This document shows positions 1 through 64,000 of a stretch of DNA of 64,000 nucleotides, piece by piece. Each line of letters starts with the position of its first letter. Positions within the stretch are counted from its first letter, which is position 1. The notes under the pieces were generated by a model that saw only the letters and a list, made by a program, of their open reading frames with translations, did not search any database and had not been told where the DNA came from. A program made the position numbers and the translations under genes. The stretch is from a virus (taxonomy: Duplodnaviria > Caudoviricetes): IMG/VR virus record IMGVR_UViG_3300014205_000218, positions 5,880 to 69,879 of that record. One strand, written 5' to 3'.

Positions 1-64
1 GAATGGATGAAAAATCGGGTGAAAGCAAACAGTCCGATTCGAGGCGGGCTCAAATCCAGATATG

Positions 65-77
65 TAAGTTGTTGATT
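65..77 (-). promoter_or_regulatory. IHF-binding consensus site in the att arm
   Basis: Minus strand reads AATCAACAACTTA, an exact match to WATCAANNNNTTR, 13 bp from the tRNA CCA end. Confidence 0.6.
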
Positions 78-90
78 ATTTAAGAAAGAG

Positions 91-140
91 TGGTACGCCC
101 GAGAGGATTCGAACCTCTGACCTTTTGCTCCGGAGGCAAA
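91..140 (-). tRNA. 3' half only of tRNA-Arg(CCG); att core, not a functional tRNA
   Basis: Minus strand TTTGC-CTCCGGA-GCAAA (anticodon arm, CCG), AGGTC, AGAGG-TTCGAAT-CCTCT (T arm), CGGGCGTA-CCA. No D arm or 5' acceptor strand upstream. Confidence 0.9.
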
Positions 141-227
141 TGGTCCATCATTAATTGCCCTTTTGTTTCCAACAACTACGGCTGCTGGGTGATCAGTTGG
201 TGAACAGAATTTCAGCTTTTTCATGGT

Positions 228-1421
228 CTACATTACCTGCCTTGGCGCTTCGATCGTCACATCCAACAACCGCGATGTGACCTTTTCAAGACCCGTGCGG
301 ATGCGCGCCCGATCCTCATGGGTATATCTATCCGTCATATCTGCGCTCGCGTGCCCCATCGTCCTCTGCCGGTCGTAATCACTCATCCCTGCGAGCTTTG
401 TAAACGTGGCGTGTGTGTGCCGGAGAACGTGCCACGACATCCACGGCATTTCCAGCGAAGCGGCAACTGGCTTCAGGACCCGTTTTGCCAGATTGTCAGC
501 CGATTGCGGCGTACCGATTCCGGTCTGGAATACCGGCGCTTCGGGCCCGCGAACGCGGTTTGATTTCAGGAGTGACGTCACGGAATCCTCCAGGCGTGCC
601 GGCATCGGGATGTTCCGTTTCCGGCTCCCGGCCTTCAGGCTTCCGCGGCGCCCGTGATAAAGATGCTCCCGGACGGCTACCTCGTGCGGCGGAATGGCAT
701 CTGTCCCATCGAATATCAGTACTTGGTCCGTGGTGTTCAGGTGCTTCTCGCGGAGCCCGAGCATTTCGGATACGTTCATGCTCATCGTGATCGACATGAG
801 AGCCATGGTCCGCGCCGGGTCCGGGAGTCGCGTCAGGAGATTCTGGGCCTGTTCCCAAGTCAGGGACCGGACGGTGCGTACCGCTTCCACTGTGATAGGA
901 TCGACAGCCGCCGCCGGGTTATCCCCGCTCGCGAATCGCTTCAGTTTGGCGTGAGTAAAGATGGCTGAGGCGACTTTGACGATATGCTTCGCCGTTGCCG
1001 TGCTATTCCCGACCTTCAATGAGGCTGAGACTGCTTGGTCGATATGCTCCGGGGACCATTCCCACAGGCGGATCTTGCCGCTATTCGGCTCCAGCCATTT
1101 CCACAGACTGATGTACTGAATCTGGGTCGCGTACTTCCGCGATTTCCTCAGAAACGGCTCGTAGTGCTTCTCCCAGTACTCGCCCACTGTTAATGTCGAT
1201 ACCGGCTTATTGATGGACGAATTCAGCGGACGCAGATAATGATCATCCGCGAAGGATTGAGCCTGTTTCTTGCCTAGTTTTCCCGGCCCCTCGGCTGGAC
1301 CGAGTCGAACGGTTTCAATGTGCCCGTTTGGATGCTCTCGTGTGTAAACTCGATAACGCAGAAGCCAACTGCCAGACTTCTCGTATATGTGGCCTTTTTG
1401 AGTGCCACGGCGCCGTGCCAT
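228..1421 (-). CDS. int: Tyrosine recombinase (phage integrase); ORF open to 1484
   Basis: N-terminal arm-binding segment (GHIYEKSGSWLLRY), HVLRHTHAT and TMGHASADMTDRY catalytic motifs; adjacent to att core. Confidence 0.95.
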   Translation of the reverse strand: MARRRGTQKGHIYEKSGSWLLRYRVYTREHPNGHIETVRLGPAEGPGKLGKKQAQSFADDHYLRPLNSSINKPVSTLTVGEYWEKHYEPFLRKSRKYATQIQYISLWKWLEPNSGKIRLWEWSPEHIDQAVSASLKVGNSTATAKHIVKVASAIFTHAKLKRFASGDNPAAAVDPITVEAVRTVRSLTWEQAQNLLTRLPDPARTMALMSITMSMNVSEMLGLREKHLNTTDQVLIFDGTDAIPPHEVAVREHLYHGRRGSLKAGSRKRNIPMPARLEDSVTSLLKSNRVRGPEAPVFQTGIGTPQSADNLAKRVLKPVAASLEMPWMSWHVLRHTHATFTKLAGMSDYDRQRTMGHASADMTDRYTHEDRARIRTGLEKVTSRLLDVTIEAPRQVM

Positions 1422-1480
1422 GTTCGGTTCCTCCCTGAACATGGAGGATACTACCCGCCCACCCGGGTGCTGGGAGGTGG

Positions 1481-1855
1481 TCATCGGCCGTACTCGTCTG
1501 CCACCGAATTGAATAAATGCTTTAGCTGTATGATTTCCGGGTGATCGTACAGGCGGTTACGCCCGCCACAACTGGGGCAGATCCAGTTCCCTTCACCCTG
1601 GTTCCAGTAGTCTCCACCGGTGCATCCGTGTGGTTCCGTGTACCAATGTGTCTGGATGTACTCCAGTGAGTCTATGGGATGTTCGGCTCCACAGCCCTTA
1701 TTGATACCGCGGTTGCCGTTGATGTATCGACTGCATTTCACAAGAGTTTTGGCTAGTAGTTTCTTCTCTACCTCAAGCAACTTTTTCAATATTGCTTGAG
1801 ATTTGGCAATTCGATCCTGAGTGTGCTGCAGTTTACTGGTGGTCATCAAGCGCAC
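1481..1855 (-). CDS. Hypothetical protein with CxxC Zn-ribbon
   Basis: WICPSCGGRN motif; coupled within the leftward operon. Confidence 0.5.
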   Translation of the reverse strand: MRLMTTSKLQHTQDRIAKSQAILKKLLEVEKKLLAKTLVKCSRYINGNRGINKGCGAEHPIDSLEYIQTHWYTEPHGCTGGDYWNQGEGNWICPSCGGRNRLYDHPEIIQLKHLFNSVADEYGR

Positions 1856-2120
1856 TCCTGGGCGGGCTGTAGGGCGTCAGCGGGTGGCAATCTAAACTCT
1901 CTCCGGATCGCTACGGATACCATTTGAGCCGCCTGATTCCCCATCAACCTCTCGATGGCGTCCGCTATATCCGCGCATCGGGTTGCGGTTTCCATTCGTA
2001 CTGTAGAGATTGAATCCCGGGCTTCTCGCAGTGCTTCTTCGTGCCATTCAATGGTGTTAACGCACGGGCACCAACGATCCGACCGGCCGCCGCACTTCTC
2101 GCAATATTCGACTGCCTCGC

Positions 2121-2906
2121 TCATATGGTGGCCTCTGCTTGGAGGATGCGCTCCCCGATCCATTCCGCCACTTGAGGGACTACGGCGTTTCCGAAGGCTC
2201 CGTTGGCGGCATCCACCAGTTCTCTGGGAACCCCATTAATACTGCGAGCCATGACGGATTGACGTAGCCACCAGTCCGCAGAGCTTCCCTGATGAATTCC
2301 GGGCACCAACGCAACGAGCTCCCAATCTTTGCTCCCGATTTCCTTACACCGACCATCTCTTTCTGGAAACAGGTCTGGGCATCGGCCCTCATCATGTCCC
2401 CTCCGCGGAGAGATCCGATGCTCTTGTCTGGAGTAGGCAAATACCCAAACCCTGTCCCGTAGGTGAGGGGCACCAACGGAAGCCGCTGGTATACTTTCCC
2501 ATTGCGCATCGAACCCGAGCGCGAAAAGGTCTCCAAGTACTCGTCGCATTGGTTCGTTAGCAAGCAAACCTGAGACATTTTCAATGAGTACGAATTTGGG
2601 TCGAAGGAACCCAAGTAGCCTTGCGTATTCAGCCCATAATCCTGATCGTTCGCCGTCGATCCCTGCTCGTTTTCCAGCGCAACTGAGGTCTTGGCATGGG
2701 AATCCTCCCGCGATGACGTCAACACGCTCAAGTTCGTCCCCTGTGAGTTCACGGATATCTCCATACTTCTTCACATCCGGCCAATGCTTCTTTAAAACCT
2801 TCTGGCAGAAAGGGTCAATCTCGACCTGCCATTTACACGTCATCCCGGCCCGCTCTAAACCGAGATCCATCCCGCCGATACCAGAAAACAATGATCCGAA
2901 CGTCAT
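2121..2906 (-). CDS. dcm: C5-cytosine DNA methyltransferase, large (alpha) polypeptide lacking motif IX
   Basis: SLFSGIGG (I), GGFPCQD (IV), ENV (VI), RDRVW (VIII), FGNAVVPQV (X); no motif IX visible in this frame. Confidence 0.92.
   Translation of the reverse strand: MTFGSLFSGIGGMDLGLERAGMTCKWQVEIDPFCQKVLKKHWPDVKKYGDIRELTGDELERVDVIAGGFPCQDLSCAGKRAGIDGERSGLWAEYARLLGFLRPKFVLIENVSGLLANEPMRRVLGDLFALGFDAQWESIPAASVGAPHLRDRVWVFAYSRQEHRISPRRGHDEGRCPDLFPERDGRCKEIGSKDWELVALVPGIHQGSSADWWLRQSVMARSINGVPRELVDAANGAFGNAVVPQVAEWIGERILQAEATI
2180..2764 (-). CDS. Nested alternative-frame ORF: putative beta polypeptide of the C5 methyltransferase
   Basis: 194-aa ORF entirely inside dcm on the same strand; ends with VNPSWLAVLMGFPENWW, resembling motif IX. 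Confidence 0.7.
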   Translation of the reverse strand: MEISVNSQGTNLSVLTSSREDSHAKTSVALENEQGSTANDQDYGLNTQGYLGSFDPNSYSLKMSQVCLLTNQCDEYLETFSRSGSMRNGKVYQRLPLVPLTYGTGFGYLPTPDKSIGSLRGGDMMRADAQTCFQKEMVGVRKSGAKIGSSLRWCPEFIREALRTGGYVNPSWLAVLMGFPENWWMPPTEPSETP

Positions 2907-3172
2907 CCCACGCGCTCCAAATTCACCCCATCGGCATACAGCTCAACCCCGGCATCCCAACGCACGGTGTAACCACGGAGTACGCCGACGGCAATCACGG
3001 TTCCGGTTCCCCGGCTCCCATGGCGGAAGCGCACGCGGTCGTTGACGGCGAAGCGCGGTTCATCCTTGGCGCTGTACATTCCCTTGCGTGGGAGCGTACG
3101 AACGGGCTTGACGTTGGCGTGCCTCATTTGGTTGGCTCCTCCGCCATAATCAACACCTGCTCCCCAATCCAA
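2903..3172 (-). CDS. Small hypothetical protein (SH3-like beta barrel; start uncertain)
   Basis: FAVNDRVRF...GTGTVIAV...YTVRWD pattern. Confidence 0.4.
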   Translation of the reverse strand: MDWGAGVDYGGGANQMRHANVKPVRTLPRKGMYSAKDEPRFAVNDRVRFRHGSRGTGTVIAVGVLRGYTVRWDAGVELYADGVNLERVG

Positions 3173-3450
3173 TCTGAGGCTCCGAGAATCGCTCCCTCGT
3201 CACCGGCGATGGCCGCATCGCGGCATAGCGCGGCTTCCGTGACGCACTTCTCCACGTCTTCCTGTTTCGCCGCTTTCTTCATTGCCGCCCGCGCTCCTGT
3301 CCACAGCGCCGAATACGCCGCCTGGTGATCTTTGCAGCAGATTTGCGATGGGGAATGCGGGGTGAACGTGTTCGCGCACCGGATTCCGTGAATGCGGCCC
3401 CGCTCTCGCCAGATGCAGCGGCGGAGGGGCTTGAGGCTAGGCAGGTTCAT
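3124..3450 (-). CDS. Hypothetical protein (MNLPSLKPLRRC...)
   Basis: ATG at 3450 overlaps the end of the upstream MTase; GGAGG RBS present. Confidence 0.55.
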   Translation of the reverse strand: MNLPSLKPLRRCIWRERGRIHGIRCANTFTPHSPSQICCKDHQAAYSALWTGARAAMKKAAKQEDVEKCVTEAALCRDAAIAGDEGAILGASDWIGEQVLIMAEEPTK

Positions 3451-3461
3451 GGGTTGCCTCC
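3389..3461. repeat. 73-bp direct repeat, copy 1
   Basis: Identical to 4133-4205 (TGAATGCGGCCCCG...GGGTTGCCTCC). Confidence 0.95.
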
Positions 3462-4120
3462 GGGGATGAGAAGTCGAGTATTTCTTGGCTGAGTCGCTTG
3501 GCTGCAGATTCACAGTAGGATTCATCCATTTCAACGCCAATCGCAGACAACCCAAGGGCCTTGGCAGCAACCAGTGTTGTTCCTGATCCCATGAATGGAT
3601 CTAATAGCGTCTTACATTCTTTTGGGGCCTGAGATATGACCCACTTCATGACCGCAAGGGGCTTCTGTGTCGGATGACAGCGATACTCTTTATTAGACAT
3701 ATCCTCCTGGAGCATTCCAGCCCATCTCCACTGAATCCTCCTCACGGCTTTAGGGAAATTCGTCCAAGCCAACTCGCAATCCGCAAAATCACTCTCCCCG
3801 TTGACCTTGTCCCAAACGAGCCAGCATGAAGAGGGAGGAAGGGAAAAGTAATTCCCTCCAAAGAACACTTGGTACTTACTCATGGATCTGATCAACTCGA
3901 TCAGCCAACTAGGCGGAGGGGAGTTATCCCAATCCGATATGCCATAATCCTTGGAAACTGCTAATCGGCCGCGACTCTTGTTCTTGCCCCTTGCTTCCCC
4001 TATTCCATATGGCGGATCGGTAATCACTAGATCAACCGTTCCCAACTGGGGAACAATCACTCGGCAATCCCCGTGATAGATCACAATCCCAGACTTTGAA
4101 TCTTCGTAATACGGCTTCAT
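3437..4120 (-). CDS. N6-adenine/N4-cytosine DNA methyltransferase (beta class)
   Basis: DLVITDPPY precedes HPTQKP and LLDPFMGSGTT. Confidence 0.93.
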   Translation of the reverse strand: MKPYYEDSKSGIVIYHGDCRVIVPQLGTVDLVITDPPYGIGEARGKNKSRGRLAVSKDYGISDWDNSPPPSWLIELIRSMSKYQVFFGGNYFSLPPSSCWLVWDKVNGESDFADCELAWTNFPKAVRRIQWRWAGMLQEDMSNKEYRCHPTQKPLAVMKWVISQAPKECKTLLDPFMGSGTTLVAAKALGLSAIGVEMDESYCESAAKRLSQEILDFSSPEATHEPA

Positions 4121-4132
4121 CTCTGCGCCACC

Positions 4133-4205
4133 TGAATGCGGCCCCGCTCTCGCCAGATGCAGCGGCGGAGGGGCTTGAGGCTAGGCAGGTTCATGGGTTG
4201 CCTCC
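4133..4205. repeat. 73-bp direct repeat, copy 2
   Basis: Identical to 3389-3461; offset 744 bp. Confidence 0.95.
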
Positions 4206-5095
4206 CCATCGAAGAACCCAGCAAATAGCGATTCCTGCGGCTTTAAGCAATGAGGGCTAAACCAGATTCGTTCACGGTCAGAATTCTCTCTGCCACGTCC
4301 ATCACTTTGCGATCCGTACCCGCCGCGAGCCTTCCACGCAATACATTCCCAGGACGCTGGCATCGCATGTTCCCCGTCGTAGCCACAAAGAGCGATTCTG
4401 AGTTGTGGATTGTCTCCGTTCTTGATTGCCCATGCGGCAACTGAAGCAGATAACCCTTTCTCGGTTGAGTACTCAATTTCATAGCAGTCACTCTCATAGG
4501 GAGGGTCCAGAAAGACTCCCGTCGTCGCGATGTTTGTAGTGCGGCTCTCTGAGACGGCCCTGATCCAGTCGCCGCACAGTACGTTTACCCGTGATAGCCG
4601 CGCGGATATCTTCATGAATGCCAGCGGTATATCCTCTGCGGCCCTGAATCCGCGCACTGAAAGATTCCCCGCTGGTTGTTGAGGGGTTCTCCTCAGAAAC
4701 GCTTCGCCGATGGTCGAGCAAATACCGTGAGCCCACCAGCCAGCAATTCGACAATCGTAAAACTCGGGGTCCGACCTTAGCCTTTCAATAAACTCTGGTT
4801 GCTGCAGTAGCCAAGCGTGACGGGCCGCTAAGTCAACTTCGTTGACGGGCCAATCCGCCCATACTGCAGTCACGGACGGGTTGAATTGGATAGCCCTCCA
4901 AAAGTTTGACAGGAAGGCATCCTTGTCGTTAACCGTCTCGATGCCCGGGTCATGAGGACGATTCAGTAGCACGGCCCCACTGCCGAAGAAAGGTTCGCAA
5001 TAGTTCGGAACATCTCCGAAGCGGTCCCAGACGAGATGAGCAACCTTGCTCTTGCCGCCGAACCAAGGAAACGGCGCCTTCAATGGCTCACTCAT
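4181..5095 (-). CDS. Dam-like (D12 class) N6-adenine DNA methyltransferase
   Basis: PFPWFGGKS, YCEPFFGSGAV and VFLDPPY motifs. Confidence 0.9.
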   Translation of the reverse strand: MSEPLKAPFPWFGGKSKVAHLVWDRFGDVPNYCEPFFGSGAVLLNRPHDPGIETVNDKDAFLSNFWRAIQFNPSVTAVWADWPVNEVDLAARHAWLLQQPEFIERLRSDPEFYDCRIAGWWAHGICSTIGEAFLRRTPQQPAGNLSVRGFRAAEDIPLAFMKISARLSRVNVLCGDWIRAVSESRTTNIATTGVFLDPPYESDCYEIEYSTEKGLSASVAAWAIKNGDNPQLRIALCGYDGEHAMPASWECIAWKARGGYGSQSDGRGRENSDRERIWFSPHCLKPQESLFAGFFDGEATHEPA

Positions 5096-5138
5096 CTCTG
5101 CGCTACCTGCACCTTCGCCGCGAGGAAATCCTGGTAGG

Positions 5139-5765
5139 TCATTGGGCAAGCTCCAGCGGGATGCGCTCAAATGAAATAACCCACACCCACGGGTTGCGTG
5201 CATATGAGTCTTTCCCATTTATCTCGTCCCACAGCATCATGTATTCGAACTTTGCGGTGAAAGAACCTCCCGCCAACGCTTTGGCTATCGCCCCTGGTAG
5301 GCCTGGCAAGCCAGACGCATCCTCAGCAGTAATAGGTGATTCCTGGCAACCTTCCGCAATCGCGTCCTCTTCCGAGATATCGTTCAGCCGCTCGATCCTG
5401 GCGTCTGTGATCTGCAGGGTGATTCGAGATGCCCATCGCGGCATGAAGATCGATGGCTTCCACCCGGAGTTCGGGCTGTCCGAGTAATCCCAACCATCCG
5501 CACAATAGTGGACCGTATCTTTCGATTCGGCCATAAACGTCTCGCGAACCCACAGTCGATCTCCCGGCCTTCCATATGGGCAGCAATCCCGCGCGTACTG
5601 CTTGGAATTCCGCCACAGGTCCGCCCTGGAATCACGCCAGGACGCATCCATACTGGTCTCGATTTGCGGCTGGGGCTTAACGATTCTCCTGGTCTGCGTT
5701 TTTGTGCCGCCAAGGATCGCCAGAACCATCGGTTTAGAAAACAATATCGGTCGCTCCTTAGCCAC
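5139..5765 (-). CDS. ASCH/PUA-like phage protein
   Basis: ERPILFSKPMVLAILGGTKTQTRR...PGDRLWVRE...WKPSIFMPRWASRI...NPWVWVISF, a common phage ASCH-like family. Confidence 0.75.
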   Translation of the reverse strand: MAKERPILFSKPMVLAILGGTKTQTRRIVKPQPQIETSMDASWRDSRADLWRNSKQYARDCCPYGRPGDRLWVRETFMAESKDTVHYCADGWDYSDSPNSGWKPSIFMPRWASRITLQITDARIERLNDISEEDAIAEGCQESPITAEDASGLPGLPGAIAKALAGGSFTAKFEYMMLWDEINGKDSYARNPWVWVISFERIPLELAQ

Positions 5766-6028
5766 CCATCCCTCCCTCGTCTTCCCAGCGCATGATTGCG
5801 TGTATGTATTCCTGCCGGCGGTTGTAGGCTGCGTGGAGGCGTTCAATGAACTCGGCCTGGGCCTGCTCTTCGGCTTGGGTGAAGCGGTGACCGTCGGTCA
5901 TGAGCACGACTCGCGTCTTCACGGCTTCCAGCCTCCATCCATGTAGTGCTTCACGACCTTCGGGTCAACGGCATAGAACCAGCCGCATTTATATGCGATC
6001 CACACAACGGCGTATCTGAGCCTGCGAA

Positions 6029-6475
6029 TCACGGCTTCGGCTCCTCAGTTGTGGCAGCTAGAAACTCCAATGCCCCTGCGTATTTCTCGCGAAAGTGAGC
6101 CTGTTTATGGAGGGGTAGTTTACTTAGTCGCTCAGGATCTAAGTTGTCCCTGATATCAGCCGCCTTAACCACAACTGCAATCGCGTTATCCCGGCAGCGA
6201 GCGAGGAAGTCGGTGTAGCTCTCGCCCAACCGCCTTGTTAGAGCGTCAACCGCTGAAGCGACGGCAGGACCAAACTGCTCTTCGATCTGGCTCCACGTCA
6301 CATCGGTGTCTTCCACCACGTCGTGAAGGAGCGCCACAATAGCGAATTCATCCCCGTGCACCTTGCACCCATCAGCCACTCTTACGGGATGGTCGATATA
6401 CGGGCCACCTCCCTGGTCCTCTTGACCGGCATGAGCGCCTACCGCTAGCTTCAAGGCCTTCATGATTTGGTTCAT
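6029..6475 (-). CDS. HD-domain hydrolase of RelA/SpoT (Mesh1-like) type
   Basis: AHAGQED...PYIDHP...ALLHDVVEDT...VKAADIRDN; GGAG before ATG 6475 (frame is open further upstream). Confidence 0.8.
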   Translation of the reverse strand: MNQIMKALKLAVGAHAGQEDQGGGPYIDHPVRVADGCKVHGDEFAIVALLHDVVEDTDVTWSQIEEQFGPAVASAVDALTRRLGESYTDFLARCRDNAIAVVVKAADIRDNLDPERLSKLPLHKQAHFREKYAGALEFLAATTEEPKP

Positions 6476-6653
6476 TTCGGCTCCTTGTGGTGGATGTGGA
6501 TTGCTCCCTTCGAGAGGATGCACGCCAGACACGGGCTGACATTGCGCCGCATACAGTACGGCTTGCTCCGCGAGCAGTACTTTGGCGAGCTGGTGCGGAT
6601 CGTCAAACTTGAACTTTTCAGGGTCCGCCTGCCGGAACCCGAGCGGATTCGCT

Positions 6654-7040
6654 TTATCGTTCTGCATTCGCGGCCTCCTTAGCCAACTTCCTACGCCGAT
6701 ACTCTTCCCGCTTCCGCGCCGACTCCTGCTCCCGATAATCGGGATTCGCTTCGTATTGCTCCCGCTTTCGCTCGAACACGCAAGCACAGCAGTAGTTGAT
6801 ATAGCCGTCAGCCATCCTGGAGTTGGAGTAGTAGCGGTTTGGCCCGATACCACATCGTTTACATTCCTTGTCCACCACAGCGCCTCGGTTGCGATGTTTA
6901 CGTCGCTGTATAGGCGCTGGTATATCGGCTGATTTAATTTCCCTACGTGCCAACTTGTCTCGCTCCGGGTCCATGCCACAGAGCGTCCATGGCATTGGGA
7001 TACGGGTTGCGATGGCTCCGTGGATTTCGATGGCGCTCAT
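6654..7040 (-). CDS. Hypothetical protein with paired CxxC motifs
   Basis: CKRC...CCAC followed by a charged helix. Confidence 0.5.
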   Translation of the reverse strand: MSAIEIHGAIATRIPMPWTLCGMDPERDKLARREIKSADIPAPIQRRKHRNRGAVVDKECKRCGIGPNRYYSNSRMADGYINYCCACVFERKREQYEANPDYREQESARKREEYRRRKLAKEAANAER

Positions 7041-7889
7041 CGCGATGCCCTCAGTAACGCACCGGCTAGCCCGGCAAGGCCAACCATCATGATCCAAACC
7101 ACTAGCCATACTTCGTTCTCGGTGTTAGCAGGATGTATCGGCTTACCGGGAAACTCACGAATCGATTGGCGCATGGTCTCCTTGTATGCCGGGGTATCCT
7201 CTTCGCTGTCGATCCCAAATGCGCGGAGAAGTAGTTCATCTTGGTCGGTGAACATCTATCCCTCCACCTGCCCAAGCAACTCCCGTTGCTGGCGCTCCAC
7301 CGCCAAGTGGCGCGTTCTCATGCGTTGCGCCGCGCGGTTCAATAGCCGCGAGATCCATTCGGCGCTCGTCATGATGAAAATTGCAGTGCGGTCTATAGAA
7401 TTCGGCAAGCCACGGTCTACCACGACAAGCAAGAAAATGCAGGCCGCTAGGATGCCAAGGCTGGTTAGTGTGGTGTTCATTTGATTTTCTCCTCCGATGT
7501 TTTGCTTCTAACGGGCCACCCATCTCTAAGTGGCCCTCCCTGACCAATGCGCCATTGCCCCCAATAGCGTTCGTCAGATACCGTGAAACCTTCGATGCTT
7601 CGGGTGGCCGCTGATCCAAGTGACGTGTCGGGCATCGCTTGATGGAGTGGATCTAGCGGCCGCCGGAAGCAGCCATTGCTGGCTGTATCCCGGTTTTTCG
7701 TCCTACGGTCCTTTTCATGTTTTGGATTCTGGTTTTAAGGATTTCCAGTGTCCTTTCTCGTGATGATTCGGGAGGCGATACATGCCCAGACCTACCGCCA
7801 CCGGAAGCATCACTGCTCCCGGAGATTTCCAACATACTGGCGAAATTAAGCGTTCAGATTCGCTACCTCCTTTTCATGTATTCCGGTAT

Positions 7890-8100
7890 TTAAGGCTTTC
7901 CGGTGGCCTTTACCTTCACGGAAAAAATAGGGCCAGACTGCATGAGGTCCAGCCCTTGTAAGATCCCGGCTTGTTTCCCGAACCGGGATTCGCTCCGCTA
8001 AGCGAGGCCACCGCTAGGAGGCGCCGACATGCACGTCGGAGTAAGCGCCCATGTCGGCAACGGTGGCCTTGCTGAGCGGGCTCGGCGGCAAATACCGAGC
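7890..8100 (-). ncRNA. Candidate structured RNA / leader (tandem and nested hairpins)
   Basis: 7995-8013 pairs with 8061-8079; 8023-8031 pairs with 8050-8058; flanking hairpins 7963-7989 and 8080-8100; no credible ORF. Confidence 0.45.
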
Positions 8101-8692
8101 CTCGCTGATTTGCTCAGTCGCAGGGTCCGATCAGTGTGATTGGCGTGGGTTCGGAATCCGTTAACGCCGCCGATCCTTCCTTCCCAAGAACTACTTCATG
8201 CATCACTTGAAGCCCTTCCAATACGCCCTCACGTTGCTCCCGTGTCATGCGTGCGAATAATTCCATGTAACTGCGCCGGATGTACTCTGTTGTGGGTTTG
8301 GCCATTGGGTTATGCCGTCACGTTCTGATTTGAAAAGAGGCCCGCGAATCTCGACGCCTTCTCAGTAGGGACGGATTTCATGATTGGCTTCAGCCGAAAG
8401 CCATCGGTGTGGTCAATAGCATGAATTTCGCACCATTGACCCTTGACCTTATTCGGCGCATACCGCCAGAACCCTTCAGTTCTGAGTATTTCCAGTGGGA
8501 CGCCTAGCGCCATCAAATCCTCGGTGTTCCTCTCTCTGGCTTCTTCGGTCAGCCATAGAGTGTGATGGATAACGGGCTCGTACTTCGCGTTTAAGACGAG
8601 CAGCAGTCCGTCGTTGCCATCCTCATGTACAAAAGAGGAATCGACTACCTCTGCCGGGAATAAATATCTTGTGTTGGTCATATACTCAGGCC

Positions 8693-9142
8693 CTAGAACG
8701 GTACGTCGTCGTCCGATACCGCAGCCGCCACAGGCTGAGTTGCTCGCTGCGGCGCAGACGCCGATCGACCAGTGCTGTCCGTGGGGCAATAGTCCACGAT
8801 CTGGCTTTTGTCGGAATATCCGTTCTTGCCTTTTTGGGTATCAACCTTGCATTTCCCCATCCGGCCTTCGCAATCATCGGCGGTCAACTCGCCGCGCTCG
8901 TACTGAGCCGTGAGGCCGTGCGCCTGGCAGAAATGCTTCAACTTCTCCGGCATGGCGTCAAGAAGGTAGTCCGTGAATGTCCGCGTCGATTCACCAACGT
9001 AAAGAACGACCTTCATTTCGATCATGTCGTTCCCGGACTTACTGACTTTCTCGAATGCAGCGGATACTTCGTAGTCGTATTCGCCCTTCGGAAGCAACTT
9101 CGCTTCAGCAAGTTCTTGGTCTGTTTTTGGTTCAAATCTCAT
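8693..9142 (-). CDS. DUF669-like single-stranded DNA-binding protein
   Basis: LLPKGEYDYEV...SKSGNDMI pattern, acidic DDDVPF tail, directly downstream of the recombination ATPase. Confidence 0.7.
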   Translation of the reverse strand: MRFEPKTDQELAEAKLLPKGEYDYEVSAAFEKVSKSGNDMIEMKVVLYVGESTRTFTDYLLDAMPEKLKHFCQAHGLTAQYERGELTADDCEGRMGKCKVDTQKGKNGYSDKSQIVDYCPTDSTGRSASAPQRATQPVAAAVSDDDVPF

Positions 9143-9159
9143 ATAAAAATCCTCCGTGG

Positions 9160-10041
9160 CTAAGCGGCCACACGCCCTTTCAAAAAATCGATTGTTTTGG
9201 TGATCTGCGCATCGTCCAGTTCTTCCCAGGACTGTGCGCCAGCCCGCGTGAAACACTTCTCTACAAAATCTGCATCCACCCTCACGGCTTCCAGGAGCCG
9301 CTGGACCTCAACTACCTGCTCCGGTGTCGCCAGCGTGATCTGCTTTACCGCGCCTTCGATGATTTCGCGGCCATACCGATCCGCGAACTTGTCATACGAC
9401 CAGTCGAAGGACTCGCCCTCCGGGAAGCCAAGGAGCCGGGATTTGCGTACGAATGCCTTTCTGGATTTGGCCTGCTTGATGATCCGAAGTGCGAGGTGCA
9501 GCTCGTATTCGAGCTTTTCCCAGCAATCGAACGTTGCCCCGATCTCCGTCCGTTCACCCTGGGCATTCTGACCCCACTCCGACTTCTCGTGAGCGATCAG
9601 AACAACATTCATGTCAACGCGATTGATCCATGAAACCAACTGACGCATGGCCTGAATTGCTGGCTTCTTATCAGCGCCGAATGCGTTTTTGTCGCCTAAT
9701 TTGTCGGCTTCAATTGCTACCGCCGTATTGAACAGTTTCGAGATACTGTCTACGACGACGGTCCTGTAATCGTGTCTCTCAGTGGCTAACCCCTTAAACT
9801 GGTCAATGACCACCGGGAATTCACACGCACCGTCCGACGGCCCCATGTATTTGCCGCCGGAGGCAATGAGTTTGTCCCGGTAATGATCGAGATCCGCTCC
9901 AGCCTCCGAATCGATGTAGTACACCCCAGGGAAATCCAACGACGCCCAAGTTTTTCCAACGCCGGACTTGCCGTAAATAAGCACCTTTGGTTTCGATGGC
10001 TCCGCGGCCTTTGGGTCTTTCGCTCGTAATTTACTTGCCAT
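9160..10041 (-). CDS. AAA ATPase, Sak4-like recombination protein
   Basis: LIYGKSGVGKT Walker A, IDSE, VVVDSIS Walker B, LIAHE. Confidence 0.8.
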   Translation of the reverse strand: MASKLRAKDPKAAEPSKPKVLIYGKSGVGKTWASLDFPGVYYIDSEAGADLDHYRDKLIASGGKYMGPSDGACEFPVVIDQFKGLATERHDYRTVVVDSISKLFNTAVAIEADKLGDKNAFGADKKPAIQAMRQLVSWINRVDMNVVLIAHEKSEWGQNAQGERTEIGATFDCWEKLEYELHLALRIIKQAKSRKAFVRKSRLLGFPEGESFDWSYDKFADRYGREIIEGAVKQITLATPEQVVEVQRLLEAVRVDADFVEKCFTRAGAQSWEELDDAQITKTIDFLKGRVAA

Positions 10042-10605
10042 TTATTTCTTCTCCCCTCAAAATTTGTTCTGACGATCCACTCTGCACCCATAAGCGGCTG
10101 CGTGTCTCCAGGTAGAACCAGCAACCGAAGAGAATCAAATCGCGCTTGCGAACAGGCTTCATGGCTGAGTTGGAAGTGAAGGAAAAACACCAACCCTTCC
10201 AACCATCCAGCAGTTCCGATGGAGCGCACCAGTAGAGGCTGAACTGAAAGATGTAGGTACTGGTCTCACCTGAAACTTCGGATAGGAGCACTTCACGCCA
10301 CCTCCAGCATCTGTTCATCGGCAAGCCGTTCCCGCGTCGCCACCGCGCAATCCGGACAATAAATTTCGTCCTGCACTTGCTCCTTACGCGCTTTGCAAAT
10401 CGGCATCTTGCACTCGCCACAGATGTCCGAGCACTCCTCGTGGAACATATCCCCGCATCCGCAAGCGCAGCAGCTCATCTCGGCGGCATCGCCAACGCAG
10501 GTGCATCCGGCGCATTCGGCAAGGTCAAGATCGGCCGGCATCACAGCCGGGACGCGTGAGTAATATTTGCTATACATGGGCTTCCTCCTGCACTGGTGCA
10601 TTTCG

Positions 10606-11217
10606 TTAATCGATGTACTTGATGTCGGCTTTAACAACTGCCGGATCGCGGACTACCGCTTCCAAGAACGAGGCCATCATCCCCGTACAGGCCGTGAATC
10701 CCTGCTTTGTGTACTTCAGGAACCGGCGCATCGAAGCCACGGCATAGGTGAGCTTATGGAGCACGAGCCTCTTGCGCGCCAAGTCCCACAGAGCGTACTC
10801 GCCAACTCCCAAACGATTGCCGTCCGTCACGAACTGGCAGATTGTGAAGTCGAAGGAATCCAGGATTGCCGCGGGGCTTTCGTAGAAAGCGATCCCGATG
10901 AATTGAATCCGGTACTCAATCTCTTCGATGGTCAAGGCGTAATCAGTGGCGTGCTCTGTCTTGCGTGCCACCTTGCCGCCAATACCTTCGATCTGAGAAG
11001 CCGACTTCGCCAACTGCTCCGAGTTCGCAAAGAACAGATCAATGTCGGACCCGCCGCAGCCTTGACCAAGCAATGCCCGTCGTATCGCACCGCCAGCGAT
11101 CCACGGACCCGTCTTCATGTCGAGAGCGAATGGTAGACCGGAGATAACCTCCATCAACTCGTTCGGACCATCTCCGTAGGACCGCTCGATAAACTTCGCT
11201 AGTTCGTATTCGTGCAT
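10606..11217 (-). CDS. Nucleotidyltransferase (CCA/poly(A)-polymerase head-like)
   Basis: WIAGGAIRR...SDIDLFF signature and ILDSFDFTICQ. Confidence 0.75.
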   Translation of the reverse strand: MHEYELAKFIERSYGDGPNELMEVISGLPFALDMKTGPWIAGGAIRRALLGQGCGGSDIDLFFANSEQLAKSASQIEGIGGKVARKTEHATDYALTIEEIEYRIQFIGIAFYESPAAILDSFDFTICQFVTDGNRLGVGEYALWDLARKRLVLHKLTYAVASMRRFLKYTKQGFTACTGMMASFLEAVVRDPAVVKADIKYID

Positions 11218-11973
11218 CGCTCTCTCCTAAAACGGGTTCACTTCATTGCCGATTGCTCTTGCCATCGGTTCGTACTTGATGGCTACTACAGGCTTGCGTA
11301 TCGGCTCCGCAGCCTCGAACTCCTCCACATCCCCGTGGTATCCGCAGTCCCGGCAGATGGCGTCCTCGCCTGCATCGTGGTAGCCCGTATCGGCGCAGCG
11401 ACCGAAGTCGAACGGGCGTACTGTGATGCATGAGCTAGCGCACTTCGGGCACACGGCTATTCGTCCCAGCTATCGCTGATCCACCAGAGGAACAACGCCA
11501 CAACGAGAACGCCAACTACCATTCCGGCTGCGAAAGAAAGCGACTTGTTTAACGGCCCTTGATAGATCGTCCAGGCGCTATAGGCGATCCAGGCCACAAC
11601 GTATGCGACCGACGGAAATATCGACCACGGATGTTCATCCATCCACTCGATGATTCCTTGATTGACCTCTCTGAATCGCTGCCTCACTTCGCACCACCTT
11701 TAGCCGCTTGCTCTTTCTCGTAATCGCGCCAGTTCTCGTACGTCGCAATGAAGTTGTCTGCCGCGCTCATCCACTCCGCATCCGTCTCACCGGGTTCCCA
11801 GCCCTGACGGTTCATCGCTTTCTTACCGCGCTTGAGGAGGCTTACGGCAGCATCGAGATCCTTGGCGCAGCGCACGATGGTTTCGCGCTCGATGGCGAGG
11901 ATCAGGTCAGCGGCGCCGCCTTCCGTTGGATCGTAGATCCATCTATTCCAGCGCTTTAACGCCTGCTCCCGTG

Positions 11974-12429
11974 TCACTCAGCACCTTCCTGTGTGGCGGT
12001 GGGAGGCGGCCTGTAAGCGCCACTTAACCTGTGGAATATTCCTGCTGCGTATCGCTTCCACCCAGCAGCATGGAAGAGCCACATCGCAGTAATTCCGGCC
12101 TCGATAATTAACTTGCTGCACTGGAGGCAGCTCGGACCCATCGATTCGACAAGATTGCCGTCAACCGTCTTGACGTGGAGCATTTCAGCGCCGCGCGTCT
12201 TGGGTCCCGGGATTCCAATAATCGCGGCTTGTTCAGCGTGAACCGCATCCCGGCTGCACATCGACTTGCACTCATTTGATCCATCGCAGAAGAATCCTCG
12301 TGGCTTGTGATTGAACCCGGTACTCACCAAATCATCACCGTTGAAGATCGCTACGCCACGCTTGCTTTGACACGGCGACAGTAACGATGCCTCAATCGCG
12401 AAATCGACAATATGTTGTGGCGGTTTCAT
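11974..12429 (-). CDS. Zn-dependent CMP/dCMP deaminase-family protein
   Basis: HAEQAAI and SCLQC zinc motifs; SPC...GVAI start; KLIIEAGI. Confidence 0.8.
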   Translation of the reverse strand: MKPPQHIVDFAIEASLLSPCQSKRGVAIFNGDDLVSTGFNHKPRGFFCDGSNECKSMCSRDAVHAEQAAIIGIPGPKTRGAEMLHVKTVDGNLVESMGPSCLQCSKLIIEAGITAMWLFHAAGWKRYAAGIFHRLSGAYRPPPTATQEGAE

Positions 12430-12582
12430 CTCGATACCTCCGCACCAACCCGAACACAATCAGGGCACCAGTCAACGATGCCGGGATAGACCACAGCGCA
12501 CGTAGGGCAGCGCCAAGTTGGAACCGTTACAGAATTTGCAACAGTTGGGCCTCCTGCTGCGGTGGAGAGGCTGAGGAGTGGG

Positions 12583-12984
12583 TTAGGCATTGGCAGCCTC
12601 CGGCAAATCGAATGTCCAGAAGCCGAGCGCTCCCTTGGCCACTATCGGAGTCGGCAACGGCAGTGGATTGCGAAGCACGAATCCGTACTCGCCCATGAAC
12701 CACGGAGAATCCGACTGGCGCACGCAATCTGCGATTTCGACCGTGCCGAGGATGTAACCAAGCGGGAACCGATCCTGCTTAAAACGATGTGAAGAAAACT
12801 TCGGTATCCATGACGCCATGAAGTCGCAGGCTGATTCCATTTCCTCTCTCGTCATTCGCGCACTGCTGTGTATGCCGACCCTGCCGCGGACACGCGTAGG
12901 CCAGTCACGGTTCTCGATATCTTTGCCGCCGTTGATAATGAGCGATGCCCATGGCTGGCGAACAGATAGGACTGGAATCTTCAC
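12583..12984 (-). CDS. ASCH-domain protein
   Basis: LSVRQPWASLIINGGKDIENRDWPT...RGRVGIHSS...KGALGFW. Confidence 0.9.
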   Translation of the reverse strand: MKIPVLSVRQPWASLIINGGKDIENRDWPTRVRGRVGIHSSARMTREEMESACDFMASWIPKFSSHRFKQDRFPLGYILGTVEIADCVRQSDSPWFMGEYGFVLRNPLPLPTPIVAKGALGFWTFDLPEAANA

Positions 12985-13946
12985 TCCCCACCTCCAACCC
13001 GCTCCTGCATGGCGGCGTCGATGGCTTGCCTAGCGTCAAGTCCGACACTCAGGCATCTCCCGGCCACGTCTAAGACCTCGTAGCAATGTTTTCCAACGCC
13101 ATCCTTATCGGGGAACAGATGAAGCCTGTTTTGGAACACCCAATCCAGCCGCTCCGTATCCTTCTGCGCTTCGGCCAACTGCGCCGTGAGGGAGTCGATC
13201 TCGGCCTGCATGCGATCGTCGCTGAACTGCTTCATGTTTATTAGGCCCGCGAAGTGGTTCTTGTGAATCCGTATCTCCCGGTTGGCGTCGTCCAGTTCCG
13301 CCTCCAAGTCGCGGATACGGCGCTCATCCCGAACGCATCGCTCACACATTGGACTGCTCCTTTGTGGCGGCGTCGCGAATTGCATCACGTAGCAACTTCA
13401 TCGCGTTCTTCTGGTTGTACCGGCACGCCTCGGGGTGTCTTGGCAGTTTGCCGTCGAAGCCAGCAAGGATAAACGCAGTGGACTTCAGTGCGTTTCGCGC
13501 CTCGGCCAACTCCTCCCTTACCTGGCGGAGTTCGGCGATGAGGGCCGGGATGTCCTCCCAGCAATGCGCGATGAACTCGGCATCAATGCGGTCCATGCAG
13601 TAAGCTACTGGCGCATGATAATCGGGGACTACAGCGACATGACCATTGATCGTCAGATCGCATTGGAGGATTGGCACCAAGACCTTGCACGGTCCCTGCG
13701 TGATCTGATTCACCCGCGCTTCAATCGCATCCAGGTCCAACGGCTTGCGATCAGACATTGCCCACCTCCCCATCCGGGTCAACACCGTTCTCGAATTGAC
13801 TACGGCAATGTGGTGTGCACTCGCGTTCCTCGCCGCACCACGGACAGCAAGGCTGGCGACAATTCCCATCCTGGTCAAACCACTTGGAGACCCAGCCGGA
13901 GAACGTCGGCTCATCCACTCGCTCCGGCTTGGCGGAGAGGTCGGGG

Positions 13947-14720
13947 TTAGTCATGAGACACCGCCTCGAAGTTCGCGGTCACCGAGCCACGGTCGCAGTT
14001 GCCATGGAATACATTCGGCTCTGAGCGAAACCATCGCGGTCCTTGCCCGTGCCAGCTATATGTTGTTGGGGCGTATCCCCAGGAGAAGCGCCGGCCACAT
14101 TTACAGCACCGCGAAAACGCCCATCGTTTGAATGTTTGAATCGGATGAACCTGGATACGCCAGTGCCATACGTGCCATCGCGGATGCTGCCATCGCGGAC
14201 GAAGTTCTTGAAGAATTCTCCTGCCGCATGCGAAGAACAGCGCGTTCGCATGGTCACGACGTGCGTCCTGATTGTCTCCCTTCCGATTGCTATGCCAGCC
14301 GGGAAGGAACGCTAACAGCGAACGGTATCCGTCATCATTGCAATGCGCGGCCTCGCACGCCCATCGAGTAACCTGATCCGTCGTGACTTTGACCCGCAGT
14401 GCATACGCAGTGCGAAAGAATGCAGCCCGCAATAGAGATTCGGCATCAGCAGGATTGTCGAGCGTCTTTCCAAGATGACGCTGGAAGACGGGGCTGTACG
14501 ATTCAGACCAACCAAGATTCTTTAGCCGCTCAGTTTGCTTTTTTGTGAACCGAGGGAACGCCCAGCCGCATGAATCGTCCGAGCCGTCCGCCTCCGGGTC
14601 TACGTGCCAGATCGTGATGAAGGGCTCCCGGTGACGCATAGTTGAGCCATCCTTGAACGTGGTCACATGCCTGACAACAGGAAACGGGATCTTAAACGCT
14701 ACTGTCTGCGGATCATGCAT
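13947..14720 (-). CDS. Hypothetical protein (Trp/Arg-rich)
   Basis: Long ORF in the operon; ATG adjacent to the upstream stop. Confidence 0.55.
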   Translation of the reverse strand: MHDPQTVAFKIPFPVVRHVTTFKDGSTMRHREPFITIWHVDPEADGSDDSCGWAFPRFTKKQTERLKNLGWSESYSPVFQRHLGKTLDNPADAESLLRAAFFRTAYALRVKVTTDQVTRWACEAAHCNDDGYRSLLAFLPGWHSNRKGDNQDARRDHANALFFACGRRILQELRPRWQHPRWHVWHWRIQVHPIQTFKRWAFSRCCKCGRRFSWGYAPTTYSWHGQGPRWFRSEPNVFHGNCDRGSVTANFEAVSHD

Positions 14721-14965
14721 TACGCCAGCCCCTTCTTCACTTGTTCGTTGAATTCGTCTAGCTCGGCTTGGATGCCCTCCATCAGCGACATATCCGCTTC
14801 GGTCTCCTCTGTTCCGGGGTCGAAACTTCTCATCAACGATCCGAGGAAGCCTTGCGCCCCTGCGTAGAATGCACGTCGGCATTCGATGATTTGGATAGCC
14901 GGCGTGCCGCCCGGAAGCACGGCATCCCGATACGAAAGCCATGATTGCTGTATGAGCCTACTCAC
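14720..14965 (-). CDS. Small phage hypothetical protein (ECRRAFYAGA)
   Basis: GTG start overlapping the upstream gene end; motif typical of phage small proteins. Confidence 0.55.
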   Translation of the reverse strand: MSRLIQQSWLSYRDAVLPGGTPAIQIIECRRAFYAGAQGFLGSLMRSFDPGTEETEADMSLMEGIQAELDEFNEQVKKGLA

Positions 14966-15413
14966 GATCCCCTCCAATCCGCCGCAGGCCCACGCAGACC
15001 GCAATCCCGGCCAAGAACATGGCGCACGTCGAAGGTTCCGGCGTTTCGGTAATTGGTTCCGGGGCCGTCCACGTAGGCGCGGGCGTCGTCGGCCATACCT
15101 TGAGCCAAGGCTTCGGATCTTGCGCCGTGAACCACAGCGCCGGGTCCATGCCGTTCTCCGTGGGGCGCTCATCTACCTCATGCTGCGTGCCGCCCGAGGC
15201 CCATATCGCCTCCGAATCCCACGGTGATGTGTACTCGCACGCTGGTGAGCCATCAGGAGCCACAGTGCAGCGACCGGTCAGCGTATACCAGGAGCCGGCA
15301 TGACCGCCCATGAAGCCTCCGGTACGTGTTGGATCTGCATTGCCGGGTAGCGTGGGAAGCGTCGAAGCGAAGCTGCTAACTGCCAGCGTTGCTGTGAGGA
15401 GGAGGCGGGTCAT
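14958..15413 (-). CDS. Secreted protein with PEP-CTERM sorting signal
   Basis: Signal peptide MTRLLLTATLAVSSFAS; C-terminus TPEPST-CAMFLAGIAVCVGL-RR. Confidence 0.8.
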   Translation of the reverse strand: MTRLLLTATLAVSSFASTLPTLPGNADPTRTGGFMGGHAGSWYTLTGRCTVAPDGSPACEYTSPWDSEAIWASGGTQHEVDERPTENGMDPALWFTAQDPKPWLKVWPTTPAPTWTAPEPITETPEPSTCAMFLAGIAVCVGLRRIGGDRE

Positions 15414-16452
15414 TACCTAATCCCCATCTCAATCCCGGCAGACAGAAGGAGCATGAACGCCACTGTGATACGCAACGTGATTAGCAACTGGCGATCCCGT
15501 TCAGTGGAGCCTGAAAGAATCAGCAGGTACAGGATTACCGCGCCGATAAGGCCGAGAATCAAATGCGCAATCGTTATCACCGGACACCTCCAGCCATCAA
15601 CAGATCCGAGCAAGCCTCCGGCGCTCTCTCACACGCGGTAGGCAGGTAAATCAGGACTGCGATCCACACGAGCAGGACCGCGGCATAGAGCAGTAGGCGC
15701 TTCATGATTACTTGGCCTCCGTGAATGCGCGCTTGATCCGCCGGCGTTCACTCGGGATCGCAACGATCTGCCGGAAGATTCCCTTCACCTTGACCTTGGT
15801 AAACCTGGGGCCATTCGGCGGGCGACCGCTCCTGGCCTCGAACGCGCGGTACAGAGCCTTCACGCGACTGCCTCTCATGCCGCCTTCCTCATCGCTGCGG
15901 CACCGCCGGGAGGCAACAGGTTCTCGCGCTTTGCGATCGCATAGCCTTCAAGCCGAGCCTTACGAACTCGCGCATCGTATTCGACGTGTAGTGTGTGTAG
16001 GATTAGCGACCGCGGGACACCATGATTCGCAGCTTCCCGTTCCGGCGTAGAGATACGCTTCTCAACAATCCGCGTGAAAACGCTTTCGCGCTCCGTTGGC
16101 CGCAGCATAACTGTGACCTTCGCCGTATCCGTAACATTCCGCTGCTCAATTGTTTGCAGGTTAGGGGCTACCAATCTGCGGGGTTTTGTTTTACTCTCCG
16201 ATATGTGCATTTACTATCCCTCTCCCAAGGTTTTTGTTAATGTTTTGTGATTCGCGCAAGTACAGCGTTGTGCCGCTGTACGGCCGCGCTGACGTTCTCA
16301 ACGTGTTTTGCTTCCTGGTCCGCCAGGTGCGCCCTTCCGTCCTCTCGCAGCGCCGGAACTACATAGTCCCGAGCGAAGGCTGAATGAGCCGAGCAAGCCT
16401 CCGACACTTCCGCGAACGTTGCAATCAGTGCTTTCGTGAGTCGCGGCATGGT

Positions 16453-16635
16453 TTACTTGGATGCCCTGGATGCTTTGCGCTCCAAATGATCCGCAAGGGC
16501 ATCTGCCACAAACTGCTTTAGGGATGCCCCCTCTAAGGCGGCCTCGGATTTGCAGCGGCGCAAAAGCTCCGAGGGTAAATACAGGACGGATCTCTTCTCT
16601 TCGCCCTGTGTTACCGTTTGTAAGGTTTGTGCCAT
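16453..16635 (-). CDS. Arc/CopG ribbon-helix-helix regulator (Cro-position gene)
   Basis: KRSVLYLPSELLRRCKSEAALEGASLKQFVADAL; first gene of the leftward operon. Confidence 0.75.
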   Translation of the reverse strand: MAQTLQTVTQGEEKRSVLYLPSELLRRCKSEAALEGASLKQFVADALADHLERKASRASK

Positions 16636-16648
16636 AAGGTACAAAAGC

Positions 16649-16677
16649 ATCATGACGCAATTTTTCAATGGCGTCAA
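16649..16677 (-). promoter_or_regulatory. Leftward sigma70-type promoter with internal inverted repeat
   Basis: TTGACG-17 bp-CATGAT on the minus strand; TGACGC/GCGTCA inverted repeat overlaps it. Confidence 0.55.
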
Positions 16678-16699
16678 TGGGTAATTGAGGCTTTGAGCC

Positions 16700-17290
16700 A
16701 TGAGAAAAATTTATAGGAGCATAAAGGTGCCTTCTACAGACAAGCCGCGGAAGATATCGCTAAGGTTCACTGATGAAGAGTTCTGGGCGCTTGACGATAA
16801 GCGCCAAAAGGGGCGCACAAGTTTTCAGGCGGTCGGAGAGAGATTATTCCTATCTCAGTGGCTACAACAAACAGGTGAGACTATATCCAATAGTCCCGGT
16901 ACACCTACTCCCGGCTCCCCGCAAAAGAGTACCGAACCCCACCTTTCAAAAGACACCGTTACCGAATATGATGGTGAAACATTAAATTCGGAGCCGCTAA
17001 TGAAGTTGATTGAGCATGTGCAGGAATTGCCGGAAGCCGTGAAATCCCCGGTGATTGCAAGCCTGGACAACTTGGTCGCGTCGTTCGCGGGTATCTATAT
17101 GCAAGGGGTCCGCGTTGAACCAGAACAACTTGGTGGTGCTACCGAAGAGACAAGAGCCAAAGCAGACATGGAACGATCCATCCAAGATATTAGGACTGCT
17201 AGTGAAGCTCTCGGAAGACCAGACCAACCTACTGCACCTGCTAGAAAAGGTGCTAGAAGCAGACCGCCAGGTAAGACCGCAGGAGAATGA
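16700..17290 (+). CDS. Putative phage repressor with N-terminal RHH-like domain
   Basis: KPRKISLRFTDEEFWALDD...SFQAVGERL; divergent from the lytic early operon. Confidence 0.6.
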   Translation: MRKIYRSIKVPSTDKPRKISLRFTDEEFWALDDKRQKGRTSFQAVGERLFLSQWLQQTGETISNSPGTPTPGSPQKSTEPHLSKDTVTEYDGETLNSEPLMKLIEHVQELPEAVKSPVIASLDNLVASFAGIYMQGVRVEPEQLGGATEETRAKADMERSIQDIRTASEALGRPDQPTAPARKGARSRPPGKTAGE

Positions 17291-17296
17291 GGACAG

Positions 17297-17743
17297 ATGA
17301 AGAGATTGATAGTGATCGGATTACTCGCGGCCTCAGCCTTTGCCGCTGACCGGCTCGCCGACGTGCGAACCATATACATCGACAGCTTCGGTCGTAGTGA
17401 CGGCGCCGAAATGATCCGCCAGAAATTCATTAACCGACTGGCGGCCTCGGATAAGATTTCCATCACGGAAGACCGTGAATCCGCCGATGCGATATTACTC
17501 GGGGTAGGGCAGGTTACTGCGATGGAATCATACTCGGCAGTGGCGACAACGAACAATGCGACAGCCGGCGGTGGAACAATATTCGATGCAACGCTCGTAG
17601 TGCGCCTGGTGGGCCGGGATAAGAAGATTCTGTGGGTATCGGAAGCGAAGCCGGGAAGGTTTATGGCGAGGAGCGTAAGTTCCTCGGTGGCAAACAAAGT
17701 CTCGAAGGATTTCTTGAAGGCAATTAAGAAAGCCGGGAACTAA
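17297..17743 (+). CDS. Secreted/periplasmic protein co-transcribed with the repressor
   Basis: Signal peptide MKRLIVIGLLAASAFA; follows the repressor by 6 bp. Confidence 0.7.
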   Translation: MKRLIVIGLLAASAFAADRLADVRTIYIDSFGRSDGAEMIRQKFINRLAASDKISITEDRESADAILLGVGQVTAMESYSAVATTNNATAGGGTIFDATLVVRLVGRDKKILWVSEAKPGRFMARSVSSSVANKVSKDFLKAIKKAGN

Positions 17744-17752
17744 AACCCGGCT
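17731..17752. terminator. Hairpin between convergent transcription units
   Basis: AGCCGGG/CCCGGCT stem at the stop codon of 17297-17743. Confidence 0.4.
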
Positions 17753-18523
17753 ACCAGATTTCTGATTTTCAGATTCGATTCCCAGCCAATGGTTTTCTGC
17801 CTGCGTTTATGGGCGATTTTTAGAAAATCACATACCCGCCATAGAAGACCACGGCCATGACTGCGGCAGCCGCGACATGCGGCATGTGCGCCTGGAGCCA
17901 GCTCGGCGGGCCGACAAGGTACCCGCGCCACCGGGCCAGATCCTCGAACGCCACACCCTCTGTACCCTCCCAGACACGCCAGTACAGCCTCTCATCGTGC
18001 CCCTGGCGCCCGAGCCTGTCTGCCTCTTCAGAAGCCCACTCAGCGGCCAAGTATTGGCCATTATCGCAACGAACAATCTGATGCGCGATGATCCGCATGT
18101 GATCGGTGTAAACAACCCCATAAAACACTGGTGATAGATTTGGTGTATCCACTGCTGCCGCCCTCCTGCGGTAGTTGTTGGTATGGCCGGTTCGGTGCTC
18201 TAACACCGGATCGGCCTGGTTAAAAGGTTACTTATGTGTCTCTTGCCACTTGGGTAAACTGCGAAGGATTCTATAGACTCTGGTCAGCGGCATGCCGGTT
18301 GCTTTATTAATTTCTGGTCCGTCGGCATGAAGAACCCTTCGTAATCTAGCAACCCGCTTGCGCTCTGTGTCCGTGATTGGATTCGGTAGTTGCGGGGTGT
18401 TGAAAGGTGGGATTTCCAAGGCCGCACGCTTGATCCAGCCTCGTCTTCACTTCATCGTTCAGTTCGCCGGTGCATTCGTAGGTTTTCATCGTCTTCTCTC
18501 CTCTGTGTCCTGATCGGCCTGTG

Positions 18524-19087
18524 TTATTTTAGCGGCGCGGCGTCTCGCTCTTTCCTTAGAAGCCAGCGCATGCGCCCAACCGCGCCTATCGAAATGCCAA
18601 GTTTTGAAGCCACATGGAACCTGGGTAGATCACTGCACAGCAAGTCGGCCACAGATTCCTCACGCCACCAAAAAGCTTCTCGTATCCTACGACCGAGCAG
18701 TTTTGAGCGAACAACACTCACGGTGCTCTCATCTACGCCATGGATGGCGCTGAAACGCACGTTCGACATGGTCATCAGGTCCTCGATACGATCCCAGTAC
18801 CATTCCGCATTGTCGGTGTAATAATCGAGGCCGAGAATACTCCGAACACGCTTAATTGAAGTCCTGCCAATCGGTAAATCGTAAATACTGCCATCCCTAC
18901 AGAGCTTTTTACTCTCCCAGTACTTGAGAAGATCCTGCGTCGGAATCAGCCCTTTTGCGCCCTGGCCATATCCGCGCGCGTCCGATGGCCAGCCAAAATG
19001 AAGGTCAAACCCGTGTTTAGTTGGCCGCGATTCGGCTACATCCCAAAGGCGACCATCGACGTCCTTTACCTGGATCTTGCGAGTCAT
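18524..19087 (-). CDS. Hypothetical DNA-binding protein with HTH-like repeats
   Basis: LPIGRTSIKRVRSILG and ASKLGISIGAVGRMRW segments. Confidence 0.55.
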   Translation of the reverse strand: MTRKIQVKDVDGRLWDVAESRPTKHGFDLHFGWPSDARGYGQGAKGLIPTQDLLKYWESKKLCRDGSIYDLPIGRTSIKRVRSILGLDYYTDNAEWYWDRIEDLMTMSNVRFSAIHGVDESTVSVVRSKLLGRRIREAFWWREESVADLLCSDLPRFHVASKLGISIGAVGRMRWLLRKERDAAPLK

Positions 19088-19326
19088 CGCTCACCGGCTA
19101 TTAGTTGCTCCCTCTTTCGGGCCATCTCAGGTTCCAATTACGATACGCGTCGTGCAGCGCTTGATTAGCCTCGGCGGCTGTCGCTCCCGAGACCTCGATA
19201 TCACATCCGTTCTCGTCGTACCAGCGGAACGCGTCCGCGTCCTGGCGCAATTCGAGGTTTAAGTCGTTTCCATCTTCGGTGGTTATTACTGCCGCGGTGC
19301 TGTTCATGTGTTCCATGTGTCTTCTC

Positions 19327-19566
19327 CTATGCGATCGCGTTCGAGACGAGGCCGTGAAGCGCGAGAAACGAAATATCCTCAGCGTGCCAAGAACCCGCAA
19401 CCTGGTGAACATAGCCATTGGCCTTCTTCCCTTTCAGGTAGATCCGCTCGATGGTCTGGCCGGGCTTCACTTCTTTCTTCCAGGCTACGGCCTTCGCTTC
19501 ATCGGAGCGGTATCCGCCAGCTACCAGCGCTTCGTTGATTTTGGCTACCATGTCGTTGATTTCCAT
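19327..19566 (-). CDS. Hypothetical protein, first gene of the second leftward operon
   Basis: Downstream of a TTGCAA-17-TATGAT promoter. Confidence 0.55.
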   Translation of the reverse strand: MEINDMVAKINEALVAGGYRSDEAKAVAWKKEVKPGQTIERIYLKGKKANGYVHQVAGSWHAEDISFLALHGLVSNAIA

Positions 19567-19607
19567 CGCCTTTATCTCCCGTCTCTCAATCTCTCGCTTA
19601 CAAACCA

Positions 19608-19694
19608 ATCATACCACCTAGCTATACAGGTTGCAAGGGGAAAATACACGAATCAAAAAGAAAAATTGCAGTGACGTAGAACCTGTATTACTAT
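19608..19694. promoter_or_regulatory. Divergent promoter pair with symmetric 9-bp operator
   Basis: Minus: TTGCAA(19631-36)-17-TATGAT. Plus: TTGCAG(19666-71)-17-TACTAT. AACCTGTAT occurs in both (19624-32 and 19680-88). Confidence 0.6.
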
Positions 19695-19887
19695 GATAGG
19701 TATGAGCAAGGTGAGCAGGCCGATCATGATCAGGGTCACGGAGGACCAGCATAAATGGCTGCTCGCGTCGGCAAAGATGCACGGCTTGACTCTATCAAAC
19801 TACGTGCGCGAGAGACTACAGTTGCCCAAGCAAACATCCGGCACGCGTAACGATCTACCACCCAAGTCTGAGCAGCCGGGGCGGTGA
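19693..19887 (+). CDS. Ribbon-helix-helix regulator
   Basis: IMIRVTEDQHKWLLASAKMHGLTLSNYVRE. Confidence 0.7.
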   Translation: MIGMSKVSRPIMIRVTEDQHKWLLASAKMHGLTLSNYVRERLQLPKQTSGTRNDLPPKSEQPGR

Positions 19888-20297
19888 ATCTATGGAGCCG
19901 CTTCACAACTCCGGTTCCTTCAGGCCGTGAATCCTGGCATACTTTCTCGCAGCGGCGAAGGGATCAAAACCATTCTTGTATGTCAACACCTTCGGACCGT
20001 TGACTGTATCGATAGCGACCGAAGTGCCGGCAGATTCCACTTCTGCCACTTTTTCCGGCGCCTGCGCCGCGCGGCAACAATCAAATTTCCTAATCTGGGC
20101 GCATTTTAAGGTGCTCTTTCCGCATGGGCACCGCGGCACGTCACGGCGGATCGGACGGCCGCCGCCAATCGCAGCATTAATGCGTGCGCGAAGGCGAAGC
20201 GCCTGACTCATCGTGATCTCCACAGGAGAGTCGCTATCTCCATCTGTCGGCGGCAATTTGATAAGTAGCTTACGTTCGTCCATGGATTTTGAAATGC

Positions 20298-20412
20298 AAA
20301 CTAGTATTACTCTTGAGTGTAAACTAGCTTCACTCTAAAATGCAAGCTAGTTTCACTCAATAATATTTACTAGCTTCGCTCATAGAGTTAGACTAGCTTC
20401 GCTCATGATCTG
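20298..20412. repeat. Five 23-bp tandem repeats with a CTAG core (operator/iteron-like)
   Basis: CTAG at 20301, 20324, 20347, 20370 and 20393; core CTAGYWTYRCTC; variable linkers. Confidence 0.85.
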
Positions 20413-20416
20413 AGCC

Positions 20417-21058
20417 CTAGAGAGTAACCCGAATCTCCTTTCGATCGGCCAGGTCTTTGGCTTGTTCTTCGGCCAGTATGCGCTTAGTTCTCTCCTTCAT
20501 TTCTGGCGTCATCTTTGAGAATCTAATACGCTCTAATTCGGTCTGCATAGCCTCCTTCCATATCTGAACCATCGTCCCGTCCGACGTGACCTTTACGCTC
20601 CGGTACCGTAGTGCCTTTCGGGCCTGCATAAAGGAACAAGCCACCGACTTAGTTCTCGTTTCATTCGGACAAAAGATTCGGAGGACGTTTCTATTGGTCA
20701 CCCACCCAAGCATTTCCGCCCATACACTAGTACGGATAACTCTGGTGGCTTCCCTTTTAGCTTTCTCTGTCAACCTTGGCTGGGAGACGCGCCAAGCGTA
20801 AATAAGATTGCCGTGAGTTAATACCTTGACCGGGTTCTGAAGGCGGCGCTGCAACTTGCGGAACTGTTGAACGATAGAGGCCACCTCAAAGTCGTTTTCG
20901 CAGGTGATCCGGGCCGCTTGCCCGACCCTAATACTAGCCAGCAACTCGACCCACTTGCCGGTAACGCGCCCCACTGCATATCTGATTTTAGGCTCCGTGA
21001 GTGAGTCAAAAGGCACTTCAGATGCCGGGATATGCTCTATTGTCATACCTCTTTCCAT
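20417..21058 (-). CDS. Hypothetical protein
   Basis: 213-aa ORF overlapping the upstream gene end; no recognised family. Confidence 0.55.
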   Translation of the reverse strand: MERGMTIEHIPASEVPFDSLTEPKIRYAVGRVTGKWVELLASIRVGQAARITCENDFEVASIVQQFRKLQRRLQNPVKVLTHGNLIYAWRVSQPRLTEKAKREATRVIRTSVWAEMLGWVTNRNVLRIFCPNETRTKSVACSFMQARKALRYRSVKVTSDGTMVQIWKEAMQTELERIRFSKMTPEMKERTKRILAEEQAKDLADRKEIRVTL

Positions 21059-21399
21059 CCTTTCGCGAGGCCATTCGAACGCGGATCAAGCCTGAGAAAC
21101 CGCGCGAGGTCATCGGTGTATAGCCATAGGTCATCGAAGTTCTGGGCGGCCGATTTAGCCCCCATCCAGAGCCACACAACACAATCCTCCTTTTTGATCT
21201 TCAGCCCGGCATCACTAGTGCTTCGAGCGCCGGCGTATTTCAAGCCCCGCAACGCATTGTCGCGATTCGCTTCACATGTGAAGTCCATACGGATGCGGAT
21301 CTTGGGGTTCGATTTGATAATCGCCAGAATACTCTCCCAGTAGCCATCGGCGTCATATTCCGGGAGTTGGATTTTATACCCTTCATTGATAAGTGTCAC
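21043..21399 (-). CDS. Hypothetical protein
   Basis: GTGA-coupled to the upstream Zn-ribbon gene. Confidence 0.55.
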   Translation of the reverse strand: MTLINEGYKIQLPEYDADGYWESILAIIKSNPKIRIRMDFTCEANRDNALRGLKYAGARSTSDAGLKIKKEDCVVWLWMGAKSAAQNFDDLWLYTDDLARFLRLDPRSNGLAKGWKEV

Positions 21400-21545
21400 T
21401 TCGAGCTCTCCTTCTTTGGCTTATTCCAATTGGGCGATCTGCACTCGGCGCAGCGCTTGGGCGTCTTGTCCGCATTACGCGGGAGCCATTCATAGCCACA
21501 CCTTGAGCAGACGCAAGCGGTACTTCTTATTCTGCGTTTCGGCAT
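21396..21545 (-). CDS. Small Zn-ribbon protein
   Basis: CSRCGYEWLPR...PKRCAECRSPNWN. Confidence 0.75.
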   Translation of the reverse strand: MPKRRIRSTACVCSRCGYEWLPRNADKTPKRCAECRSPNWNKPKKESSK

Positions 21546-21556
21546 AGATTCCGATT

Positions 21557-21601
21557 TCTCATTCACTGAGAAGTATATCATCTCATTCAATGAGAAATCA
21601 A
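21557..21601 (-). promoter_or_regulatory. Promoter overlapped by two 15-bp palindromic operators
   Basis: TTGATT-18-TATACT on minus; TCTCA-TTCAC-TGAGA (21557-71) and TCTCA-TTCAA-TGAGA (21581-95). Confidence 0.6.
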
Positions 21602-22094
21602 GTAGGGCGATATTCGGCTGAACCTGTTACTAGCCTTACTTTTTGGGGCCTGGGCCAATTATAGCGATTGTCCCCACTATCCTACTGATTCTATTCTTTT
21701 TTCTTTCTCTGGGGCTTAAGGGGGAATAATATATAAAACAGTTAGGTAATTAAAGGGCAGAAGAGGGGGTAGAAACGCGTACTTTAACATACTACACTCT
21801 AAGCCCCAGTAAAAAACCAGGCTAAGGTATCGGTATCTCCTTGAAACCAAAGGCTGGGGCCTGTGTTTTTGATTCATAATTCATTCCAGGCCCCAAAACC
21901 TGGCTCTCTATACCAGCCACTCCAAAATTCATCCATTCCCGGTAATCCACGCAGCGAGCGCGTAGCGCGAGCGTAGAGCTTCTATTGGGGTTTCTGTGGC
22001 CGGGGGAGGCCGGGGGTGTAGGGCCTCACCCGCTATCCCTTGCCCTGGGGTACGCGCTTGCACTACACTTGTAGTTTCAGCCCGCTACAAAACC

Positions 22095-22706
22095 ATGGCG
22101 AATCTTCAATCCACGTCCGCAATCGAGAAACTTCCGGCCAACATCAAGCAGGATGTGATTGATAAATTGATCGCTGGCACGTCTACGCGGGCTGTGTCGA
22201 CCTACCTCGCTACGAAGGGCTACAACATCGGGTTTACTGCCATCGCTCGCTACACGCGGAACACGATCAAGCCGGCTCTCAAGATGAGCGCCAAACTCTC
22301 ACGCCTAGACAATGATCTGTCCCATAGTGAGACTACTGTGGTAGATAAGACACGTGTCATTTCTGCCACAACGAATGCCGCGCTGGCGGCGGGACCGATC
22401 CTCGCCCGGCTAGATCGCAAGTTTGCTCGGCTAGACAAGGGGCTTGTAAGTACCTCAGAATCAGGCGATTACGATAGCCAAGCGAAACTTGAGGCGCAGG
22501 AGTCCAAAGCAATTGAACTGCTTGGCAAGGCCACGCTGGACCCCGGTTTTGTCCAGTCCGCGCAACCGGCCTCCTCGGACGCTCGGGTCATTATAGTGAT
22601 GCCAATGGCTAATGACGCTAGGCTTATGGCATGGCAGGCGAAGCAGAGAGAGGCGGAGGAGGGCAGGGTGATTGAGGTATCGTCTGTGCCACAAACGAAC
22701 GATTGA
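22095..22706 (+). CDS. Putative terminase small subunit / DUF3486 (Mu gp27-like)
   Basis: SAIEKLPANIKQDVIDKL N-terminus, HTH-like region, C-terminal VIIVMP; first rightward gene after a long non-coding gap. Confidence 0.55.
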   Translation: MANLQSTSAIEKLPANIKQDVIDKLIAGTSTRAVSTYLATKGYNIGFTAIARYTRNTIKPALKMSAKLSRLDNDLSHSETTVVDKTRVISATTNAALAAGPILARLDRKFARLDKGLVSTSESGDYDSQAKLEAQESKAIELLGKATLDPGFVQSAQPASSDARVIIVMPMANDARLMAWQAKQREAEEGRVIEVSSVPQTND

Positions 22707-22913
22707 GGCACGCGATTATCGCAAGCATTAAACCCTTTGTTTGCTTGGTCATTCGGCTGCTTAAGGCTGGACGTTTATGGCACAGTGTTGGCTGGTATGG
22801 GTCAGTGGGCGTGGTGGATCGGTGGCGAGACAAGCCGGGCTTCCGGCATGGGGTCGGCCAGCCCCCCCCCCGGCCCCATCTCACAGACTTTTGAGTCCCG
22901 ACCGGCGCGTAGT

Positions 22914-23540
22914 CTAATTCTCCACAGACAAATCCACCACTTCCCCGGAAAGTTTAGGTCCCATCTGGCCGATGGCCCGCTGGATAGTGGAAGGTTTCGC
23001 CCCCAACGCCTTAGCAATCTCCCTTACAGAAGCGCCGGAGCGGTGTAAATCGAAAACGCGCTGCCGATCGAATACGGCCGGTCGGCGCCCGAGTATTGCC
23101 CCTTGCGCTTTGGCTCGTTCCAGCCCGGCGATGGTGCGTTCTGAGATGCGGATACGCTCCTGCTTGGCAATTGTGGCAAGGATCGACATTACAGCGTCCT
23201 TGAAGATTCCGCAGGAATCGAGGTACTGCTCGGTATAGGATTTGAAGCCGACGCCGCTCGCCTCCAGCCGATTGAGGTAGTTCAGCGTTTCGCGAACGCC
23301 TTCCCTTGAAAACCGATCCAGGCTCCAAAACAGGACAACATCAAATCTTCGCTTCGCGGCGTCGGCAAAGAGCGCCTTGAACTGGCTCCGATCGCCGGAT
23401 TTGGCGCTGGCGTGGTCGATGTACTCGTGGGTGAGCGTATACCCGTGCTTCAGGGCATATTCCCGGAGGTGAGGTAGTTGGTTCTCGGTATCCTGACCTT
23501 TGTCTTTAGTCGAAACACGGGCATAAATGACGGCTTTCAT
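22914..23540 (-). CDS. Serine recombinase (resolvase/invertase) with C-terminal HTH
   Basis: IYARVST catalytic Ser, SLDRFSR, ERIRISERTIAGLERAKAQGAILGRRP, and HTH. Confidence 0.93.
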   Translation of the reverse strand: MKAVIYARVSTKDKGQDTENQLPHLREYALKHGYTLTHEYIDHASAKSGDRSQFKALFADAAKRRFDVVLFWSLDRFSREGVRETLNYLNRLEASGVGFKSYTEQYLDSCGIFKDAVMSILATIAKQERIRISERTIAGLERAKAQGAILGRRPAVFDRQRVFDLHRSGASVREIAKALGAKPSTIQRAIGQMGPKLSGEVVDLSVEN

Positions 23541-23659
23541 GCTGGTAGTGTGCCATAATCGTGTACCTAAATGCAATAGGGATCGATAGGTAACAAATAA
23601 GCGCAGTAACAATGAAAATTCAAAACAATACGGCACAAAAATGTTCTGGTGATAGTATA

Positions 23660-23878
23660 ATGAAGATGAAGCCAGTGTATACGCCTGAAGAAGTTGCCGA
23701 AAAGCTCAAGGTAGGGAAGCCGACTGTGATGCGGTTGCTGAACAGTGGCGACCTTGTCGGGTCGCGGATCGGCCACAAGACATGGCGGATTACAGAAGAG
23801 GAACTAGAACGGTTTCTGGAGTCGAAAAAGGAGAAAAAGACTCCATCCTCATTAGGCGCGTTGGACACATCGGAGTGA
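23660..23878 (+). CDS. Excisionase-like HTH DNA-binding protein
   Basis: YTPEEVAEKLKVGKPTVMRLLNSGDL...WRITEEEL; TATAAT at 23656-61 suggests a possibly leaderless transcript. Confidence 0.85.
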   Translation: MKMKPVYTPEEVAEKLKVGKPTVMRLLNSGDLVGSRIGHKTWRITEEELERFLESKKEKKTPSSLGALDTSE

Positions 23879-23907
23879 ATTCAAAAATTCACAACAAGGA
23901 GGTTGCT

Positions 23908-24549
23908 ATGGCAACCACACAAGCAAAGACAGTATCGATCAAGGCTCCGAATTTCGGATTTGCCGAGTTCATGATTAAAGGGACGGAGGTCCTGGTTCAG
24001 CATCGGTTTTCGGCAAAGACGAAGGCCGAGATGAAGCAGAAGATGGAGATTGGGAAGGCCGCGGCGGGGAAGAAGAACAGAGAAGCAAAGGATACCGATC
24101 AGACGTTCAATGAGGCCCGGTACATTAGCCGGGAAGGGTGGGACGGTTTTAATGCCGCGGCTTTACGATCAGCGATGATTAGCGCCTGCCGGTTGGTGAA
24201 TTTCAAAATGACCCTCGCGAAGATGTCGATTTTTGTTGAGGCCGACGGCTATGACAAGTTGGAGCCTCAGATCCCGCTGATTCGTATTCACGGCAAGCCG
24301 GTCAAGCAGGAAGATATGGCTCGCGTACAGACAGGCCAACCGTATGTGACAGTCCGGGCGGCGTACCACGATTGGAAGGCGAAGATTCGCATTCGCTGGG
24401 ATGCGGATCAGTTCACGCTTGAAGACGTAACAAACCTACTGTCGCGCGTCGGGATGCAGGTCGGGCTCGGCGAAGGGCGACCGGATAGCAAGAATTCCGC
24501 CGGTATGGGATGGGGCCTGTTTGAAGTGGAGGGATCGAAAGCGGCATGA
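23908..24549 (+). CDS. Stand-alone Cas7/RAMP-like protein (candidate effector of a VIPR-type RNA-guided system)
   Basis: AAGGAGG RBS; beta-strand IKGTEVLVQH, helix GFNAAALRSAMISA, C-terminal Gly-rich loop VGLGEGRPDSKNSAGMGWGLFEV; upstream of the GGY-NN array. Confidence 0.75.
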   Translation: MATTQAKTVSIKAPNFGFAEFMIKGTEVLVQHRFSAKTKAEMKQKMEIGKAAAGKKNREAKDTDQTFNEARYISREGWDGFNAAALRSAMISACRLVNFKMTLAKMSIFVEADGYDKLEPQIPLIRIHGKPVKQEDMARVQTGQPYVTVRAAYHDWKAKIRIRWDADQFTLEDVTNLLSRVGMQVGLGEGRPDSKNSAGMGWGLFEVEGSKAA

Positions 24550-25061
24550 GTGACTCGGCGATTGTTTCAGAACTGCGGCGCATAGCGGAAGTAAACGGCG
24601 GCGAGTTACGGCCGGCAGATGTCGTTGAAGCTGCCCGTATTGAAACATCGCCGCTTCATCCTCAGTTTGACTGGGATGATACGGAGGCCGCCCAAAAGTG
24701 GCGGCTTCACCAGGCCAGGAGGCTGATTAAGGTCACTGTCGAGTATATCGGCGGCGATGAAGTGAAGATCCCTGCTCGGGTATTCGTAAGCCTGACGACT
24801 GATCGCCACAACGGGACCGGCTATCGAGTGTTGGCGGCAGTGATGTCCAATTCCGAGCATCGAAAGCAGTTAATGGCGGATGCACTCGCGGATATGCAGC
24901 GATTTGAGAAGAAGTATTCAGAACTGAAGGAACTTACTGATGTGTTCATGGCAATGCGGAATGTCAAGAAGGTAAAGTCAAGCCTTGATGACCCGATGCC
25001 GTGGCCGGCGGATTTCAGCGCAGTCCGCCCGGCGGATGCGCTGAAGCGCGCGTCAGTGTAA
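24546..25061 (+). CDS. Accessory protein coupled (ATGA) to the RAMP-like gene
   Basis: GELRPADVVEAAR...SPLHPQFDWDDTEAAQKWRLHQARRLI; stop codon 12 bp before the array. Confidence 0.75.
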   Translation: MSDSAIVSELRRIAEVNGGELRPADVVEAARIETSPLHPQFDWDDTEAAQKWRLHQARRLIKVTVEYIGGDEVKIPARVFVSLTTDRHNGTGYRVLAAVMSNSEHRKQLMADALADMQRFEKKYSELKELTDVFMAMRNVKKVKSSLDDPMPWPADFSAVRPADALKRASV

Positions 25062-25073
25062 GGGTTGTATCTC

Positions 25074-25404
25074 GGCTTGGATTGGTTGGGCAGGCTAGGC
25101 GAGGCTAGGCACGGCTAGGCACGGCTTGGCAAGTTAAGGTAATGCAGGCGAGGTCTGGCGGGGCACGGCAAGGTGAGGCGCGGCGCGGCATGGTAATGCA
25201 GGCGAGGCAGGGAGCGGTAGGGCATGGCGCGGCGCGATAAGGCAGGACAGGCGAGGCGGGGCAAGGATGGGCAGGGTGAGGCAAGATACGGCAGGCGAGG
25301 CGTGGGCCGGTATTGCTAGGTCGGGAATGGTTAGGTAATGCAGGCTAGGTGAGGCGGGGTGAGGCCCGGCTGGGCCAGGCGGGGCACGGCAGGCAAGACA
25401 TGCA
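25074..25404 (+). ncRNA. GGY-NN pentamer array (candidate multi-guide RNA precursor), about 6 units
   Basis: 59 pentamers, 50 starting GGC/GGT; units of 8-10 pentamers plus a 4-nt linker; junction GCAGGC(G/T)AGG recurs; NN positions are variable. Confidence 0.85.
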
Positions 25405-25419
25405 GGGTAAATAAACCAC

Positions 25420-25644
25420 ATGACTAAAAACAAACTCTCGAAAGAAGCACTCAAGTTTTTCCGCGAAGCAGGCCGCGATGGTGGGTTGAAGGGTGGCGCT
25501 GAAGGCGGCAAGAAGGCCGCTGGAAACATGACTCCCGAGCAGCGCCGTGAAAGGGCAAAGAAGGCCTCTACTGCGGCAGCGGAGAAGCGAAAGAAGGCAG
25601 CGGAGAAGCGAAAAGGTAAAGCATCCAAGAAAAAGCCATCATAA
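25420..25644 (+). CDS. Small basic protein with KGG-like motif
   Basis: GRDGGLKGGAEGGKKAAGNMTPEQRRERAKKA. Confidence 0.7.
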   Translation: MTKNKLSKEALKFFREAGRDGGLKGGAEGGKKAAGNMTPEQRRERAKKASTAAAEKRKKAAEKRKGKASKKKPS

Positions 25645-26914
25645 CCACCCATGCCCCACTCCAACCCCGACAACATCACGGTAATCACAGACGCGCTGAT
25701 ATCAGGCATTCACGGCCCGATCGCGGCCGGAGATGTGATAGTGATTCGGAATTGGGATGACGGCCCGGCGGCGTGGGAAGTGAGATTTGGTCCATTCACG
25801 GAAGAAGAGATCACGGAGGCGCGGAGGGTCGCCGGGAGGAAGATATGAAACACATCGCCACAGTTTACGGCTTAAACGTTGACGATAACGGCGATCCGAG
25901 ATGTGAGCGGATCGAATGTAACCGAGCCCACCGCCCGCTGTATATGTTCTATCCATTGGGCGAATTCACGCAATGCCCGCTATCTCTAGTGGAGTGGCCC
26001 GGCCACTTGCCGACGGCGGAGTTAGGAGACATGGTTGTCGATTTGCTTCTACGGGGCTCGACGGTAGAGTTCAGCCGGCGTGGGATATGGGGAGTGGAGG
26101 CGAGGGCCGAATAATGCCTGACATCGGAATCGATCCACAGAAAGCAATCGCGGAATGGGAGCGCCGGAAAGCCATCAAGGCCGCTGAGGCCGCGGTGATA
26201 GAGGCGGCTATCCCAGTGGGGATCTATGGTGACGACTGGAGCCCTGACGACATGAAGGAACTAAATCTCGCGGTTCGGGAGTTACTTGAAGCGCGGTGTG
26301 TTGAAGTTGATGCTCGGTTTGTAAATGAGAGAGTCCAGATCGGCGGCGCATACGGCGGCCCCGACTTGGAGGTGGTAAATGAAGCGTAGATCGTTGCTCG
26401 GGATGCTCGCGGCAGTATTTGTGGGAATGTTTCGCCCGGCGAAGGCGCCCGCAGCGCTGCGGCCCGCGCCGGAGTGGAAAAGGCTAATGATCGTGACAAC
26501 CATTGATCGTGAGCGGCATATTGTTCGAGTGTGCCCGCCTGATAAGGTTGAGCCATCTGAAGAGGTTTCACTCAGCCCTAAATCAGTGGAGAAACTGGAG
26601 GCCAGTGGTTACTTGACGGCTAGGATGGTAGTTCTGTTTGGCCCCCTGGCCGATGACATCGAGATCGTCCGTAAACTTGGAGCGCCGATATTGTGGGCCG
26701 GGGATCACATCGGCGGGATTTCGGGTACAGTCAACCGTTCAGAGGGGACCGATAAATGAACCAGAATGAAAAATCTCACTTTTTCGCAGGAGCCTCAGTT
26801 GGTTTCGCAGTGGGAATATCGATCACTTTGATAATCGCCGCCGTAGCGACCTGGCGCTTTGCCCCCTAAAACATTCCCCCACAAAAACGTTTCAAACATA
26901 ACCCATAACACCCG

Positions 26915-26955
26915 TTGACAGCCTCCATCGCCTCCCTGTATACTACACTTGTAGT
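26915..26955 (+). promoter_or_regulatory. Strong late promoter with operator at the start site
   Basis: TTGACA-18-TATACT followed by the palindrome ACTACA-CT-TGTAGT (also at 22062-75). Confidence 0.7.
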
Positions 26956-27406
26956 CCAACAGTCTTGATCTACGTGTATCTCCACTGATCTTGCCGACCC
27001 GGCGGAGATAAGCGAAATCAAGAGCCCGTTTGGGGGCTAGCCAAATCCTGACGCAGGGGACTCCTGTCTCCAGCCCTTTAAAACCAAATGAAATTTAGGT
27101 CACGAGTAGCCGTGTATCGAAACGGCAAGTTTGCGTATTGGACACGCGCTCTGATTGCGGCGCAGCTTTGCGCGGCGCAGTATGCCAAGCGCGCGGATAA
27201 GGGCCGAATTGACCTGCCGGAGCGAGAAGCCACTGAGGACGCAGAGATGAAGAGGGCGTTAAAGGATTTTGCGGAATCCAAGCCACCGCGGTTGTGCTAC
27301 GGCGAGCATTCGACTCCGAATAAGGACCGGAAAAGGTTTGCGCCTTGCTACTTCCAGGCTCAAACCGGGCAGATGTCGGCTCATAGAACCGTGAGTTTTC
27401 GAGAGG

Positions 27407-27916
27407 TTGGTTGAAATGCACGAATCCTTTGGATACCCCGCACAGCTTTTGCAATTTCTCAAGGTCCAACGTGATGGCGCTGACCTGGAGAACCTTCGCA
27501 ACAAGAGTAAGTTTGAGGCGCAACTGGTGACGTGGCGGAGCAATTCGCTGCATGTCGGATCGGAGTTGCCACGGCCTGCGGTCCCAAACATGAAATCCGT
27601 GGACACCGTGAAGGCGACCGAGCGTTTCAAGCAGTGGTACGAGGCCGAGTACCCGGCTGAAGTGGTCTTCGATTTCTTCGAGTTCACGCCGCTGGAGTTG
27701 GCCCCTGGCACGTGGGACTTGACGCCGAAGAACGTGGCCGCCCCGCCGGTTGACCCTGTGGCTGGCCCCGACGGTTCTATCCCCGGCCAATATCTTGTTT
27801 CGGCTGGCGATGATTTTCCGCTCGACTCGGTGATTGAGCATCCGAAGTATGGGCGGCTGAAGAAGACCGGACGCGTTACCCCGTTCGGATCTTGGTATCG
27901 CTGGGTAGCGGTTTAG
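27407..27916 (+). CDS. Hypothetical late protein
   Basis: Coupled ORF in the late operon. Confidence 0.55.
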   Translation: MVEMHESFGYPAQLLQFLKVQRDGADLENLRNKSKFEAQLVTWRSNSLHVGSELPRPAVPNMKSVDTVKATERFKQWYEAEYPAEVVFDFFEFTPLELAPGTWDLTPKNVAAPPVDPVAGPDGSIPGQYLVSAGDDFPLDSVIEHPKYGRLKKTGRVTPFGSWYRWVAV

Positions 27917-28979
27917 CAGAGGAGACTCGTTATGCACAAGATTGCAATTCTGTACCTCGCGGCATTCCTCGTGATTGCCGTTGCTAAGGCCGATCCGGAT
28001 TTCCCGGAATGCTACCCGTGCGACACGAAGGTGCAAGTCGTTACGAATCAGTCGTTTAGCGGGCCTACAATCCCGCCCATCGACGATGACGAAACCGGTG
28101 GAACGAAAAACCACATTTCCCATGCAGGACTTCGGTAAGGGGCCGCTCTGATGTTTATGGATGAACTGAACGCCGCTGACGCCAGAATCAATAATCTCCG
28201 ACGTTCTGAAAACCACGTCAATTGCGAGCGGAAGCGAGAGGACGCCATTGAGAAACAGGAACAGGTGGCGTGCCGCGTATCTGTAGCGCCGGATTTCGAG
28301 TCTCTCCACGAGCCTACAGAGAAATTAAATCGCTCTATTGGCTTCAACAGCCGCAGAGGGAAGGTCTACAGGGAAGCCGCCCCAGGACGATCCGCAAGAT
28401 AATTCATGGAACGCGCTGGGCCAACGTCGCTTAATTCATGATCCCCACGATCAAATCCGAGGGCCGAATCGCTTGATCGCTGATTTCATCGGGCGCAGGA
28501 GTGGTTGCGAATGGCTGAACCGACACAAGTTCAAGTAGGGTTGACATTTCCCGGCGAAGCGCTGGCGATTGAGGTCATTAAGTTAATCACGCTGATGATT
28601 GAGAGCACGCCGATGGAAGTCCGTCAGGAGCAAGCCCGCGACGGATGGGAGCGGTACAAGCGGCTGCTGGATTTTTTCGACAAGTTGACTGGCGTGAAGC
28701 CCGCGGAATAATCCGGTGATGTATGTCTCCTGCGTGCCTTATTCATCCTGAGTTTGACGGGCGCACGAAGCCGGTTTGGACGAATTGTGCGGCGTGTCTT
28801 TACCGCTGGGTGACGTTTCAGTCTGACGCGTATTTGATCGCGGAAGACGCGCTCCTGATTAAGAAATTCATATCGCCGGGTATCGGATAACCCGGCACTC
28901 AACTTCCCGCGGCCTGATCCTGGCCCCGTAATGACGGACACTTTCAAGCCCAGTAGCCCACGGCCGCGGGAAACCTCTT

Positions 28980-29351
28980 ATGAGCATCAGTAACTACCTC
29001 GAAAACAAGATTCTAGATAAGGTGTTCAGTAACACCGACTTCACGGTCACGACAGCCTACGTTTCCCTGCATACCGGTGACCCCGGCGAGACCGGGGCCG
29101 ACGAGGCCGCCGGTGGTAGCTATGCTCGCCAATCCGCCGCGTTCGATGCGTCCGCCAGCGGCGCAACTGCGAATGCCGCAGATATCACTTTCACGGCAAT
29201 GCCAACGGCCACGATTACACATATCGGCGTTTGGGACGCGTCCACGACAGGAAATTTTCTCTGGGGCGGCGCGGCTTCGGCATCCAAGGCGCTCACATCG
29301 GGCGATGAATACAAGATCCTCGAAGGCGATCTTGACGTGACGCTCGATTAA
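28980..29351 (+). CDS. Virion fibre/spike-associated structural protein
   Basis: MSISNYLENKILD...YVSLHTGDPGETG...SYARQS family, commonly annotated as phage tail-fibre protein. Confidence 0.7.
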   Translation: MSISNYLENKILDKVFSNTDFTVTTAYVSLHTGDPGETGADEAAGGSYARQSAAFDASASGATANAADITFTAMPTATITHIGVWDASTTGNFLWGGAASASKALTSGDEYKILEGDLDVTLD

Positions 29352-29862
29352 GCCGAAAACATGGGCATCCTTCAGGACAACAAGATTCAAATTGCGGCGC
29401 TGACTGCGGTTGTAGCGGATCTTCAGGACCGCGTTGAAGCACTGGAACGCGTGGCCGCTGAGACGTGGATCGCGAGATTCAGGCGCTGGATGAAGGGGTA
29501 ATCGAAATGGCATTGCAGACATTGTTAGCCGCGCAGAATCGCGGACCGCTCACGTTGACCACCGCCAGTTTCACCTTGCCTGCGGAAGGATGGTCGGCGG
29601 CGAAGATTATCTTTTCCGTCTCCAGTAACCATCTGTTGAACGTAAATAAGCGGTTTTCGGTGATGCTACAGACCTACGGCAATGGTCAGTGGAATGACGA
29701 CACTTCTCTTACGTGGGAGGGTGGAGAGTTCCCTGATCGCACTGGCGTTACCCCGCGGCCTTCGATGACCATTCAGGCCGAAGGCTACGCCGGAGCCCAG
29801 GTGCGCGCGGTTATCGATCTCCCTGTACAGGTGAATACCGGAGTGCAGATTGACGTCGTGTA

Positions 29863-31128
29863 ATGGCGATCGCGCATGTTCAGACTCCGACTCCGGTTGA
29901 GTTATCGAACGTAACTTCCATCGGAAAGACGTTCACCTCAACGCCGGTAGTCGGGAATTACATTTTCGTCTTCGTTGGCGCATGGACGAGTGCCGGTACC
30001 GCGCCGACAATCACGTCGGTAACGGACAACAAGGGGAACAGCTATTCGCTCGCCAGGCAGCAGAGCGTCATCAATATCGCAGGCTCCAGGGCGAACGTTT
30101 GGATTTACTACGCGAAGGTTGCCACTGCGACCGCGACATTCACCGTCACGGTCAACTTTTCGGCCTCCGTCCTGCCCACCCTGGGAATCAGCGAATTCTC
30201 GGGGGTCAAGGCCACTTCACCGCTCGACGCGTCGAATAACGGCGGTACCGGATCGAGCACGTCGGCGAGTTCTGGGAGCATCACCCCGACCGGCACATGC
30301 CTATACCTCGGGCAGGTTGGACATGCCGGCAGCGGGACCACAACGCCATCGACCTCGGGATCGTGGGCGCAGCTTGTAGAGATCGATGAGAACAACGATT
30401 CACAAGTTCAGAACATTGCCTATGTAATCGGGAGTGGCGCGAAGTCTGAAACCTGGACGATCCCAAATTCCGCCTGGGGCGCGCAGGCTGTTGCGTTTCA
30501 GGAAGAGTCAGCGGGCGGCCCAACAACTCACTTCGGTGAGGCAACGATATCCGGCAATGGCTCGTTAGCGGCATCTGGGAAGCGAATAACATTTACGACG
30601 GCTTCAATGTCCGGCGCCGGTTCGCTGGGTGGCGTTGGCCGCAAAGTCACGTTCGGCTCCACATCGTTTACCGGAGTTGGTTCACTGGAGTCCATCGGTC
30701 TTCGCACTGTATTTGGATCAAGCAGTATTTCAGGCGCGGGCTCACTGGAGGCCACCGGCCAAAGAACAGCAGTAGTGAGCGCGGCCCTCTCCGGTGAATC
30801 GGACTTGGCGGCCGTTCCGCTAAGGATTGCGGTTGGCTCGGCATCACTGAGCGGGGTTGGGTCTCTTGCAGCGCAAATCGGCACGGCGGTTACTCACTTC
30901 GGGGCCGCATCGCTATCCGGTCTGGCCGATATGGTCGCCGTCGCGAAGCGTATCGCTGTGAGCGGGTCGAGTTTTACCGGCGCAGGTGGACTAAGTGCAA
31001 CTGGGAAACGAATCGCGGTTGTTTCTGCGGCGCTGAGTGGAGTTGGTTCTCTCACGGCCCGCGTGCAGGGCGCGGCGAAGCGGACCAAGGGCGCATGGAT
31101 TTCATTGCGAATTGGATTGGGGTTTTAA
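29863..31128 (+). CDS. Virion fibre protein with C-terminal A/S-LSGxGSL repeats
   Basis: S/T/G-rich beta domain, then about 9 repeats resembling SLSGVGSLAA...R. Confidence 0.65.
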   Translation: MAIAHVQTPTPVELSNVTSIGKTFTSTPVVGNYIFVFVGAWTSAGTAPTITSVTDNKGNSYSLARQQSVINIAGSRANVWIYYAKVATATATFTVTVNFSASVLPTLGISEFSGVKATSPLDASNNGGTGSSTSASSGSITPTGTCLYLGQVGHAGSGTTTPSTSGSWAQLVEIDENNDSQVQNIAYVIGSGAKSETWTIPNSAWGAQAVAFQEESAGGPTTHFGEATISGNGSLAASGKRITFTTASMSGAGSLGGVGRKVTFGSTSFTGVGSLESIGLRTVFGSSSISGAGSLEATGQRTAVVSAALSGESDLAAVPLRIAVGSASLSGVGSLAAQIGTAVTHFGAASLSGLADMVAVAKRIAVSGSSFTGAGGLSATGKRIAVVSAALSGVGSLTARVQGAAKRTKGAWISLRIGLGF

Positions 31129-31159
31129 ATCTGGTTTTTAAATCTGGTTTTAGGAGCGT

Positions 31160-31423
31160 ATGGGAATCGATTTAATGCCTCGCGTGACTGGCTTCCCGAT
31201 GGAGAGCCCGGCTGAGCACGCATGGGCGATTACTCCCGGCTCAGGAGAACTGCAGTATTACACGCGGGCGATCTACGTCGGCGGTGACGGCAACATCACG
31301 GTTGACACCGTGGGCGGTGAAACCGGGGTTCAGTTTGTGGGGCTAAGTGCGGGCCAAACGATTTCAGTTCGGGCGAAGAAAGTCACCGCGGCAACCGCCA
31401 CGAATCTTATTGGCTTGGCATGA
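31160..31423 (+). CDS. Head-spike base protein (RcGTA Rcc01079-like)
   Basis: SPAEHAWAITP...TRAIYVGGDGNITV...FVGLSAGQTISVRAKKVTAATATNLIGL. Confidence 0.7.
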   Translation: MGIDLMPRVTGFPMESPAEHAWAITPGSGELQYYTRAIYVGGDGNITVDTVGGETGVQFVGLSAGQTISVRAKKVTAATATNLIGLA

Positions 31424-31616
31424 CGTGGAACCGGCACGATCACAAGACGAGATCGAGTGGGCGTTTTACGACCGGCTTAATGAGTTGTTCGCTATGTACG
31501 GGATCACGGACCAGGAATATATGGACAAGATTTTGCCTGCTATTCCTGCATCGTTCATCTTCGACGCGGAAGTAGCGGAGCAGCATATTCGCGTGTACCG
31601 GGCACGGAAACGTTAG

Positions 31617-33605
31617 ATGGCAGGGAAGAAGGCGAAAGCAGCTCGGCCGCGTGTCGAGATGTACGGCTTCGATGGCTTCGACAAATTTGATGTCGGAGTG
31701 CGCCAGGACGAATCGATTGTTGCGTTCGCCCCTGTATGGTGTGGCGGATACGATACCGATGCTGAAGGCGAAAGGCATTTTCACCATTTCACGGGAAAGA
31801 CTTGTGATTGCCCGCCTGGCCCGCAGATTCTCGCGCTGGCGACGAGCGCCCGTGAGATTGCCTTAGGCGGAGGCCGCGGGTCCGCAAAAACCCACGTAGG
31901 GTTCGGGTTCATCCTGAAAGGCAACAATACTCCCGGATCTACGGACCCGGTTGATATCAGCTATATCAACAGCCCTGATTACCGATTCCTAGTTCTTCGC
32001 GAGACATCGACTGATCTTGATGATTGGTTTGATCGTGCGGTATCGATTTTTGATCACCTCGGAGTAACACCGAACTATACCGACAAAACATTAGAATTTC
32101 CAAGCGGCGCGATGGGTATCTGCGGCCACATGCAGGACGCGAACAGTTATCGCAAATACCAGGGCAAGCAGTACCAGCGGATGGTTATCGAAGAGGCAAC
32201 ACAAATCGCCGACGAGAAACTGATCGCCCGTATCATGCTTTCGCTTCGGACTAAGAACCCGAAGTTGAAGCCGCAGGTGATGTTGACCGCAAATCCTGAT
32301 GGCCCTGGGATTACCTGGTTCAAAACGCGCTACATCAATTTGACGCATGCGGATCTGAGCCCGGTTAAGCCAGGGATTAAATGGGAAGGCGCTGGCAAGA
32401 AACTGAGCCGCATCTTCATCAAGTCCACGGTGTATGACAACCCGTACTTGATGGCGAATGACCCGGCGTATGTCGCCGACCTTGAAAATCTACCGCCCGG
32501 TGAGCGCGAGCGATGGCTTGAGGGTGATTTCGATGCCATTGAGGGTCAATACTTCACGGAATTCCGCCCCGACGGCCCGCGACCGGATCGTAAGGGCGGC
32601 ATGGAGCCGGCAGAGGCAAATCACGTCATCCCGGCCGAGTCGATGGTGTTTCGGCCCCATTGGCCGCGGGCAATCAGTTTAGACGTTGGGTATGGGCATC
32701 GGTCCGTGGCCCTCTGGGGATGTTGGAACCCAAAGAAGCAATTGAACATTTACCGGGAGTTCTCGGTATCCAAAATGGGATACGTCGAACTCGGTTACGA
32801 GATCGCGATGAAAAGCTACGGCGATCTTGAAGCGGCCCCGAATAACCACCTGGTCCTGTATGCCAGCCACGACGCTTTCAACCGCGAGAATGATGTTCCG
32901 ACGGAAGCAGAGTTGATTGCTGAGGGGATCAAGAAGGTGCTCGGCAAAGATGCCGCGTTCGTCTATGGCCCGACGCTGGACGAGCAGTTCCTTCCGGTAG
33001 AAGAGGCATTGGCCGCAATAGAACGCCGCCATCGAGAGGTCGCCCAGAAGGTTCACATCACGATTCAGAGAGCCCCAAAGAACACGAAAGCAACGGCGGC
33101 TATCGCGCGCGAGTTGTTCCGGTTCTGGAAGCTCGCGAAGTCTACCATTAAACCGAATGATGAAGTCGCCAGGAGACTACTTCTAGAGCAGGGCGCGCTC
33201 GCGTACAAGCAGTACATGGATACGTTTTCTGATGCCAAGGATGAGATTCTTCCGCGGATTCAGATCTCCGGTGAGTGCCAGCGGTTGATTGCCTGCTTGA
33301 AATTGATGGTCCGCGATTCAAACGATCCGGACAAGATTTTGAAGCAGAACGGCGATGACGAATGGGACAGTCTGGGCTACATGATCGGCGGATTCAAGTT
33401 CACCGAGAGAGAGGCCCCAAAGGACATCTACATCGCCGAAAAAGTGAACGCCATCCGTGCCCGCACTCCCGGCATGGACACGAACTCTCTTGTGATGGCG
33501 AACCGCATCGCCGAGGCGCAGTATGACAAAGACCACGCCGCGCTGAAGGGGTTCAATATCCCGCGGCGCGCGGGGCCGACTTCACGTAGGCATCGGGTGA
33601 ATTAA
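31617..33605 (+). CDS. terL: Terminase large subunit
   Basis: GGGRGSAKT Walker A, VIEEATQ Walker B, TANP, SLDVG nuclease motif, DDEWDSLGY. Confidence 0.92.
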   Translation: MAGKKAKAARPRVEMYGFDGFDKFDVGVRQDESIVAFAPVWCGGYDTDAEGERHFHHFTGKTCDCPPGPQILALATSAREIALGGGRGSAKTHVGFGFILKGNNTPGSTDPVDISYINSPDYRFLVLRETSTDLDDWFDRAVSIFDHLGVTPNYTDKTLEFPSGAMGICGHMQDANSYRKYQGKQYQRMVIEEATQIADEKLIARIMLSLRTKNPKLKPQVMLTANPDGPGITWFKTRYINLTHADLSPVKPGIKWEGAGKKLSRIFIKSTVYDNPYLMANDPAYVADLENLPPGERERWLEGDFDAIEGQYFTEFRPDGPRPDRKGGMEPAEANHVIPAESMVFRPHWPRAISLDVGYGHRSVALWGCWNPKKQLNIYREFSVSKMGYVELGYEIAMKSYGDLEAAPNNHLVLYASHDAFNRENDVPTEAELIAEGIKKVLGKDAAFVYGPTLDEQFLPVEEALAAIERRHREVAQKVHITIQRAPKNTKATAAIARELFRFWKLAKSTIKPNDEVARRLLLEQGALAYKQYMDTFSDAKDEILPRIQISGECQRLIACLKLMVRDSNDPDKILKQNGDDEWDSLGYMIGGFKFTEREAPKDIYIAEKVNAIRARTPGMDTNSLVMANRIAEAQYDKDHAALKGFNIPRRAGPTSRRHRVN

Positions 33606-33915
33606 ATGGCAATCCAATTCACAAATCTAAAGGCCATGTGGCGCAAGCCCTACTATTCGCTAGCGGGAGTCTTTCGTTCTGATGAAAATCTCGATTGGAT
33701 ACCTTCCGCCAATTGGATGGCCTTTGACGAAGCAGCGGAGGCTCCGGATGGTTCGCGTATCACATTTTCTTTCCCGAACCCGCCGGCGTTCATCCAGTTG
33801 AATGGGCAGTGGTTGATAGAGAACCATGGCTACACCCGATCGGGAAGTACTGTAACTTTCCCCTTCGCCCCAGTAGTAGGCGACGTGATTCGGTCCGTTC
33901 CGTAAATAACCATCC

Positions 33916-35796
33916 ATGGCAATGCAGATTGATTGGGTTAATCAGGTAAAGCGCAAGCCCAGCCTGGATTCCCGCGATTATCGATTCACGTTGACGAATG
34001 GCGTGCATTTTACGGCCGACCTATCCTCGGCTGGATCGAAAACGGTCACTATCGCTGCAGGTTTCGTTTGGCCGACGGGGATCGCCGGCGGCAACACCCG
34101 CCACTATGTTTACATCAGCGGCGGTACTGGGACCGGAGAGGCTGTTCTCATTACGGGCGGCACGGCTACTGGAGGCGGGGCCGGGACATTAAGTTTCACT
34201 ACTGCGAATACTCATACCGGGTCATACACGATCACTAGCGCGACAGCGGGGCTAATGGAGGCGCAATGGAGCCTTCCCGGTTCTGGCGGAGCTATCGAGG
34301 TAGCGTCTGGCTCCTACACCATGTATGCGCCATTCCACAAGCGGGCTATCCCGGTATTCGTTCGAGGGGCGGGCGAGGACGTAACAACGTTCATCGTTGA
34401 CCCTTCCTTCGGACTCAGCCACACGGGCGTATTTTCAGCGCCGGACGATCTCGCAATTTACAACACGGCATATCTGACCAGCGGTGGTTTCAAAGATTTC
34501 ACTGTCTCTTTCACGCAACCAGACTCAGTTACGTTTGGCGACTACACAGCATGGCCGCCGGCGATATACGGGCAGAAAACCTCCCGGTTGCATATTGAAC
34601 GGGTGAAGATCATATGCGCCTACGATGCCGTCACTATCGACGGCTATAACGGGCCGACCATTCGCGATGTGAAGGCGAGTTTTGTCAGGCGCGGAATTTC
34701 GCTTTCGTCGATCGTGGACTCATCGCGCGTAGAGAATTTTCATGCCTGGCCGTTTGGGATGACGGCTAATCAAAACATGGTGATGCTCTATGGCTCCCAA
34801 GCGCAATCGTTCTATATCGGCAAGGCTGACGACGTAAAAATTACGGGAGCAGCCACTGCAGCTAACTTCGGAACGTTCTACTCGCAATCAACCGGGCTGC
34901 TGACTGGAAACCCGTGGGTGGAGATTGTGTCCGCGGATATGGATGCCGGTGGCCTTACGATGGAGGCCGGCCGCGTCCATGTGATGGGTGGAACAATTGG
35001 CGCGACGCAAGACGCGACCTACCGCCCGTCGCAGCGCTCAATCAGCTACACGGGTGGAGAGTTACAAATAGAAGGGGCTTGGATTGGCAGCGAGGCCGCC
35101 AATGCCACCACTAGTTTGGTGGATTTGGATTTCTCTAGCAGTGGCGTGGCGACGGATCAGGGAACGGCTTATGTGAAGTTTAATGGCTGCAGGTTCGATT
35201 GGACGAAAGACGCTCATTTCGTCCGCGCGCATACGACTGGCGCTAATCACGGCTCAGTAATCTTCACTGCAAACCGGTTTAACAACCAGGCAGCGGTTGC
35301 CGTGTCCCCATCAAATGCCGTTATCCTTGCGGAAGGACGCGTCAAGGTAATTCTCACCGGAAATAGCGCAAATGATAAATCTACCGGGACGGGCTATTTT
35401 TTTAGTACCGATTCCGATATGGGGCATACGCTGGTAGGGAATACGCTGCCAGGCTGGTCGATTGAATATTCCGCCGCTAATGGCACATGGGCAGTGGGGC
35501 AGAATAGCGGATTGGTAAATCCTACCCCGATAGGCTCGACGGTTGCATCGGATGCTTCAATCGAGCCCACCGGAAGAGTCTTTCATGTTTCAGGCACGTC
35601 TGCTATCGGAACAATTCAAACCGCGCTGACAATGGGTTCCAGCCCCGCGCAGATTCATGACATCACGATGATTCCCGATGACATTTTTACGTGGAACACA
35701 TCGAGCAACATTGCCGTAGTGGGCACGGCCGTTGTTGGAAAGCCGGTTCGATTCATGTACGACGCCAGCACCAGTAAGTGGTACCCGAGTTACTAA
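33916..35796 (+). CDS. Tailspike/depolymerase-like beta-helix protein
   Basis: GGAIEVASGSY...VFVRGAG start of a pectin-lyase-like helix; G/S/T-rich. Confidence 0.6.
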   Translation: MAMQIDWVNQVKRKPSLDSRDYRFTLTNGVHFTADLSSAGSKTVTIAAGFVWPTGIAGGNTRHYVYISGGTGTGEAVLITGGTATGGGAGTLSFTTANTHTGSYTITSATAGLMEAQWSLPGSGGAIEVASGSYTMYAPFHKRAIPVFVRGAGEDVTTFIVDPSFGLSHTGVFSAPDDLAIYNTAYLTSGGFKDFTVSFTQPDSVTFGDYTAWPPAIYGQKTSRLHIERVKIICAYDAVTIDGYNGPTIRDVKASFVRRGISLSSIVDSSRVENFHAWPFGMTANQNMVMLYGSQAQSFYIGKADDVKITGAATAANFGTFYSQSTGLLTGNPWVEIVSADMDAGGLTMEAGRVHVMGGTIGATQDATYRPSQRSISYTGGELQIEGAWIGSEAANATTSLVDLDFSSSGVATDQGTAYVKFNGCRFDWTKDAHFVRAHTTGANHGSVIFTANRFNNQAAVAVSPSNAVILAEGRVKVILTGNSANDKSTGTGYFFSTDSDMGHTLVGNTLPGWSIEYSAANGTWAVGQNSGLVNPTPIGSTVASDASIEPTGRVFHVSGTSAIGTIQTALTMGSSPAQIHDITMIPDDIFTWNTSSNIAVVGTAVVGKPVRFMYDASTSKWYPSY

Positions 35797-35799
35797 CCA

Positions 35800-36108
35800 A
35801 TGAATCCCAATCAAAGACAGGGGCCGCCCCCTCCGCTTCGCACGCCCGGCGCGCCTCCGGTGGCTGCTGATGTTCCGGTGGAGGCTACTGAGCCAGAGGT
35901 TCAGCAAGGGCCAGCGCCGATCTCCCCCGAGATGGTCTGCTACCGGACAGCGGATGAAGTGTGTGGGACATGCGATCACTTCGGCGAAGGCGGCGCGTGT
36001 GCGGTTCTGGGGATGACCGTTGAGCCGGGAGATGGATGCAACGCTTGGGCGCCCGCTGAGGGCGGCGCGGGTGCGGTGGAGCCGGGCGTGGAGGGGCAGG
36101 CCGTATGA
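35800..36108 (+). CDS. Small protein with HiPIP-like Cys motif
   Basis: CGTCDHF...GACAV...VEPGDGCNAW. Confidence 0.5.
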   Translation: MNPNQRQGPPPPLRTPGAPPVAADVPVEATEPEVQQGPAPISPEMVCYRTADEVCGTCDHFGEGGACAVLGMTVEPGDGCNAWAPAEGGAGAVEPGVEGQAV

Positions 36109-36229
36109 GCCTTGCGGATATAGCGGCTTGCGTAATAATTCTATCGCCACTCGTGATCCTTGCGCTGCAATACATGGATCGTGCTAGCTGTAAAAAAGTC
36201 AACTGGAATGAGCGGCCAGAATCTAGGCC

Positions 36230-36625
36230 ATGGCGGCGATCTCTATGACCACCTTCCTCCTACTCTTTTCACGGTTCCGCGACCTCCTCGCGTCCGAAAT
36301 AAGCCTCAAGGCCCGGCTGGAAACTTATGAGTCTCGCGTCTCCGAACTCGAAGCCGAACTCCGCCGGGTGAATGATGAGCACAAAGAAGACCTGCGCAAA
36401 GTCACAGATTCGTATTCACGGAATACAGGTCGAAATGTTTTCTCCCGCGCCGAAGCCCCCGCGGCTGCGCCGGTAGCGTTCCCTCAACCGAAGCGCGTAA
36501 TGGCGCGTGAGTGGGCAATCGCAGCCACACGCGAAGCTCGCGAACAGTACCTGAAAAACGTTCAAGCCGGATTTGCCGCTGAAGCCGCCGAAGCCACAGC
36601 GCCTACTGAAGAAGCCACCGCTTAA
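36230..36625 (+). CDS. Hypothetical coiled-coil protein before the portal
   Basis: ORF with a heptad-like segment. Confidence 0.55.
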   Translation: MAAISMTTFLLLFSRFRDLLASEISLKARLETYESRVSELEAELRRVNDEHKEDLRKVTDSYSRNTGRNVFSRAEAPAAAPVAFPQPKRVMAREWAIAATREAREQYLKNVQAGFAAEAAEATAPTEEATA

Positions 36626-36634
36626 CTCCCGTTA

Positions 36635-38908
36635 ATGAATCCTCAACAGTCACAGCAGCCTGACCCGCTGATCGAAGAACTGCGTCCGGACCTGAAGAAG
36701 GTACTCTCCGAACGCGTCGATTGCGAGGCGGCAGAGGAGAAGCAGCGCCAGTTTTCACGGCTGGACAAAGCGGACAACTACTATCGCGGGAATCAGTATC
36801 TTGCCGAGAAGTACAATCCGGAAACCGGCGCCCTTGGCTGGGTGTCCCCCGGCGCGCCGCGCGCGGGCGATTCCGAGACACCGGATGTACTCGACTATGT
36901 AATCGACGTTGTTAAATCGTATGGCCGCAAGTACTACAGCGTTCTCGGAACGCGGCCGTTCCATAACGTCAAGGGCGTTCCCGACGATCCGCAGAACGAA
37001 GACGACCGGGCCGCATCCCGGCAGTACGACCTTACCGCGACGTTTCTGAAATCGAAATGGAACGCTCGCGTGATGAACATCATGGTCTTCTACCACCAGT
37101 GGAAGTCCGGTAATGTTTACGCATTCATCGATCACGTAGCGGACAAGAACCTCTGGGGTGAAACCTCGGAGCCGATTATGGAGGCGGTCCCGACGGAGTT
37201 ATCCCCGGCGGGCTATATCTGCACGTCGTGCGGGCAAAAAACTCCTGCCGGTGAAATTCCGCCGGCCGCTTGCGCCGCGTGCGGCGCGCCGCTGTCGGAT
37301 TTCAATTTCGAGGAAGCGGAAACCGCCGATGTTCCGACGCCGACAGGGGAAGTCCGAAAGTACGCCAACGCTGGCCCGCGGCTCACGCTCTGCACCGGGT
37401 ACCAGGTAACGCTCCCGCAGGACGCACGGACGCTCGATACCGCGCCGTGGATGCTGTACGAGTACGAGGAGCATCCCGGCGCCATACTGCAACTGTACCG
37501 GGAAGAACTGAAAGACAAGGTAGACGAGAACGGCGAAATCAAAACCGATATTGACGGCCAGATTCACGAGCAGGGGCGGCGCTCACGCGCGACTGCGGCG
37601 TCGATCGGCGGCCGCAATTCCAGCGAAGGGAAGAAATCCCGCTGGACGTATAGCCGCTACTGGCTTGCGCCGTTCATGTTCGAGTACATCTCGGACAAGC
37701 AGAAGCGCGCCTCGCTGTACGAGAACTACCCCGATGGCCTGAAAATCACGCGGGTAGAAGGACACATCGTCAAACTCGAAAACGAAGCTATTACGGATTC
37801 ATGGGCGGTGTTTGAGCCGGAGCCGGGCGACTACCTGTACAAAGATCCGGTGTGTTGGGGAATTCTGGGGAACCAGGACATCACCAACGACATGGCGAAC
37901 ATCATGATTTCGATCCTGGAACGGATCTTGCCGTCCATGATCGTAGATCCCGATGTGATCGATATTGACCAACTGGGAGAGCGGAACCACCTCTCGGAAA
38001 TCCTCCCGGCAAAGGCAGGTGTAGGCGCACGGCTTGAGAACGCATTTGCCAAGGTTCCCACGGCATCCTTCCCCGATCATGCGCCACAGATGATGGGGTT
38101 GATCGAGCAGAACCTTCAGTCTCATACCGGCCTGCTGCCAACTGTGTTTGGTGGAGACGTTGGGAAGCAGACGGCGGAAGAAGCCCGGACGAAACTGAAC
38201 CAGGCGTTGAGCCAGTTGGCCGTTCCCGGCGAGTTTACCGGCGTCGGCTGGAAGAACACGCTTGAGATTGCGGTCAAGAAGATCAAGAAATATGGACTGA
38301 AGGCTGGCGCGATCGCCACTGGGAATGGAAACTCGGATCTGTTCGACTTGGGGATTCTGAGTAACGGGAATGCCCACTTCGATAACGAGCCGGGCGTGCC
38401 GATGTCCTGGGGTGAGCGGCGGGATCAGTTGAATCTGATTATCGGCCAGAATCCCGCGATGGCCCACGCGCTCGGGTTAGACGCTCCAAATAATATCGCG
38501 GTATTGCGTGACTTCCTGATGCCGGGGATGGATGAACTTCAGATTCCCGGTGAAGAGCGCCGCGAAAAGATTCTCGAAACAATCCGGGAACTTGTGAAGC
38601 AGCAGCCCGTTGGCGATATGCCGACGATATTGCCGGAGCCGGGTGTAGACGATCCAATGGACGCCGGTCTGGTGCTTGATTGGCTCCGCGGAGACGCGGG
38701 GCGCAAGGCCGCGAGAGAGAACGCGGCTGGCCGTGAGAATGTCCGCTTGTTCGGCATGGCAATGGCGATGCTTCCGCCTCCAATGGGAACACCTCCGCCG
38801 ATGCTGGAACCCGGCCCGGGTGGCCCGGGCGGCCCACCGCCGATGGGGCCGCCTCCGGGTGGCCCGAGTGGCCCCAAGAATGGCCCACCGTCCGCGCCAC
38901 CGATGTAA
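36635..38908 (+). CDS. Portal protein (large, P22-like size) with Pro-rich tail
   Basis: 757 aa, between TerL and scaffold/capsid; DNYYRGNQY start and QTAEEARTKLNQA helix. Confidence 0.8.
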   Translation: MNPQQSQQPDPLIEELRPDLKKVLSERVDCEAAEEKQRQFSRLDKADNYYRGNQYLAEKYNPETGALGWVSPGAPRAGDSETPDVLDYVIDVVKSYGRKYYSVLGTRPFHNVKGVPDDPQNEDDRAASRQYDLTATFLKSKWNARVMNIMVFYHQWKSGNVYAFIDHVADKNLWGETSEPIMEAVPTELSPAGYICTSCGQKTPAGEIPPAACAACGAPLSDFNFEEAETADVPTPTGEVRKYANAGPRLTLCTGYQVTLPQDARTLDTAPWMLYEYEEHPGAILQLYREELKDKVDENGEIKTDIDGQIHEQGRRSRATAASIGGRNSSEGKKSRWTYSRYWLAPFMFEYISDKQKRASLYENYPDGLKITRVEGHIVKLENEAITDSWAVFEPEPGDYLYKDPVCWGILGNQDITNDMANIMISILERILPSMIVDPDVIDIDQLGERNHLSEILPAKAGVGARLENAFAKVPTASFPDHAPQMMGLIEQNLQSHTGLLPTVFGGDVGKQTAEEARTKLNQALSQLAVPGEFTGVGWKNTLEIAVKKIKKYGLKAGAIATGNGNSDLFDLGILSNGNAHFDNEPGVPMSWGERRDQLNLIIGQNPAMAHALGLDAPNNIAVLRDFLMPGMDELQIPGEERREKILETIRELVKQQPVGDMPTILPEPGVDDPMDAGLVLDWLRGDAGRKAARENAAGRENVRLFGMAMAMLPPPMGTPPPMLEPGPGGPGGPPPMGPPPGGPSGPKNGPPSAPPM

Positions 38909-38953
38909 TCCGTAATTTCAACCTTCTGAGAAAGTCAGACCCCTAAAACTTAT

Positions 38954-40258
38954 ATGGCAACACCAGCATCACCGCTGGCCGCTACCGCTGCGGCCGATAC
39001 CAGTTTTGACGCCGCCTTCGATGCCGCGATGGAAACAAGCGCGCCCGCACCGGAAGCGACCGACGATACCGCGGCTGTAGAGGATACGCCGGCGGAAACC
39101 GCGGACCCGGTTGAAGAACCAGCGCCGGTAGAGGAAACCGAGCCGGAACCAGAGGCCACTCCCGAGCCGGCCGCTGAGGAAGACGAGTGGGACGATAACG
39201 GCGAGATCAAGCCGGAGAAAACTTCCGATAACGGCAAGACGCTCCACTTTTCGAAGCAGAAAGCCTCCCGGCTATTAGCCTCTCACGAGTTCCAGCGCAA
39301 GGTGTCCGATTTGGTTCCCGGAGCCACGCCGGAAGATATCGCGCGACATTACGAGTCCGCGGTTTATACGGAACAGATGATGTCCGACTTCGATTCCGCT
39401 GATCCCCAGCGGATGGACAAGTTCGTCAATTTCTGGTTCGGGCCGCAGTCGAATCCCAAGGCCATCGAGTCATTCGGCCAGTCGTTCATTCAGCGCCTTC
39501 CGCACGCCGCGCCGGGCTTGTTCAAGCAGGTGCAAGGGCAGGCGACCCAGGCCGCGATTCAGGGGTTCTACGAGCAGGCGATGCGGACGAAGGATGAAAG
39601 CCTTCTCACGCTCGCACAGAACCTCGATCACAAGCTTAACGGCAAGTATTTGACTGCCGACGATTTCAAGGCCCGCGACCCCTACGCCGAGGAGCGGGCG
39701 AACTTTGAGCGCGAACGCGATGCGTTCAATACCGAGAAGCATCAGAACGCGCAGGCCGCGATTCAGCAGCGCTCGCAGTCCATCTCAAGCGATGTAGACG
39801 CCGTGAAGGCATCCACGATTGAGGCCGCGCTTGATCGCGTGAAGGAACAGTTTAAGGACACCCCGCATTGGAAGAACATGATCCGGGATCTGTCCGAGAA
39901 AGTTGAACAGGCGCTGTCAGCAAACAAGACATGGCAAGTGCAGTTCAACAACCTGAAAGATAGGGCCATTCAAGACACTACCGGCAAATCGGCAGAGGAT
40001 TTGAAGGCCATGATGAAGAACTTCACCCAGAGGACCGTTGAGCCACTCCGAAAGGGCGTGATCGACAGCTACACGGGTGGCGTTCTTAGTGCGAACAAAC
40101 AAGCGCACAAAACAGCAGCAGACGCAGCGGCAAGACGCGAGCCGAACGGTTCACAGGCGCCCGCATCCCGAGCATCGCACCAGCAGCAACTGCAGGAAGC
40201 GCATAAGAAGGGCGGGTTTGACGCAGCCTTTGATCTGGTCAGCCAGCGTATGCGATAG
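38954..40258 (+). CDS. Capsid scaffolding protein
   Basis: Acidic P/E/A-rich N-terminus, helical body, FDAAFD motif at both ends; lies between portal and capsid. Confidence 0.75.
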   Translation: MATPASPLAATAAADTSFDAAFDAAMETSAPAPEATDDTAAVEDTPAETADPVEEPAPVEETEPEPEATPEPAAEEDEWDDNGEIKPEKTSDNGKTLHFSKQKASRLLASHEFQRKVSDLVPGATPEDIARHYESAVYTEQMMSDFDSADPQRMDKFVNFWFGPQSNPKAIESFGQSFIQRLPHAAPGLFKQVQGQATQAAIQGFYEQAMRTKDESLLTLAQNLDHKLNGKYLTADDFKARDPYAEERANFERERDAFNTEKHQNAQAAIQQRSQSISSDVDAVKASTIEAALDRVKEQFKDTPHWKNMIRDLSEKVEQALSANKTWQVQFNNLKDRAIQDTTGKSAEDLKAMMKNFTQRTVEPLRKGVIDSYTGGVLSANKQAHKTAADAAARREPNGSQAPASRASHQQQLQEAHKKGGFDAAFDLVSQRMR

Positions 40259-40291
40259 CCGCAACAAATTCAACCAGGAGAGCCAATCATC

Positions 40292-41587
40292 ATGGCACAG
40301 ACAATCGCTGACGTTTATTCCTCCAACATGGAGACTGTCCGCAAGGATCTGCCGACCCTCTACGAGATGGCGGCCGAGAACACTGTTTACGCAAAACTAA
40401 AGAAGGGCTCCGAGTCCATTCAGATCGTCAAGACTCCCAACGGCCAGGATTTCCGCATCCCGGTTGAGACTCAGCCTCCGGGCTACGTCGCGACCGCATC
40501 GCTGGACGGTGGAGCATTGCCGACTGGCTCTGCGACCGCCACGCAGCAGATGTATCAGACGTACTTCCCGCTGTTTTTCGGCGTGGATATCGGCGCTGGC
40601 TCCATCTGGAACACGGCTGCCGATAAGGCGACCACGAACCAGTGGAAAAACAACTTGAAGAAAGCTCTCCCGGCGTTCAAGCGCCAGGCGGATGCCTCGT
40701 TCTTCAATATCAGTTCTGGGAACCAGGGCCTGATGGCACTGTCCACGGCGTACGATACCGGCAATTTCACGCTGGACTCGGAATACGGCGCGAACCTTTG
40801 TCAGGTAGGACAGCGCGTCGAGATTTTCTCGAACGATCTTGGCACAAATCGAACCTCGGCCGTTCCGTCGAATCTGCCTTACATTGACCGGATCACGCGC
40901 GACGGGGCGACAGTTCACGTGACTAATCTCGGCGGTATCACTCCGGGGAATGACGACTACCTCCTGTTCTCCGGCGCAGGTGGTACCGGCACGTCGTTGA
41001 GCTGGGTGAACGGCATCAACTACTTCCACAACGAAAGCACTTCGGGTTCTCTGCTTGGGCTGTCCAAGACCAACTACCCTGAAATTCTGCCAAACACGGT
41101 GGATGCGGCCGGCTCCCTTGTTCCAACTCACGGACTTCTTCTGAACACGAAGATTCGCGTGCGCCAAGGTAGCGCCCCGAGCAAGTTGTTCGGCGTGATC
41201 CACCCGGCGCAGGCTGCGCAGATTTACACGACCGGCATTGCCATCTCGGAGTGGCAGCGCGGTACTTCCGACAAGATGATCGACATCATGCCTTCGGATA
41301 TCAACGACGACATGATCCGGTGGTGCGGTGTTTCTCACTTGAAGAGCACGCACCAGTCCAAAAAGCGCGTTGACTGGCTGGACCTGAACAACTGGGGCCG
41401 GGTGTATCTGAAGGAAATGGACTTCATGATCGGACCCGACGGCCGGAAGTTCTTCGAGGGCCGCAACGGCGACGGAGCGGTGACCCTGCACTGGCAGTAT
41501 TGGCTGATGGTCATCGAGAACTTCTTCTGCTCCAATCCGGCCACCGGCGGTTTCGTGTACAACGCTTCGATCCCGACTGGGTTCTAA
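40292..41587 (+). CDS. Major capsid protein
   Basis: 431 aa after the scaffold, AGGAG RBS, followed by a strong terminator. Confidence 0.8.
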   Translation: MAQTIADVYSSNMETVRKDLPTLYEMAAENTVYAKLKKGSESIQIVKTPNGQDFRIPVETQPPGYVATASLDGGALPTGSATATQQMYQTYFPLFFGVDIGAGSIWNTAADKATTNQWKNNLKKALPAFKRQADASFFNISSGNQGLMALSTAYDTGNFTLDSEYGANLCQVGQRVEIFSNDLGTNRTSAVPSNLPYIDRITRDGATVHVTNLGGITPGNDDYLLFSGAGGTGTSLSWVNGINYFHNESTSGSLLGLSKTNYPEILPNTVDAAGSLVPTHGLLLNTKIRVRQGSAPSKLFGVIHPAQAAQIYTTGIAISEWQRGTSDKMIDIMPSDINDDMIRWCGVSHLKSTHQSKKRVDWLDLNNWGRVYLKEMDFMIGPDGRKFFEGRNGDGAVTLHWQYWLMVIENFFCSNPATGGFVYNASIPTGF

Positions 41588-41610
41588 TCCTTTCTCCCTC
41601 CGATGACCTA

Positions 41611-41639
41611 GCGGGCGGTTCACGCCGCCCGCCTTTTTC
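41611..41639 (+). terminator. Rho-independent terminator
   Basis: GCGGGCGG/CCGCCCGC stem followed by CTTTTTC. Confidence 0.85.
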
Positions 41640-42204
41640 ACGCACGCACACCACTATGCAAACAACCGAACTGGCCCGGCTGAACCGGATCTTAGGCGAT
41701 AGCCTCGGCCGCAACCCGCAAGGCGAACCGATCTACATGTGGATCTGGTCTCGCGATCTGAAGTTTCCGATTCGCTCCAGCAATGACATGGTGGAGCGGA
41801 ACGGGCTAATCGTCTTCGAGCCGCAGTACACATGGGAGCCGCAAGTAACCGGCGATTGCTGGCTGCTTGCCAAGTGGCTTTTGCCTGGCGAGCCGGATGT
41901 GTGGCTGGCGGCCTTCGGTACTGAGGTTCCGTTTCCTCAGCATGGGCTGTTCTACGTCACGGACGTGATGTTGAGGCCCGGCATTGAGCCTAACGAGGCC
42001 GTTACCTACGACACGATCGGCAAGGTTCAACACCTACGCAGCCTCACGGTTTCGCAGGTTCTCGAAACTCAACAAATCAAGATGGACCGCAATGAACAAC
42101 GGTCAGATGATCGCGTTGCGGATTGGATTGCAGATAAGGCGGTCGCCTTCGGGAATGTCCCCGGCAAGCGGGGCGGCCAGGTTTCTTTCGGAGGCATCTA
42201 ACTT

Positions 42205-42912
42205 ATGCAGAAAACAATTTGCTCAATCTTTTTCCAGCCGTTGAAGGCGAACCGGCCGTTCGCCAAGCGTCCCGACGGCGGGTACAATTCCAGGTTCACT
42301 ATCGCGGCCGCAGAGCCCGGTGAGTATCAAACGCTTGTCGTGAATGACGTTCACGAAATGCAGAGCAACGGATCTCAGCAGAGGTTCCAGACTCCAGTAT
42401 TCGCCGATGCTCTCGCTGCGGATCTTGTTTCTCAATGGCGCGATAACAAGATCGCGGGCGAGTATGGGCGCCCGGGGGTTTTCGTTTGTGCTGGCGATGC
42501 GCCGACGCCCGAAGAACTGACGCGCGAGCGATTCATCCAAGATACGTGGTGCGAAAAGCTCTGCAACGAAGCAGAGAGTCATTGGGTGAAAGGGGACCGC
42601 GGGCTGGTCAGCGAACTTCACCGATCGGCCGCGAAGTACCTGGGCCGCGAGTCTTACGAGTGGGTTCATGCGGTTGGCATGGTGAAATTGGTCGCCTGCC
42701 CGATTTGCGCCGTGAAGGTTGATTCGACGGCGATCATCTGCAAGGAATGCGGAAACCCGATCGACCTCGATCGCTGGATTCAGTACCAGCACCGACGGTC
42801 TGAGGCAGAGGCGAAGCTCGCAGAGTTGAAGGCCAAGATAGCCATCTCGGCCCCACCTCCACCCGCCATCCCCGCGCCGCCTCCACCTGTAAACGCAAAC
42901 GCACGACGGTAA
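42205..42912 (+). CDS. Hypothetical protein with C-terminal Zn ribbon
   Basis: CPICA...CKECG motif. Confidence 0.55.
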   Translation: MQKTICSIFFQPLKANRPFAKRPDGGYNSRFTIAAAEPGEYQTLVVNDVHEMQSNGSQQRFQTPVFADALAADLVSQWRDNKIAGEYGRPGVFVCAGDAPTPEELTRERFIQDTWCEKLCNEAESHWVKGDRGLVSELHRSAAKYLGRESYEWVHAVGMVKLVACPICAVKVDSTAIICKECGNPIDLDRWIQYQHRRSEAEAKLAELKAKIAISAPPPPAIPAPPPPVNANARR

Positions 42913-42927
42913 CCGGCTCCGAACCCC

Positions 42928-43617
42928 ATGGCACTAGCAACCGTAGCGGAAGTGAATTCGGACGTAGGGTCTCTTCTCGGAGACCCTGACCTCGAAAAAT
43001 ACACAGCCGCGTACCAACTCCCGTTCTTCCGCATGGCCTACGAAACCGTCTGGGGCGTGATTATGAATCACAACCTCCAGACAGCGAAGCGGGAAGTCAC
43101 TCACACGCTCACGGCGGGCACGACAAGCCTGACTCCGGCCACCGCCTCCATCAGCGACATGGGGGAGCCGGAGAAGCTATGGGAGCGCGCCGGATCGCCT
43201 GATGACTGGCTGATGATGTTCCCGAAGGACGATCTCAGCAACTTCACGGCAACCGACAATCTTCTGTTCTGGAAATGGGAAGGCGACACCTTCTATTTCA
43301 TCGGAGCGACGGGCAACCGGCAATTGAAGATCGAGTATCTGTCTTCTGGATCGGCCCCAACCACGGGGACGATTCCGATTGATGGCGCGCGAACCGTGCT
43401 GGGATTTATTACCGCGGCGTACATCGCGAATACGCCCCTCGGTGGACAACCACAACTTGCGAGCGCACTGTTTGCTTTAGCATATGGCCCGTCAATGGGA
43501 CCAGATGCTACTGGCGGCGCGCTGAGGCTCCTTATCAACCCAATGATTAAGGAACGCCAGAAGCGCCCCATCAAGATTCCAACGTTCCGGCCCCGCCGCA
43601 CTTGGCGCGGCCAATAG
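42928..43617 (+). CDS. Putative head-tail adaptor
   Basis: Position and size after the capsid; inference only. Confidence 0.45.
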   Translation: MALATVAEVNSDVGSLLGDPDLEKYTAAYQLPFFRMAYETVWGVIMNHNLQTAKREVTHTLTAGTTSLTPATASISDMGEPEKLWERAGSPDDWLMMFPKDDLSNFTATDNLLFWKWEGDTFYFIGATGNRQLKIEYLSSGSAPTTGTIPIDGARTVLGFITAAYIANTPLGGQPQLASALFALAYGPSMGPDATGGALRLLINPMIKERQKRPIKIPTFRPRRTWRGQ

Positions 43618-43672
43618 CAGTTCAATCCCAACCATTACGCCCTGCCCCGGGCGGCTTTAAAAGGAGAAGCCA

Positions 43673-44992
43673 ATGGCTAATAGAGTAGACAGTTTTATGG
43701 GCGCGACTCGCGCTCTTTTCGTGAAGCGTTTCGGCCTGAGCAATGAGACGCCGACCGATTACGGTATCGACAACAACACTGCGCTGATGAGCCGGAATGC
43801 CGCTGGGACGGCAGACCTTGAGATTGCTCGCTATGACGAGGAGGATAACCTTCTGGTTGGCGGCGCATACGCCAGGAAGCCGATGCGCATCCCGTGCATC
43901 TTTAAAGCGGTTGCGAATGCGGCTGTCGCGACAACGCGCTTTCACATTTTCAACTACAGCGGCACGATCACAAAAATTACTGAGATTCACGGCACGAAAG
44001 GCACCGCCGGAACCGCTGTGACTGGCACGGTGACGAAAGAATCGAGCGGGCAGGCTCCGGGCGCGGGTGTTTCGGTGATGACGGGCTCTTTCAATATGAA
44101 GGGCGATGACAACACCGAACAGACCGCCACTCTTTCTTCGGCAGTAAATAACGCTGGCGCGAGCGTACTACGGTTCAACGCCGGAGATATGCTGTCCTTC
44201 AAGCTCACCGGCGCGAATACTTCGCTCGCCGGAGTGCTGTTGATGGTTTGGGTTCAGCCGGATGTCCCAGCGCTGGATTTCTCGTTCTATTCGGCGGCGG
44301 TGACTTCCCAGGACCAGGCGTTCTTCATCGCGAACCGGCAGTATCCGATCCGCGCGATTCGCTATGTCCATGCCACCGCGGAAGAGACTGATACCACGTC
44401 CAATGTCCAGGTATCGGTGGATGACGGCACTGAAGCGCCGGGCGCGGGAACCAATCTACTGACGAACGACGGGAACGCCGGGTTCGACCTGAACGCGACC
44501 GCAAACGTTCCACAGGTAGGTGTGTTCGCGGCCACAAAACTGGTGGCCGGGGATCGGGTCTCCCTTGACTTCGACGCGGCGAACACCGAGGGCGCGGGTG
44601 TTTGCGTCACGGTCACAGTGTTTCCGCAAGCGGATCGGCTGGAGATCCCATTCTGGCTATATGCTCCGGCGGCTACGGACGCGTGGTTCTTCTCGGCAGA
44701 CCGGGATTATGAAATCTGGGATGGCCGTCAGGTACATGCGGTAGCGGCAGGTGGCACATCCACGGCTAATATCGAGAAGGCCTCCGGGACCACAAACGCC
44801 AGCGGTGGCACAGCTACCCTCGGTACTGCGTGGGACCTCAACGCCACTGCAAACACTGTGCAGGTGTTGGCTCCTGTGACCGTGAAGGCAACACTCTTGC
44901 TCGCGGCAGCCGACCGGCTTGCTATTGACTACGCCCATGCCGTGCAATCGACGGCTGGCGTCTGTCAGACTATCTCCCTCCTCGCCCGGTAA
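43673..44992 (+). CDS. Structural protein with three internal repeated domains
   Basis: Three segments of pattern F-[IS]-x-[ND]-x-x-Y/G-x-I...H...G. Confidence 0.55.
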   Translation: MANRVDSFMGATRALFVKRFGLSNETPTDYGIDNNTALMSRNAAGTADLEIARYDEEDNLLVGGAYARKPMRIPCIFKAVANAAVATTRFHIFNYSGTITKITEIHGTKGTAGTAVTGTVTKESSGQAPGAGVSVMTGSFNMKGDDNTEQTATLSSAVNNAGASVLRFNAGDMLSFKLTGANTSLAGVLLMVWVQPDVPALDFSFYSAAVTSQDQAFFIANRQYPIRAIRYVHATAEETDTTSNVQVSVDDGTEAPGAGTNLLTNDGNAGFDLNATANVPQVGVFAATKLVAGDRVSLDFDAANTEGAGVCVTVTVFPQADRLEIPFWLYAPAATDAWFFSADRDYEIWDGRQVHAVAAGGTSTANIEKASGTTNASGGTATLGTAWDLNATANTVQVLAPVTVKATLLLAAADRLAIDYAHAVQSTAGVCQTISLLAR

Positions 44993-45007
44993 TCGTCCGT
45001 TCATACA

Positions 45008-45035
45008 GGGGTGCGCTTTCAGGCGCACCCCTTTT
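45008..45035 (+). terminator. Rho-independent terminator
   Basis: GGGGTGCGC/GCGCACCCC stem followed by TTTT. Confidence 0.85.
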
Positions 45036-45049
45036 GCTTCGTCAAACTC

Positions 45050-47002
45050 ATGGCTATTTCCGAATACAAGCTATCGGCTACGACCGACTTCAGAGGGCCG
45101 CGTCTTCGTCGGGAAGATACCGATTTGCCTTCGGACTCGGCGCGAGAGTCCGTGAATATCGAGTATGAGAACGGGAACTTTCGGACGCGCTATGGGTTTG
45201 GTGAAGTATGGAATCCGAATGAAGCCATCGCCACAATGTTCAATTGGCAGAAAGGGAATGATGCCCTTGCTGCCAACGGCAACTATCTCATCTATTACAA
45301 CCCGGTAAACGGCAATGTCAGGTATGTTCCAGGGCTAACTACCCCGTTCACACCGGCCACATTATTTAATGCAGTCGGCGGTTATGGCGCGGTCCATGCG
45401 AGCGCAGGAACAAGGCTATACACGTCTGTTTTCAACACTGCCGGAGAAGGGCATACGGAATGCCAGGTTTCGGATGGTTTCGACAGTACAGGGGTGGTCT
45501 CTAGCCATAAGGCGTTTCCGGCTCCCATGTCCACCGCGCCAAGTCTTAGCGCGCCTGGGGCTGGGTTCGTTACGGCGGGATTTCACCGGGTTGGATATTA
45601 CATCCTTTCTCGGAGTGGTCATCGTGGGAAGTTAGCGCCGTTCAGTAGTGGCGTATTTGCTCCAGCGACATTTACCAGTACGGGGACAGGGAACATTCAG
45701 TTCTCACTCACGGCGACTTGGCCCGCCGACGCGGTTTCTGTTTGGGTGGTGATGACCACCGCGAGCAACCTAAATCGTTATATTGCGGTCCCAGGCGCGA
45801 CAGCAGCCGTGACTGGCGGTGCAAATAGCACAGTCACGATTACTATTTCCATCACGGACGATGATCTGCTTTCCACTGGAACGGAAGTCACTGATTATCA
45901 GTTGTGGATGACGCAGAACGGCGCAGGTAGCGGGCCATTCAAGCCGTCTCATGTATTCGAGGTGGGTCAGCGGATGGGTTACCTGACCACTATTGCCGGT
46001 ATCTCTCAGGTCTATATCAGCGAGTTCGATCAGTACCAACAGATCACGGCGGATCAACACCTCATAGAACTCCCAGGCCAGCGCAAGATTGTGGCCCCAA
46101 TGGTGATGCCGGATGGGACTGTTTACCTTCTCGGCCCAAGTTGGACGTATGCCACACGCGACACCGGCGAACGCCCGGTGCTTTGGCCTACGCCGCGATT
46201 GGTTGATGGCCGCATCGGAACCATGTCTCCTACAGGTGTAGTAGTTAACGCATCGCGCGGTTTGGCGTGGATCGCCGATCAGGGCGGCCTGTATGTTTTC
46301 GCAGACGGCCAGTACTCGGAAAAGCCTATCTCGCAAGAGGTTGAATCGGACTGGCAGCGGATCAATTGGGCTTACGCCTACGAAGTGAAGGTTAAGGACG
46401 ACAAGGACCACAACCGGGTTCTAGTCTCGGCTCCGATTGATAACTCGACTGCGGCGAACGCCATTTTTGTTTTCGACTATACCGACGGCATTAAGCCGGA
46501 AGCGATTCGGTACTCATTCTGGACGATCGACAACTATTTCCACGCGGCGCTCGAAACAGTCTACAACCCGGTAACGAAGAAACGCGAAGTCTGGGTAGGA
46601 TCGGCGACAACTGGCGGTGAAGAAATTACCGGAAAGGTTTTAAGGCAGAAGAACGGGGAGGACGACGCCAACCCGTACAACGATGACGGCAACGGGATTT
46701 CCTGGATTTATGAGACGGCTCCGTTTCCATCACATCCCATCGGCGTTAACGCTCACCACATGGTTCGTATGCGCGCCAAAGGGACTGGAACCGCATCGTT
46801 ATTGATCCGCCGGCAGGATCAGGTGTCATCGGCTGGGCCTTACACGTTGGTTTTGAGCGAGTCTCCAAACAACGACATGAAGAAGCAGTTCTACCTGAAG
46901 AACACGCCATCGGTAACGTATCGTTTCACGGGGAATTCGGCAGACGCATACTTGCAGCTATCAAAACTGGAAAGCTACTGGACCGCGTTTTCTGGGCTGT
47001 AA
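45050..47002 (+). CDS. Putative tail hub/stabilisation protein (P22 gp10-like)
   Basis: 650-aa beta-rich ORF (SPTGVVV...GLAWIADQGGLYVF, propeller-like) in podovirus tail position. Confidence 0.55.
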   Translation: MAISEYKLSATTDFRGPRLRREDTDLPSDSARESVNIEYENGNFRTRYGFGEVWNPNEAIATMFNWQKGNDALAANGNYLIYYNPVNGNVRYVPGLTTPFTPATLFNAVGGYGAVHASAGTRLYTSVFNTAGEGHTECQVSDGFDSTGVVSSHKAFPAPMSTAPSLSAPGAGFVTAGFHRVGYYILSRSGHRGKLAPFSSGVFAPATFTSTGTGNIQFSLTATWPADAVSVWVVMTTASNLNRYIAVPGATAAVTGGANSTVTITISITDDDLLSTGTEVTDYQLWMTQNGAGSGPFKPSHVFEVGQRMGYLTTIAGISQVYISEFDQYQQITADQHLIELPGQRKIVAPMVMPDGTVYLLGPSWTYATRDTGERPVLWPTPRLVDGRIGTMSPTGVVVNASRGLAWIADQGGLYVFADGQYSEKPISQEVESDWQRINWAYAYEVKVKDDKDHNRVLVSAPIDNSTAANAIFVFDYTDGIKPEAIRYSFWTIDNYFHAALETVYNPVTKKREVWVGSATTGGEEITGKVLRQKNGEDDANPYNDDGNGISWIYETAPFPSHPIGVNAHHMVRMRAKGTGTASLLIRRQDQVSSAGPYTLVLSESPNNDMKKQFYLKNTPSVTYRFTGNSADAYLQLSKLESYWTAFSGL

Positions 47003-47005
47003 CCC

Positions 47006-48001
47006 ATGCCAATCGAAGCTCCAGTAACGACGATCCTCCCAAGGGATCAGAAGTCACCCGGTAACCTGTCTACTCTCATCGGCCGCTTGCCTGGGCCACA
47101 GCAGGAAGCGTTTCGTCAGGTCCAACAGTCGCTCGACCTGATTACGAAAGCGCTTCGCACGCCGCAGAACGTGAGAGAGTTCGCGGTAACGGACGAGAAC
47201 GGGAGGATGATTTTCTGGACTGGCGCCCGCGTTGTTGACAACGTTCTTTATCGCGGATTCTGGTCTGAAGAAGGCTATCTTGGCGGTACGAGTCCGCTTG
47301 ATGCGCCTCTCAGTGTGATCGATGGCCGCCTGACGATCAGCCTCGGCGGGAGTAATGATTTTGGTGGTCTGACGATTCTGGATGACGCCGATGATCCGGT
47401 GGTTATTCTCGGGAAGATCGCTACAGGGCCTGACGAGTACGGGATTTACGCTAAAGTCGCAAAAATCGGCGGCCCAAACGTTGCCAATCCGGTTATCAAC
47501 GCCGATGAAGATGGCGTACAGATCAAGGGTGCGGATATCGAGATCACCGGAACTGACGGAGACGGGAACAACTTCGTATTACGGTTGTCTCCGTCGGAAG
47601 TCTCCGTAGAAAACACCTCGGAAGATTCTGAGCTAACGCTGTCTGGAGGATACCTGACTATTGAACGGACGATTCTTGGTGTACCAAGATCCGTTCTGTT
47701 TAACACCGTAGAACTGTCGATGCAGACAGTCTCCGCGGCATGGGGAACGAGTTACGTTACTTCTGGGGATAACGGGTACTTCACCGTGTTTGTAAATGGT
47801 GCCGGGGCTGCCGTTATTACGCTGAATGGGATCACTGGAGCGGCCGATTTTGCGGGCGCGGTGTCGATAAACTCGCTGTCTCTCACCACGGCGCTATCGA
47901 CAGCTTACGGTGGCACTGGAGCCACGAACGCTTCGGGCGCGAGGACAAACCTCAGCGTGTACAGCAAGTCCGAATCTGATGCCCGCTACGTTCTGGCATA
48001 G
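47006..48001 (+). CDS. Tail fibre/needle-like protein
   Basis: Ends in GGTGATNASGARTNL, a typical fibre repeat. Confidence 0.6.
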   Translation: MPIEAPVTTILPRDQKSPGNLSTLIGRLPGPQQEAFRQVQQSLDLITKALRTPQNVREFAVTDENGRMIFWTGARVVDNVLYRGFWSEEGYLGGTSPLDAPLSVIDGRLTISLGGSNDFGGLTILDDADDPVVILGKIATGPDEYGIYAKVAKIGGPNVANPVINADEDGVQIKGADIEITGTDGDGNNFVLRLSPSEVSVENTSEDSELTLSGGYLTIERTILGVPRSVLFNTVELSMQTVSAAWGTSYVTSGDNGYFTVFVNGAGAAVITLNGITGAADFAGAVSINSLSLTTALSTAYGGTGATNASGARTNLSVYSKSESDARYVLA

Positions 48002-48193
48002 CTATGAAACAAATCAAACTATCAACTGAAAACACAGTTGCTTTCACGGATTTCTGTATCCGCTCCGATGCTTATGCGCGCGGCGTAGCCGATGCTATGC
48101 AGGTCGCCAAGGTTCTGTTTGCAGAAACGCTGGGGAAGCCAGCGGTGTCTGCCGATTCACCCGTCACTAGCGATCCCGAATAAAGGAATCCCC

Positions 48194-49732
48194 ATGGCTT
48201 CATACGCACAGATCGACCTCAACAACCTGAAGAAAGGCGCGCTCACCACGCAGGGCCAGCCGGTGACAAACACCGACGACGTGAAGGAGCAATTCCGGCA
48301 GAACCGCGACTTCACGTATGGACGCGGGGAGGATCTGAATAACCAACTGAACGGCGTTTCAGGCGGTTCACAGTCCCGCGCCGATGCGTACCGCAACCAA
48401 GCCCACGGCGCGTATGAACCGCTACTTGGCGGCTATTCCGGCCCCGGCTACTCCCCGGAGGAGCAAGCCGCGATCATGCGCGACCAGGAAATGAACGGGC
48501 TGCGCACGAGCCAGGATCACATCAACAGCCTCTATCTCGGCGCGGAAGATCAGCGCAACATCATGGGGAACCCCTATGAGGCGCGGCAATTCTTCCGGCC
48601 CGGGCAAATCGACACGATCAACCAGGACGGTACGGGTCAGATGCGCTCGGCGTACGGTGACCAGGCCACGGCGATGCGTGGCTCGATCGACCCAACGGCG
48701 CTCCGTCAAATGTCCAGTTACGGTTCGGGCCAGGACGCCATCATGAACGCCAGCGATGCCGGTGTTCGTGGGGCGATCACGGACAGTCTGAAAATGGACT
48801 CCGGGTTCGCGGATCGCGTTCGGATGACCGATCGGGACGTGCAGGACTATCAGGACCGGGCAGCCCGGAACGTTCACAACCAGAAGCAAGCCGCGCTCGA
48901 TGAGATCGAGCAGCGGGCCATCAGTTCCGGGAATACGTCCCCCTTGGCTATGGGGGCGCTGCGTAATCGGTATGAGCAGGGCGCGCAGGTGAACTCGGCT
49001 GATGCCATGTTGGACGCCCGGTTGGGCGCTAAGTCGCAGCAAGCCGATCGCGAGTTCGGGATTGAAGGCATCCGGCAGCAAGGCGAGAACGCCTACGCCG
49101 GGTTGCGCTCGAATGCCGAGATGCAGATGGGCAATCGCCGGGTGGGTGAATATGCCGACCGCGAGAACATGCGCATCGGCGCAGAGCAGGGCGCGACAGA
49201 CCGGTCGCTGGCAACCGAGCGGACGATTGGAGACAACCGGCTGCAGTCGGAGCAGGGCATCTATGACCGGAATATGAATTCCGAGCAATGGAAACAGCAG
49301 ACCGGCGCGGATCTCTGGCAGCAGGGCGACGACCGGGCAACGAATCGCTCCATGCAGATCGCGCAAAACTTGCAGGATAACGGCCGCTGGGCAGCGGACA
49401 CGCAGTTCAACCAGGGGATGCAGGTCGCGAACAACCAAGCGAATAAAGCCGGGATGATCGCGGACGCCAGGCGCACGGATCAGTCCGAAGGCCGGGGCTG
49501 GCTGCAACACAACATCGACCAGCAGAACAACAACGTGAATACCGCAAACCAGCAGAAGATCAGTTTGTACGGGACCACCGCCGGCGCGCTGCAGAGCAAC
49601 GCCGGTACCGCGTCTCAGTACGACATGGCGCGCCGGAATTCCGGGTTTGGAGCGGCGTTCAAGAATTCGCTGGGGGCCGGGTTGGGCAGTGGTTTGGGTC
49701 GCGGGATCGCGAGCGGTTTCACAGGAGGCTAA
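48194..49732 (+). CDS. Putative internal virion/ejection protein
   Basis: Q/N/G/A-rich helical protein with a Gly-rich C-terminal segment. Confidence 0.55.
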   Translation: MASYAQIDLNNLKKGALTTQGQPVTNTDDVKEQFRQNRDFTYGRGEDLNNQLNGVSGGSQSRADAYRNQAHGAYEPLLGGYSGPGYSPEEQAAIMRDQEMNGLRTSQDHINSLYLGAEDQRNIMGNPYEARQFFRPGQIDTINQDGTGQMRSAYGDQATAMRGSIDPTALRQMSSYGSGQDAIMNASDAGVRGAITDSLKMDSGFADRVRMTDRDVQDYQDRAARNVHNQKQAALDEIEQRAISSGNTSPLAMGALRNRYEQGAQVNSADAMLDARLGAKSQQADREFGIEGIRQQGENAYAGLRSNAEMQMGNRRVGEYADRENMRIGAEQGATDRSLATERTIGDNRLQSEQGIYDRNMNSEQWKQQTGADLWQQGDDRATNRSMQIAQNLQDNGRWAADTQFNQGMQVANNQANKAGMIADARRTDQSEGRGWLQHNIDQQNNNVNTANQQKISLYGTTAGALQSNAGTASQYDMARRNSGFGAAFKNSLGAGLGSGLGRGIASGFTGG

Positions 49733-49736
49733 TTCA

Positions 49737-51269
49737 ATGCCATATAAACCTACTTACCGGCCATTCAAACCGCCACCGCTCCGGACGCCTTCTTTCCTCC
49801 CGGAGCCGGTGTATGCGGAGTCGAACATCCCGGAGCCACAGGAAGGGCTGCAAGGTCCACCGCCCGCTCTGCAGATGCCAGAGGTGCGCGTGGACGCGCC
49901 TGCGCCCGAGCGGCCAAAGACGATGGTCGATCAGTACGACGAATTGCAGCAGTCCCGCCCGGAGCCGATTGGAGGCTGGCGTCGTCCAGTGAATAGCTTC
50001 CTTCGCGGCGGCGTGGCGGGGCTGGCCTCAGAGCTAATTAATCCTTCACGGGAACGTGAGGTTTTTAAGCAGAAGGAAGATGCGCTGCTTGGAGGCATGA
50101 AAGTGCAATCCCAACAGCGCAATAACGACCTCACTGAAGCATACCGGAACTCTCAAATCGAAGATACGAAATCCCGCCAAGAGGACCGGGAAGAGCGCCG
50201 CCGGGCTAGCGGTATCTCTCAGCAGGAGCACATCGCGAACAACCGCTGGCAGGAACTTCCGTCCGGGATGCCGACGCCGCTATCGACACCGGGTACGGAC
50301 AACCAGTGGGAGTACGCCACGATTGATGGGAAAAAGTACCGCCGTCCTTCGGAAGCGGCTACGCAGACCTCAAAGCGTGAGGCCGAAATGGCAACGTGGC
50401 GCGAAGTTCCGCCCACGATCGCGAAAGAACTTGGGTTGCAGGCCGGGACGAAGGTTCCCGCTGGTGAACTTGACGGATATTTGCGGATGGTGGAGTCGCG
50501 GGCGGCGCGGGAGCAGTCTGGGAATCTGCGCCGGGAACTGGCGCACGAGGCGGCAGAGACTCGGAAACTGGTTGCGGGGATGGTCCACGGCGGCGGGGCT
50601 GGTTCTGCCACTCGCCAGGGGCAGGGCGGCTTGTCACCTACGGCCCAAGGCGTCATCGACGGCAAGGTTCTTTTTCACAGGCTCTCCGCTAAAGAGAAGT
50701 CGGCAGTTCGCGATGAATTACTGACTAAGGTTCCAGACTGGGAGGAGCCGAATTTCGATACCGCTGGTGAAAGGAAGTCTGCGGCAGAAGGGGCATCAGC
50801 CATTGCTGGATTGCAGGAATTAAAGACTGTCCTTCAAGATAACTCGCAATACCTAGGACCGATAGCTGGGCTTCAGGCCTATATCCCTGGATCACAAGCG
50901 CAGAAGGTTCGAGGCAGTATTGATCTAATCCGCCAGCGAGTAGGCAAGGCGCTCGAAGGCGGTGTGCTTCGCAAGGAAGACGAAAAGAAGTACGAGAAGA
51001 TCCTCGGCACGATTACGGATCGGCCCGATATCGCTGCGTCCAAGATTGACAATGTAATCTCTGAACTTCAGCGAGATATGGAGATTGCGGCTCAGGAGCG
51101 CAACCGTTCAGGCAGAACACGCCCGGCCCTAGGCGCGCCGCCGCCATTGACTACGCCGGCATCCACAACGGCGCCCGTAAAAATGCGCGGGCCGGATGGG
51201 CGCGAAGTCATGGTGAAGGCTGACAAGGCAGCAGCCGCAGAAGCGCGCGGTTGGAAGCGAGCGAACTAA
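49737..51269 (+). CDS. Putative ejection protein
   Basis: Helical protein, second of three consecutive large ORFs. Confidence 0.5.
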   Translation: MPYKPTYRPFKPPPLRTPSFLPEPVYAESNIPEPQEGLQGPPPALQMPEVRVDAPAPERPKTMVDQYDELQQSRPEPIGGWRRPVNSFLRGGVAGLASELINPSREREVFKQKEDALLGGMKVQSQQRNNDLTEAYRNSQIEDTKSRQEDREERRRASGISQQEHIANNRWQELPSGMPTPLSTPGTDNQWEYATIDGKKYRRPSEAATQTSKREAEMATWREVPPTIAKELGLQAGTKVPAGELDGYLRMVESRAAREQSGNLRRELAHEAAETRKLVAGMVHGGGAGSATRQGQGGLSPTAQGVIDGKVLFHRLSAKEKSAVRDELLTKVPDWEEPNFDTAGERKSAAEGASAIAGLQELKTVLQDNSQYLGPIAGLQAYIPGSQAQKVRGSIDLIRQRVGKALEGGVLRKEDEKKYEKILGTITDRPDIAASKIDNVISELQRDMEIAAQERNRSGRTRPALGAPPPLTTPASTTAPVKMRGPDGREVMVKADKAAAAEARGWKRAN

Positions 51270-53183
51270 ATGAACCCCGGATCATCTTTAGCGATCGGCC
51301 AACAACTGCGCTCGTGGTGGGACCGACTCACCGATGACGAGAAACAGTCGGCACTCGATACCGTCGGGGAGCTTGCGGGTGGAACGCTTGGCGCAATCAG
51401 TGGTAGCGGGATAGCTTCCATCCCAGCGGCGGGCGCTGGAGCCGTTGTCGGAAAAGGGTTCGCCCGTGGCGCTGGTCAGGCTATCGGGTTGAAGCCCACG
51501 CCGAAGAGTGACCTTGAGACTACGAAAGAAATCGCTGGCACATTCGTACAGAACGCCGCCGGTGAAGGCGTAGGACGTGCAGTTGCCCCGGCTTATCGTG
51601 GCGTCAAATCGCTCGCGCAGCGCGCGGTCCAACTAGCCGCGAAACCCAACCAGCGGGCCATTTCGCTTGCTTCCAAGGCGGGAGTTGAGCTTACTCCCGG
51701 CATGGCATCGGATCGGCCGCTGATGGCGTTCGTGGAATCGGCACTGGAGAAAACCCCAGGCGGAACGAACACGATTCGCGGAAAAACAGCCAAGGCTGTA
51801 AGCCAGTGGGAGGGCTCCGCCAGGAAGATTCCAGAGCAGTTCCATCCCAACAGAGTGGAGGATCTTGAGGCAGGCCAAGCGCTCCAGGATCAACTTACGG
51901 GAAATCGTGGGGCGGCGGCGCAGCACTACAAGGGGCAGTATGCGCCGATTGATGCCGTGATCGGAGAAACTCCGATTGACTTCTCGGTCGCCAAGGGCGA
52001 AGCCCGTGCTTTCATCGAAGGTCTTCCGCAAGGCATGGAGGCATTCTTCCCTAAGGAGGTTCTAGGAAAGCTGCGCCAGATTGCCGGGATGGACGATGTA
52101 CAGCGGATTCCAGGCGGGGCCATCGACACCGGTTATCCGGCGATGACCTTCAGTGAAGCGAAGCAGATCCGCACCGCATTACTCGAAGCTGAACGGGCGA
52201 TGACACACGGTGATGCGTCTATCCAAAGGCAGGCGATCCCCGCGCTTCGGAATGCCATTGATACAAGTATTGACGAGACGCTAAAGAACAGTACCGATCC
52301 GGCACACGCTAAGGCTCTCCAAGACTGGCGCGCGGTGAATGCGGATTACCGGGACACATCCGCAACCCTTTATTCTCAGGGCGGGAAAGGCAACCCCACA
52401 ACGCGCACGATTGAGCGGTCCACTCAGCCGGACTCTCTCCCGCAGGGGATAAACAATAGCCCTACCGCCATCGCGGAAACCAAGCAGGCAACCGCGCCTA
52501 TGTTCGGCGCTGGCGACATGAAGGCATTGCCGAAACTCCAGCGCAACCGCGCCGATGCATTGCTGGATAAGAGTCAAACGCAGAACAGGGCCGTCGGCGA
52601 TGATTTGTATATCAATCCGCGGAGATTGGAAAAGACCCTCAACCAAACCGACGACTCCGTGCAGGCGCTATTCGGGCCGGGACCATACCAGGAACTCCGT
52701 GATTCCGTCCATCTTGGTAAAGCCGTAACTCGCCCCGCGCAGATCACGAACACATCCGAGACGGCCAGGTATAACAACCTCCTCCGCTATGGCGGCGCGA
52801 TTGGCGGGGCTGCTACTGGTGTGGCTACTGGAGATCAGGAAGCCAGCAAGGTAGGGCGAGCACTCGCCGGGGCGGCAATTGGTGGCTACGCGATTCCCAG
52901 GGCCGCCGCTGGCGCATGGATGGGGCCGCTTGGCCGGGCAATCACATCCGCGCCTGCGCCGTTAAAAACTCCCGTAGGCGGAGCCGTTGCCGGAGCGGTA
53001 GGAAGACTCGCGGCTGGTGCTCTCAAATCGCCTAATTCATCTTCGGCAGCATCCAGCGATCTGCCGGCCGATTTTCTGGCTGATTCACCCGGTGATGACG
53101 GTGGTCTTCCCGATGATTTTATCGATCATGAGGCCACGTCGAAATTGAAGCAATCAAAGCCTCCGGCGCTACCCAAGTTTTAA
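51270..53183 (+). CDS. Putative ejection/DNA-transfer protein
   Basis: Gly/Ala-rich hydrophobic stretches (GAIGGAATGVATG) typical of podovirus ejection proteins. Confidence 0.55.
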   Translation: MNPGSSLAIGQQLRSWWDRLTDDEKQSALDTVGELAGGTLGAISGSGIASIPAAGAGAVVGKGFARGAGQAIGLKPTPKSDLETTKEIAGTFVQNAAGEGVGRAVAPAYRGVKSLAQRAVQLAAKPNQRAISLASKAGVELTPGMASDRPLMAFVESALEKTPGGTNTIRGKTAKAVSQWEGSARKIPEQFHPNRVEDLEAGQALQDQLTGNRGAAAQHYKGQYAPIDAVIGETPIDFSVAKGEARAFIEGLPQGMEAFFPKEVLGKLRQIAGMDDVQRIPGGAIDTGYPAMTFSEAKQIRTALLEAERAMTHGDASIQRQAIPALRNAIDTSIDETLKNSTDPAHAKALQDWRAVNADYRDTSATLYSQGGKGNPTTRTIERSTQPDSLPQGINNSPTAIAETKQATAPMFGAGDMKALPKLQRNRADALLDKSQTQNRAVGDDLYINPRRLEKTLNQTDDSVQALFGPGPYQELRDSVHLGKAVTRPAQITNTSETARYNNLLRYGGAIGGAATGVATGDQEASKVGRALAGAAIGGYAIPRAAAGAWMGPLGRAITSAPAPLKTPVGGAVAGAVGRLAAGALKSPNSSSAASSDLPADFLADSPGDDGGLPDDFIDHEATSKLKQSKPPALPKF

Positions 53184-53253
53184 CTGTCCGCATCCCCACG
53201 AGCAGGATGCGGCAAGCGCATTCCTTCTCCAATTCACATCTGGAGATAAACCA

Positions 53254-53451
53254 TTGGAAGAGTTACTTAAAACACTTGCCCAGTATGGCGCCGGTGGCGT
53301 TATCGCTGGCATCATGATCTATTTCTACCGGCAGGACAGGAAGGATTCAGAGTCGCGTTTAACGGCCCTGGGGTCCGAATTTCGACAGGTTGTCGAAAAA
53401 AACACCGAAGCTATTACAACGTTGACGGTCACGCTTCGGAAACATGAATAA
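53254..53451 (+). CDS. Holin-like small membrane protein
   Basis: One TM segment (YGAGGVIAGIMIYFY) plus a charged tail. Confidence 0.55.
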   Translation: MEELLKTLAQYGAGGVIAGIMIYFYRQDRKDSESRLTALGSEFRQVVEKNTEAITTLTVTLRKHE

Positions 53452-54196
53452 CTCCCCCGCGATCCTAAGCAAGTGGACGCGGTTTACAGCCGTCGGCTGC
53501 GTCCATAGCACCTTCGCCTGCCCAACGGCACTCGATCACGTTATGGGGTTTGTGGGCGAATACAAACCCGAAGTCAGGATCGACCTCGGCGACGTTCACG
53601 ACTTCACGGCATTCCGCAGCGGGGCCAAAGGGACGAAAGATGAGGCTGCGCCGGTCGATCTTGATTTTAATGCCGGGTGCAACTGGCTAAAAAGATACCG
53701 GCCAACCCATCGCACTCTCGGCAATCATGACGACAGAATTTACAATCTCCTGAACCATCCAAGCGCCATCGTGGCGCACTGCGCCGGGAAAGTGGTTGAG
53801 GATCTTCGCCAGATCGATGAAGAGAACGGAACCATCGTTCGCCCGTACTGCATGGATGACGGGTGGTTCACGTTCGGCGACACCAAATTCGGCCACGGAT
53901 GGATGTTCAACGAGATGGCCGTCCGGGATCACGCGGAGGCTTTCGGGAAGTGCGTTATCGCGCATCTTCATACTCCCGGCGAGATGCGCGGCCGCCGGGG
54001 AGATCGCCCCACCGGGTGGTGCGTTGGCACGCTCGGCGATCCGAAGTTATTCACCTACGCGAAGAACAACCGCGCGCGACTGAGATGGGCGCATGGGTTC
54101 GCTTGGGGCGAATTTAACGACAAGTACACCAGCGTTCATCTGGAGCGTTGGAATTGCGCACATGGAGAGGAAGAACATTGGCACTCACCGCTATAG
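53444..54196 (+). CDS. Calcineurin-like metallophosphoesterase
   Basis: GCVH, DLGDVHD, GNHD, GHG and HLH motifs. Confidence 0.85.
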   Translation: MNNSPAILSKWTRFTAVGCVHSTFACPTALDHVMGFVGEYKPEVRIDLGDVHDFTAFRSGAKGTKDEAAPVDLDFNAGCNWLKRYRPTHRTLGNHDDRIYNLLNHPSAIVAHCAGKVVEDLRQIDEENGTIVRPYCMDDGWFTFGDTKFGHGWMFNEMAVRDHAEAFGKCVIAHLHTPGEMRGRRGDRPTGWCVGTLGDPKLFTYAKNNRARLRWAHGFAWGEFNDKYTSVHLERWNCAHGEEEHWHSPL

Positions 54197-54447
54197 AAGC
54201 ACTACGCGAGATTCAAGACCAGTTGGCCGGGCTGAGAGCGGATCAGATCCCCGATGGATGGAGAACAGAGGCGGATTGGTCTGCTGAGGCGGGATTAACC
54301 CGTGGCACTGTTGGTAAAACACTGCGAGACGGCGTGAAGGCTGGCATCGTTGAGCGGAAGGCATTCCGTGTTCGTACGGACGGTGGCGCACGGTCTGTCT
54401 TTCACTACCGTACCGTGGACACCCCGAAGCAAGCCAAGAAAAAGTAG
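54178..54447 (+). CDS. Small winged-HTH-like protein
   Basis: WRTEADWSAEAGLTRGTVGKTLRDGVKAGIVE. Confidence 0.5.
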   Translation: MALTAIEALREIQDQLAGLRADQIPDGWRTEADWSAEAGLTRGTVGKTLRDGVKAGIVERKAFRVRTDGGARSVFHYRTVDTPKQAKKK

Positions 54448-54470
54448 TCCACGCCCGTCACCTAACCCCC

Positions 54471-54797
54471 ATGACAACCCGAAAACTCACCGCCAAAGGG
54501 CGGAGCTATATGCGCCGCCTGGAAATGCACGAATGGCTCCCACGCGCTGAGTTCAAGGTTACGAGGCTTCCCGGCCTCTGCGGTGAATCCTCGTGGCATC
54601 CCGAGGAGCGCCAGTGCTGGATAGCGGTATCGCCTGCATCGGATGAGGAGATGGAAAAAACTTTGGTGCATGAAATCCTCCATGTGCTTTACGAGGGGCA
54701 CCTCTCGCCGATGGGCGTGGATTCTTACGATCCCGGCTATGAACTGGGCTTGAATCGCACGGCGGAGGCGCTGTGGAAGGCGTGGAGTCAAGGATGA
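54471..54797 (+). CDS. HEXXH zinc metallopeptidase-like protein
   Basis: TLVHEILHV. Confidence 0.7.
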   Translation: MTTRKLTAKGRSYMRRLEMHEWLPRAEFKVTRLPGLCGESSWHPEERQCWIAVSPASDEEMEKTLVHEILHVLYEGHLSPMGVDSYDPGYELGLNRTAEALWKAWSQG

Positions 54798-55384
54798 TGG
54801 CTGTACCGGGTAGAACCGTAATCGGATTCTGCGGCTCCGCTGGAGCGGGGAAAGACGAAGCGGCCGCTGCGCTTACCGCGCAAGGGTTCGTTAAGCGATC
54901 CTTCGCGGAAGCGCTACGGGGCGAAATTCGGCGCGTCATGACCGACGCTGAGTATTGCGACCGGGTATGGCATGAGATGCCCGAGGTTTGCCGCCGGGCG
55001 CTGCTGGATTGCCGCGTAACGGGGGATCTCGACCCATGGCGCAAGCCGACATCCACGGAGATGCGGCGGCTACTGCAAGTTTGGGGAACGGAGTTTAGGC
55101 GCGCGCAAGATCCTGAGTACTGGATTAAAGCAGAATCACTATCGCTCCCGGATACCGGCTGCTTCGTTTACACCGATGTTCGGTTCCCGAATGAGGCCGC
55201 GATGATCTCGAATCTTGGCGGTTGTTTATACCGGGTTGAGCGGGATGGCGTCACCGGCAACGGCCATATTTCCGAGTTGCATTGGCCTCACTTCAAGCAC
55301 GACGGAATCATCAGCAACAACGGAACGGTTGAAGAACTTCACGCGAAGGTAATTCAGACGGTTTCGATTTATGACACGCCGTAG
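54794..55384 (+). CDS. Deoxynucleoside monophosphate kinase (T4 gp1-like)
   Basis: GFCGSAGAGKD, SFAEAL, RRLLQVWGTE, TDVRFPNE. Confidence 0.88.
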   Translation: MMAVPGRTVIGFCGSAGAGKDEAAAALTAQGFVKRSFAEALRGEIRRVMTDAEYCDRVWHEMPEVCRRALLDCRVTGDLDPWRKPTSTEMRRLLQVWGTEFRRAQDPEYWIKAESLSLPDTGCFVYTDVRFPNEAAMISNLGGCLYRVERDGVTGNGHISELHWPHFKHDGIISNNGTVEELHAKVIQTVSIYDTP

Positions 55385-55617
55385 CATCCTCACCTTCGCG
55401 GCGCAGATATACACCGACGAAGCCAGCCGGAACCATCAGCGTTACGTCGTGCGAGAGTTCGCCAACCGCTATAACGACCTCGCTCAATGCATGATCCGAT
55501 TCGCGGACAAGTTCAACGCCGGGCAGGGTCATGTATGGCCTCGCCGGGAAGCAGCCGCGCTACTCAAGGCAATGAGGCGGCTTGAATCAGCAGAAGCGTT
55601 TTTGAAGGAGAACTGAA

Positions 55618-55839
55618 ATGGATAACCACTGGTTGCGAGGGCTATTGATTGCAGCCGCCGGAGCTGCATTGGGCGTCATCAACGATCCGCATTCACTTGT
55701 GAATGAGCCGGTGAAGGTTGGCAAAATTGCCGGGGCATCGGCTCTTATCGCGGTGCTCGCGTATCTCGTGAGGAGCCCGCGCGAGACGCGCGAGGCGAAG
55801 CCAGAGGACAAGAATGCACCGGATGCAAGCAAGCAGTAA
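55618..55839 (+). CDS. Small two-TM membrane protein (holin/antiholin-like)
   Basis: Two hydrophobic segments immediately before the lysozyme. Confidence 0.5.
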   Translation: MDNHWLRGLLIAAAGAALGVINDPHSLVNEPVKVGKIAGASALIAVLAYLVRSPRETREAKPEDKNAPDASKQ

Positions 55840-56263
55840 ACTTCTCGGGATTCTCCGCAAGCGTGAAGCGCTCAGGCTCAAGGCGTACCAGTGCCAAGCA
55901 GGGAAGTGGACTATCGGCTACGGTCACACGCGCAACGTGAAATCCGGCGATACCTGCACCCCGGAGCAGGCAGAGGCATGGCTGAAGTCCGACACGGCGA
56001 AAGCCGAAACCATCGTCAATGATGCCGCGAAAGTCGCTATGACGCAACCACAGTTTGACGCCCTAGTGTCCTTCGCGTATAACGCGGGATCTCTCGGCAT
56101 AAAGCTGAAGCAGTGCGTCAACGCGGGCGATTGGGCGGCGGTCCCAGCCGCGCTTCGTGAATGGAAGTACGTCACGGACCCGGAGACGAAGAAGAAAACT
56201 GTCAGCAACGGCTTGATTGCGCGCCGCGAAGAGGAAATCGCCATCCTCGAAGACCGTATCTAA
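55814..56263 (+). CDS. Endolysin, GH24 phage lysozyme (start may be 55823)
   Basis: EALRLKAYQCQAGKWTIGYGHT...QFDALVSFAYNAG...GLIARREEE. Confidence 0.93.
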   Translation: MHRMQASSKLLGILRKREALRLKAYQCQAGKWTIGYGHTRNVKSGDTCTPEQAEAWLKSDTAKAETIVNDAAKVAMTQPQFDALVSFAYNAGSLGIKLKQCVNAGDWAAVPAALREWKYVTDPETKKKTVSNGLIARREEEIAILEDRI

Positions 56264-56320
56264 ACAGCCGTTTTAACAGCCGGTTAACAATCCGTTCTAA
56301 CAAACCCCAGGAGACATTCA

Positions 56321-56944
56321 ATGATTATCACCGCACTACAGCGGGCCGTCGTGTGCCTGCTTGTCGCGACGTGCGCCTTTGCGCAGGGCAACGTTGTCGC
56401 GATCACGGATCGACCGGAGCCGGAATCCGTGGAGATTCTGTTTTTCCGTGACGGTTCCGGCAATTACGACTATGAATGCAAGGCTCTCGCGCGGAACAAG
56501 GTGTCCGTTTTCTCGCGTTCCGCCTCCACATCAATCCAGCCGGAAACAACGATCAGCGTAGCCACCCTGACCTCGATTGCGGTTTCCACAAACGTTGCCA
56601 CCGCCACCACTTCCGGCGCGCATGGGCTCGGCGTCGGCCATCGCATTCGGGTATCCGGCGCAACGGTCGATACCGATCTCGGGAGCAGTTCCAGCCCGAA
56701 AGAATACACAATCGCCACGGTCCCAAGTGGAACGACGTTCACGTTCGCGACTGCCAGCGTAGCCGACGCCACTTATAACGAATCGACGCTGCGGTTCGAT
56801 ACCAGCGCCCCACGGACGAATAGCCGTGTCTGGAACGTCATACGGCGCTTCTACACGAGCACTGCGGTCGATCGCATTATCTCGGCCTATGGATCGGGCG
56901 CGATGGACAAGGCGTGCGACTCCAAGGCTACGTACTTCGAGTAA
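56321..56944 (+). CDS. Signal-peptide-like virion/exported protein with small beta-barrel domain
   Basis: Hydrophobic N-terminus; IAVSTNVATATTSGAHGL...YTIATVPSGTTFTF. Confidence 0.55.
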   Translation: MIITALQRAVVCLLVATCAFAQGNVVAITDRPEPESVEILFFRDGSGNYDYECKALARNKVSVFSRSASTSIQPETTISVATLTSIAVSTNVATATTSGAHGLGVGHRIRVSGATVDTDLGSSSSPKEYTIATVPSGTTFTFATASVADATYNESTLRFDTSAPRTNSRVWNVIRRFYTSTAVDRIISAYGSGAMDKACDSKATYFE

Positions 56945-56960
56945 GTCAGGGATAAAAATC

Positions 56961-58220
56961 ATGAAAACACTACTGATTCTCGTCCTCGCGGCCTCGTTGG
57001 CGTCGGCGCAGACATACAATCCGTTTACTAAAAAACTCGACTTCGCGACCGGCGAAAAAGGCGACCAGGGCGACCCTGGAACCAGCGGCACGAACGCCAT
57101 TTGCGCCTGGGCGGATAACTCCAGCGGCTCCGGGTTCAGCCTCACAACGCGCAAGAACTGGCAGGCGTGCAAGGTGTTTGCTGCCAACATAACGACGCCC
57201 ACGAACAGCGACTACGACTCCGATGATTGGCAGTGGATCAAGCCAATCTCCCCGGCGGGGGCCTGGGAAGTTGGAACCACCTACGCGGCTGGCGCACTGG
57301 TGACATATAAGCGATCCACGTACCGGAGCTATGCGGCGGCGAACGTCGGAAACGCTCCAGTGGAGAATTCGGCGTATTGGGAACTGGTGGCGGGCGCCGG
57401 ATACGACGGCGTGATTCGCATGGTGGATACTTCATCGAGCACGACGGCGTACACATGCACGCTCTCGAATCAGACCGCATATTGGGCGAGTGGCGCGATA
57501 AAGGCCACTGATATTGCGCCAGGCGCGGCGTTGATGGTGGTCGTGAATAACGCCAACACTGGAACCACGCCAACGATGAATTGCTCCTCACTCGGCGCGA
57601 AGACCATCGTGCAATCGGATGGCTCGGCGGTACTAGTGGGGCAGGTGGCGGCAGGCGTGCCGCATCCCGCGATGTGGGACGGGACGTATGTCCGTCTTCA
57701 GAATCCTCTCATCCGTACCGTGGTTTCCGTGCCTGTGGCGACGTGCCAGGGGACGGACGCATTCACCGGGTTCGCGTTACCCGCGAGCAGCCCCGCGGTA
57801 CCAGCGTGTGTGACCGGAACGAATAGCAACTATGGCGTGCTCGGGTTTGCGAATTCAGGAACCACTACGGCTGCGGATCAGTTGAACGTACCGGCGAATA
57901 TCCTCCGCGCCGATCTCAGCCTGGAACTGTCAACTTCGGCGACAACGGGAAATTACGTGCCGCAAGGCAAGTATCTCTGCGTGGCGGCTGGTGAAGATAC
58001 CGACGGCTCCATGACGACGTTCTCCAGCCCTCCAACTGTGGCGGCGAATGCCACAGCGAATCGACCAGCATACGGCACGTTCACGGGTGTAATCCCGGCC
58101 TCGTGTGCGGGAAAATCCTTGCAATATCAAATCTTCCGTGATCCTTCTCATACCTCTGATACCGCGGCTGCAACCGTGAATCTCAAGACGCTGACCTGGA
58201 TTTTCTACTCCGTGAAATAG
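56961..58220 (+). CDS. Fibre-like protein with short collagen repeat and CBM5/12-like module
   Basis: GEKGDQGDPG; AWEVGTTYAAGALVTY...AYWELV. Confidence 0.65.
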   Translation: MKTLLILVLAASLASAQTYNPFTKKLDFATGEKGDQGDPGTSGTNAICAWADNSSGSGFSLTTRKNWQACKVFAANITTPTNSDYDSDDWQWIKPISPAGAWEVGTTYAAGALVTYKRSTYRSYAAANVGNAPVENSAYWELVAGAGYDGVIRMVDTSSSTTAYTCTLSNQTAYWASGAIKATDIAPGAALMVVVNNANTGTTPTMNCSSLGAKTIVQSDGSAVLVGQVAAGVPHPAMWDGTYVRLQNPLIRTVVSVPVATCQGTDAFTGFALPASSPAVPACVTGTNSNYGVLGFANSGTTTAADQLNVPANILRADLSLELSTSATTGNYVPQGKYLCVAAGEDTDGSMTTFSSPPTVAANATANRPAYGTFTGVIPASCAGKSLQYQIFRDPSHTSDTAAATVNLKTLTWIFYSVK

Positions 58221-58234
58221 GCCCGTTAATAGCC

Positions 58235-61200
58235 ATGCGAATCATTTTTGCTATCCTTCTTTGCGGTATCCCTGCGTTCGGCGCGGCCCGCACATCCACC
58301 CAAGCTGGGGCATGGAGCGATTCAGCCACCTGGGGAGGCAGCGCCCCTCCAGGCAACGGGGACACCGCAACCGTCTGCCATGTGGTGCATGTGGATACGT
58401 CGGTCACGGTTGGCGATTCGCCAAACCAGATGTACGCCACTACACCGGCAATCCACGTTCAAACCAACGGCTCTACGTGTTTGGGAGAGGTGGAGATTCG
58501 TTCAGGCGGCACGCTGACCGTTCGTGGCGACGTGAAAATGACCAGCGTTGCGAGTTCCACTTCGCGTATTTCCACATTTGAAGTGCAGCGCGGCGGTACG
58601 TGGCAATTCGACTCATCCCAGGCGTCGAATCCCGGTGTCATTGTTTACCGGCTCTACAACGCGGTGTCGAACTCTTACGTGAATCTCTTTATGGGCCAGG
58701 ATGGAGGCTCGGGGACCGCGACATTCACGAGCATGACGACCAACGGCGCTGCGTATGGAGTGATGTACGACCAAACGACCGGGCGCCCGAACATCAAGAT
58801 TGCTCACGCCGATATCTCAAAGTGCGGCACGCAGTTTCAGTACAACTCCTCTTCAACGCCTGCTATCACGGACGTTTCAGTCACATCCAACGTCGCCACG
58901 GTAACGTTCGACGGGCCGCATGGGCTCTACAACAGCGGGAACCGGTTCTGGTTCCGGCAGAATTCGACCGGCCCGCACTTCTCCTCGAATGATTTCACGG
59001 TCGCGAGTGTCCCAACGGCTAATTCTCTGACGTTTGCCGTCACGGCTGCCAATGCTACGGGGCTGCTGAATGCGAACACGTACCTAACGGTCTCCAACGC
59101 GTGTATAGAATTCGAGCTATCGAACAATAACAACGCCTTTGAAGGGTTCGTTATGTCGGATACCGTGATGGACGATACCAACGGTGTCGGCGTAGGCCGG
59201 GCGATCAATACCAGCGGAACCGGCGCGGATATTATCTCGATCACTCGGACTAAAATCGTGAATCGCATCGCGGATGTGGATGGCGCCCGCATCCGTGGAA
59301 GCCTCATGGTAATAGTGAACGGTTCCGCAATTACGACCAATGGAACCACCGGGATTATTGGCGTCCGGGAGATAGTGGATAGCTATATTGAATCGCCATC
59401 TACCGCCACCCAGTCTTACTATGGCGGATTCACGATCAGTGGGAGTGTTTTCACCGGGAATATTGATACGAACGTCAGCGCGGGCGCAAGCGTGCCTACT
59501 GCGAACGTGATGGGCGGGTTTTCAAATAACGTCCACTTGAAGAACGTCGCGGTAGAAACATCGAAGTTATCCGGCGATTGGACCGACAATTTTTTTATAC
59601 AGACGAAGGATTTGAACAGTTCCGGATCGAACCCTCACGGATGGTCAAACGAGTCACGTGCTGATGCAGTGATCTCCGGGAACCTCTTTGAATTCGCGTA
59701 TACATCCACTGGTCCATCTGAAGCGAACCTGGTGAACCAGATGTATTGCAATACGGATTGCTCCGCCTACACCCACACGTACAAAAACAACATCGTACTG
59801 CCTGCTAGCTACTACACCTATGAGCAGGATTTAGACCCTGAAGTAGATGCGGTCCTCGGTTCGAGCATCTTCATGAACCAAATCGGCACTACGACGAATT
59901 TCCCCGTTCTGAAGTTGGAGCACAATACGGCTGGCCCGCTTTTTGGCGTTTGCTGTACCGGTTCCCCTTATTTCGGCGAAGGTGGGAACGCGGTCACTGG
60001 ATCGATTGACTACTTCCAGTCGAACTTGCAATGGCAAACCACTGCAGCCGCCGGGACATCTTACGCGTGGACTACGGATTCTTCGTACCGCGCCACGCTC
60101 GCCGTAGATCCCGTCACGCCCGCGAATACAACCCACAACGCTTGCGGGAACTGCAAGACAGTCCCGGCTATGACGTGGACCGTCTCCGGGAAAGACCAAT
60201 CGAACGGTACTGTTTACGATATTCCGACTTCGGCTGTGCCTGGCGCAAACGACTTGGCAACCTCTGAAATGCCTGGGTTTGTGGATGCAAAACGGTCGTT
60301 TCGGTCCTGCGCGGATCACGCGCTAGGGTTGCCATTCGGCAGTTCCACGTTGGATTCGACTATCGAATATCTAACGGATGACCTGTCTACCCAGGCACAG
60401 AAAATCGCTGATTGCGTGGCGTACGTGAAGGCTGGTTTCGCACCGACAAACGAAGCCTATCGTGGAGCCGGGCATGATGGCGAAGACATCGGCGCTATAC
60501 CGATGGCGGCGGAAGCCTCGACTTCGGCATACAAGCCGATGTCCAAAAAAAGCATCGCCCCTGCTGCGCCTAAGAAGCAGTATGTGTTGGCGTGGGTCGA
60601 TAACACAAACAGCGCGGCGTCTACGGATGCCTGGATTGGCCGGGCGGTCGCCGCCGGCTTGAATGGCATCATTATCACGGTTCAGCCCAACCGGTATTTG
60701 AATTACCGGCAATGTACACAGGGCGAGCCGTTGTACTCGGAATTGTCCGGAGCGACTGATATCTATCCCGGCGGGTTCGACGCGCTCGATTATGTGATTC
60801 GCCAGGGACGCGCAGCCGGGCTGGAGGTTCACCTCTGGCAGGCGGCCAATTTCATGGCGTATGAGGCTGATGACATTCATGTCCCTACTCACGTCTGGAC
60901 GCTGCACGGGCTGTCGGCCACGGGTGACGACAGTTGGCTCACGAAGCGGTCGGACGGTTTTTTCCCAGGGGATCGGAATCTCCTGCTTGATCCCGGCAAC
61001 CCGGCGGCGATGCGGTGGACGGTCAATCAGATTGTCGGCCCGCTTGGCTGCTATCAGCCTGACGGCATCCAGGTCGATTACATCCGCTACCCCTACGTGA
61101 GTTCCGGGAAATGGTTTGGCTATAACCAGACGAGCATTGACCGATTTAACAGAATTCTCGGGAAGTCAGGATGGCCCGTGGAGACAGATTCGGATTGGCA

Positions 61201-62011
61201 GGATTGGCGCCGGGAACAGGTCTACCATGAAATGCGGCAGGTGTTTTACCGGGCGAAAGAACTCCGGCCAAACGTCAAGGTTTCCTTTTCGCCGGTCGTC
61301 TGGGGTAACTACCCCGGCTCCGCCCCTGTCGGAGAGGACTTCAGCACCACGGAACCGTATCGAAACGGTTTTGTGGACTGGCACGCCATGATTCAGGATG
61401 AGATCGTAGATTTCGCCGCGCCGTTCATCTACCGGCACGAGAACGATGCGGGTGAAGTGGCAACGTTCAATTCCTGGGTGGCATGGATGGGGCAGCACCA
61501 GCACACTAGAATGATTGCCGTCGGGCTCGGGTACTATCTGGGAGGTAACACTGATGCCAACAATCAAGCGCAAGCAAAACGTGCCCTTGCAGCCGGGAAT
61601 AAGGGGTTTGCCGCGTTCGATTTGAACTGCTTCTCCATGGGCGAATCGCTGTGCGGAGCGCTGAACGCGCAATCGTTTATCTCTCACAAGTCACAATTCC
61701 CAGAGAAGCCCGCAATCCCGGATTTCCCGTGGATGACTTCGCCGTTCAAGGGGTGGCTCATGGGCGATGTTTCGGTTGGCTCGGGAGCCTCGTACTTGAA
61801 TGACCGGCTCACGGTCACGATCAAGGAAAGCGCCACTGGTGATACCGTCAAGACTTTACTGACGGACGGGTCCGGGTTCTGGGGAGCAACCCTCTATCCG
61901 GGGTTCTACAAGATCGAGATTTCAGGGGCCGGGATCAGCACCTACACATCCGGGCCTCTGGAGATCCGAGCGGGGGCGCCGACGCGTCAGGATGCCTCGG
62001 TTGCGCCGTAA
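58235..62011 (+). CDS. Large multidomain protein: G8-like N-terminus, beta-helix, C-terminal GHL10/YddW-like glycoside hydrolase and beta-sandwich
   Basis: GAWSDSATWG...GDTATV (G8-like); AAGLNGIIITV, FDALDYVI...GLEVHLW, LLLDPGNP, DGIQVDYIRYP (GHL10-like). Confidence 0.7.
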   Translation: MRIIFAILLCGIPAFGAARTSTQAGAWSDSATWGGSAPPGNGDTATVCHVVHVDTSVTVGDSPNQMYATTPAIHVQTNGSTCLGEVEIRSGGTLTVRGDVKMTSVASSTSRISTFEVQRGGTWQFDSSQASNPGVIVYRLYNAVSNSYVNLFMGQDGGSGTATFTSMTTNGAAYGVMYDQTTGRPNIKIAHADISKCGTQFQYNSSSTPAITDVSVTSNVATVTFDGPHGLYNSGNRFWFRQNSTGPHFSSNDFTVASVPTANSLTFAVTAANATGLLNANTYLTVSNACIEFELSNNNNAFEGFVMSDTVMDDTNGVGVGRAINTSGTGADIISITRTKIVNRIADVDGARIRGSLMVIVNGSAITTNGTTGIIGVREIVDSYIESPSTATQSYYGGFTISGSVFTGNIDTNVSAGASVPTANVMGGFSNNVHLKNVAVETSKLSGDWTDNFFIQTKDLNSSGSNPHGWSNESRADAVISGNLFEFAYTSTGPSEANLVNQMYCNTDCSAYTHTYKNNIVLPASYYTYEQDLDPEVDAVLGSSIFMNQIGTTTNFPVLKLEHNTAGPLFGVCCTGSPYFGEGGNAVTGSIDYFQSNLQWQTTAAAGTSYAWTTDSSYRATLAVDPVTPANTTHNACGNCKTVPAMTWTVSGKDQSNGTVYDIPTSAVPGANDLATSEMPGFVDAKRSFRSCADHALGLPFGSSTLDSTIEYLTDDLSTQAQKIADCVAYVKAGFAPTNEAYRGAGHDGEDIGAIPMAAEASTSAYKPMSKKSIAPAAPKKQYVLAWVDNTNSAASTDAWIGRAVAAGLNGIIITVQPNRYLNYRQCTQGEPLYSELSGATDIYPGGFDALDYVIRQGRAAGLEVHLWQAANFMAYEADDIHVPTHVWTLHGLSATGDDSWLTKRSDGFFPGDRNLLLDPGNPAAMRWTVNQIVGPLGCYQPDGIQVDYIRYPYVSSGKWFGYNQTSIDRFNRILGKSGWPVETDSDWQDWRREQVYHEMRQVFYRAKELRPNVKVSFSPVVWGNYPGSAPVGEDFSTTEPYRNGFVDWHAMIQDEIVDFAAPFIYRHENDAGEVATFNSWVAWMGQHQHTRMIAVGLGYYLGGNTDANNQAQAKRALAAGNKGFAAFDLNCFSMGESLCGALNAQSFISHKSQFPEKPAIPDFPWMTSPFKGWLMGDVSVGSGASYLNDRLTVTIKESATGDTVKTLLTDGSGFWGATLYPGFYKIEISGAGISTYTSGPLEIRAGAPTRQDASVAP

Positions 62012-62012
62012 A

Positions 62013-62888
62013 CTAGATAATCTCAGTCCAGGTTTCAGTGGCGTCTAAATCCCCAATCAGGAACGCTGAATATCTGGCCCCAGTTTGTCTGATTCCGGCC
62101 AATGCGGGGGAGAACCCCAAGTGTAAATTTGGGAGCACGGTAACTCCCCCGCAATGCGCCATCAGCCCGCGCATGGCCTCCGCATCCACTGCGCGAACGT
62201 GATGAAGCGATGATTGAACCTGCCCTCCCGATAGCCGGGTTTGCTCGTGAACGGCGCATCCGACGATATGGCTTCCACGGAATACCGCCAGTAATCGACG
62301 GTCGCTGGGCGCGTGCAGATAATGCGCCGATTCCAGAACCGGGATGATCGCCTGATTGTTCTCCGGGCTGAGATCCCGGTACGCCCCCTGCCACGCATCC
62401 ACCCTTACCTCCTCAACCTCCACCCCTCCGGTCGCTACCCTCCCAACACCTGCGTACACCTGGCAATCATCAATCTGCCGGTAATCCCTTAACGGCAAAA
62501 GCATTTTCTCTCCTGCCGTTCCAGCCTGCGCGAACAACAAGCACGGCACGCCTGCCGACTTCAGCGCCCTCGTGAGCGATCTCAGAACCGATACTGGGAG
62601 TGCTGGCGATGCGCCCGGCTTAGCGGAAAAGAACGAGGAAATATAGATATCCCGCTCGACACCCGCCACGCTTACTCGATGGCCCATAGCGCAGACAAAC
62701 ACCGACGGGCGCCCGTCGTCATACGCCATGAATGAGATTGGATCAAGCCCGCTTGGAGTGGAAAACCGCCATGTCAGAAGCCGCGCATCGTAATCAAGGC
62801 ATGGAGCATGAAAGGCCGATTTTATAATCTGGCTGGCAGTTTCGACCTGCTCTATTGGGTTGATGGCGGCCACTAACACTGAATTCAT
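62013..62888 (-). CDS. GNAT-fold protein
   Basis: LLTWRF...SFMAYDDGRPSVFV...IYISSFFSAKP; weak GNAT pattern. Confidence 0.45.
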   Translation of the reverse strand: MNSVLVAAINPIEQVETASQIIKSAFHAPCLDYDARLLTWRFSTPSGLDPISFMAYDDGRPSVFVCAMGHRVSVAGVERDIYISSFFSAKPGASPALPVSVLRSLTRALKSAGVPCLLFAQAGTAGEKMLLPLRDYRQIDDCQVYAGVGRVATGGVEVEEVRVDAWQGAYRDLSPENNQAIIPVLESAHYLHAPSDRRLLAVFRGSHIVGCAVHEQTRLSGGQVQSSLHHVRAVDAEAMRGLMAHCGGVTVLPNLHLGFSPALAGIRQTGARYSAFLIGDLDATETWTEII

Positions 62889-62984
62889 AATTCCTCCGAA
62901 ACTCGCCTGACAGCATATCACTGTTAGGCGAGTTAACGAAGGTGGCGTTTTCTATCCCCTTGAACCTGCGAGGTTTACGCTCTC

Positions 62985-64000
62985 TTAAGCCAACCTCAAC
63001 CCGTACACGCACTTCTTATCCCGGAATCGCCCGCGATCCTTGCATTTCTCAACCTTGAATCCGGCCGATTTCAGCATCGATATTGTTGCTCGGGATTCAT
63101 AGACGCGCTTGGAGTACGTCGAAAATGCATCGTTGAACTCCGACACTAGAACCGGGATATCAGGGTCCACTGGCGTATCGTCATCTTCCTTGGTGACGCA
63201 TTTGTCCGCGATAAACATATTAATCGGATTCTCGCGCTCCCGGTAATCCTCAAGCGCTTTTTCCGACTCCATGATGCGCGTGAAATCGCCATCGTTCGCC
63301 GCTAGCCGCTTCGCCCCTTCAATCGCCCAATACAGTATCCCTTCCAAATCGCTCCTCAATAAATCCATGATGTTGCGATTCCGCTTGGCCGCCGGGATCT
63401 TGTGGTTAAACTGGATCAGCAGTAGCCGGTTGAATGTCGCCGCCGACATATCGTTGACTTTCGGAAGCGAGTTACACACCACAACGTGCTTCGCGATTGG
63501 CTTGTATAGGATTGCCTTCTCATACTTCGGGTCCACCTGAATGGATTCCTCGGTGGAAATCAGCTTCTTGAACCCGCCGTCCGCGATGATGGATTTGCTT
63601 GTGAGTTCCGTCAGGATGTTGACCATCTTCCCGAGGATCGGCTCCAGTTTCCGCGGCTCATCCATATCCTCAACTGAAATGGAGCACGTATTCATCGCGC
63701 CCACCATGTTTTGAATTACGGTCGCGATCTGAGACTTGCCGGTGTCCGTATCGCCATACAGGCAGAGTGCTTTCTTATACCGCGCGTGGGGCATGAGGCA
63801 GTAGCCCATGAACTCCTGTAGCGCGGATATTTTGTGCTCACATTCGGCGTCCTGATCGAAATACAACTGCAACGCGGCCAGCCAATGCGGACATGGCTTT
63901 TGCCCCATGTAGCGCACCGGCGGAATTGCTTCGAGGTAGTCTTCTTTCCGATGCGACCGGAGTTCGCCCGTGTCCACCGACACGACGCCGTTCCATACCG
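62985..64000 (-). CDS. P4/D5-family primase-helicase (SF3); 5' end lies outside the window
   Basis: NGVVSVDTGEL, LQEFMGYCL, LYGDTDTGKS, VVVCNSLP, FNRLLLIQF. Confidence 0.9.
   Translation of the reverse strand, partial: VWNGVVSVDTGELRSHRKEDYLEAIPPVRYMGQKPCPHWLAALQLYFDQDAECEHKISALQEFMGYCLMPHARYKKALCLYGDTDTGKSQIATVIQNMVGAMNTCSISVEDMDEPRKLEPILGKMVNILTELTSKSIIADGGFKKLISTEESIQVDPKYEKAILYKPIAKHVVVCNSLPKVNDMSAATFNRLLLIQFNHKIPAAKRNRNIMDLLRSDLEGILYWAIEGAKRLAANDGDFTRIMESEKALEDYRERENPINMFIADKCVTKEDDDTPVDPDIPVLVSEFNDAFSTYSKRVYESRATISMLKSAGFKVEKCKDRGRFRDKKCVYGLRLA

Follow-up and report, generated by a model that had tools for sequence, protein, structure and literature searches.

The question raised by the open reading frame at positions 23908–24549 (+ strand) of a phage sequence is what kind of protein it encodes and whether that protein acts alone. 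A preliminary description of the sequence had called it an orphan Cas7-like protein outside any CRISPR-cas locus. The sequence analysed here, referred to below as the window, is a stretch of 64,000 nucleotides; the IMG/VR phage record from which it is taken (bases 5880–69879) is complete at 69,879 bp and has direct terminal repeats. Our answer is that the gene is very probably the vipr gene of a phage VIPR (Viral Interference Programmable Repeat) system. Systems of this kind, which are encoded by phages and silence DNA in a CRISPR-like manner with RNA guides, were first reported in 2026 (preprints April–October 2026; bioRxiv 10.64898/2026.04.26.720920, 10.64898/2026.04.26.720927 and 2026.10.15.759431). 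These preprints describe Vipr as a minimal stand-alone RAMP protein that polymerises on a guide RNA (vrRNA) composed of GGY-NN pentamers; Vipr hides the GGY bases and presents the NN dinucleotides. The latter read double-stranded DNA with every third base left out, and the gene that is bound is thereby silenced.

The reading frame itself proved to be a genuine and widely conserved gene. It opens with an ATG located 5 nt downstream of a ribosome-binding site that can be read from the sequence (AAGGAGG, 23896–23902, + strand), and it encodes a minimal RAMP protein of 213 aa. A phmmer search of 1.84 billion representative proteins returned 2127 clusters at 50% identity (E ≤ 1e-3), and at 90% identity 5851 clusters were found at E ≤ 1e-10, all of them unnamed and lacking a Pfam domain. 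The sole family-library match was to PHROG 4652, a family of unknown function. Searches with the protein against Pfam, NCBIfam and PADLOC gave no match at E ≤ 10, and an Rfam scan of the 64-kb window returned nothing. The three motifs that had prompted the Cas7 proposal are all present as quoted, namely the first beta-strand MIKGTEVLVQH (with I23, G25, L29 and H32), the helix NAAALRSAMISACR (residues 83–96) and the glycine-rich loop string GLGEGRPDSKNSAGMGWGLFEV (residues 186–207).

An AlphaFold 2 (AF2) model built from an alignment of 83 homologs (pLDDT 95.1, pTM 0.88) contains the elements by which membership of the RAMP fold is judged: an RRM core, a beta-hairpin thumb (residues 132–153) that carries R150, and a C-terminal glycine-rich loop (residues 186–203); a helical insertion occupies residues 36–70. 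When the model was compared with the PDB by Foldseek, 47 of 47 matches at E ≤ 1e-3 were CRISPR RAMP proteins, mostly Csm3, Cmr4, type VII Cas7 or Cas7-11, and type IV Cas7 was also among the structural matches. VIA-align, a structure search independent of Foldseek, likewise placed CRISPR RAMPs at ranks 1–27 throughout, the best being Csm3 (9g9a_D; Z 12.1, rmsd 3.3 over 149 residues), Cmr4 (Z 11.7) and a second Csm3 (Z 11.3). Because the leading matches in both searches are CRISPR RAMPs, a non-RAMP fold, the outcome that the preliminary description had named as fatal to its proposal, can be set aside.

The resemblance to Csm3 and Cmr4 of CRISPR type III extends over the architecture of the RRM, thumb and G-loop (∼150 aligned residues). 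The phage protein, however, shares only 8–10% sequence identity with them, matches no Cas or RAMP HMM, and is accompanied by neither a cas operon nor a CRISPR array. Going by the VIPR preprints, it would also differ from them in occupying 5 nt rather than 6 nt per protomer and in having DNA rather than RNA as its target. Membership in the CRISPR Cas7/Csm3/Cmr4 group was rejected on the grounds that there was no sequence-model match, no cas operon and no CRISPR array. The backbone-type RAMP fold assigned by the preliminary description is therefore upheld by AF2, Foldseek and VIA-align, but the Cas7 identity is not, since the protein in all likelihood belongs to the separate Vipr family. In the published phylogeny, Vipr falls outside Cas5, Cas6 and Cas7 (bioRxiv 10.64898/2026.04.26.720920).

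The link to the Vipr family was found at the level of sequence. The only PDB sequence match of the protein was 36pp, "SUSP1 Vipr protein," with E 0.028 for the single sequence, and the profile of the 83 homologs matched the same entry with E 8e-7. With phage Alf5 (NC_031082.1) as the SUSP1-type comparison locus, hhalign aligned the homolog profile to the Vipr of this Felixounavirus with 95.3% probability and an E of 2e-8, the alignment spanning 58 columns at the C-terminus; similarity in sequence to SUSP1 Vipr is limited to the last ∼60 residues. In SUSP1 Vipr the GGY bases are held by H17, R138, D177, W178 and R179 (10.64898/2026.04.26.720927). Here, H17 corresponds to H32, R138 to R150 (kept in 79 of the 83 homologs), D177 to E189 (kept in 62/83) and R179 to R191 (kept in all 83). 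The stacking residue W178 is replaced by an invariant glycine, G190, next to which the G-loop contains an 8-residue insertion carrying W202.

The description of the gene as an orphan did not hold, because an accessory gene and a guide array adjoin it directly downstream. The first of these is a candidate vap (Vipr-accessory) gene (24546–25061, + strand; 171 aa; PHROG 15946), the ATG of which overlaps the vipr stop codon in the sequence ATGA and which is taken to be translationally coupled to vipr. Its product is 35% identical to that of its positional counterpart in cyanophage Cy-LDV1, and a homolog adjoins vipr in 65 of the 77 related loci described below. In the AF2 model of the accessory protein (pLDDT 88), residues 1–104 gave weak VIA matches (Z 5–6.3), nearly all of which were winged-helix DNA- or RNA-binding domains, and the N-terminal ∼100 aa may accordingly be called weakly winged-helix-like. 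Foldseek with the same model returned nothing below E 1e-3, sequence searches of the PDB and Pfam gave no match, and a comparison with vap1 of the SUSP1 type revealed no similarity. The VIPR preprint states that the products of several vap genes are DNA binders of a winged-helix- or HTH-like kind; the weak matches to the model would be compatible with this while proving nothing.

Upstream of vipr lie a small serine recombinase gene (22914–23636, − strand; Resolvase and HTH domains, 240 aa) and, back-to-back with it, an HTH_17 excisionase-like gene (23612–23878), the end of which is 30 nt from the start of vipr. In cyanophage Cy-LDV1, too, the VIPR locus has an excisionase gene at its flank. 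Downstream of the VIPR locus, terminase and head genes provide the viral context. Two further observations were made elsewhere in the window. A 23-bp tandem repeat, AATGTAAACTAGCTTCACTCTAG, at 20293–20404 (4.9 copies, 70% matches) fills the gap between the minus-strand ORFs 19903–20283 and 20417–21058 and looks like a set of iterons or an operator array. ARAGORN called a tRNA-Ile with the unusual anticodon AAT at 91–185 (− strand), the length of which, 95 nt, suggests an intron or a false call.

The guide array begins 12 bases past the accessory reading frame with a leader tract of four pentamers ending in GGCAG (25074–25093, + strand). It is followed by six guides, or vrRNAs, arranged back-to-back on the same strand as vipr and without a 3′ tail. 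Guides 1 (25093–25147) and 2 (25147–25201) have 11 pentamers each, guide 3 (25201–25250) has 10, guide 4 (25250–25294) has nine, and guides 5 (25294–25343) and 6 (25343–25392) have 10 each. Guide 3 ends in GGCAG GACAG and guides 4 and 6 end in GGCAG; guide 5 is the most degenerate, and guide 6 is made up of perfect GGY pentamers. Guides 1, 2 and 5 all close with the units GGTAA TGCAG, which are probably structural. Read as codon positions, the NN dinucleotides of units 1–9 in guide 2 spell [DE]LGT[NK][DE]AA[IM], and those of units 1–6 in guide 6 spell YEGDPW. Degenerate trailing units, GGCAA GACAT GCAGG (25392–25406, + strand), close the array. Directly after it there is a very basic, Lys/Ala/Glu-rich ORF of 74 aa (25420–25644, + strand), which may encode a small nucleic-acid-binding protein.

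Each guide ends in xGCAG, the last G of which is also the first G of the next GGC, so that the pentamer register is interrupted by a 4-nt phase break. A search pattern of five GGY-NN repeats matched the array 29 times, counting overlaps, compared with 0.22 matches expected by chance. The information content of the units was 1.65 and 1.60 bits at the two G positions and 0.82 bits at Y, versus 0.26 and 0.14 bits at NN. Computed over its full length, the array had no strong fold (z −2.0), and no second pentamer array was found elsewhere in the complete phage genome. Arrays in which successive guides share 1 nt at their junction are termed staggered in the legend to Fig. S18 of 10.64898/2026.04.26.720920. 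That preprint represents the staggered form by a figure only, and its small-RNA sequencing covers the other array forms and not this one.

The same arrangement was seen in a set of 77 loci with a Vipr homolog, comprising 69 from IMG/VR, seven on MAG contigs and that of cyanophage Cy-LDV1. Same-strand GGY-NN tracts lie within ∼1.2 kb of the vipr homolog in 69 of the 77 loci; across the whole set, 311 tracts are on the strand of the gene and 3 on the other. More than half of the former (180/311) end in GGCAG, 109 one-base-overlap junctions were counted, and the NN positions of the 311 tracts carry 0.12 and 0.01 bits. In a group of IMG/VR loci (L096–L110) the vipr genes are near-identical, whereas the number and the content of the guides differ, both between vipr and vap and after vap, indicating that the arrays turn over quickly. 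The VIPR locus of Cy-LDV1 (L001, BK059895.1, 4001–5570) is annotated only as hypothetical proteins; it consists of vipr (g34), a four-guide staggered array, the accessory gene (g33) and a second array of two guides.

Targets of the guides were sought under the published one-base-skip rule (NN-x-NN-x) with the cut-off of the preprint, an NN match of at least 80%. No site in the phage genome reached this value, the best being 17/22, and the VIPR preprint likewise reports no self-targets. Echoes of the guides in the genes of the phage were rejected as being at chance level. For the six guides, exact 16-base cores gave 23, 10, 4, 62, 37 and 18 matches in IMG/VR. The 16-base core of guide 2 had 23 matches compared with 22 for a control with shuffled unit order, and therefore the raw IMG/VR counts amount to chance; it was only by analysis of flanks and context that VapE was singled out for this guide.

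Two of the 23 IMG/VR matches of guide 2 also fit unit 1 (18/18), and both of them lie in VapE-like primase/helicase genes with a PF05272 domain (E 7e-70 and 5e-71). The two genes are 35% identical to each other and are matched at the same motif. In the JGI metagenome collection the 18-base pattern of guide 2 had 65 exact matches, 45 of which fall in VapE-like primase/helicase genes; the ∼20 non-VapE matches serve as an internal background in place of a shuffled control. All 45 sit on the motif (F/Y)(T/S)D(D/E)..(D/E)LGTKDAA(M/I), in genes that are 35–72% identical to the reference and form, by inspection, several distinct sequence classes. The largest class matches guide 2 at 20 of 22 NN positions, with GGTAA TGCAG as the mismatching units. 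Among 120 VapE homologs, 20 fit all nine residues coded by guide 2 and most of the others fit 7 or 8 of 11. None of 200 shuffled guides reached 9/9 on the VapE homologs, a test that is partly circular because the family had been chosen through guide 2. The phage genome itself has no VapE gene. We put the chance that VapE-like genes, a match found post hoc, are the true natural target of guide 2 at about even.

The remaining guides gave less. The YEGDPW units of guide 6 match 16/20 in the VapE class hit by guide 2, at an in-frame site lying 396 nt further downstream; this is a weak lead only, since 35 of 300 shuffles match as well. The IMG/VR matches of guides 1 and 3–6 did not converge on one target, and none was convincing. 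There was no excess over shuffles when 188 guides of relatives were compared with this phage genome, and none over the control when 169 guides of relatives were compared with VapE loci. Pattern searches of five homolog-bearing MAGs and of 401 genomes from each of two phyla gave either 0 matches or 4 versus 3 in the control. None of 81 genomes from the phylum to which G001 belongs (a record titled Acidobacteria) yielded PF05272. Some of the VapE-bearing metagenome contigs with the guide-2 target, among them L284 and L319, encode proteins 33–50% identical to products of minus-strand genes of the phage; on L284, a 500-aa ORF is 40% identical over 409 aa to one of these. Since the contigs share proteins with the phage, the targeted elements may be related phages from the same habitats.

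Extrapolating from work on type II systems, one can propose how RNA binding, filament formation, guide processing and DNA silencing would proceed at this locus. By homology with SUSP1, one Vipr protomer would occupy each GGY-NN pentamer of the guide RNA, with the GGY bases hidden by the protein and the NN dinucleotides left exposed. A filament of ∼10 protomers would then read double-stranded DNA by the NN-x-NN-x rule, passing over one of every three bases, and would silence transcription of the gene it binds. Guide 2 would be predicted to bind the conserved codons for (D/E)LGTKDAA(M/I) in VapE-like primase/helicase genes. The role of VIPR in this phage is likely to be conflict with rival mobile elements.

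A more specific reading of the same system, which we regard as tentative and would not at present favour, is that the clade represents a mechanistically distinct VIPR variant in which guides are set by phase breaks, a remodelled G-loop reads GGY differently, and the VapE genes of rival elements are silenced. At the break between xGCAG and the following GC, one Vipr filament would stop and another begin, and guide length would be set by the register of the array instead of by a structured handle. That the phase break acts as a ruler of guide length is, taken by itself, a conceivable but somewhat doubtful proposition. G190 and the 8-residue insertion would alter the reading of GGY. Guide 2, and possibly guide 6, would silence VapE-like genes of rival integrative elements or satellites, and codon positions 1 and 2 would be read in motifs unable to mutate.

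The orientation of guide 2 bears on whether the system acts on DNA at all. In each of the 45 metagenome matches the guide runs in the sense of the VapE coding strand; it therefore cannot pair with the mRNA, which leaves the template strand of the DNA as its only partner. This result argues against the view that the protein has a RAMP fold but binds or processes RNA in the manner of Cas6 or Csm3, acting on RNA by cutting the array or targeting transcripts. That view draws on the presence of Cas6 endonucleases among the structural matches of Vipr (Z 8.1 and 7.8), on the RNA-targeting role of Csm3 and Cmr4, the subunits that match best, and on the processing of staggered arrays, which has no established route. 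Against it, the backbone-type RAMPs outscore Cas6 structurally, and the homologous SUSP1 system binds double-stranded DNA, as stated in 10.64898/2026.04.26.720920 and 10.64898/2026.04.26.720927. We consider action on RNA improbable.

A second possibility is that a phage captured a decayed or miniature CRISPR-Cas system, such as a type IV-like one, of which the protein is the Cas7 remnant, and that the pentamers are unrelated low-complexity DNA. Phages are known to carry mini CRISPR-Cas loci, and the phage protein is structurally close to type IV Csf2 and to Cas7 of types I and III (Z 9–10). The complete phage genome, however, contains no Cas1, no Pfam RAMP match (PF03787) and no CRISPR-like direct repeats, which also bears out the earlier statement that the gene lies outside any CRISPR-cas locus. 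In addition, no Cas family model matches Vipr, and the pentamer array co-occurs with vipr on the same strand in 69/77 loci. These data bring the remnant close to refutation, and we give it very little credence. Finally, the notion that the pentamer tract is coding or structural DNA next to a RAMP-like protein with an unrelated phage function can be dismissed as barely credible: a 191-aa minus-strand ORF (25134–25709) does span the array mechanically, but a stop-free frame is expected opposite GGYNN repeats, the period of 5 nt is not a multiple of 3 and is broken by 4-nt phase shifts, the NN positions carry ∼0 bits across the 311 related tracts, and array length and unit number vary freely among near-identical loci such as L096–L110.

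With the gene taken as a vipr gene, the locus can be compared with the VIPR forms already in print. It resembles staggered VIPR, as described in 10.64898/2026.04.26.720920, in having a stand-alone RAMP, an adjacent accessory gene and same-strand GGY-NN guides with 1-nt overlaps, and in being encoded by a phage in the absence of cas genes or a CRISPR array; unlike the staggered VIPR of the preprint, it comes from an uncultivated IMG/VR phage. It shares with type II VIPR (Escherichia phage SUSP1, Felixounavirus; PDB 36pp) the order vipr-then-vap, flanking guides and the pentamer code, and with SUSP1 Vipr the thumb arginine, the G-loop arginine and profile-level homology. The guides of the SUSP1 type, as seen in Alf5, have 10–16 units and a structured tail of ∼45 nt and lie well apart, up- and downstream of the genes, whereas the guides here are tail-less and contiguous, G190 stands in place of W178 beside the 8-residue insertion, and the accessory protein is unrelated to vap1. 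Membership in type II VIPR (the SUSP1 clade) was rejected because of the tail-less guides and the lack of similarity to vap1.

The VIPR class is already in print, and this locus is an uncharacterised example, clean and complete, of its staggered-array form in an environmental phage; the picture of what VIPR is stays unchanged. The class itself is months old, and CRISPR RAMP effectors have been proposed to descend from it; the systems characterised so far are only the type II system of SUSP1 and that of P. fulva. What is new here is the match of guide 2 to the VapE motif, which offers a concrete and testable natural target. The locus is thus suited to the study of how tail-less guides are measured and processed and of the use of VIPR against rival replication modules.

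What the first reader, a model, noticed from the sequence alone, without database searches (positions are those of the whole stretch)
25074..25404. Two-level architecture of the pentamer array
Units: 25093-146 (10 pentamers + TGCA), 25147-200 (10 + TGCA), 25201-249 (9 + GACA), 25250-293 (8 + GGCA), 25294-342 (9 + TGCA), 25343-391 (9 + GGCA), with partial units at both ends. A 4-nt phase break recurs, with junction (G/A)CAGGC(G/T)AGG; three junctions are GGTAATGCAGGC(G/T)AGG. NN strings: U1 TA GA TA AC TA AC TT AA AA AA; U2 GA CT GG AC AA GA GC GC AT AA; U3 GA AG GC AG AT GC GC AA AG; U4 GA GG AA TG AG GA AA AC; U5 GA GT CC AT TA CG AT TA AA; U6 TA GA GG GA CC TG CA GG AC. A fixed scaffold with non-repeating NN is not what slippage microsatellites produce; the junction is the likely processing site.
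Basis: seen in the sequence. Interest (0 to 1): 0.9.

Follow-up and report, generated by a model that had tools for sequence, protein, structure and literature searches.

The report
Staggered VIPR guide-RNA array in phage
The pentamer array is the guide-RNA array of a VIPR system, a CRISPR-related phage system for RNA-guided DNA silencing first described in 2026 preprints, and its two-level layout matches the "staggered" array type drawn there, so this is a new example of a known kind.

Summary
Window 25074-25404 is a non-coding, G-rich run of GGY-NN pentamers: 47 of 55 fit GGY, against 4.2 in shuffles. It is cut into six units of 54/54/49/44/49/49 nt by a recurring 4-nt step at (G/A)CAG|GC(G/T)AGG.

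The array lies 12 nt after a two-gene operon in a 69.9-kb phage genome. The first gene (23908-24549, phrog_4652) is a Vipr protein. Its family profile hits the solved SUSP1 Vipr (PDB 36pp, E 1.4e-6). Its AlphaFold model (pLDDT 94.9) matches only Cas7-type RAMPs (Csm3, Cmr4). The second gene (24546-25061, phrog_15946) is the accessory gene (vap).

The locus is therefore a VIPR system (bioRxiv 10.64898/2026.04.26.720920 and .720927). The 4-nt step is the 1-nt overlap of the "staggered vrRNA arrays" in that paper's Fig. S18. Unit lengths of 5n-1 and the GCAG|GY junction recur in five related metagenomic loci. Similar GGCAGGC steps occur in Cyanophage Cy-LDV1 and Mycobacterium phage Donkeykong.

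The NN strings of different units are no more alike than shuffled ones. No self-target and no convincing natural target was found. Processing at the junction is still an inference.

This scan has already noted VIPR loci in over 100 other genomes.

The parts
23612..23878 (+). Small ORF (88 aa) that looks like an excisionase-type helix-turn-helix protein, directly upstream of vipr. It is context only; membership in the system is not shown.
   Evidence: ORF list and translation. The HTH reading is from the sequence by eye and was not tested against a family library.
23908..24549 (+). vipr gene: a single-RRM RAMP (Cas7-like) protein of 213 aa (P0067). The open frame could start as early as 23782 (255 aa).
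   Evidence: phrog_4652. Family profile A1 hits PDB 36pp 'SUSP1 Vipr protein' at E 1.4e-6. The AF2 model has pLDDT 94.9. The top Foldseek hits are all Cmr4, Csm3 or type VII Cas7, at probability 1.00. R150, E189 and R191 align with SUSP1 R138, D177 and R179.
24546..25061 (+). vap (vipr-accessory) gene, 171 aa. Its start overlaps the vipr stop (ATGA).
   Evidence: phrog_15946. It sits next to a phrog_4652 gene in every related locus examined. The AF2 model has pLDDT 88. Fold matches are weak (E about 0.5) and go to winged-helix DNA-binding domains only.
25062..25092 (+). Array leader and short first unit (CGGCTTGGATTGGTTGGGCAG), ending at the first GCAG|G junction.
   Evidence: The same leader, CGGCTTGG-TTGG-TG-GCAGG, opens the arrays in L002, L005, L007 and L008.
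25093..25146 (+). vrRNA unit U1: 10 pentamers plus TGCA. NN string: TA GA TA AC TA AC TT AA AA AA.
25147..25200 (+). vrRNA unit U2: 10 pentamers plus TGCA. NN string: GA CT GG AC AA GA GC GC AT AA.
25201..25249 (+). vrRNA unit U3: 9 pentamers plus GACA. NN string: GA AG GC AG AT GC GC AA AG.
25250..25293 (+). vrRNA unit U4: 8 pentamers plus GGCA. NN string: GA GG AA TG AG GA AA AC.
25294..25342 (+). vrRNA unit U5: 9 pentamers plus TGCA. NN string: GA GT CC AT TA CG AT TA AA.
25343..25391 (+). vrRNA unit U6: 9 pentamers plus GGCA. NN string: TA GA GG GA CC TG CA GG AC.
25392..25419 (+). Degenerate terminal stub of the array. It runs up to the ATG of the next gene (25420), which is not conserved.
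   Evidence: The 74-aa gene downstream is not similar to the one after the array in L007.

Best explanation
The array encodes six or so VIPR guide RNAs (vrRNAs) laid head to tail in the 'staggered' layout.

Shown here:
- The neighbouring gene encodes a Vipr-family RAMP.
- The array has the GGY/NN repeat that defines vrRNAs.
- Each unit is 5n-1 nt long, because the last pentamer (GGCAG or TGCAG) shares its final G with the first GGY of the next unit.
- This layout is conserved in related loci, while the NN content is not.

Inferred from the published SUSP1 and P. fulva work:
- The operon transcript (vipr-vap-array, G-rich strand) is bound by Vipr protomers, one per pentamer. These hold each GGY and present each NN.
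- The 1-nt slip breaks the 5-nt register, so each unit forms its own filament of about 9-11 protomers and is cut or trimmed at GCAG|G.
- Each filament then reads double-stranded DNA by the 1-nt-skip rule (NN x NN x ...), a footprint of about 24-30 bp.
- Binding silences transcription of a competing mobile element, with the vap protein assisting.
For: - **Vipr identity.** Profile A1 (88 sequences) hits PDB 36pp 'SUSP1 Vipr protein' at E 1.4e-6 (the single sequence gives E 0.028). The AF2 model has pLDDT 94.9 and pTM 0.88. 46 PDB matches have E <= 1e-3, and the listed ones are almost all Cas7-type backbone subunits (Cmr4, Csm3, type VII Cas7, Cas7-11), with one Cmr1. The thumb Arg and the G-loop Arg are conserved, with R191 invariant in the family.
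- **Repeat.** Positions 1-2 are G (1.87 and 1.64 bits), position 3 is C or T, and positions 4-5 carry about 0.2 bits. This matches the published vrRNA definition of 9-16 YNNGG repeats.
- **Staggering.** Over 55 junctions in six arrays, the upstream register has G at -19, -14, -9 and -4, and the downstream register has G at 0, +5, +10 and +15. That is a shift of -1. Spacings cluster at 44, 49, 54 and 59 nt. The paper's Fig. [quoted passage not shown]
- **Conserved three-part module.** phrog_4652, phrog_15946 and a G-rich array occur together on the coding strand in L002, L003, L005, L007 and L008. In Mycobacterium phage Donkeykong the array lies upstream of the two genes. In Cyanophage Cy-LDV1, two such arrays follow the Vipr homolog and its downstream gene g33, which was not family-tested.
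- **Phage context.** Large terminase, a weak portal match and a head protein lie in the same 69.9-kb contig.
- **NN content.** NN strings of different units are no more alike than shuffles. No self-target exists under the 1-nt-skip rule, as reported for published systems. NN composition fits codon positions 1-2 of the sense strand best in 6 of 8 arrays. This agrees with the reported alignment of skip bases to wobble positions, but the evidence is weak.
Against: - There are no RNA data for this locus, so transcription, unit ends and Vipr binding are all inferred.
- The sequence match to the characterised Vipr covers only about 56 C-terminal residues. The W178 stacking residue of SUSP1 is an invariant Gly here, so GGY recognition may differ in detail.
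- The units have no room for the roughly 40-nt 3' tail and pseudoknot that caps the characterised type II vrRNAs.
- No natural target was found above chance.
- I could not see Fig. S18 itself, only its legend. Equating this layout with the published 'staggered' type rests on that legend.
Confidence: 0.9

Rival explanations
1. It is the same VIPR array, but the units are not separate processed RNAs. The array acts as one long transcript. The 4-nt steps then only reset the filament register, or are tolerated slips in one long guide, so the junction is not a cleavage site.
For: No processing data exist for staggered arrays; the main text says that only the ribozyme and single-vrRNA layouts were confirmed. 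No hairpin or ribozyme marks the junction: Rfam finds nothing there, and the fold z-score is only -1.9.
Against: The junction and the last pentamers are conserved (GGTAA-TGCAG|GC) while the NN pairs vary. Unit sizes of 8-11 pentamers match the 9-16 repeats of single characterised vrRNAs. The Fig. S18 legend speaks of 'individual processed vrRNAs'.
Confidence: 0.07
2. It is a DNA-level or transcription-coupled element that does not act as a guide. For example, a G-rich R-loop or G-quadruplex-forming origin or recombination site used by the two neighbouring proteins.
For: GC skew is strong, 0.41-0.45 over the array. GG every 5 nt could in principle form two-tetrad quadruplexes. In L003 the module sits next to a DNA polymerase gene.
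Against: The neighbouring protein is a RAMP homologous to a structurally characterised RNA-guide-binding Vipr. Conserved GGY with free NN is exactly the vrRNA code and is not needed for R-loops or G4. The array can lie upstream or downstream of the genes but is always on their coding strand.
Confidence: 0.02
3. It is a slippage microsatellite, or a repetitive protein-coding stretch as annotated for Donkeykong gp48.
For: Tandem Repeats Finder reports 5-, 10-, 20- and 49-nt periods. In Donkeykong the equivalent region is annotated as a CDS.
Against: The NN pairs are near-random while GGY is fixed, and units are not diverged copies of one another. In this window no + strand ORF of 40 aa or more crosses the array. 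The array architecture is conserved across hosts as far apart as cyanobacteria and mycobacteria, without sequence conservation of the NN pairs.
Confidence: 0.01

Closest known systems
VIPR systems with staggered vrRNA arrays (bioRxiv 10.64898/2026.04.26.720920, main text and Fig. S18 legend)
   Same: The locus is phage-encoded and minimal: vipr (a lone RAMP), one vap gene and an intergenic array. The repeats are GGY/NN pentamers. Successive units overlap by 1 nt, so one unit ends where the next begins.
   Different: The VIPR type (I-VII) of this locus could not be assigned, because the figures and data tables are not held. I found no experimental confirmation of the staggered layout in the text. 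This clade maps to phrog_4652 plus phrog_15946 and is very abundant in metagenomes: more than 5000 homologs and 2127 clusters at 50% identity.
Type II VIPR of Escherichia phage SUSP1 and the Pseudomonas fulva prophage (same preprint; structures in 10.64898/2026.04.26.720927, PDB 36pp and 36pk)
   Same: The Vipr fold, thumb Arg and G-loop Arg are shared. The guide code is GGY/NN, with about 10-12 repeats per guide. An accessory gene is present. The expected mechanism is the same: one protomer per repeat, the 1-nt-skip rule and transcriptional silencing.
   Different: SUSP1 vrRNAs are about 100 nt, are spaced apart, and end in a conserved tail of about 40 nt with a pseudoknot. Here the units are 44-54 nt and abut directly with no tail. 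Sequence similarity to SUSP1 Vipr is detectable only by profile over the C-terminal third. SUSP1 W178 is a Gly here.
Class 1 CRISPR backbone subunits (Cas7: Csm3, Cmr4)
   Same: They are the best structural matches. They also bind one protomer per fixed step of guide RNA, with a thumb that breaks base pairing at regular intervals.
   Different: There are no CRISPR repeats or spacers and no other cas genes near the locus. The step is 5 nt, not 6. The guide is non-contiguous.
TRAP (trp RNA-binding attenuation protein) binding sites: 11 (G/U)AG triplets spaced by 2-3 nt
   Same: The 5-nt register of a fixed triplet plus a variable spacer, in runs of about 10, was what first suggested an oligomeric RNA-binding protein.
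   Different: No TRAP-like protein is present. The triplet is GGY, and the neighbouring protein is a RAMP. This was only a lead from memory and was dropped.

Membership tests
VIPR system | Vipr protein: a single-RRM RAMP with a glycine-rich loop and a thumb | tested here: met
   The AF2 model has pLDDT 94.9. Foldseek top hits are Cmr4, Csm3 and type VII Cas7 at E 1e-5 to 1e-3 and probability 1.00. The G-rich loop GLGEGRP...GMGWG lies before the last strand. Invariant residues are G182, G190, R191, G199 and G203.
VIPR system | Sequence homology to an experimentally characterised Vipr | tested here: met
   Profile A1 against PDB gives 36pp 'SUSP1 Vipr protein' at E 1.4e-6, over residues 124-180 of the chain. 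R138, D177 and R179 of SUSP1 align with R150, E189 and R191. W178 aligns with G190.
VIPR system | vrRNA region: tandem GGY/NN (YNNGG) pentamers, with GGY conserved and NN hypervariable | tested here: met
   47 of 55 pentamers fit GGY. Information content is 1.87, 1.64, 0.75, 0.20 and 0.16 bits. Shuffles give a mean of 4.2.
VIPR system | Minimal locus with an adjacent accessory (vap) gene, typically predicted to interact with DNA | tested here: inconclusive
   An adjacent, translationally coupled gene is present and co-conserved. Its fold gives only weak winged-helix-like matches, at E about 0.5. Pfam gives nothing.
VIPR system | Encoded by a virus or provirus | tested here: met
   The contig is 69,879 bp and carries a large terminase, a weak portal match and a head protein.
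VIPR system | vrRNAs are expressed and co-purify with Vipr | not testable with these tools
   This needs small-RNA sequencing and a pull-down.
VIPR system | Guides match natural DNA targets by the 1-nt-skip rule; no self-targets | tested here: inconclusive
   No self-target: the best matches are 13-16 of 16-20 bases, within the control range. Exact-match scans found nothing above chance. Searches at 80% or more NN match, as in the paper, could not be run on the large collections.
Staggered vrRNA array | Successive vrRNAs overlap by 1 nt, so the end of one marks the start of the next | tested here: met
   Unit lengths are 54, 54, 49, 44, 49 and 49 nt, all 5n-1. The register shifts by -1 at GCAG|G over 55 junctions in six arrays.
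Type II VIPR array (SUSP1-like) | Each vrRNA ends in a conserved 3' tail of about 40 nt with a pseudoknot | tested here: not met
   The units abut directly, and only a 4-nt step separates the repeat tracts. No strong fold is predicted (z -1.9).
Ribozyme-interspersed VIPR array | Hammerhead ribozymes between vrRNAs | tested here: not met
   An Rfam scan of 20000-30000 at E <= 1 gives no ribozyme, and there is no room between the units.
CRISPR-Cas | A repeat-spacer array with a period of about 60-79 nt, plus cas genes | tested here: not met
   The period is 5 nt with super-units of about 50 nt. The neighbouring genes tested give no Cas family other than the RAMP fold.

The most novel reading that the evidence does not exclude
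In this very abundant Vipr clade (phrog_4652), the guides have no structured 3' cap. The 1-nt register slip at the conserved GCAG|GY junction may itself be the punctuation mark. Filaments built in 5-nt register would stop at the slip. Guide ends would then be set by protein protection and trimming, or by cleavage by Vipr or Vap. That would be a tail-less, ruler-type route of vrRNA biogenesis. A term search of the three VIPR preprints found no discussion of vrRNA biogenesis or maturation.
Probability: 0.35. Interest if true: 0.5.

Novelty: new member of a known kind. Interest (0 to 1): 0.3.

Why it matters
This finding does not open a new class. VIPR systems and their staggered arrays were published in 2026.

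It has three uses.
- It shows, with counts over 55 junctions in six arrays, that the staggered layout (units of 5n-1 nt, conserved GCAG|GY junction, semi-conserved last pentamers) is a stable feature of one large Vipr clade. According to the paper's text, this layout has not yet been confirmed by RNA sequencing.
- It links that clade to two PHROG families of 'unknown function' (phrog_4652 as Vipr, phrog_15946 as its vap). It also links it to named phages, Cyanophage Cy-LDV1 and Mycobacterium phage Donkeykong. In Donkeykong the array is annotated as a protein gene.
- It gives a compact, tail-less set of 44-54-nt guides that could be tested for how vrRNA ends are made.

Tried and rejected
**Early ideas, dropped once the neighbouring protein proved to be a RAMP**
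- TRAP-like ring binding in a 5-nt register.
- An R-loop, origin or G-quadruplex element.
- A Rho or CsrA sponge.

**Protein-coding reading.** Rejected, because no + strand ORF crosses the array.

**Rfam.** Nothing in the array.

**Related loci.** The search for related loci with the vap protein in IMG/VR found nothing. Related loci came from the look-up of encoding contigs instead.

**Self-targets and cross-targets**
- Own genome: no match above the shuffled-guide controls. This does not support another first-stage note, that two units echo this phage's own genes.
- Guides of related arrays against this genome and against each other: nothing under any skip rule.

**Target scans for exact matches under the 1-nt-skip rule**
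- U1, U2, U5 and U6 in full against IMG/VR: 0 hits.
- U2 core, 16 specified bases: 23 hits. Matches in the flanks look like chance, and no second guide hits the same contig.
- U3 in full: 7 hits, 5 of them independent, with no common gene or frame.
- U2 in full against 596 Gb of genomes: 1 hit, with about 1 expected by chance. It lies in a wzt O-antigen ABC-transporter gene of an Omnitrophota MAG.
- U2 in full against metagenomes: 3 hits. Two homologous contigs are hit in one gene; the copy tested is a GNAT acetyltransferase (L042). The third hit is in a HYR-domain protein.
- All four U2 hits are in frame, with the skip base at the wobble position. A codon-like pattern is expected to hit in frame by chance, so I treat these as chance.

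**vap fold search.** No significant match.

**Gene after the array.** Not conserved.

Full report
**1.

Window 25074-25404 reads as GGY-NN pentamers. They fall into six full units:

| Unit | Coordinates | Length (nt) |
|---|---|---|
| U1 | 25093-25146 | 54 |
| U2 | 25147-25200 | 54 |
| U3 | 25201-25249 | 49 |
| U4 | 25250-25293 | 44 |
| U5 | 25294-25342 | 49 |
| U6 | 25343-25391 | 49 |

- Each unit ends in a 4-nt step (TGCA, GACA or GGCA) before the next GGC(G/T)AGG.
- Per-position information content is 1.87, 1.64, 0.75, 0.20 and 0.16 bits.
- 47 of 55 pentamers fit GGY. Shuffles of the same bases give a mean of 4.2 and a maximum of 12.
- The stretch is strongly G-rich, with GC skew 0.41-0.45.
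- No + strand ORF of 40 aa or more crosses it.
- It is the only such array in the genome on either strand.

**2. Context**

- The window is most of a 69,879-bp phage contig. The contig carries a large terminase, a weak portal match and a head protein.
- The array starts 12 nt after a pair of overlapping genes on the same strand.
- The first gene is 23908-24549 (the open frame starts at 23782) and belongs to phrog_4652.
- The second gene is 24546-25061 and belongs to phrog_15946. Both families are labelled 'unknown function', and Pfam gives nothing.
- Upstream lie a small HTH-like ORF and a divergently oriented serine recombinase.
- The simple scans find no + strand promoter or terminator between vap and the array. 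Co-transcription with the operon is the simplest reading, but it is an inference.

**3. The module is conserved**

- Homologs of the phrog_15946 protein were found in metagenomes.
- In each related locus read (L002, L003, L005, L007, L008), a phrog_4652-type gene and a phrog_15946-type gene are followed by a non-coding, G-rich stretch of roughly 200-620 nt on the coding strand. GCAGG recurs in it about every 50 nt.
- A blastn hit of the array itself led to Mycobacterium phage Donkeykong. There the same kind of array lies directly upstream of gp49 (phrog_4652, E 2e-58) and gp50 (phrog_15946, E 2e-89). That array is annotated as a protein gene, gp48.
- Cyanophage Cy-LDV1 has a 54%-identical homolog of the first protein and two such arrays.
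- The first protein is very common in metagenomes: 5272 hits, many at 75-80% identity, and 2127 clusters at 50% identity.

**4. Identification**

- A search of solved structures with the 213-aa protein gave one weak hit, PDB 36pp 'SUSP1 Vipr protein' (E 0.028).
- With a profile of 88 diverse relatives (A1), the hit rose to E 1.4e-6.
- This led to three 2026 preprints on VIPR (Viral Interference Programmable Repeat) systems.
- These describe phage-encoded loci with a lone ancestral RAMP (Vipr), an accessory gene (vap) and vrRNAs made of alternating GGY and NN.
- Vipr binds one protomer per repeat. It hides the GGY and presents the NN. The NN pairs read double-stranded DNA with one base skipped after every two, which silences transcription.
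- The AlphaFold model of the protein here is confident (pLDDT 94.9).
- Its structural neighbours in the PDB are almost entirely Cas7-type subunits: Cmr4, Csm3 and type VII Cas7.
- In the HMMER alignment, SUSP1 residues map as follows:

| SUSP1 residue | Role given in the preprint | Residue here |
|---|---|---|
| R138 | thumb, contacts G2 | R150 |
| D177 | G-loop, contacts G1 | E189 |
| R179 | G-loop, contacts Y3 | R191 (invariant in the family) |
| W178 | stacks on G2 | G190 (invariant Gly) |

- The vap protein folds confidently (pLDDT 88). It gives only weak, winged-helix-like matches. This is compatible with the 'WH-like' vap proteins mentioned in the paper but does not prove the link.

**5. 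The two-level architecture**

- The paper lists several array layouts: spaced vrRNAs with a 3' pseudoknot tail (type II, characterised), 'staggered arrays with overlapping vrRNAs', ribozyme-interspersed arrays, and single vrRNAs.
- The Fig. [quoted passage not shown]
- That is what the 4-nt step amounts to. GGCA|GGCGA can be read as pentamer GGCAG overlapping pentamer GGCGA by one G.
- I aligned 55 junctions from six arrays at CAG|G. The upstream register has G at -19, -14, -9 and -4. The downstream register has G at 0, +5, +10 and +15. G at -3 (47 of 55) was not imposed by the search pattern.
- Junction spacings cluster at 44, 49, 54 and 59 nt.
- The first NN of a unit is semi-conserved (GA or TA here). 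The last pentamers are semi-conserved too: GGTAA-TGCAG in three of six units here, and GGTAG-AGCAG in L008. These may be handles and not guide positions.
- There is no room for a 40-nt tail. No ribozyme is found, and no strong fold is predicted (z -1.9).

**6. Guide content**

- NN strings of different units share 27-31% of bases. Shuffled strings give the same. The units are therefore not drifting copies of one ancestor.
- Under the 1-nt-skip rule, no guide matches this phage's own genome above shuffled-guide controls. The paper reports the same for its systems.
- NN composition fits codon positions 1-2 of the sense strand better than any other frame or the genome dinucleotide background, in 6 of 8 arrays examined. 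This agrees with the reported wobble alignment of skip bases. The evidence is weak, because depletion of C for structural reasons would push the same way.
- Exact-match scans of IMG/VR, GTDB genomes and JGI metagenomes gave only chance-level hits.
- The host and the natural targets remain unknown.

**7. Verdict**

The core of its reading is right: a functional scaffold carries a variable code, and the junction bounds the units.
- The system and this layout are already in the literature. This scan has already noted VIPR loci in more than 100 genomes.
- What remains open is how staggered, tail-less vrRNAs get their ends. A term search of the VIPR preprints finds no discussion of vrRNA biogenesis.

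Noticed in passing
L001 1386-1772 (NC_051648.1 36870-37256): In Mycobacterium phage Donkeykong, gene 48 ('hypothetical protein') is laid over a GGC-NN pentamer array with GGCAGGC steps. The array lies directly upstream of gp49 (phrog_4652, Vipr-like) and gp50 (phrog_15946). The CDS call is probably a mis-annotated vrRNA array.
   Followed up: partly
L040 2428-2651 and 3234-3406 (BK059895.1, Cyanophage Cy-LDV1): This cyanophage has a Vipr homolog (g34, 54% identical) and two staggered GGY-NN arrays, one on each side of g33. It is the closest named phage carrying this Vipr clade.
   Followed up: partly
L032 1977-2005 (-), L041 258-286, L042 873-901, L043 4909-4937: All four exact 20-of-20 matches of guide U2 in genomes and metagenomes lie in frame in long ORFs, with the skip base at the wobble position. 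The genes are a wzt transporter, a gene found on two contigs (GNAT acetyltransferase in the copy tested, matched about 5 codons after its start), and a HYR-domain protein. The number of hits is about what chance gives, and the genes are unrelated.
   Followed up: yes
window 22914-23636 (-): A serine recombinase (resolvase domain plus HTH; phrog_125 'DNA invertase') lies upstream of the VIPR operon and is divergently oriented from it, beyond the HTH-like ORF at 23612-23878. In L003 and in one locus without DNA, a tyrosine integrase lies next to the module.
   Followed up: no
window 25134-25709 (-): A 191-aa minus-strand ORF runs through the array and through the + strand gene at 25420-25644. 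It is most likely an artefact of the lack of stop codons opposite a G-rich strand.
   Followed up: no
window 25420-25644 (+): A small lysine-rich ORF of 74 aa starts right after the array. It is not similar to the 74-aa ORF that follows the array in L007.
   Followed up: yes
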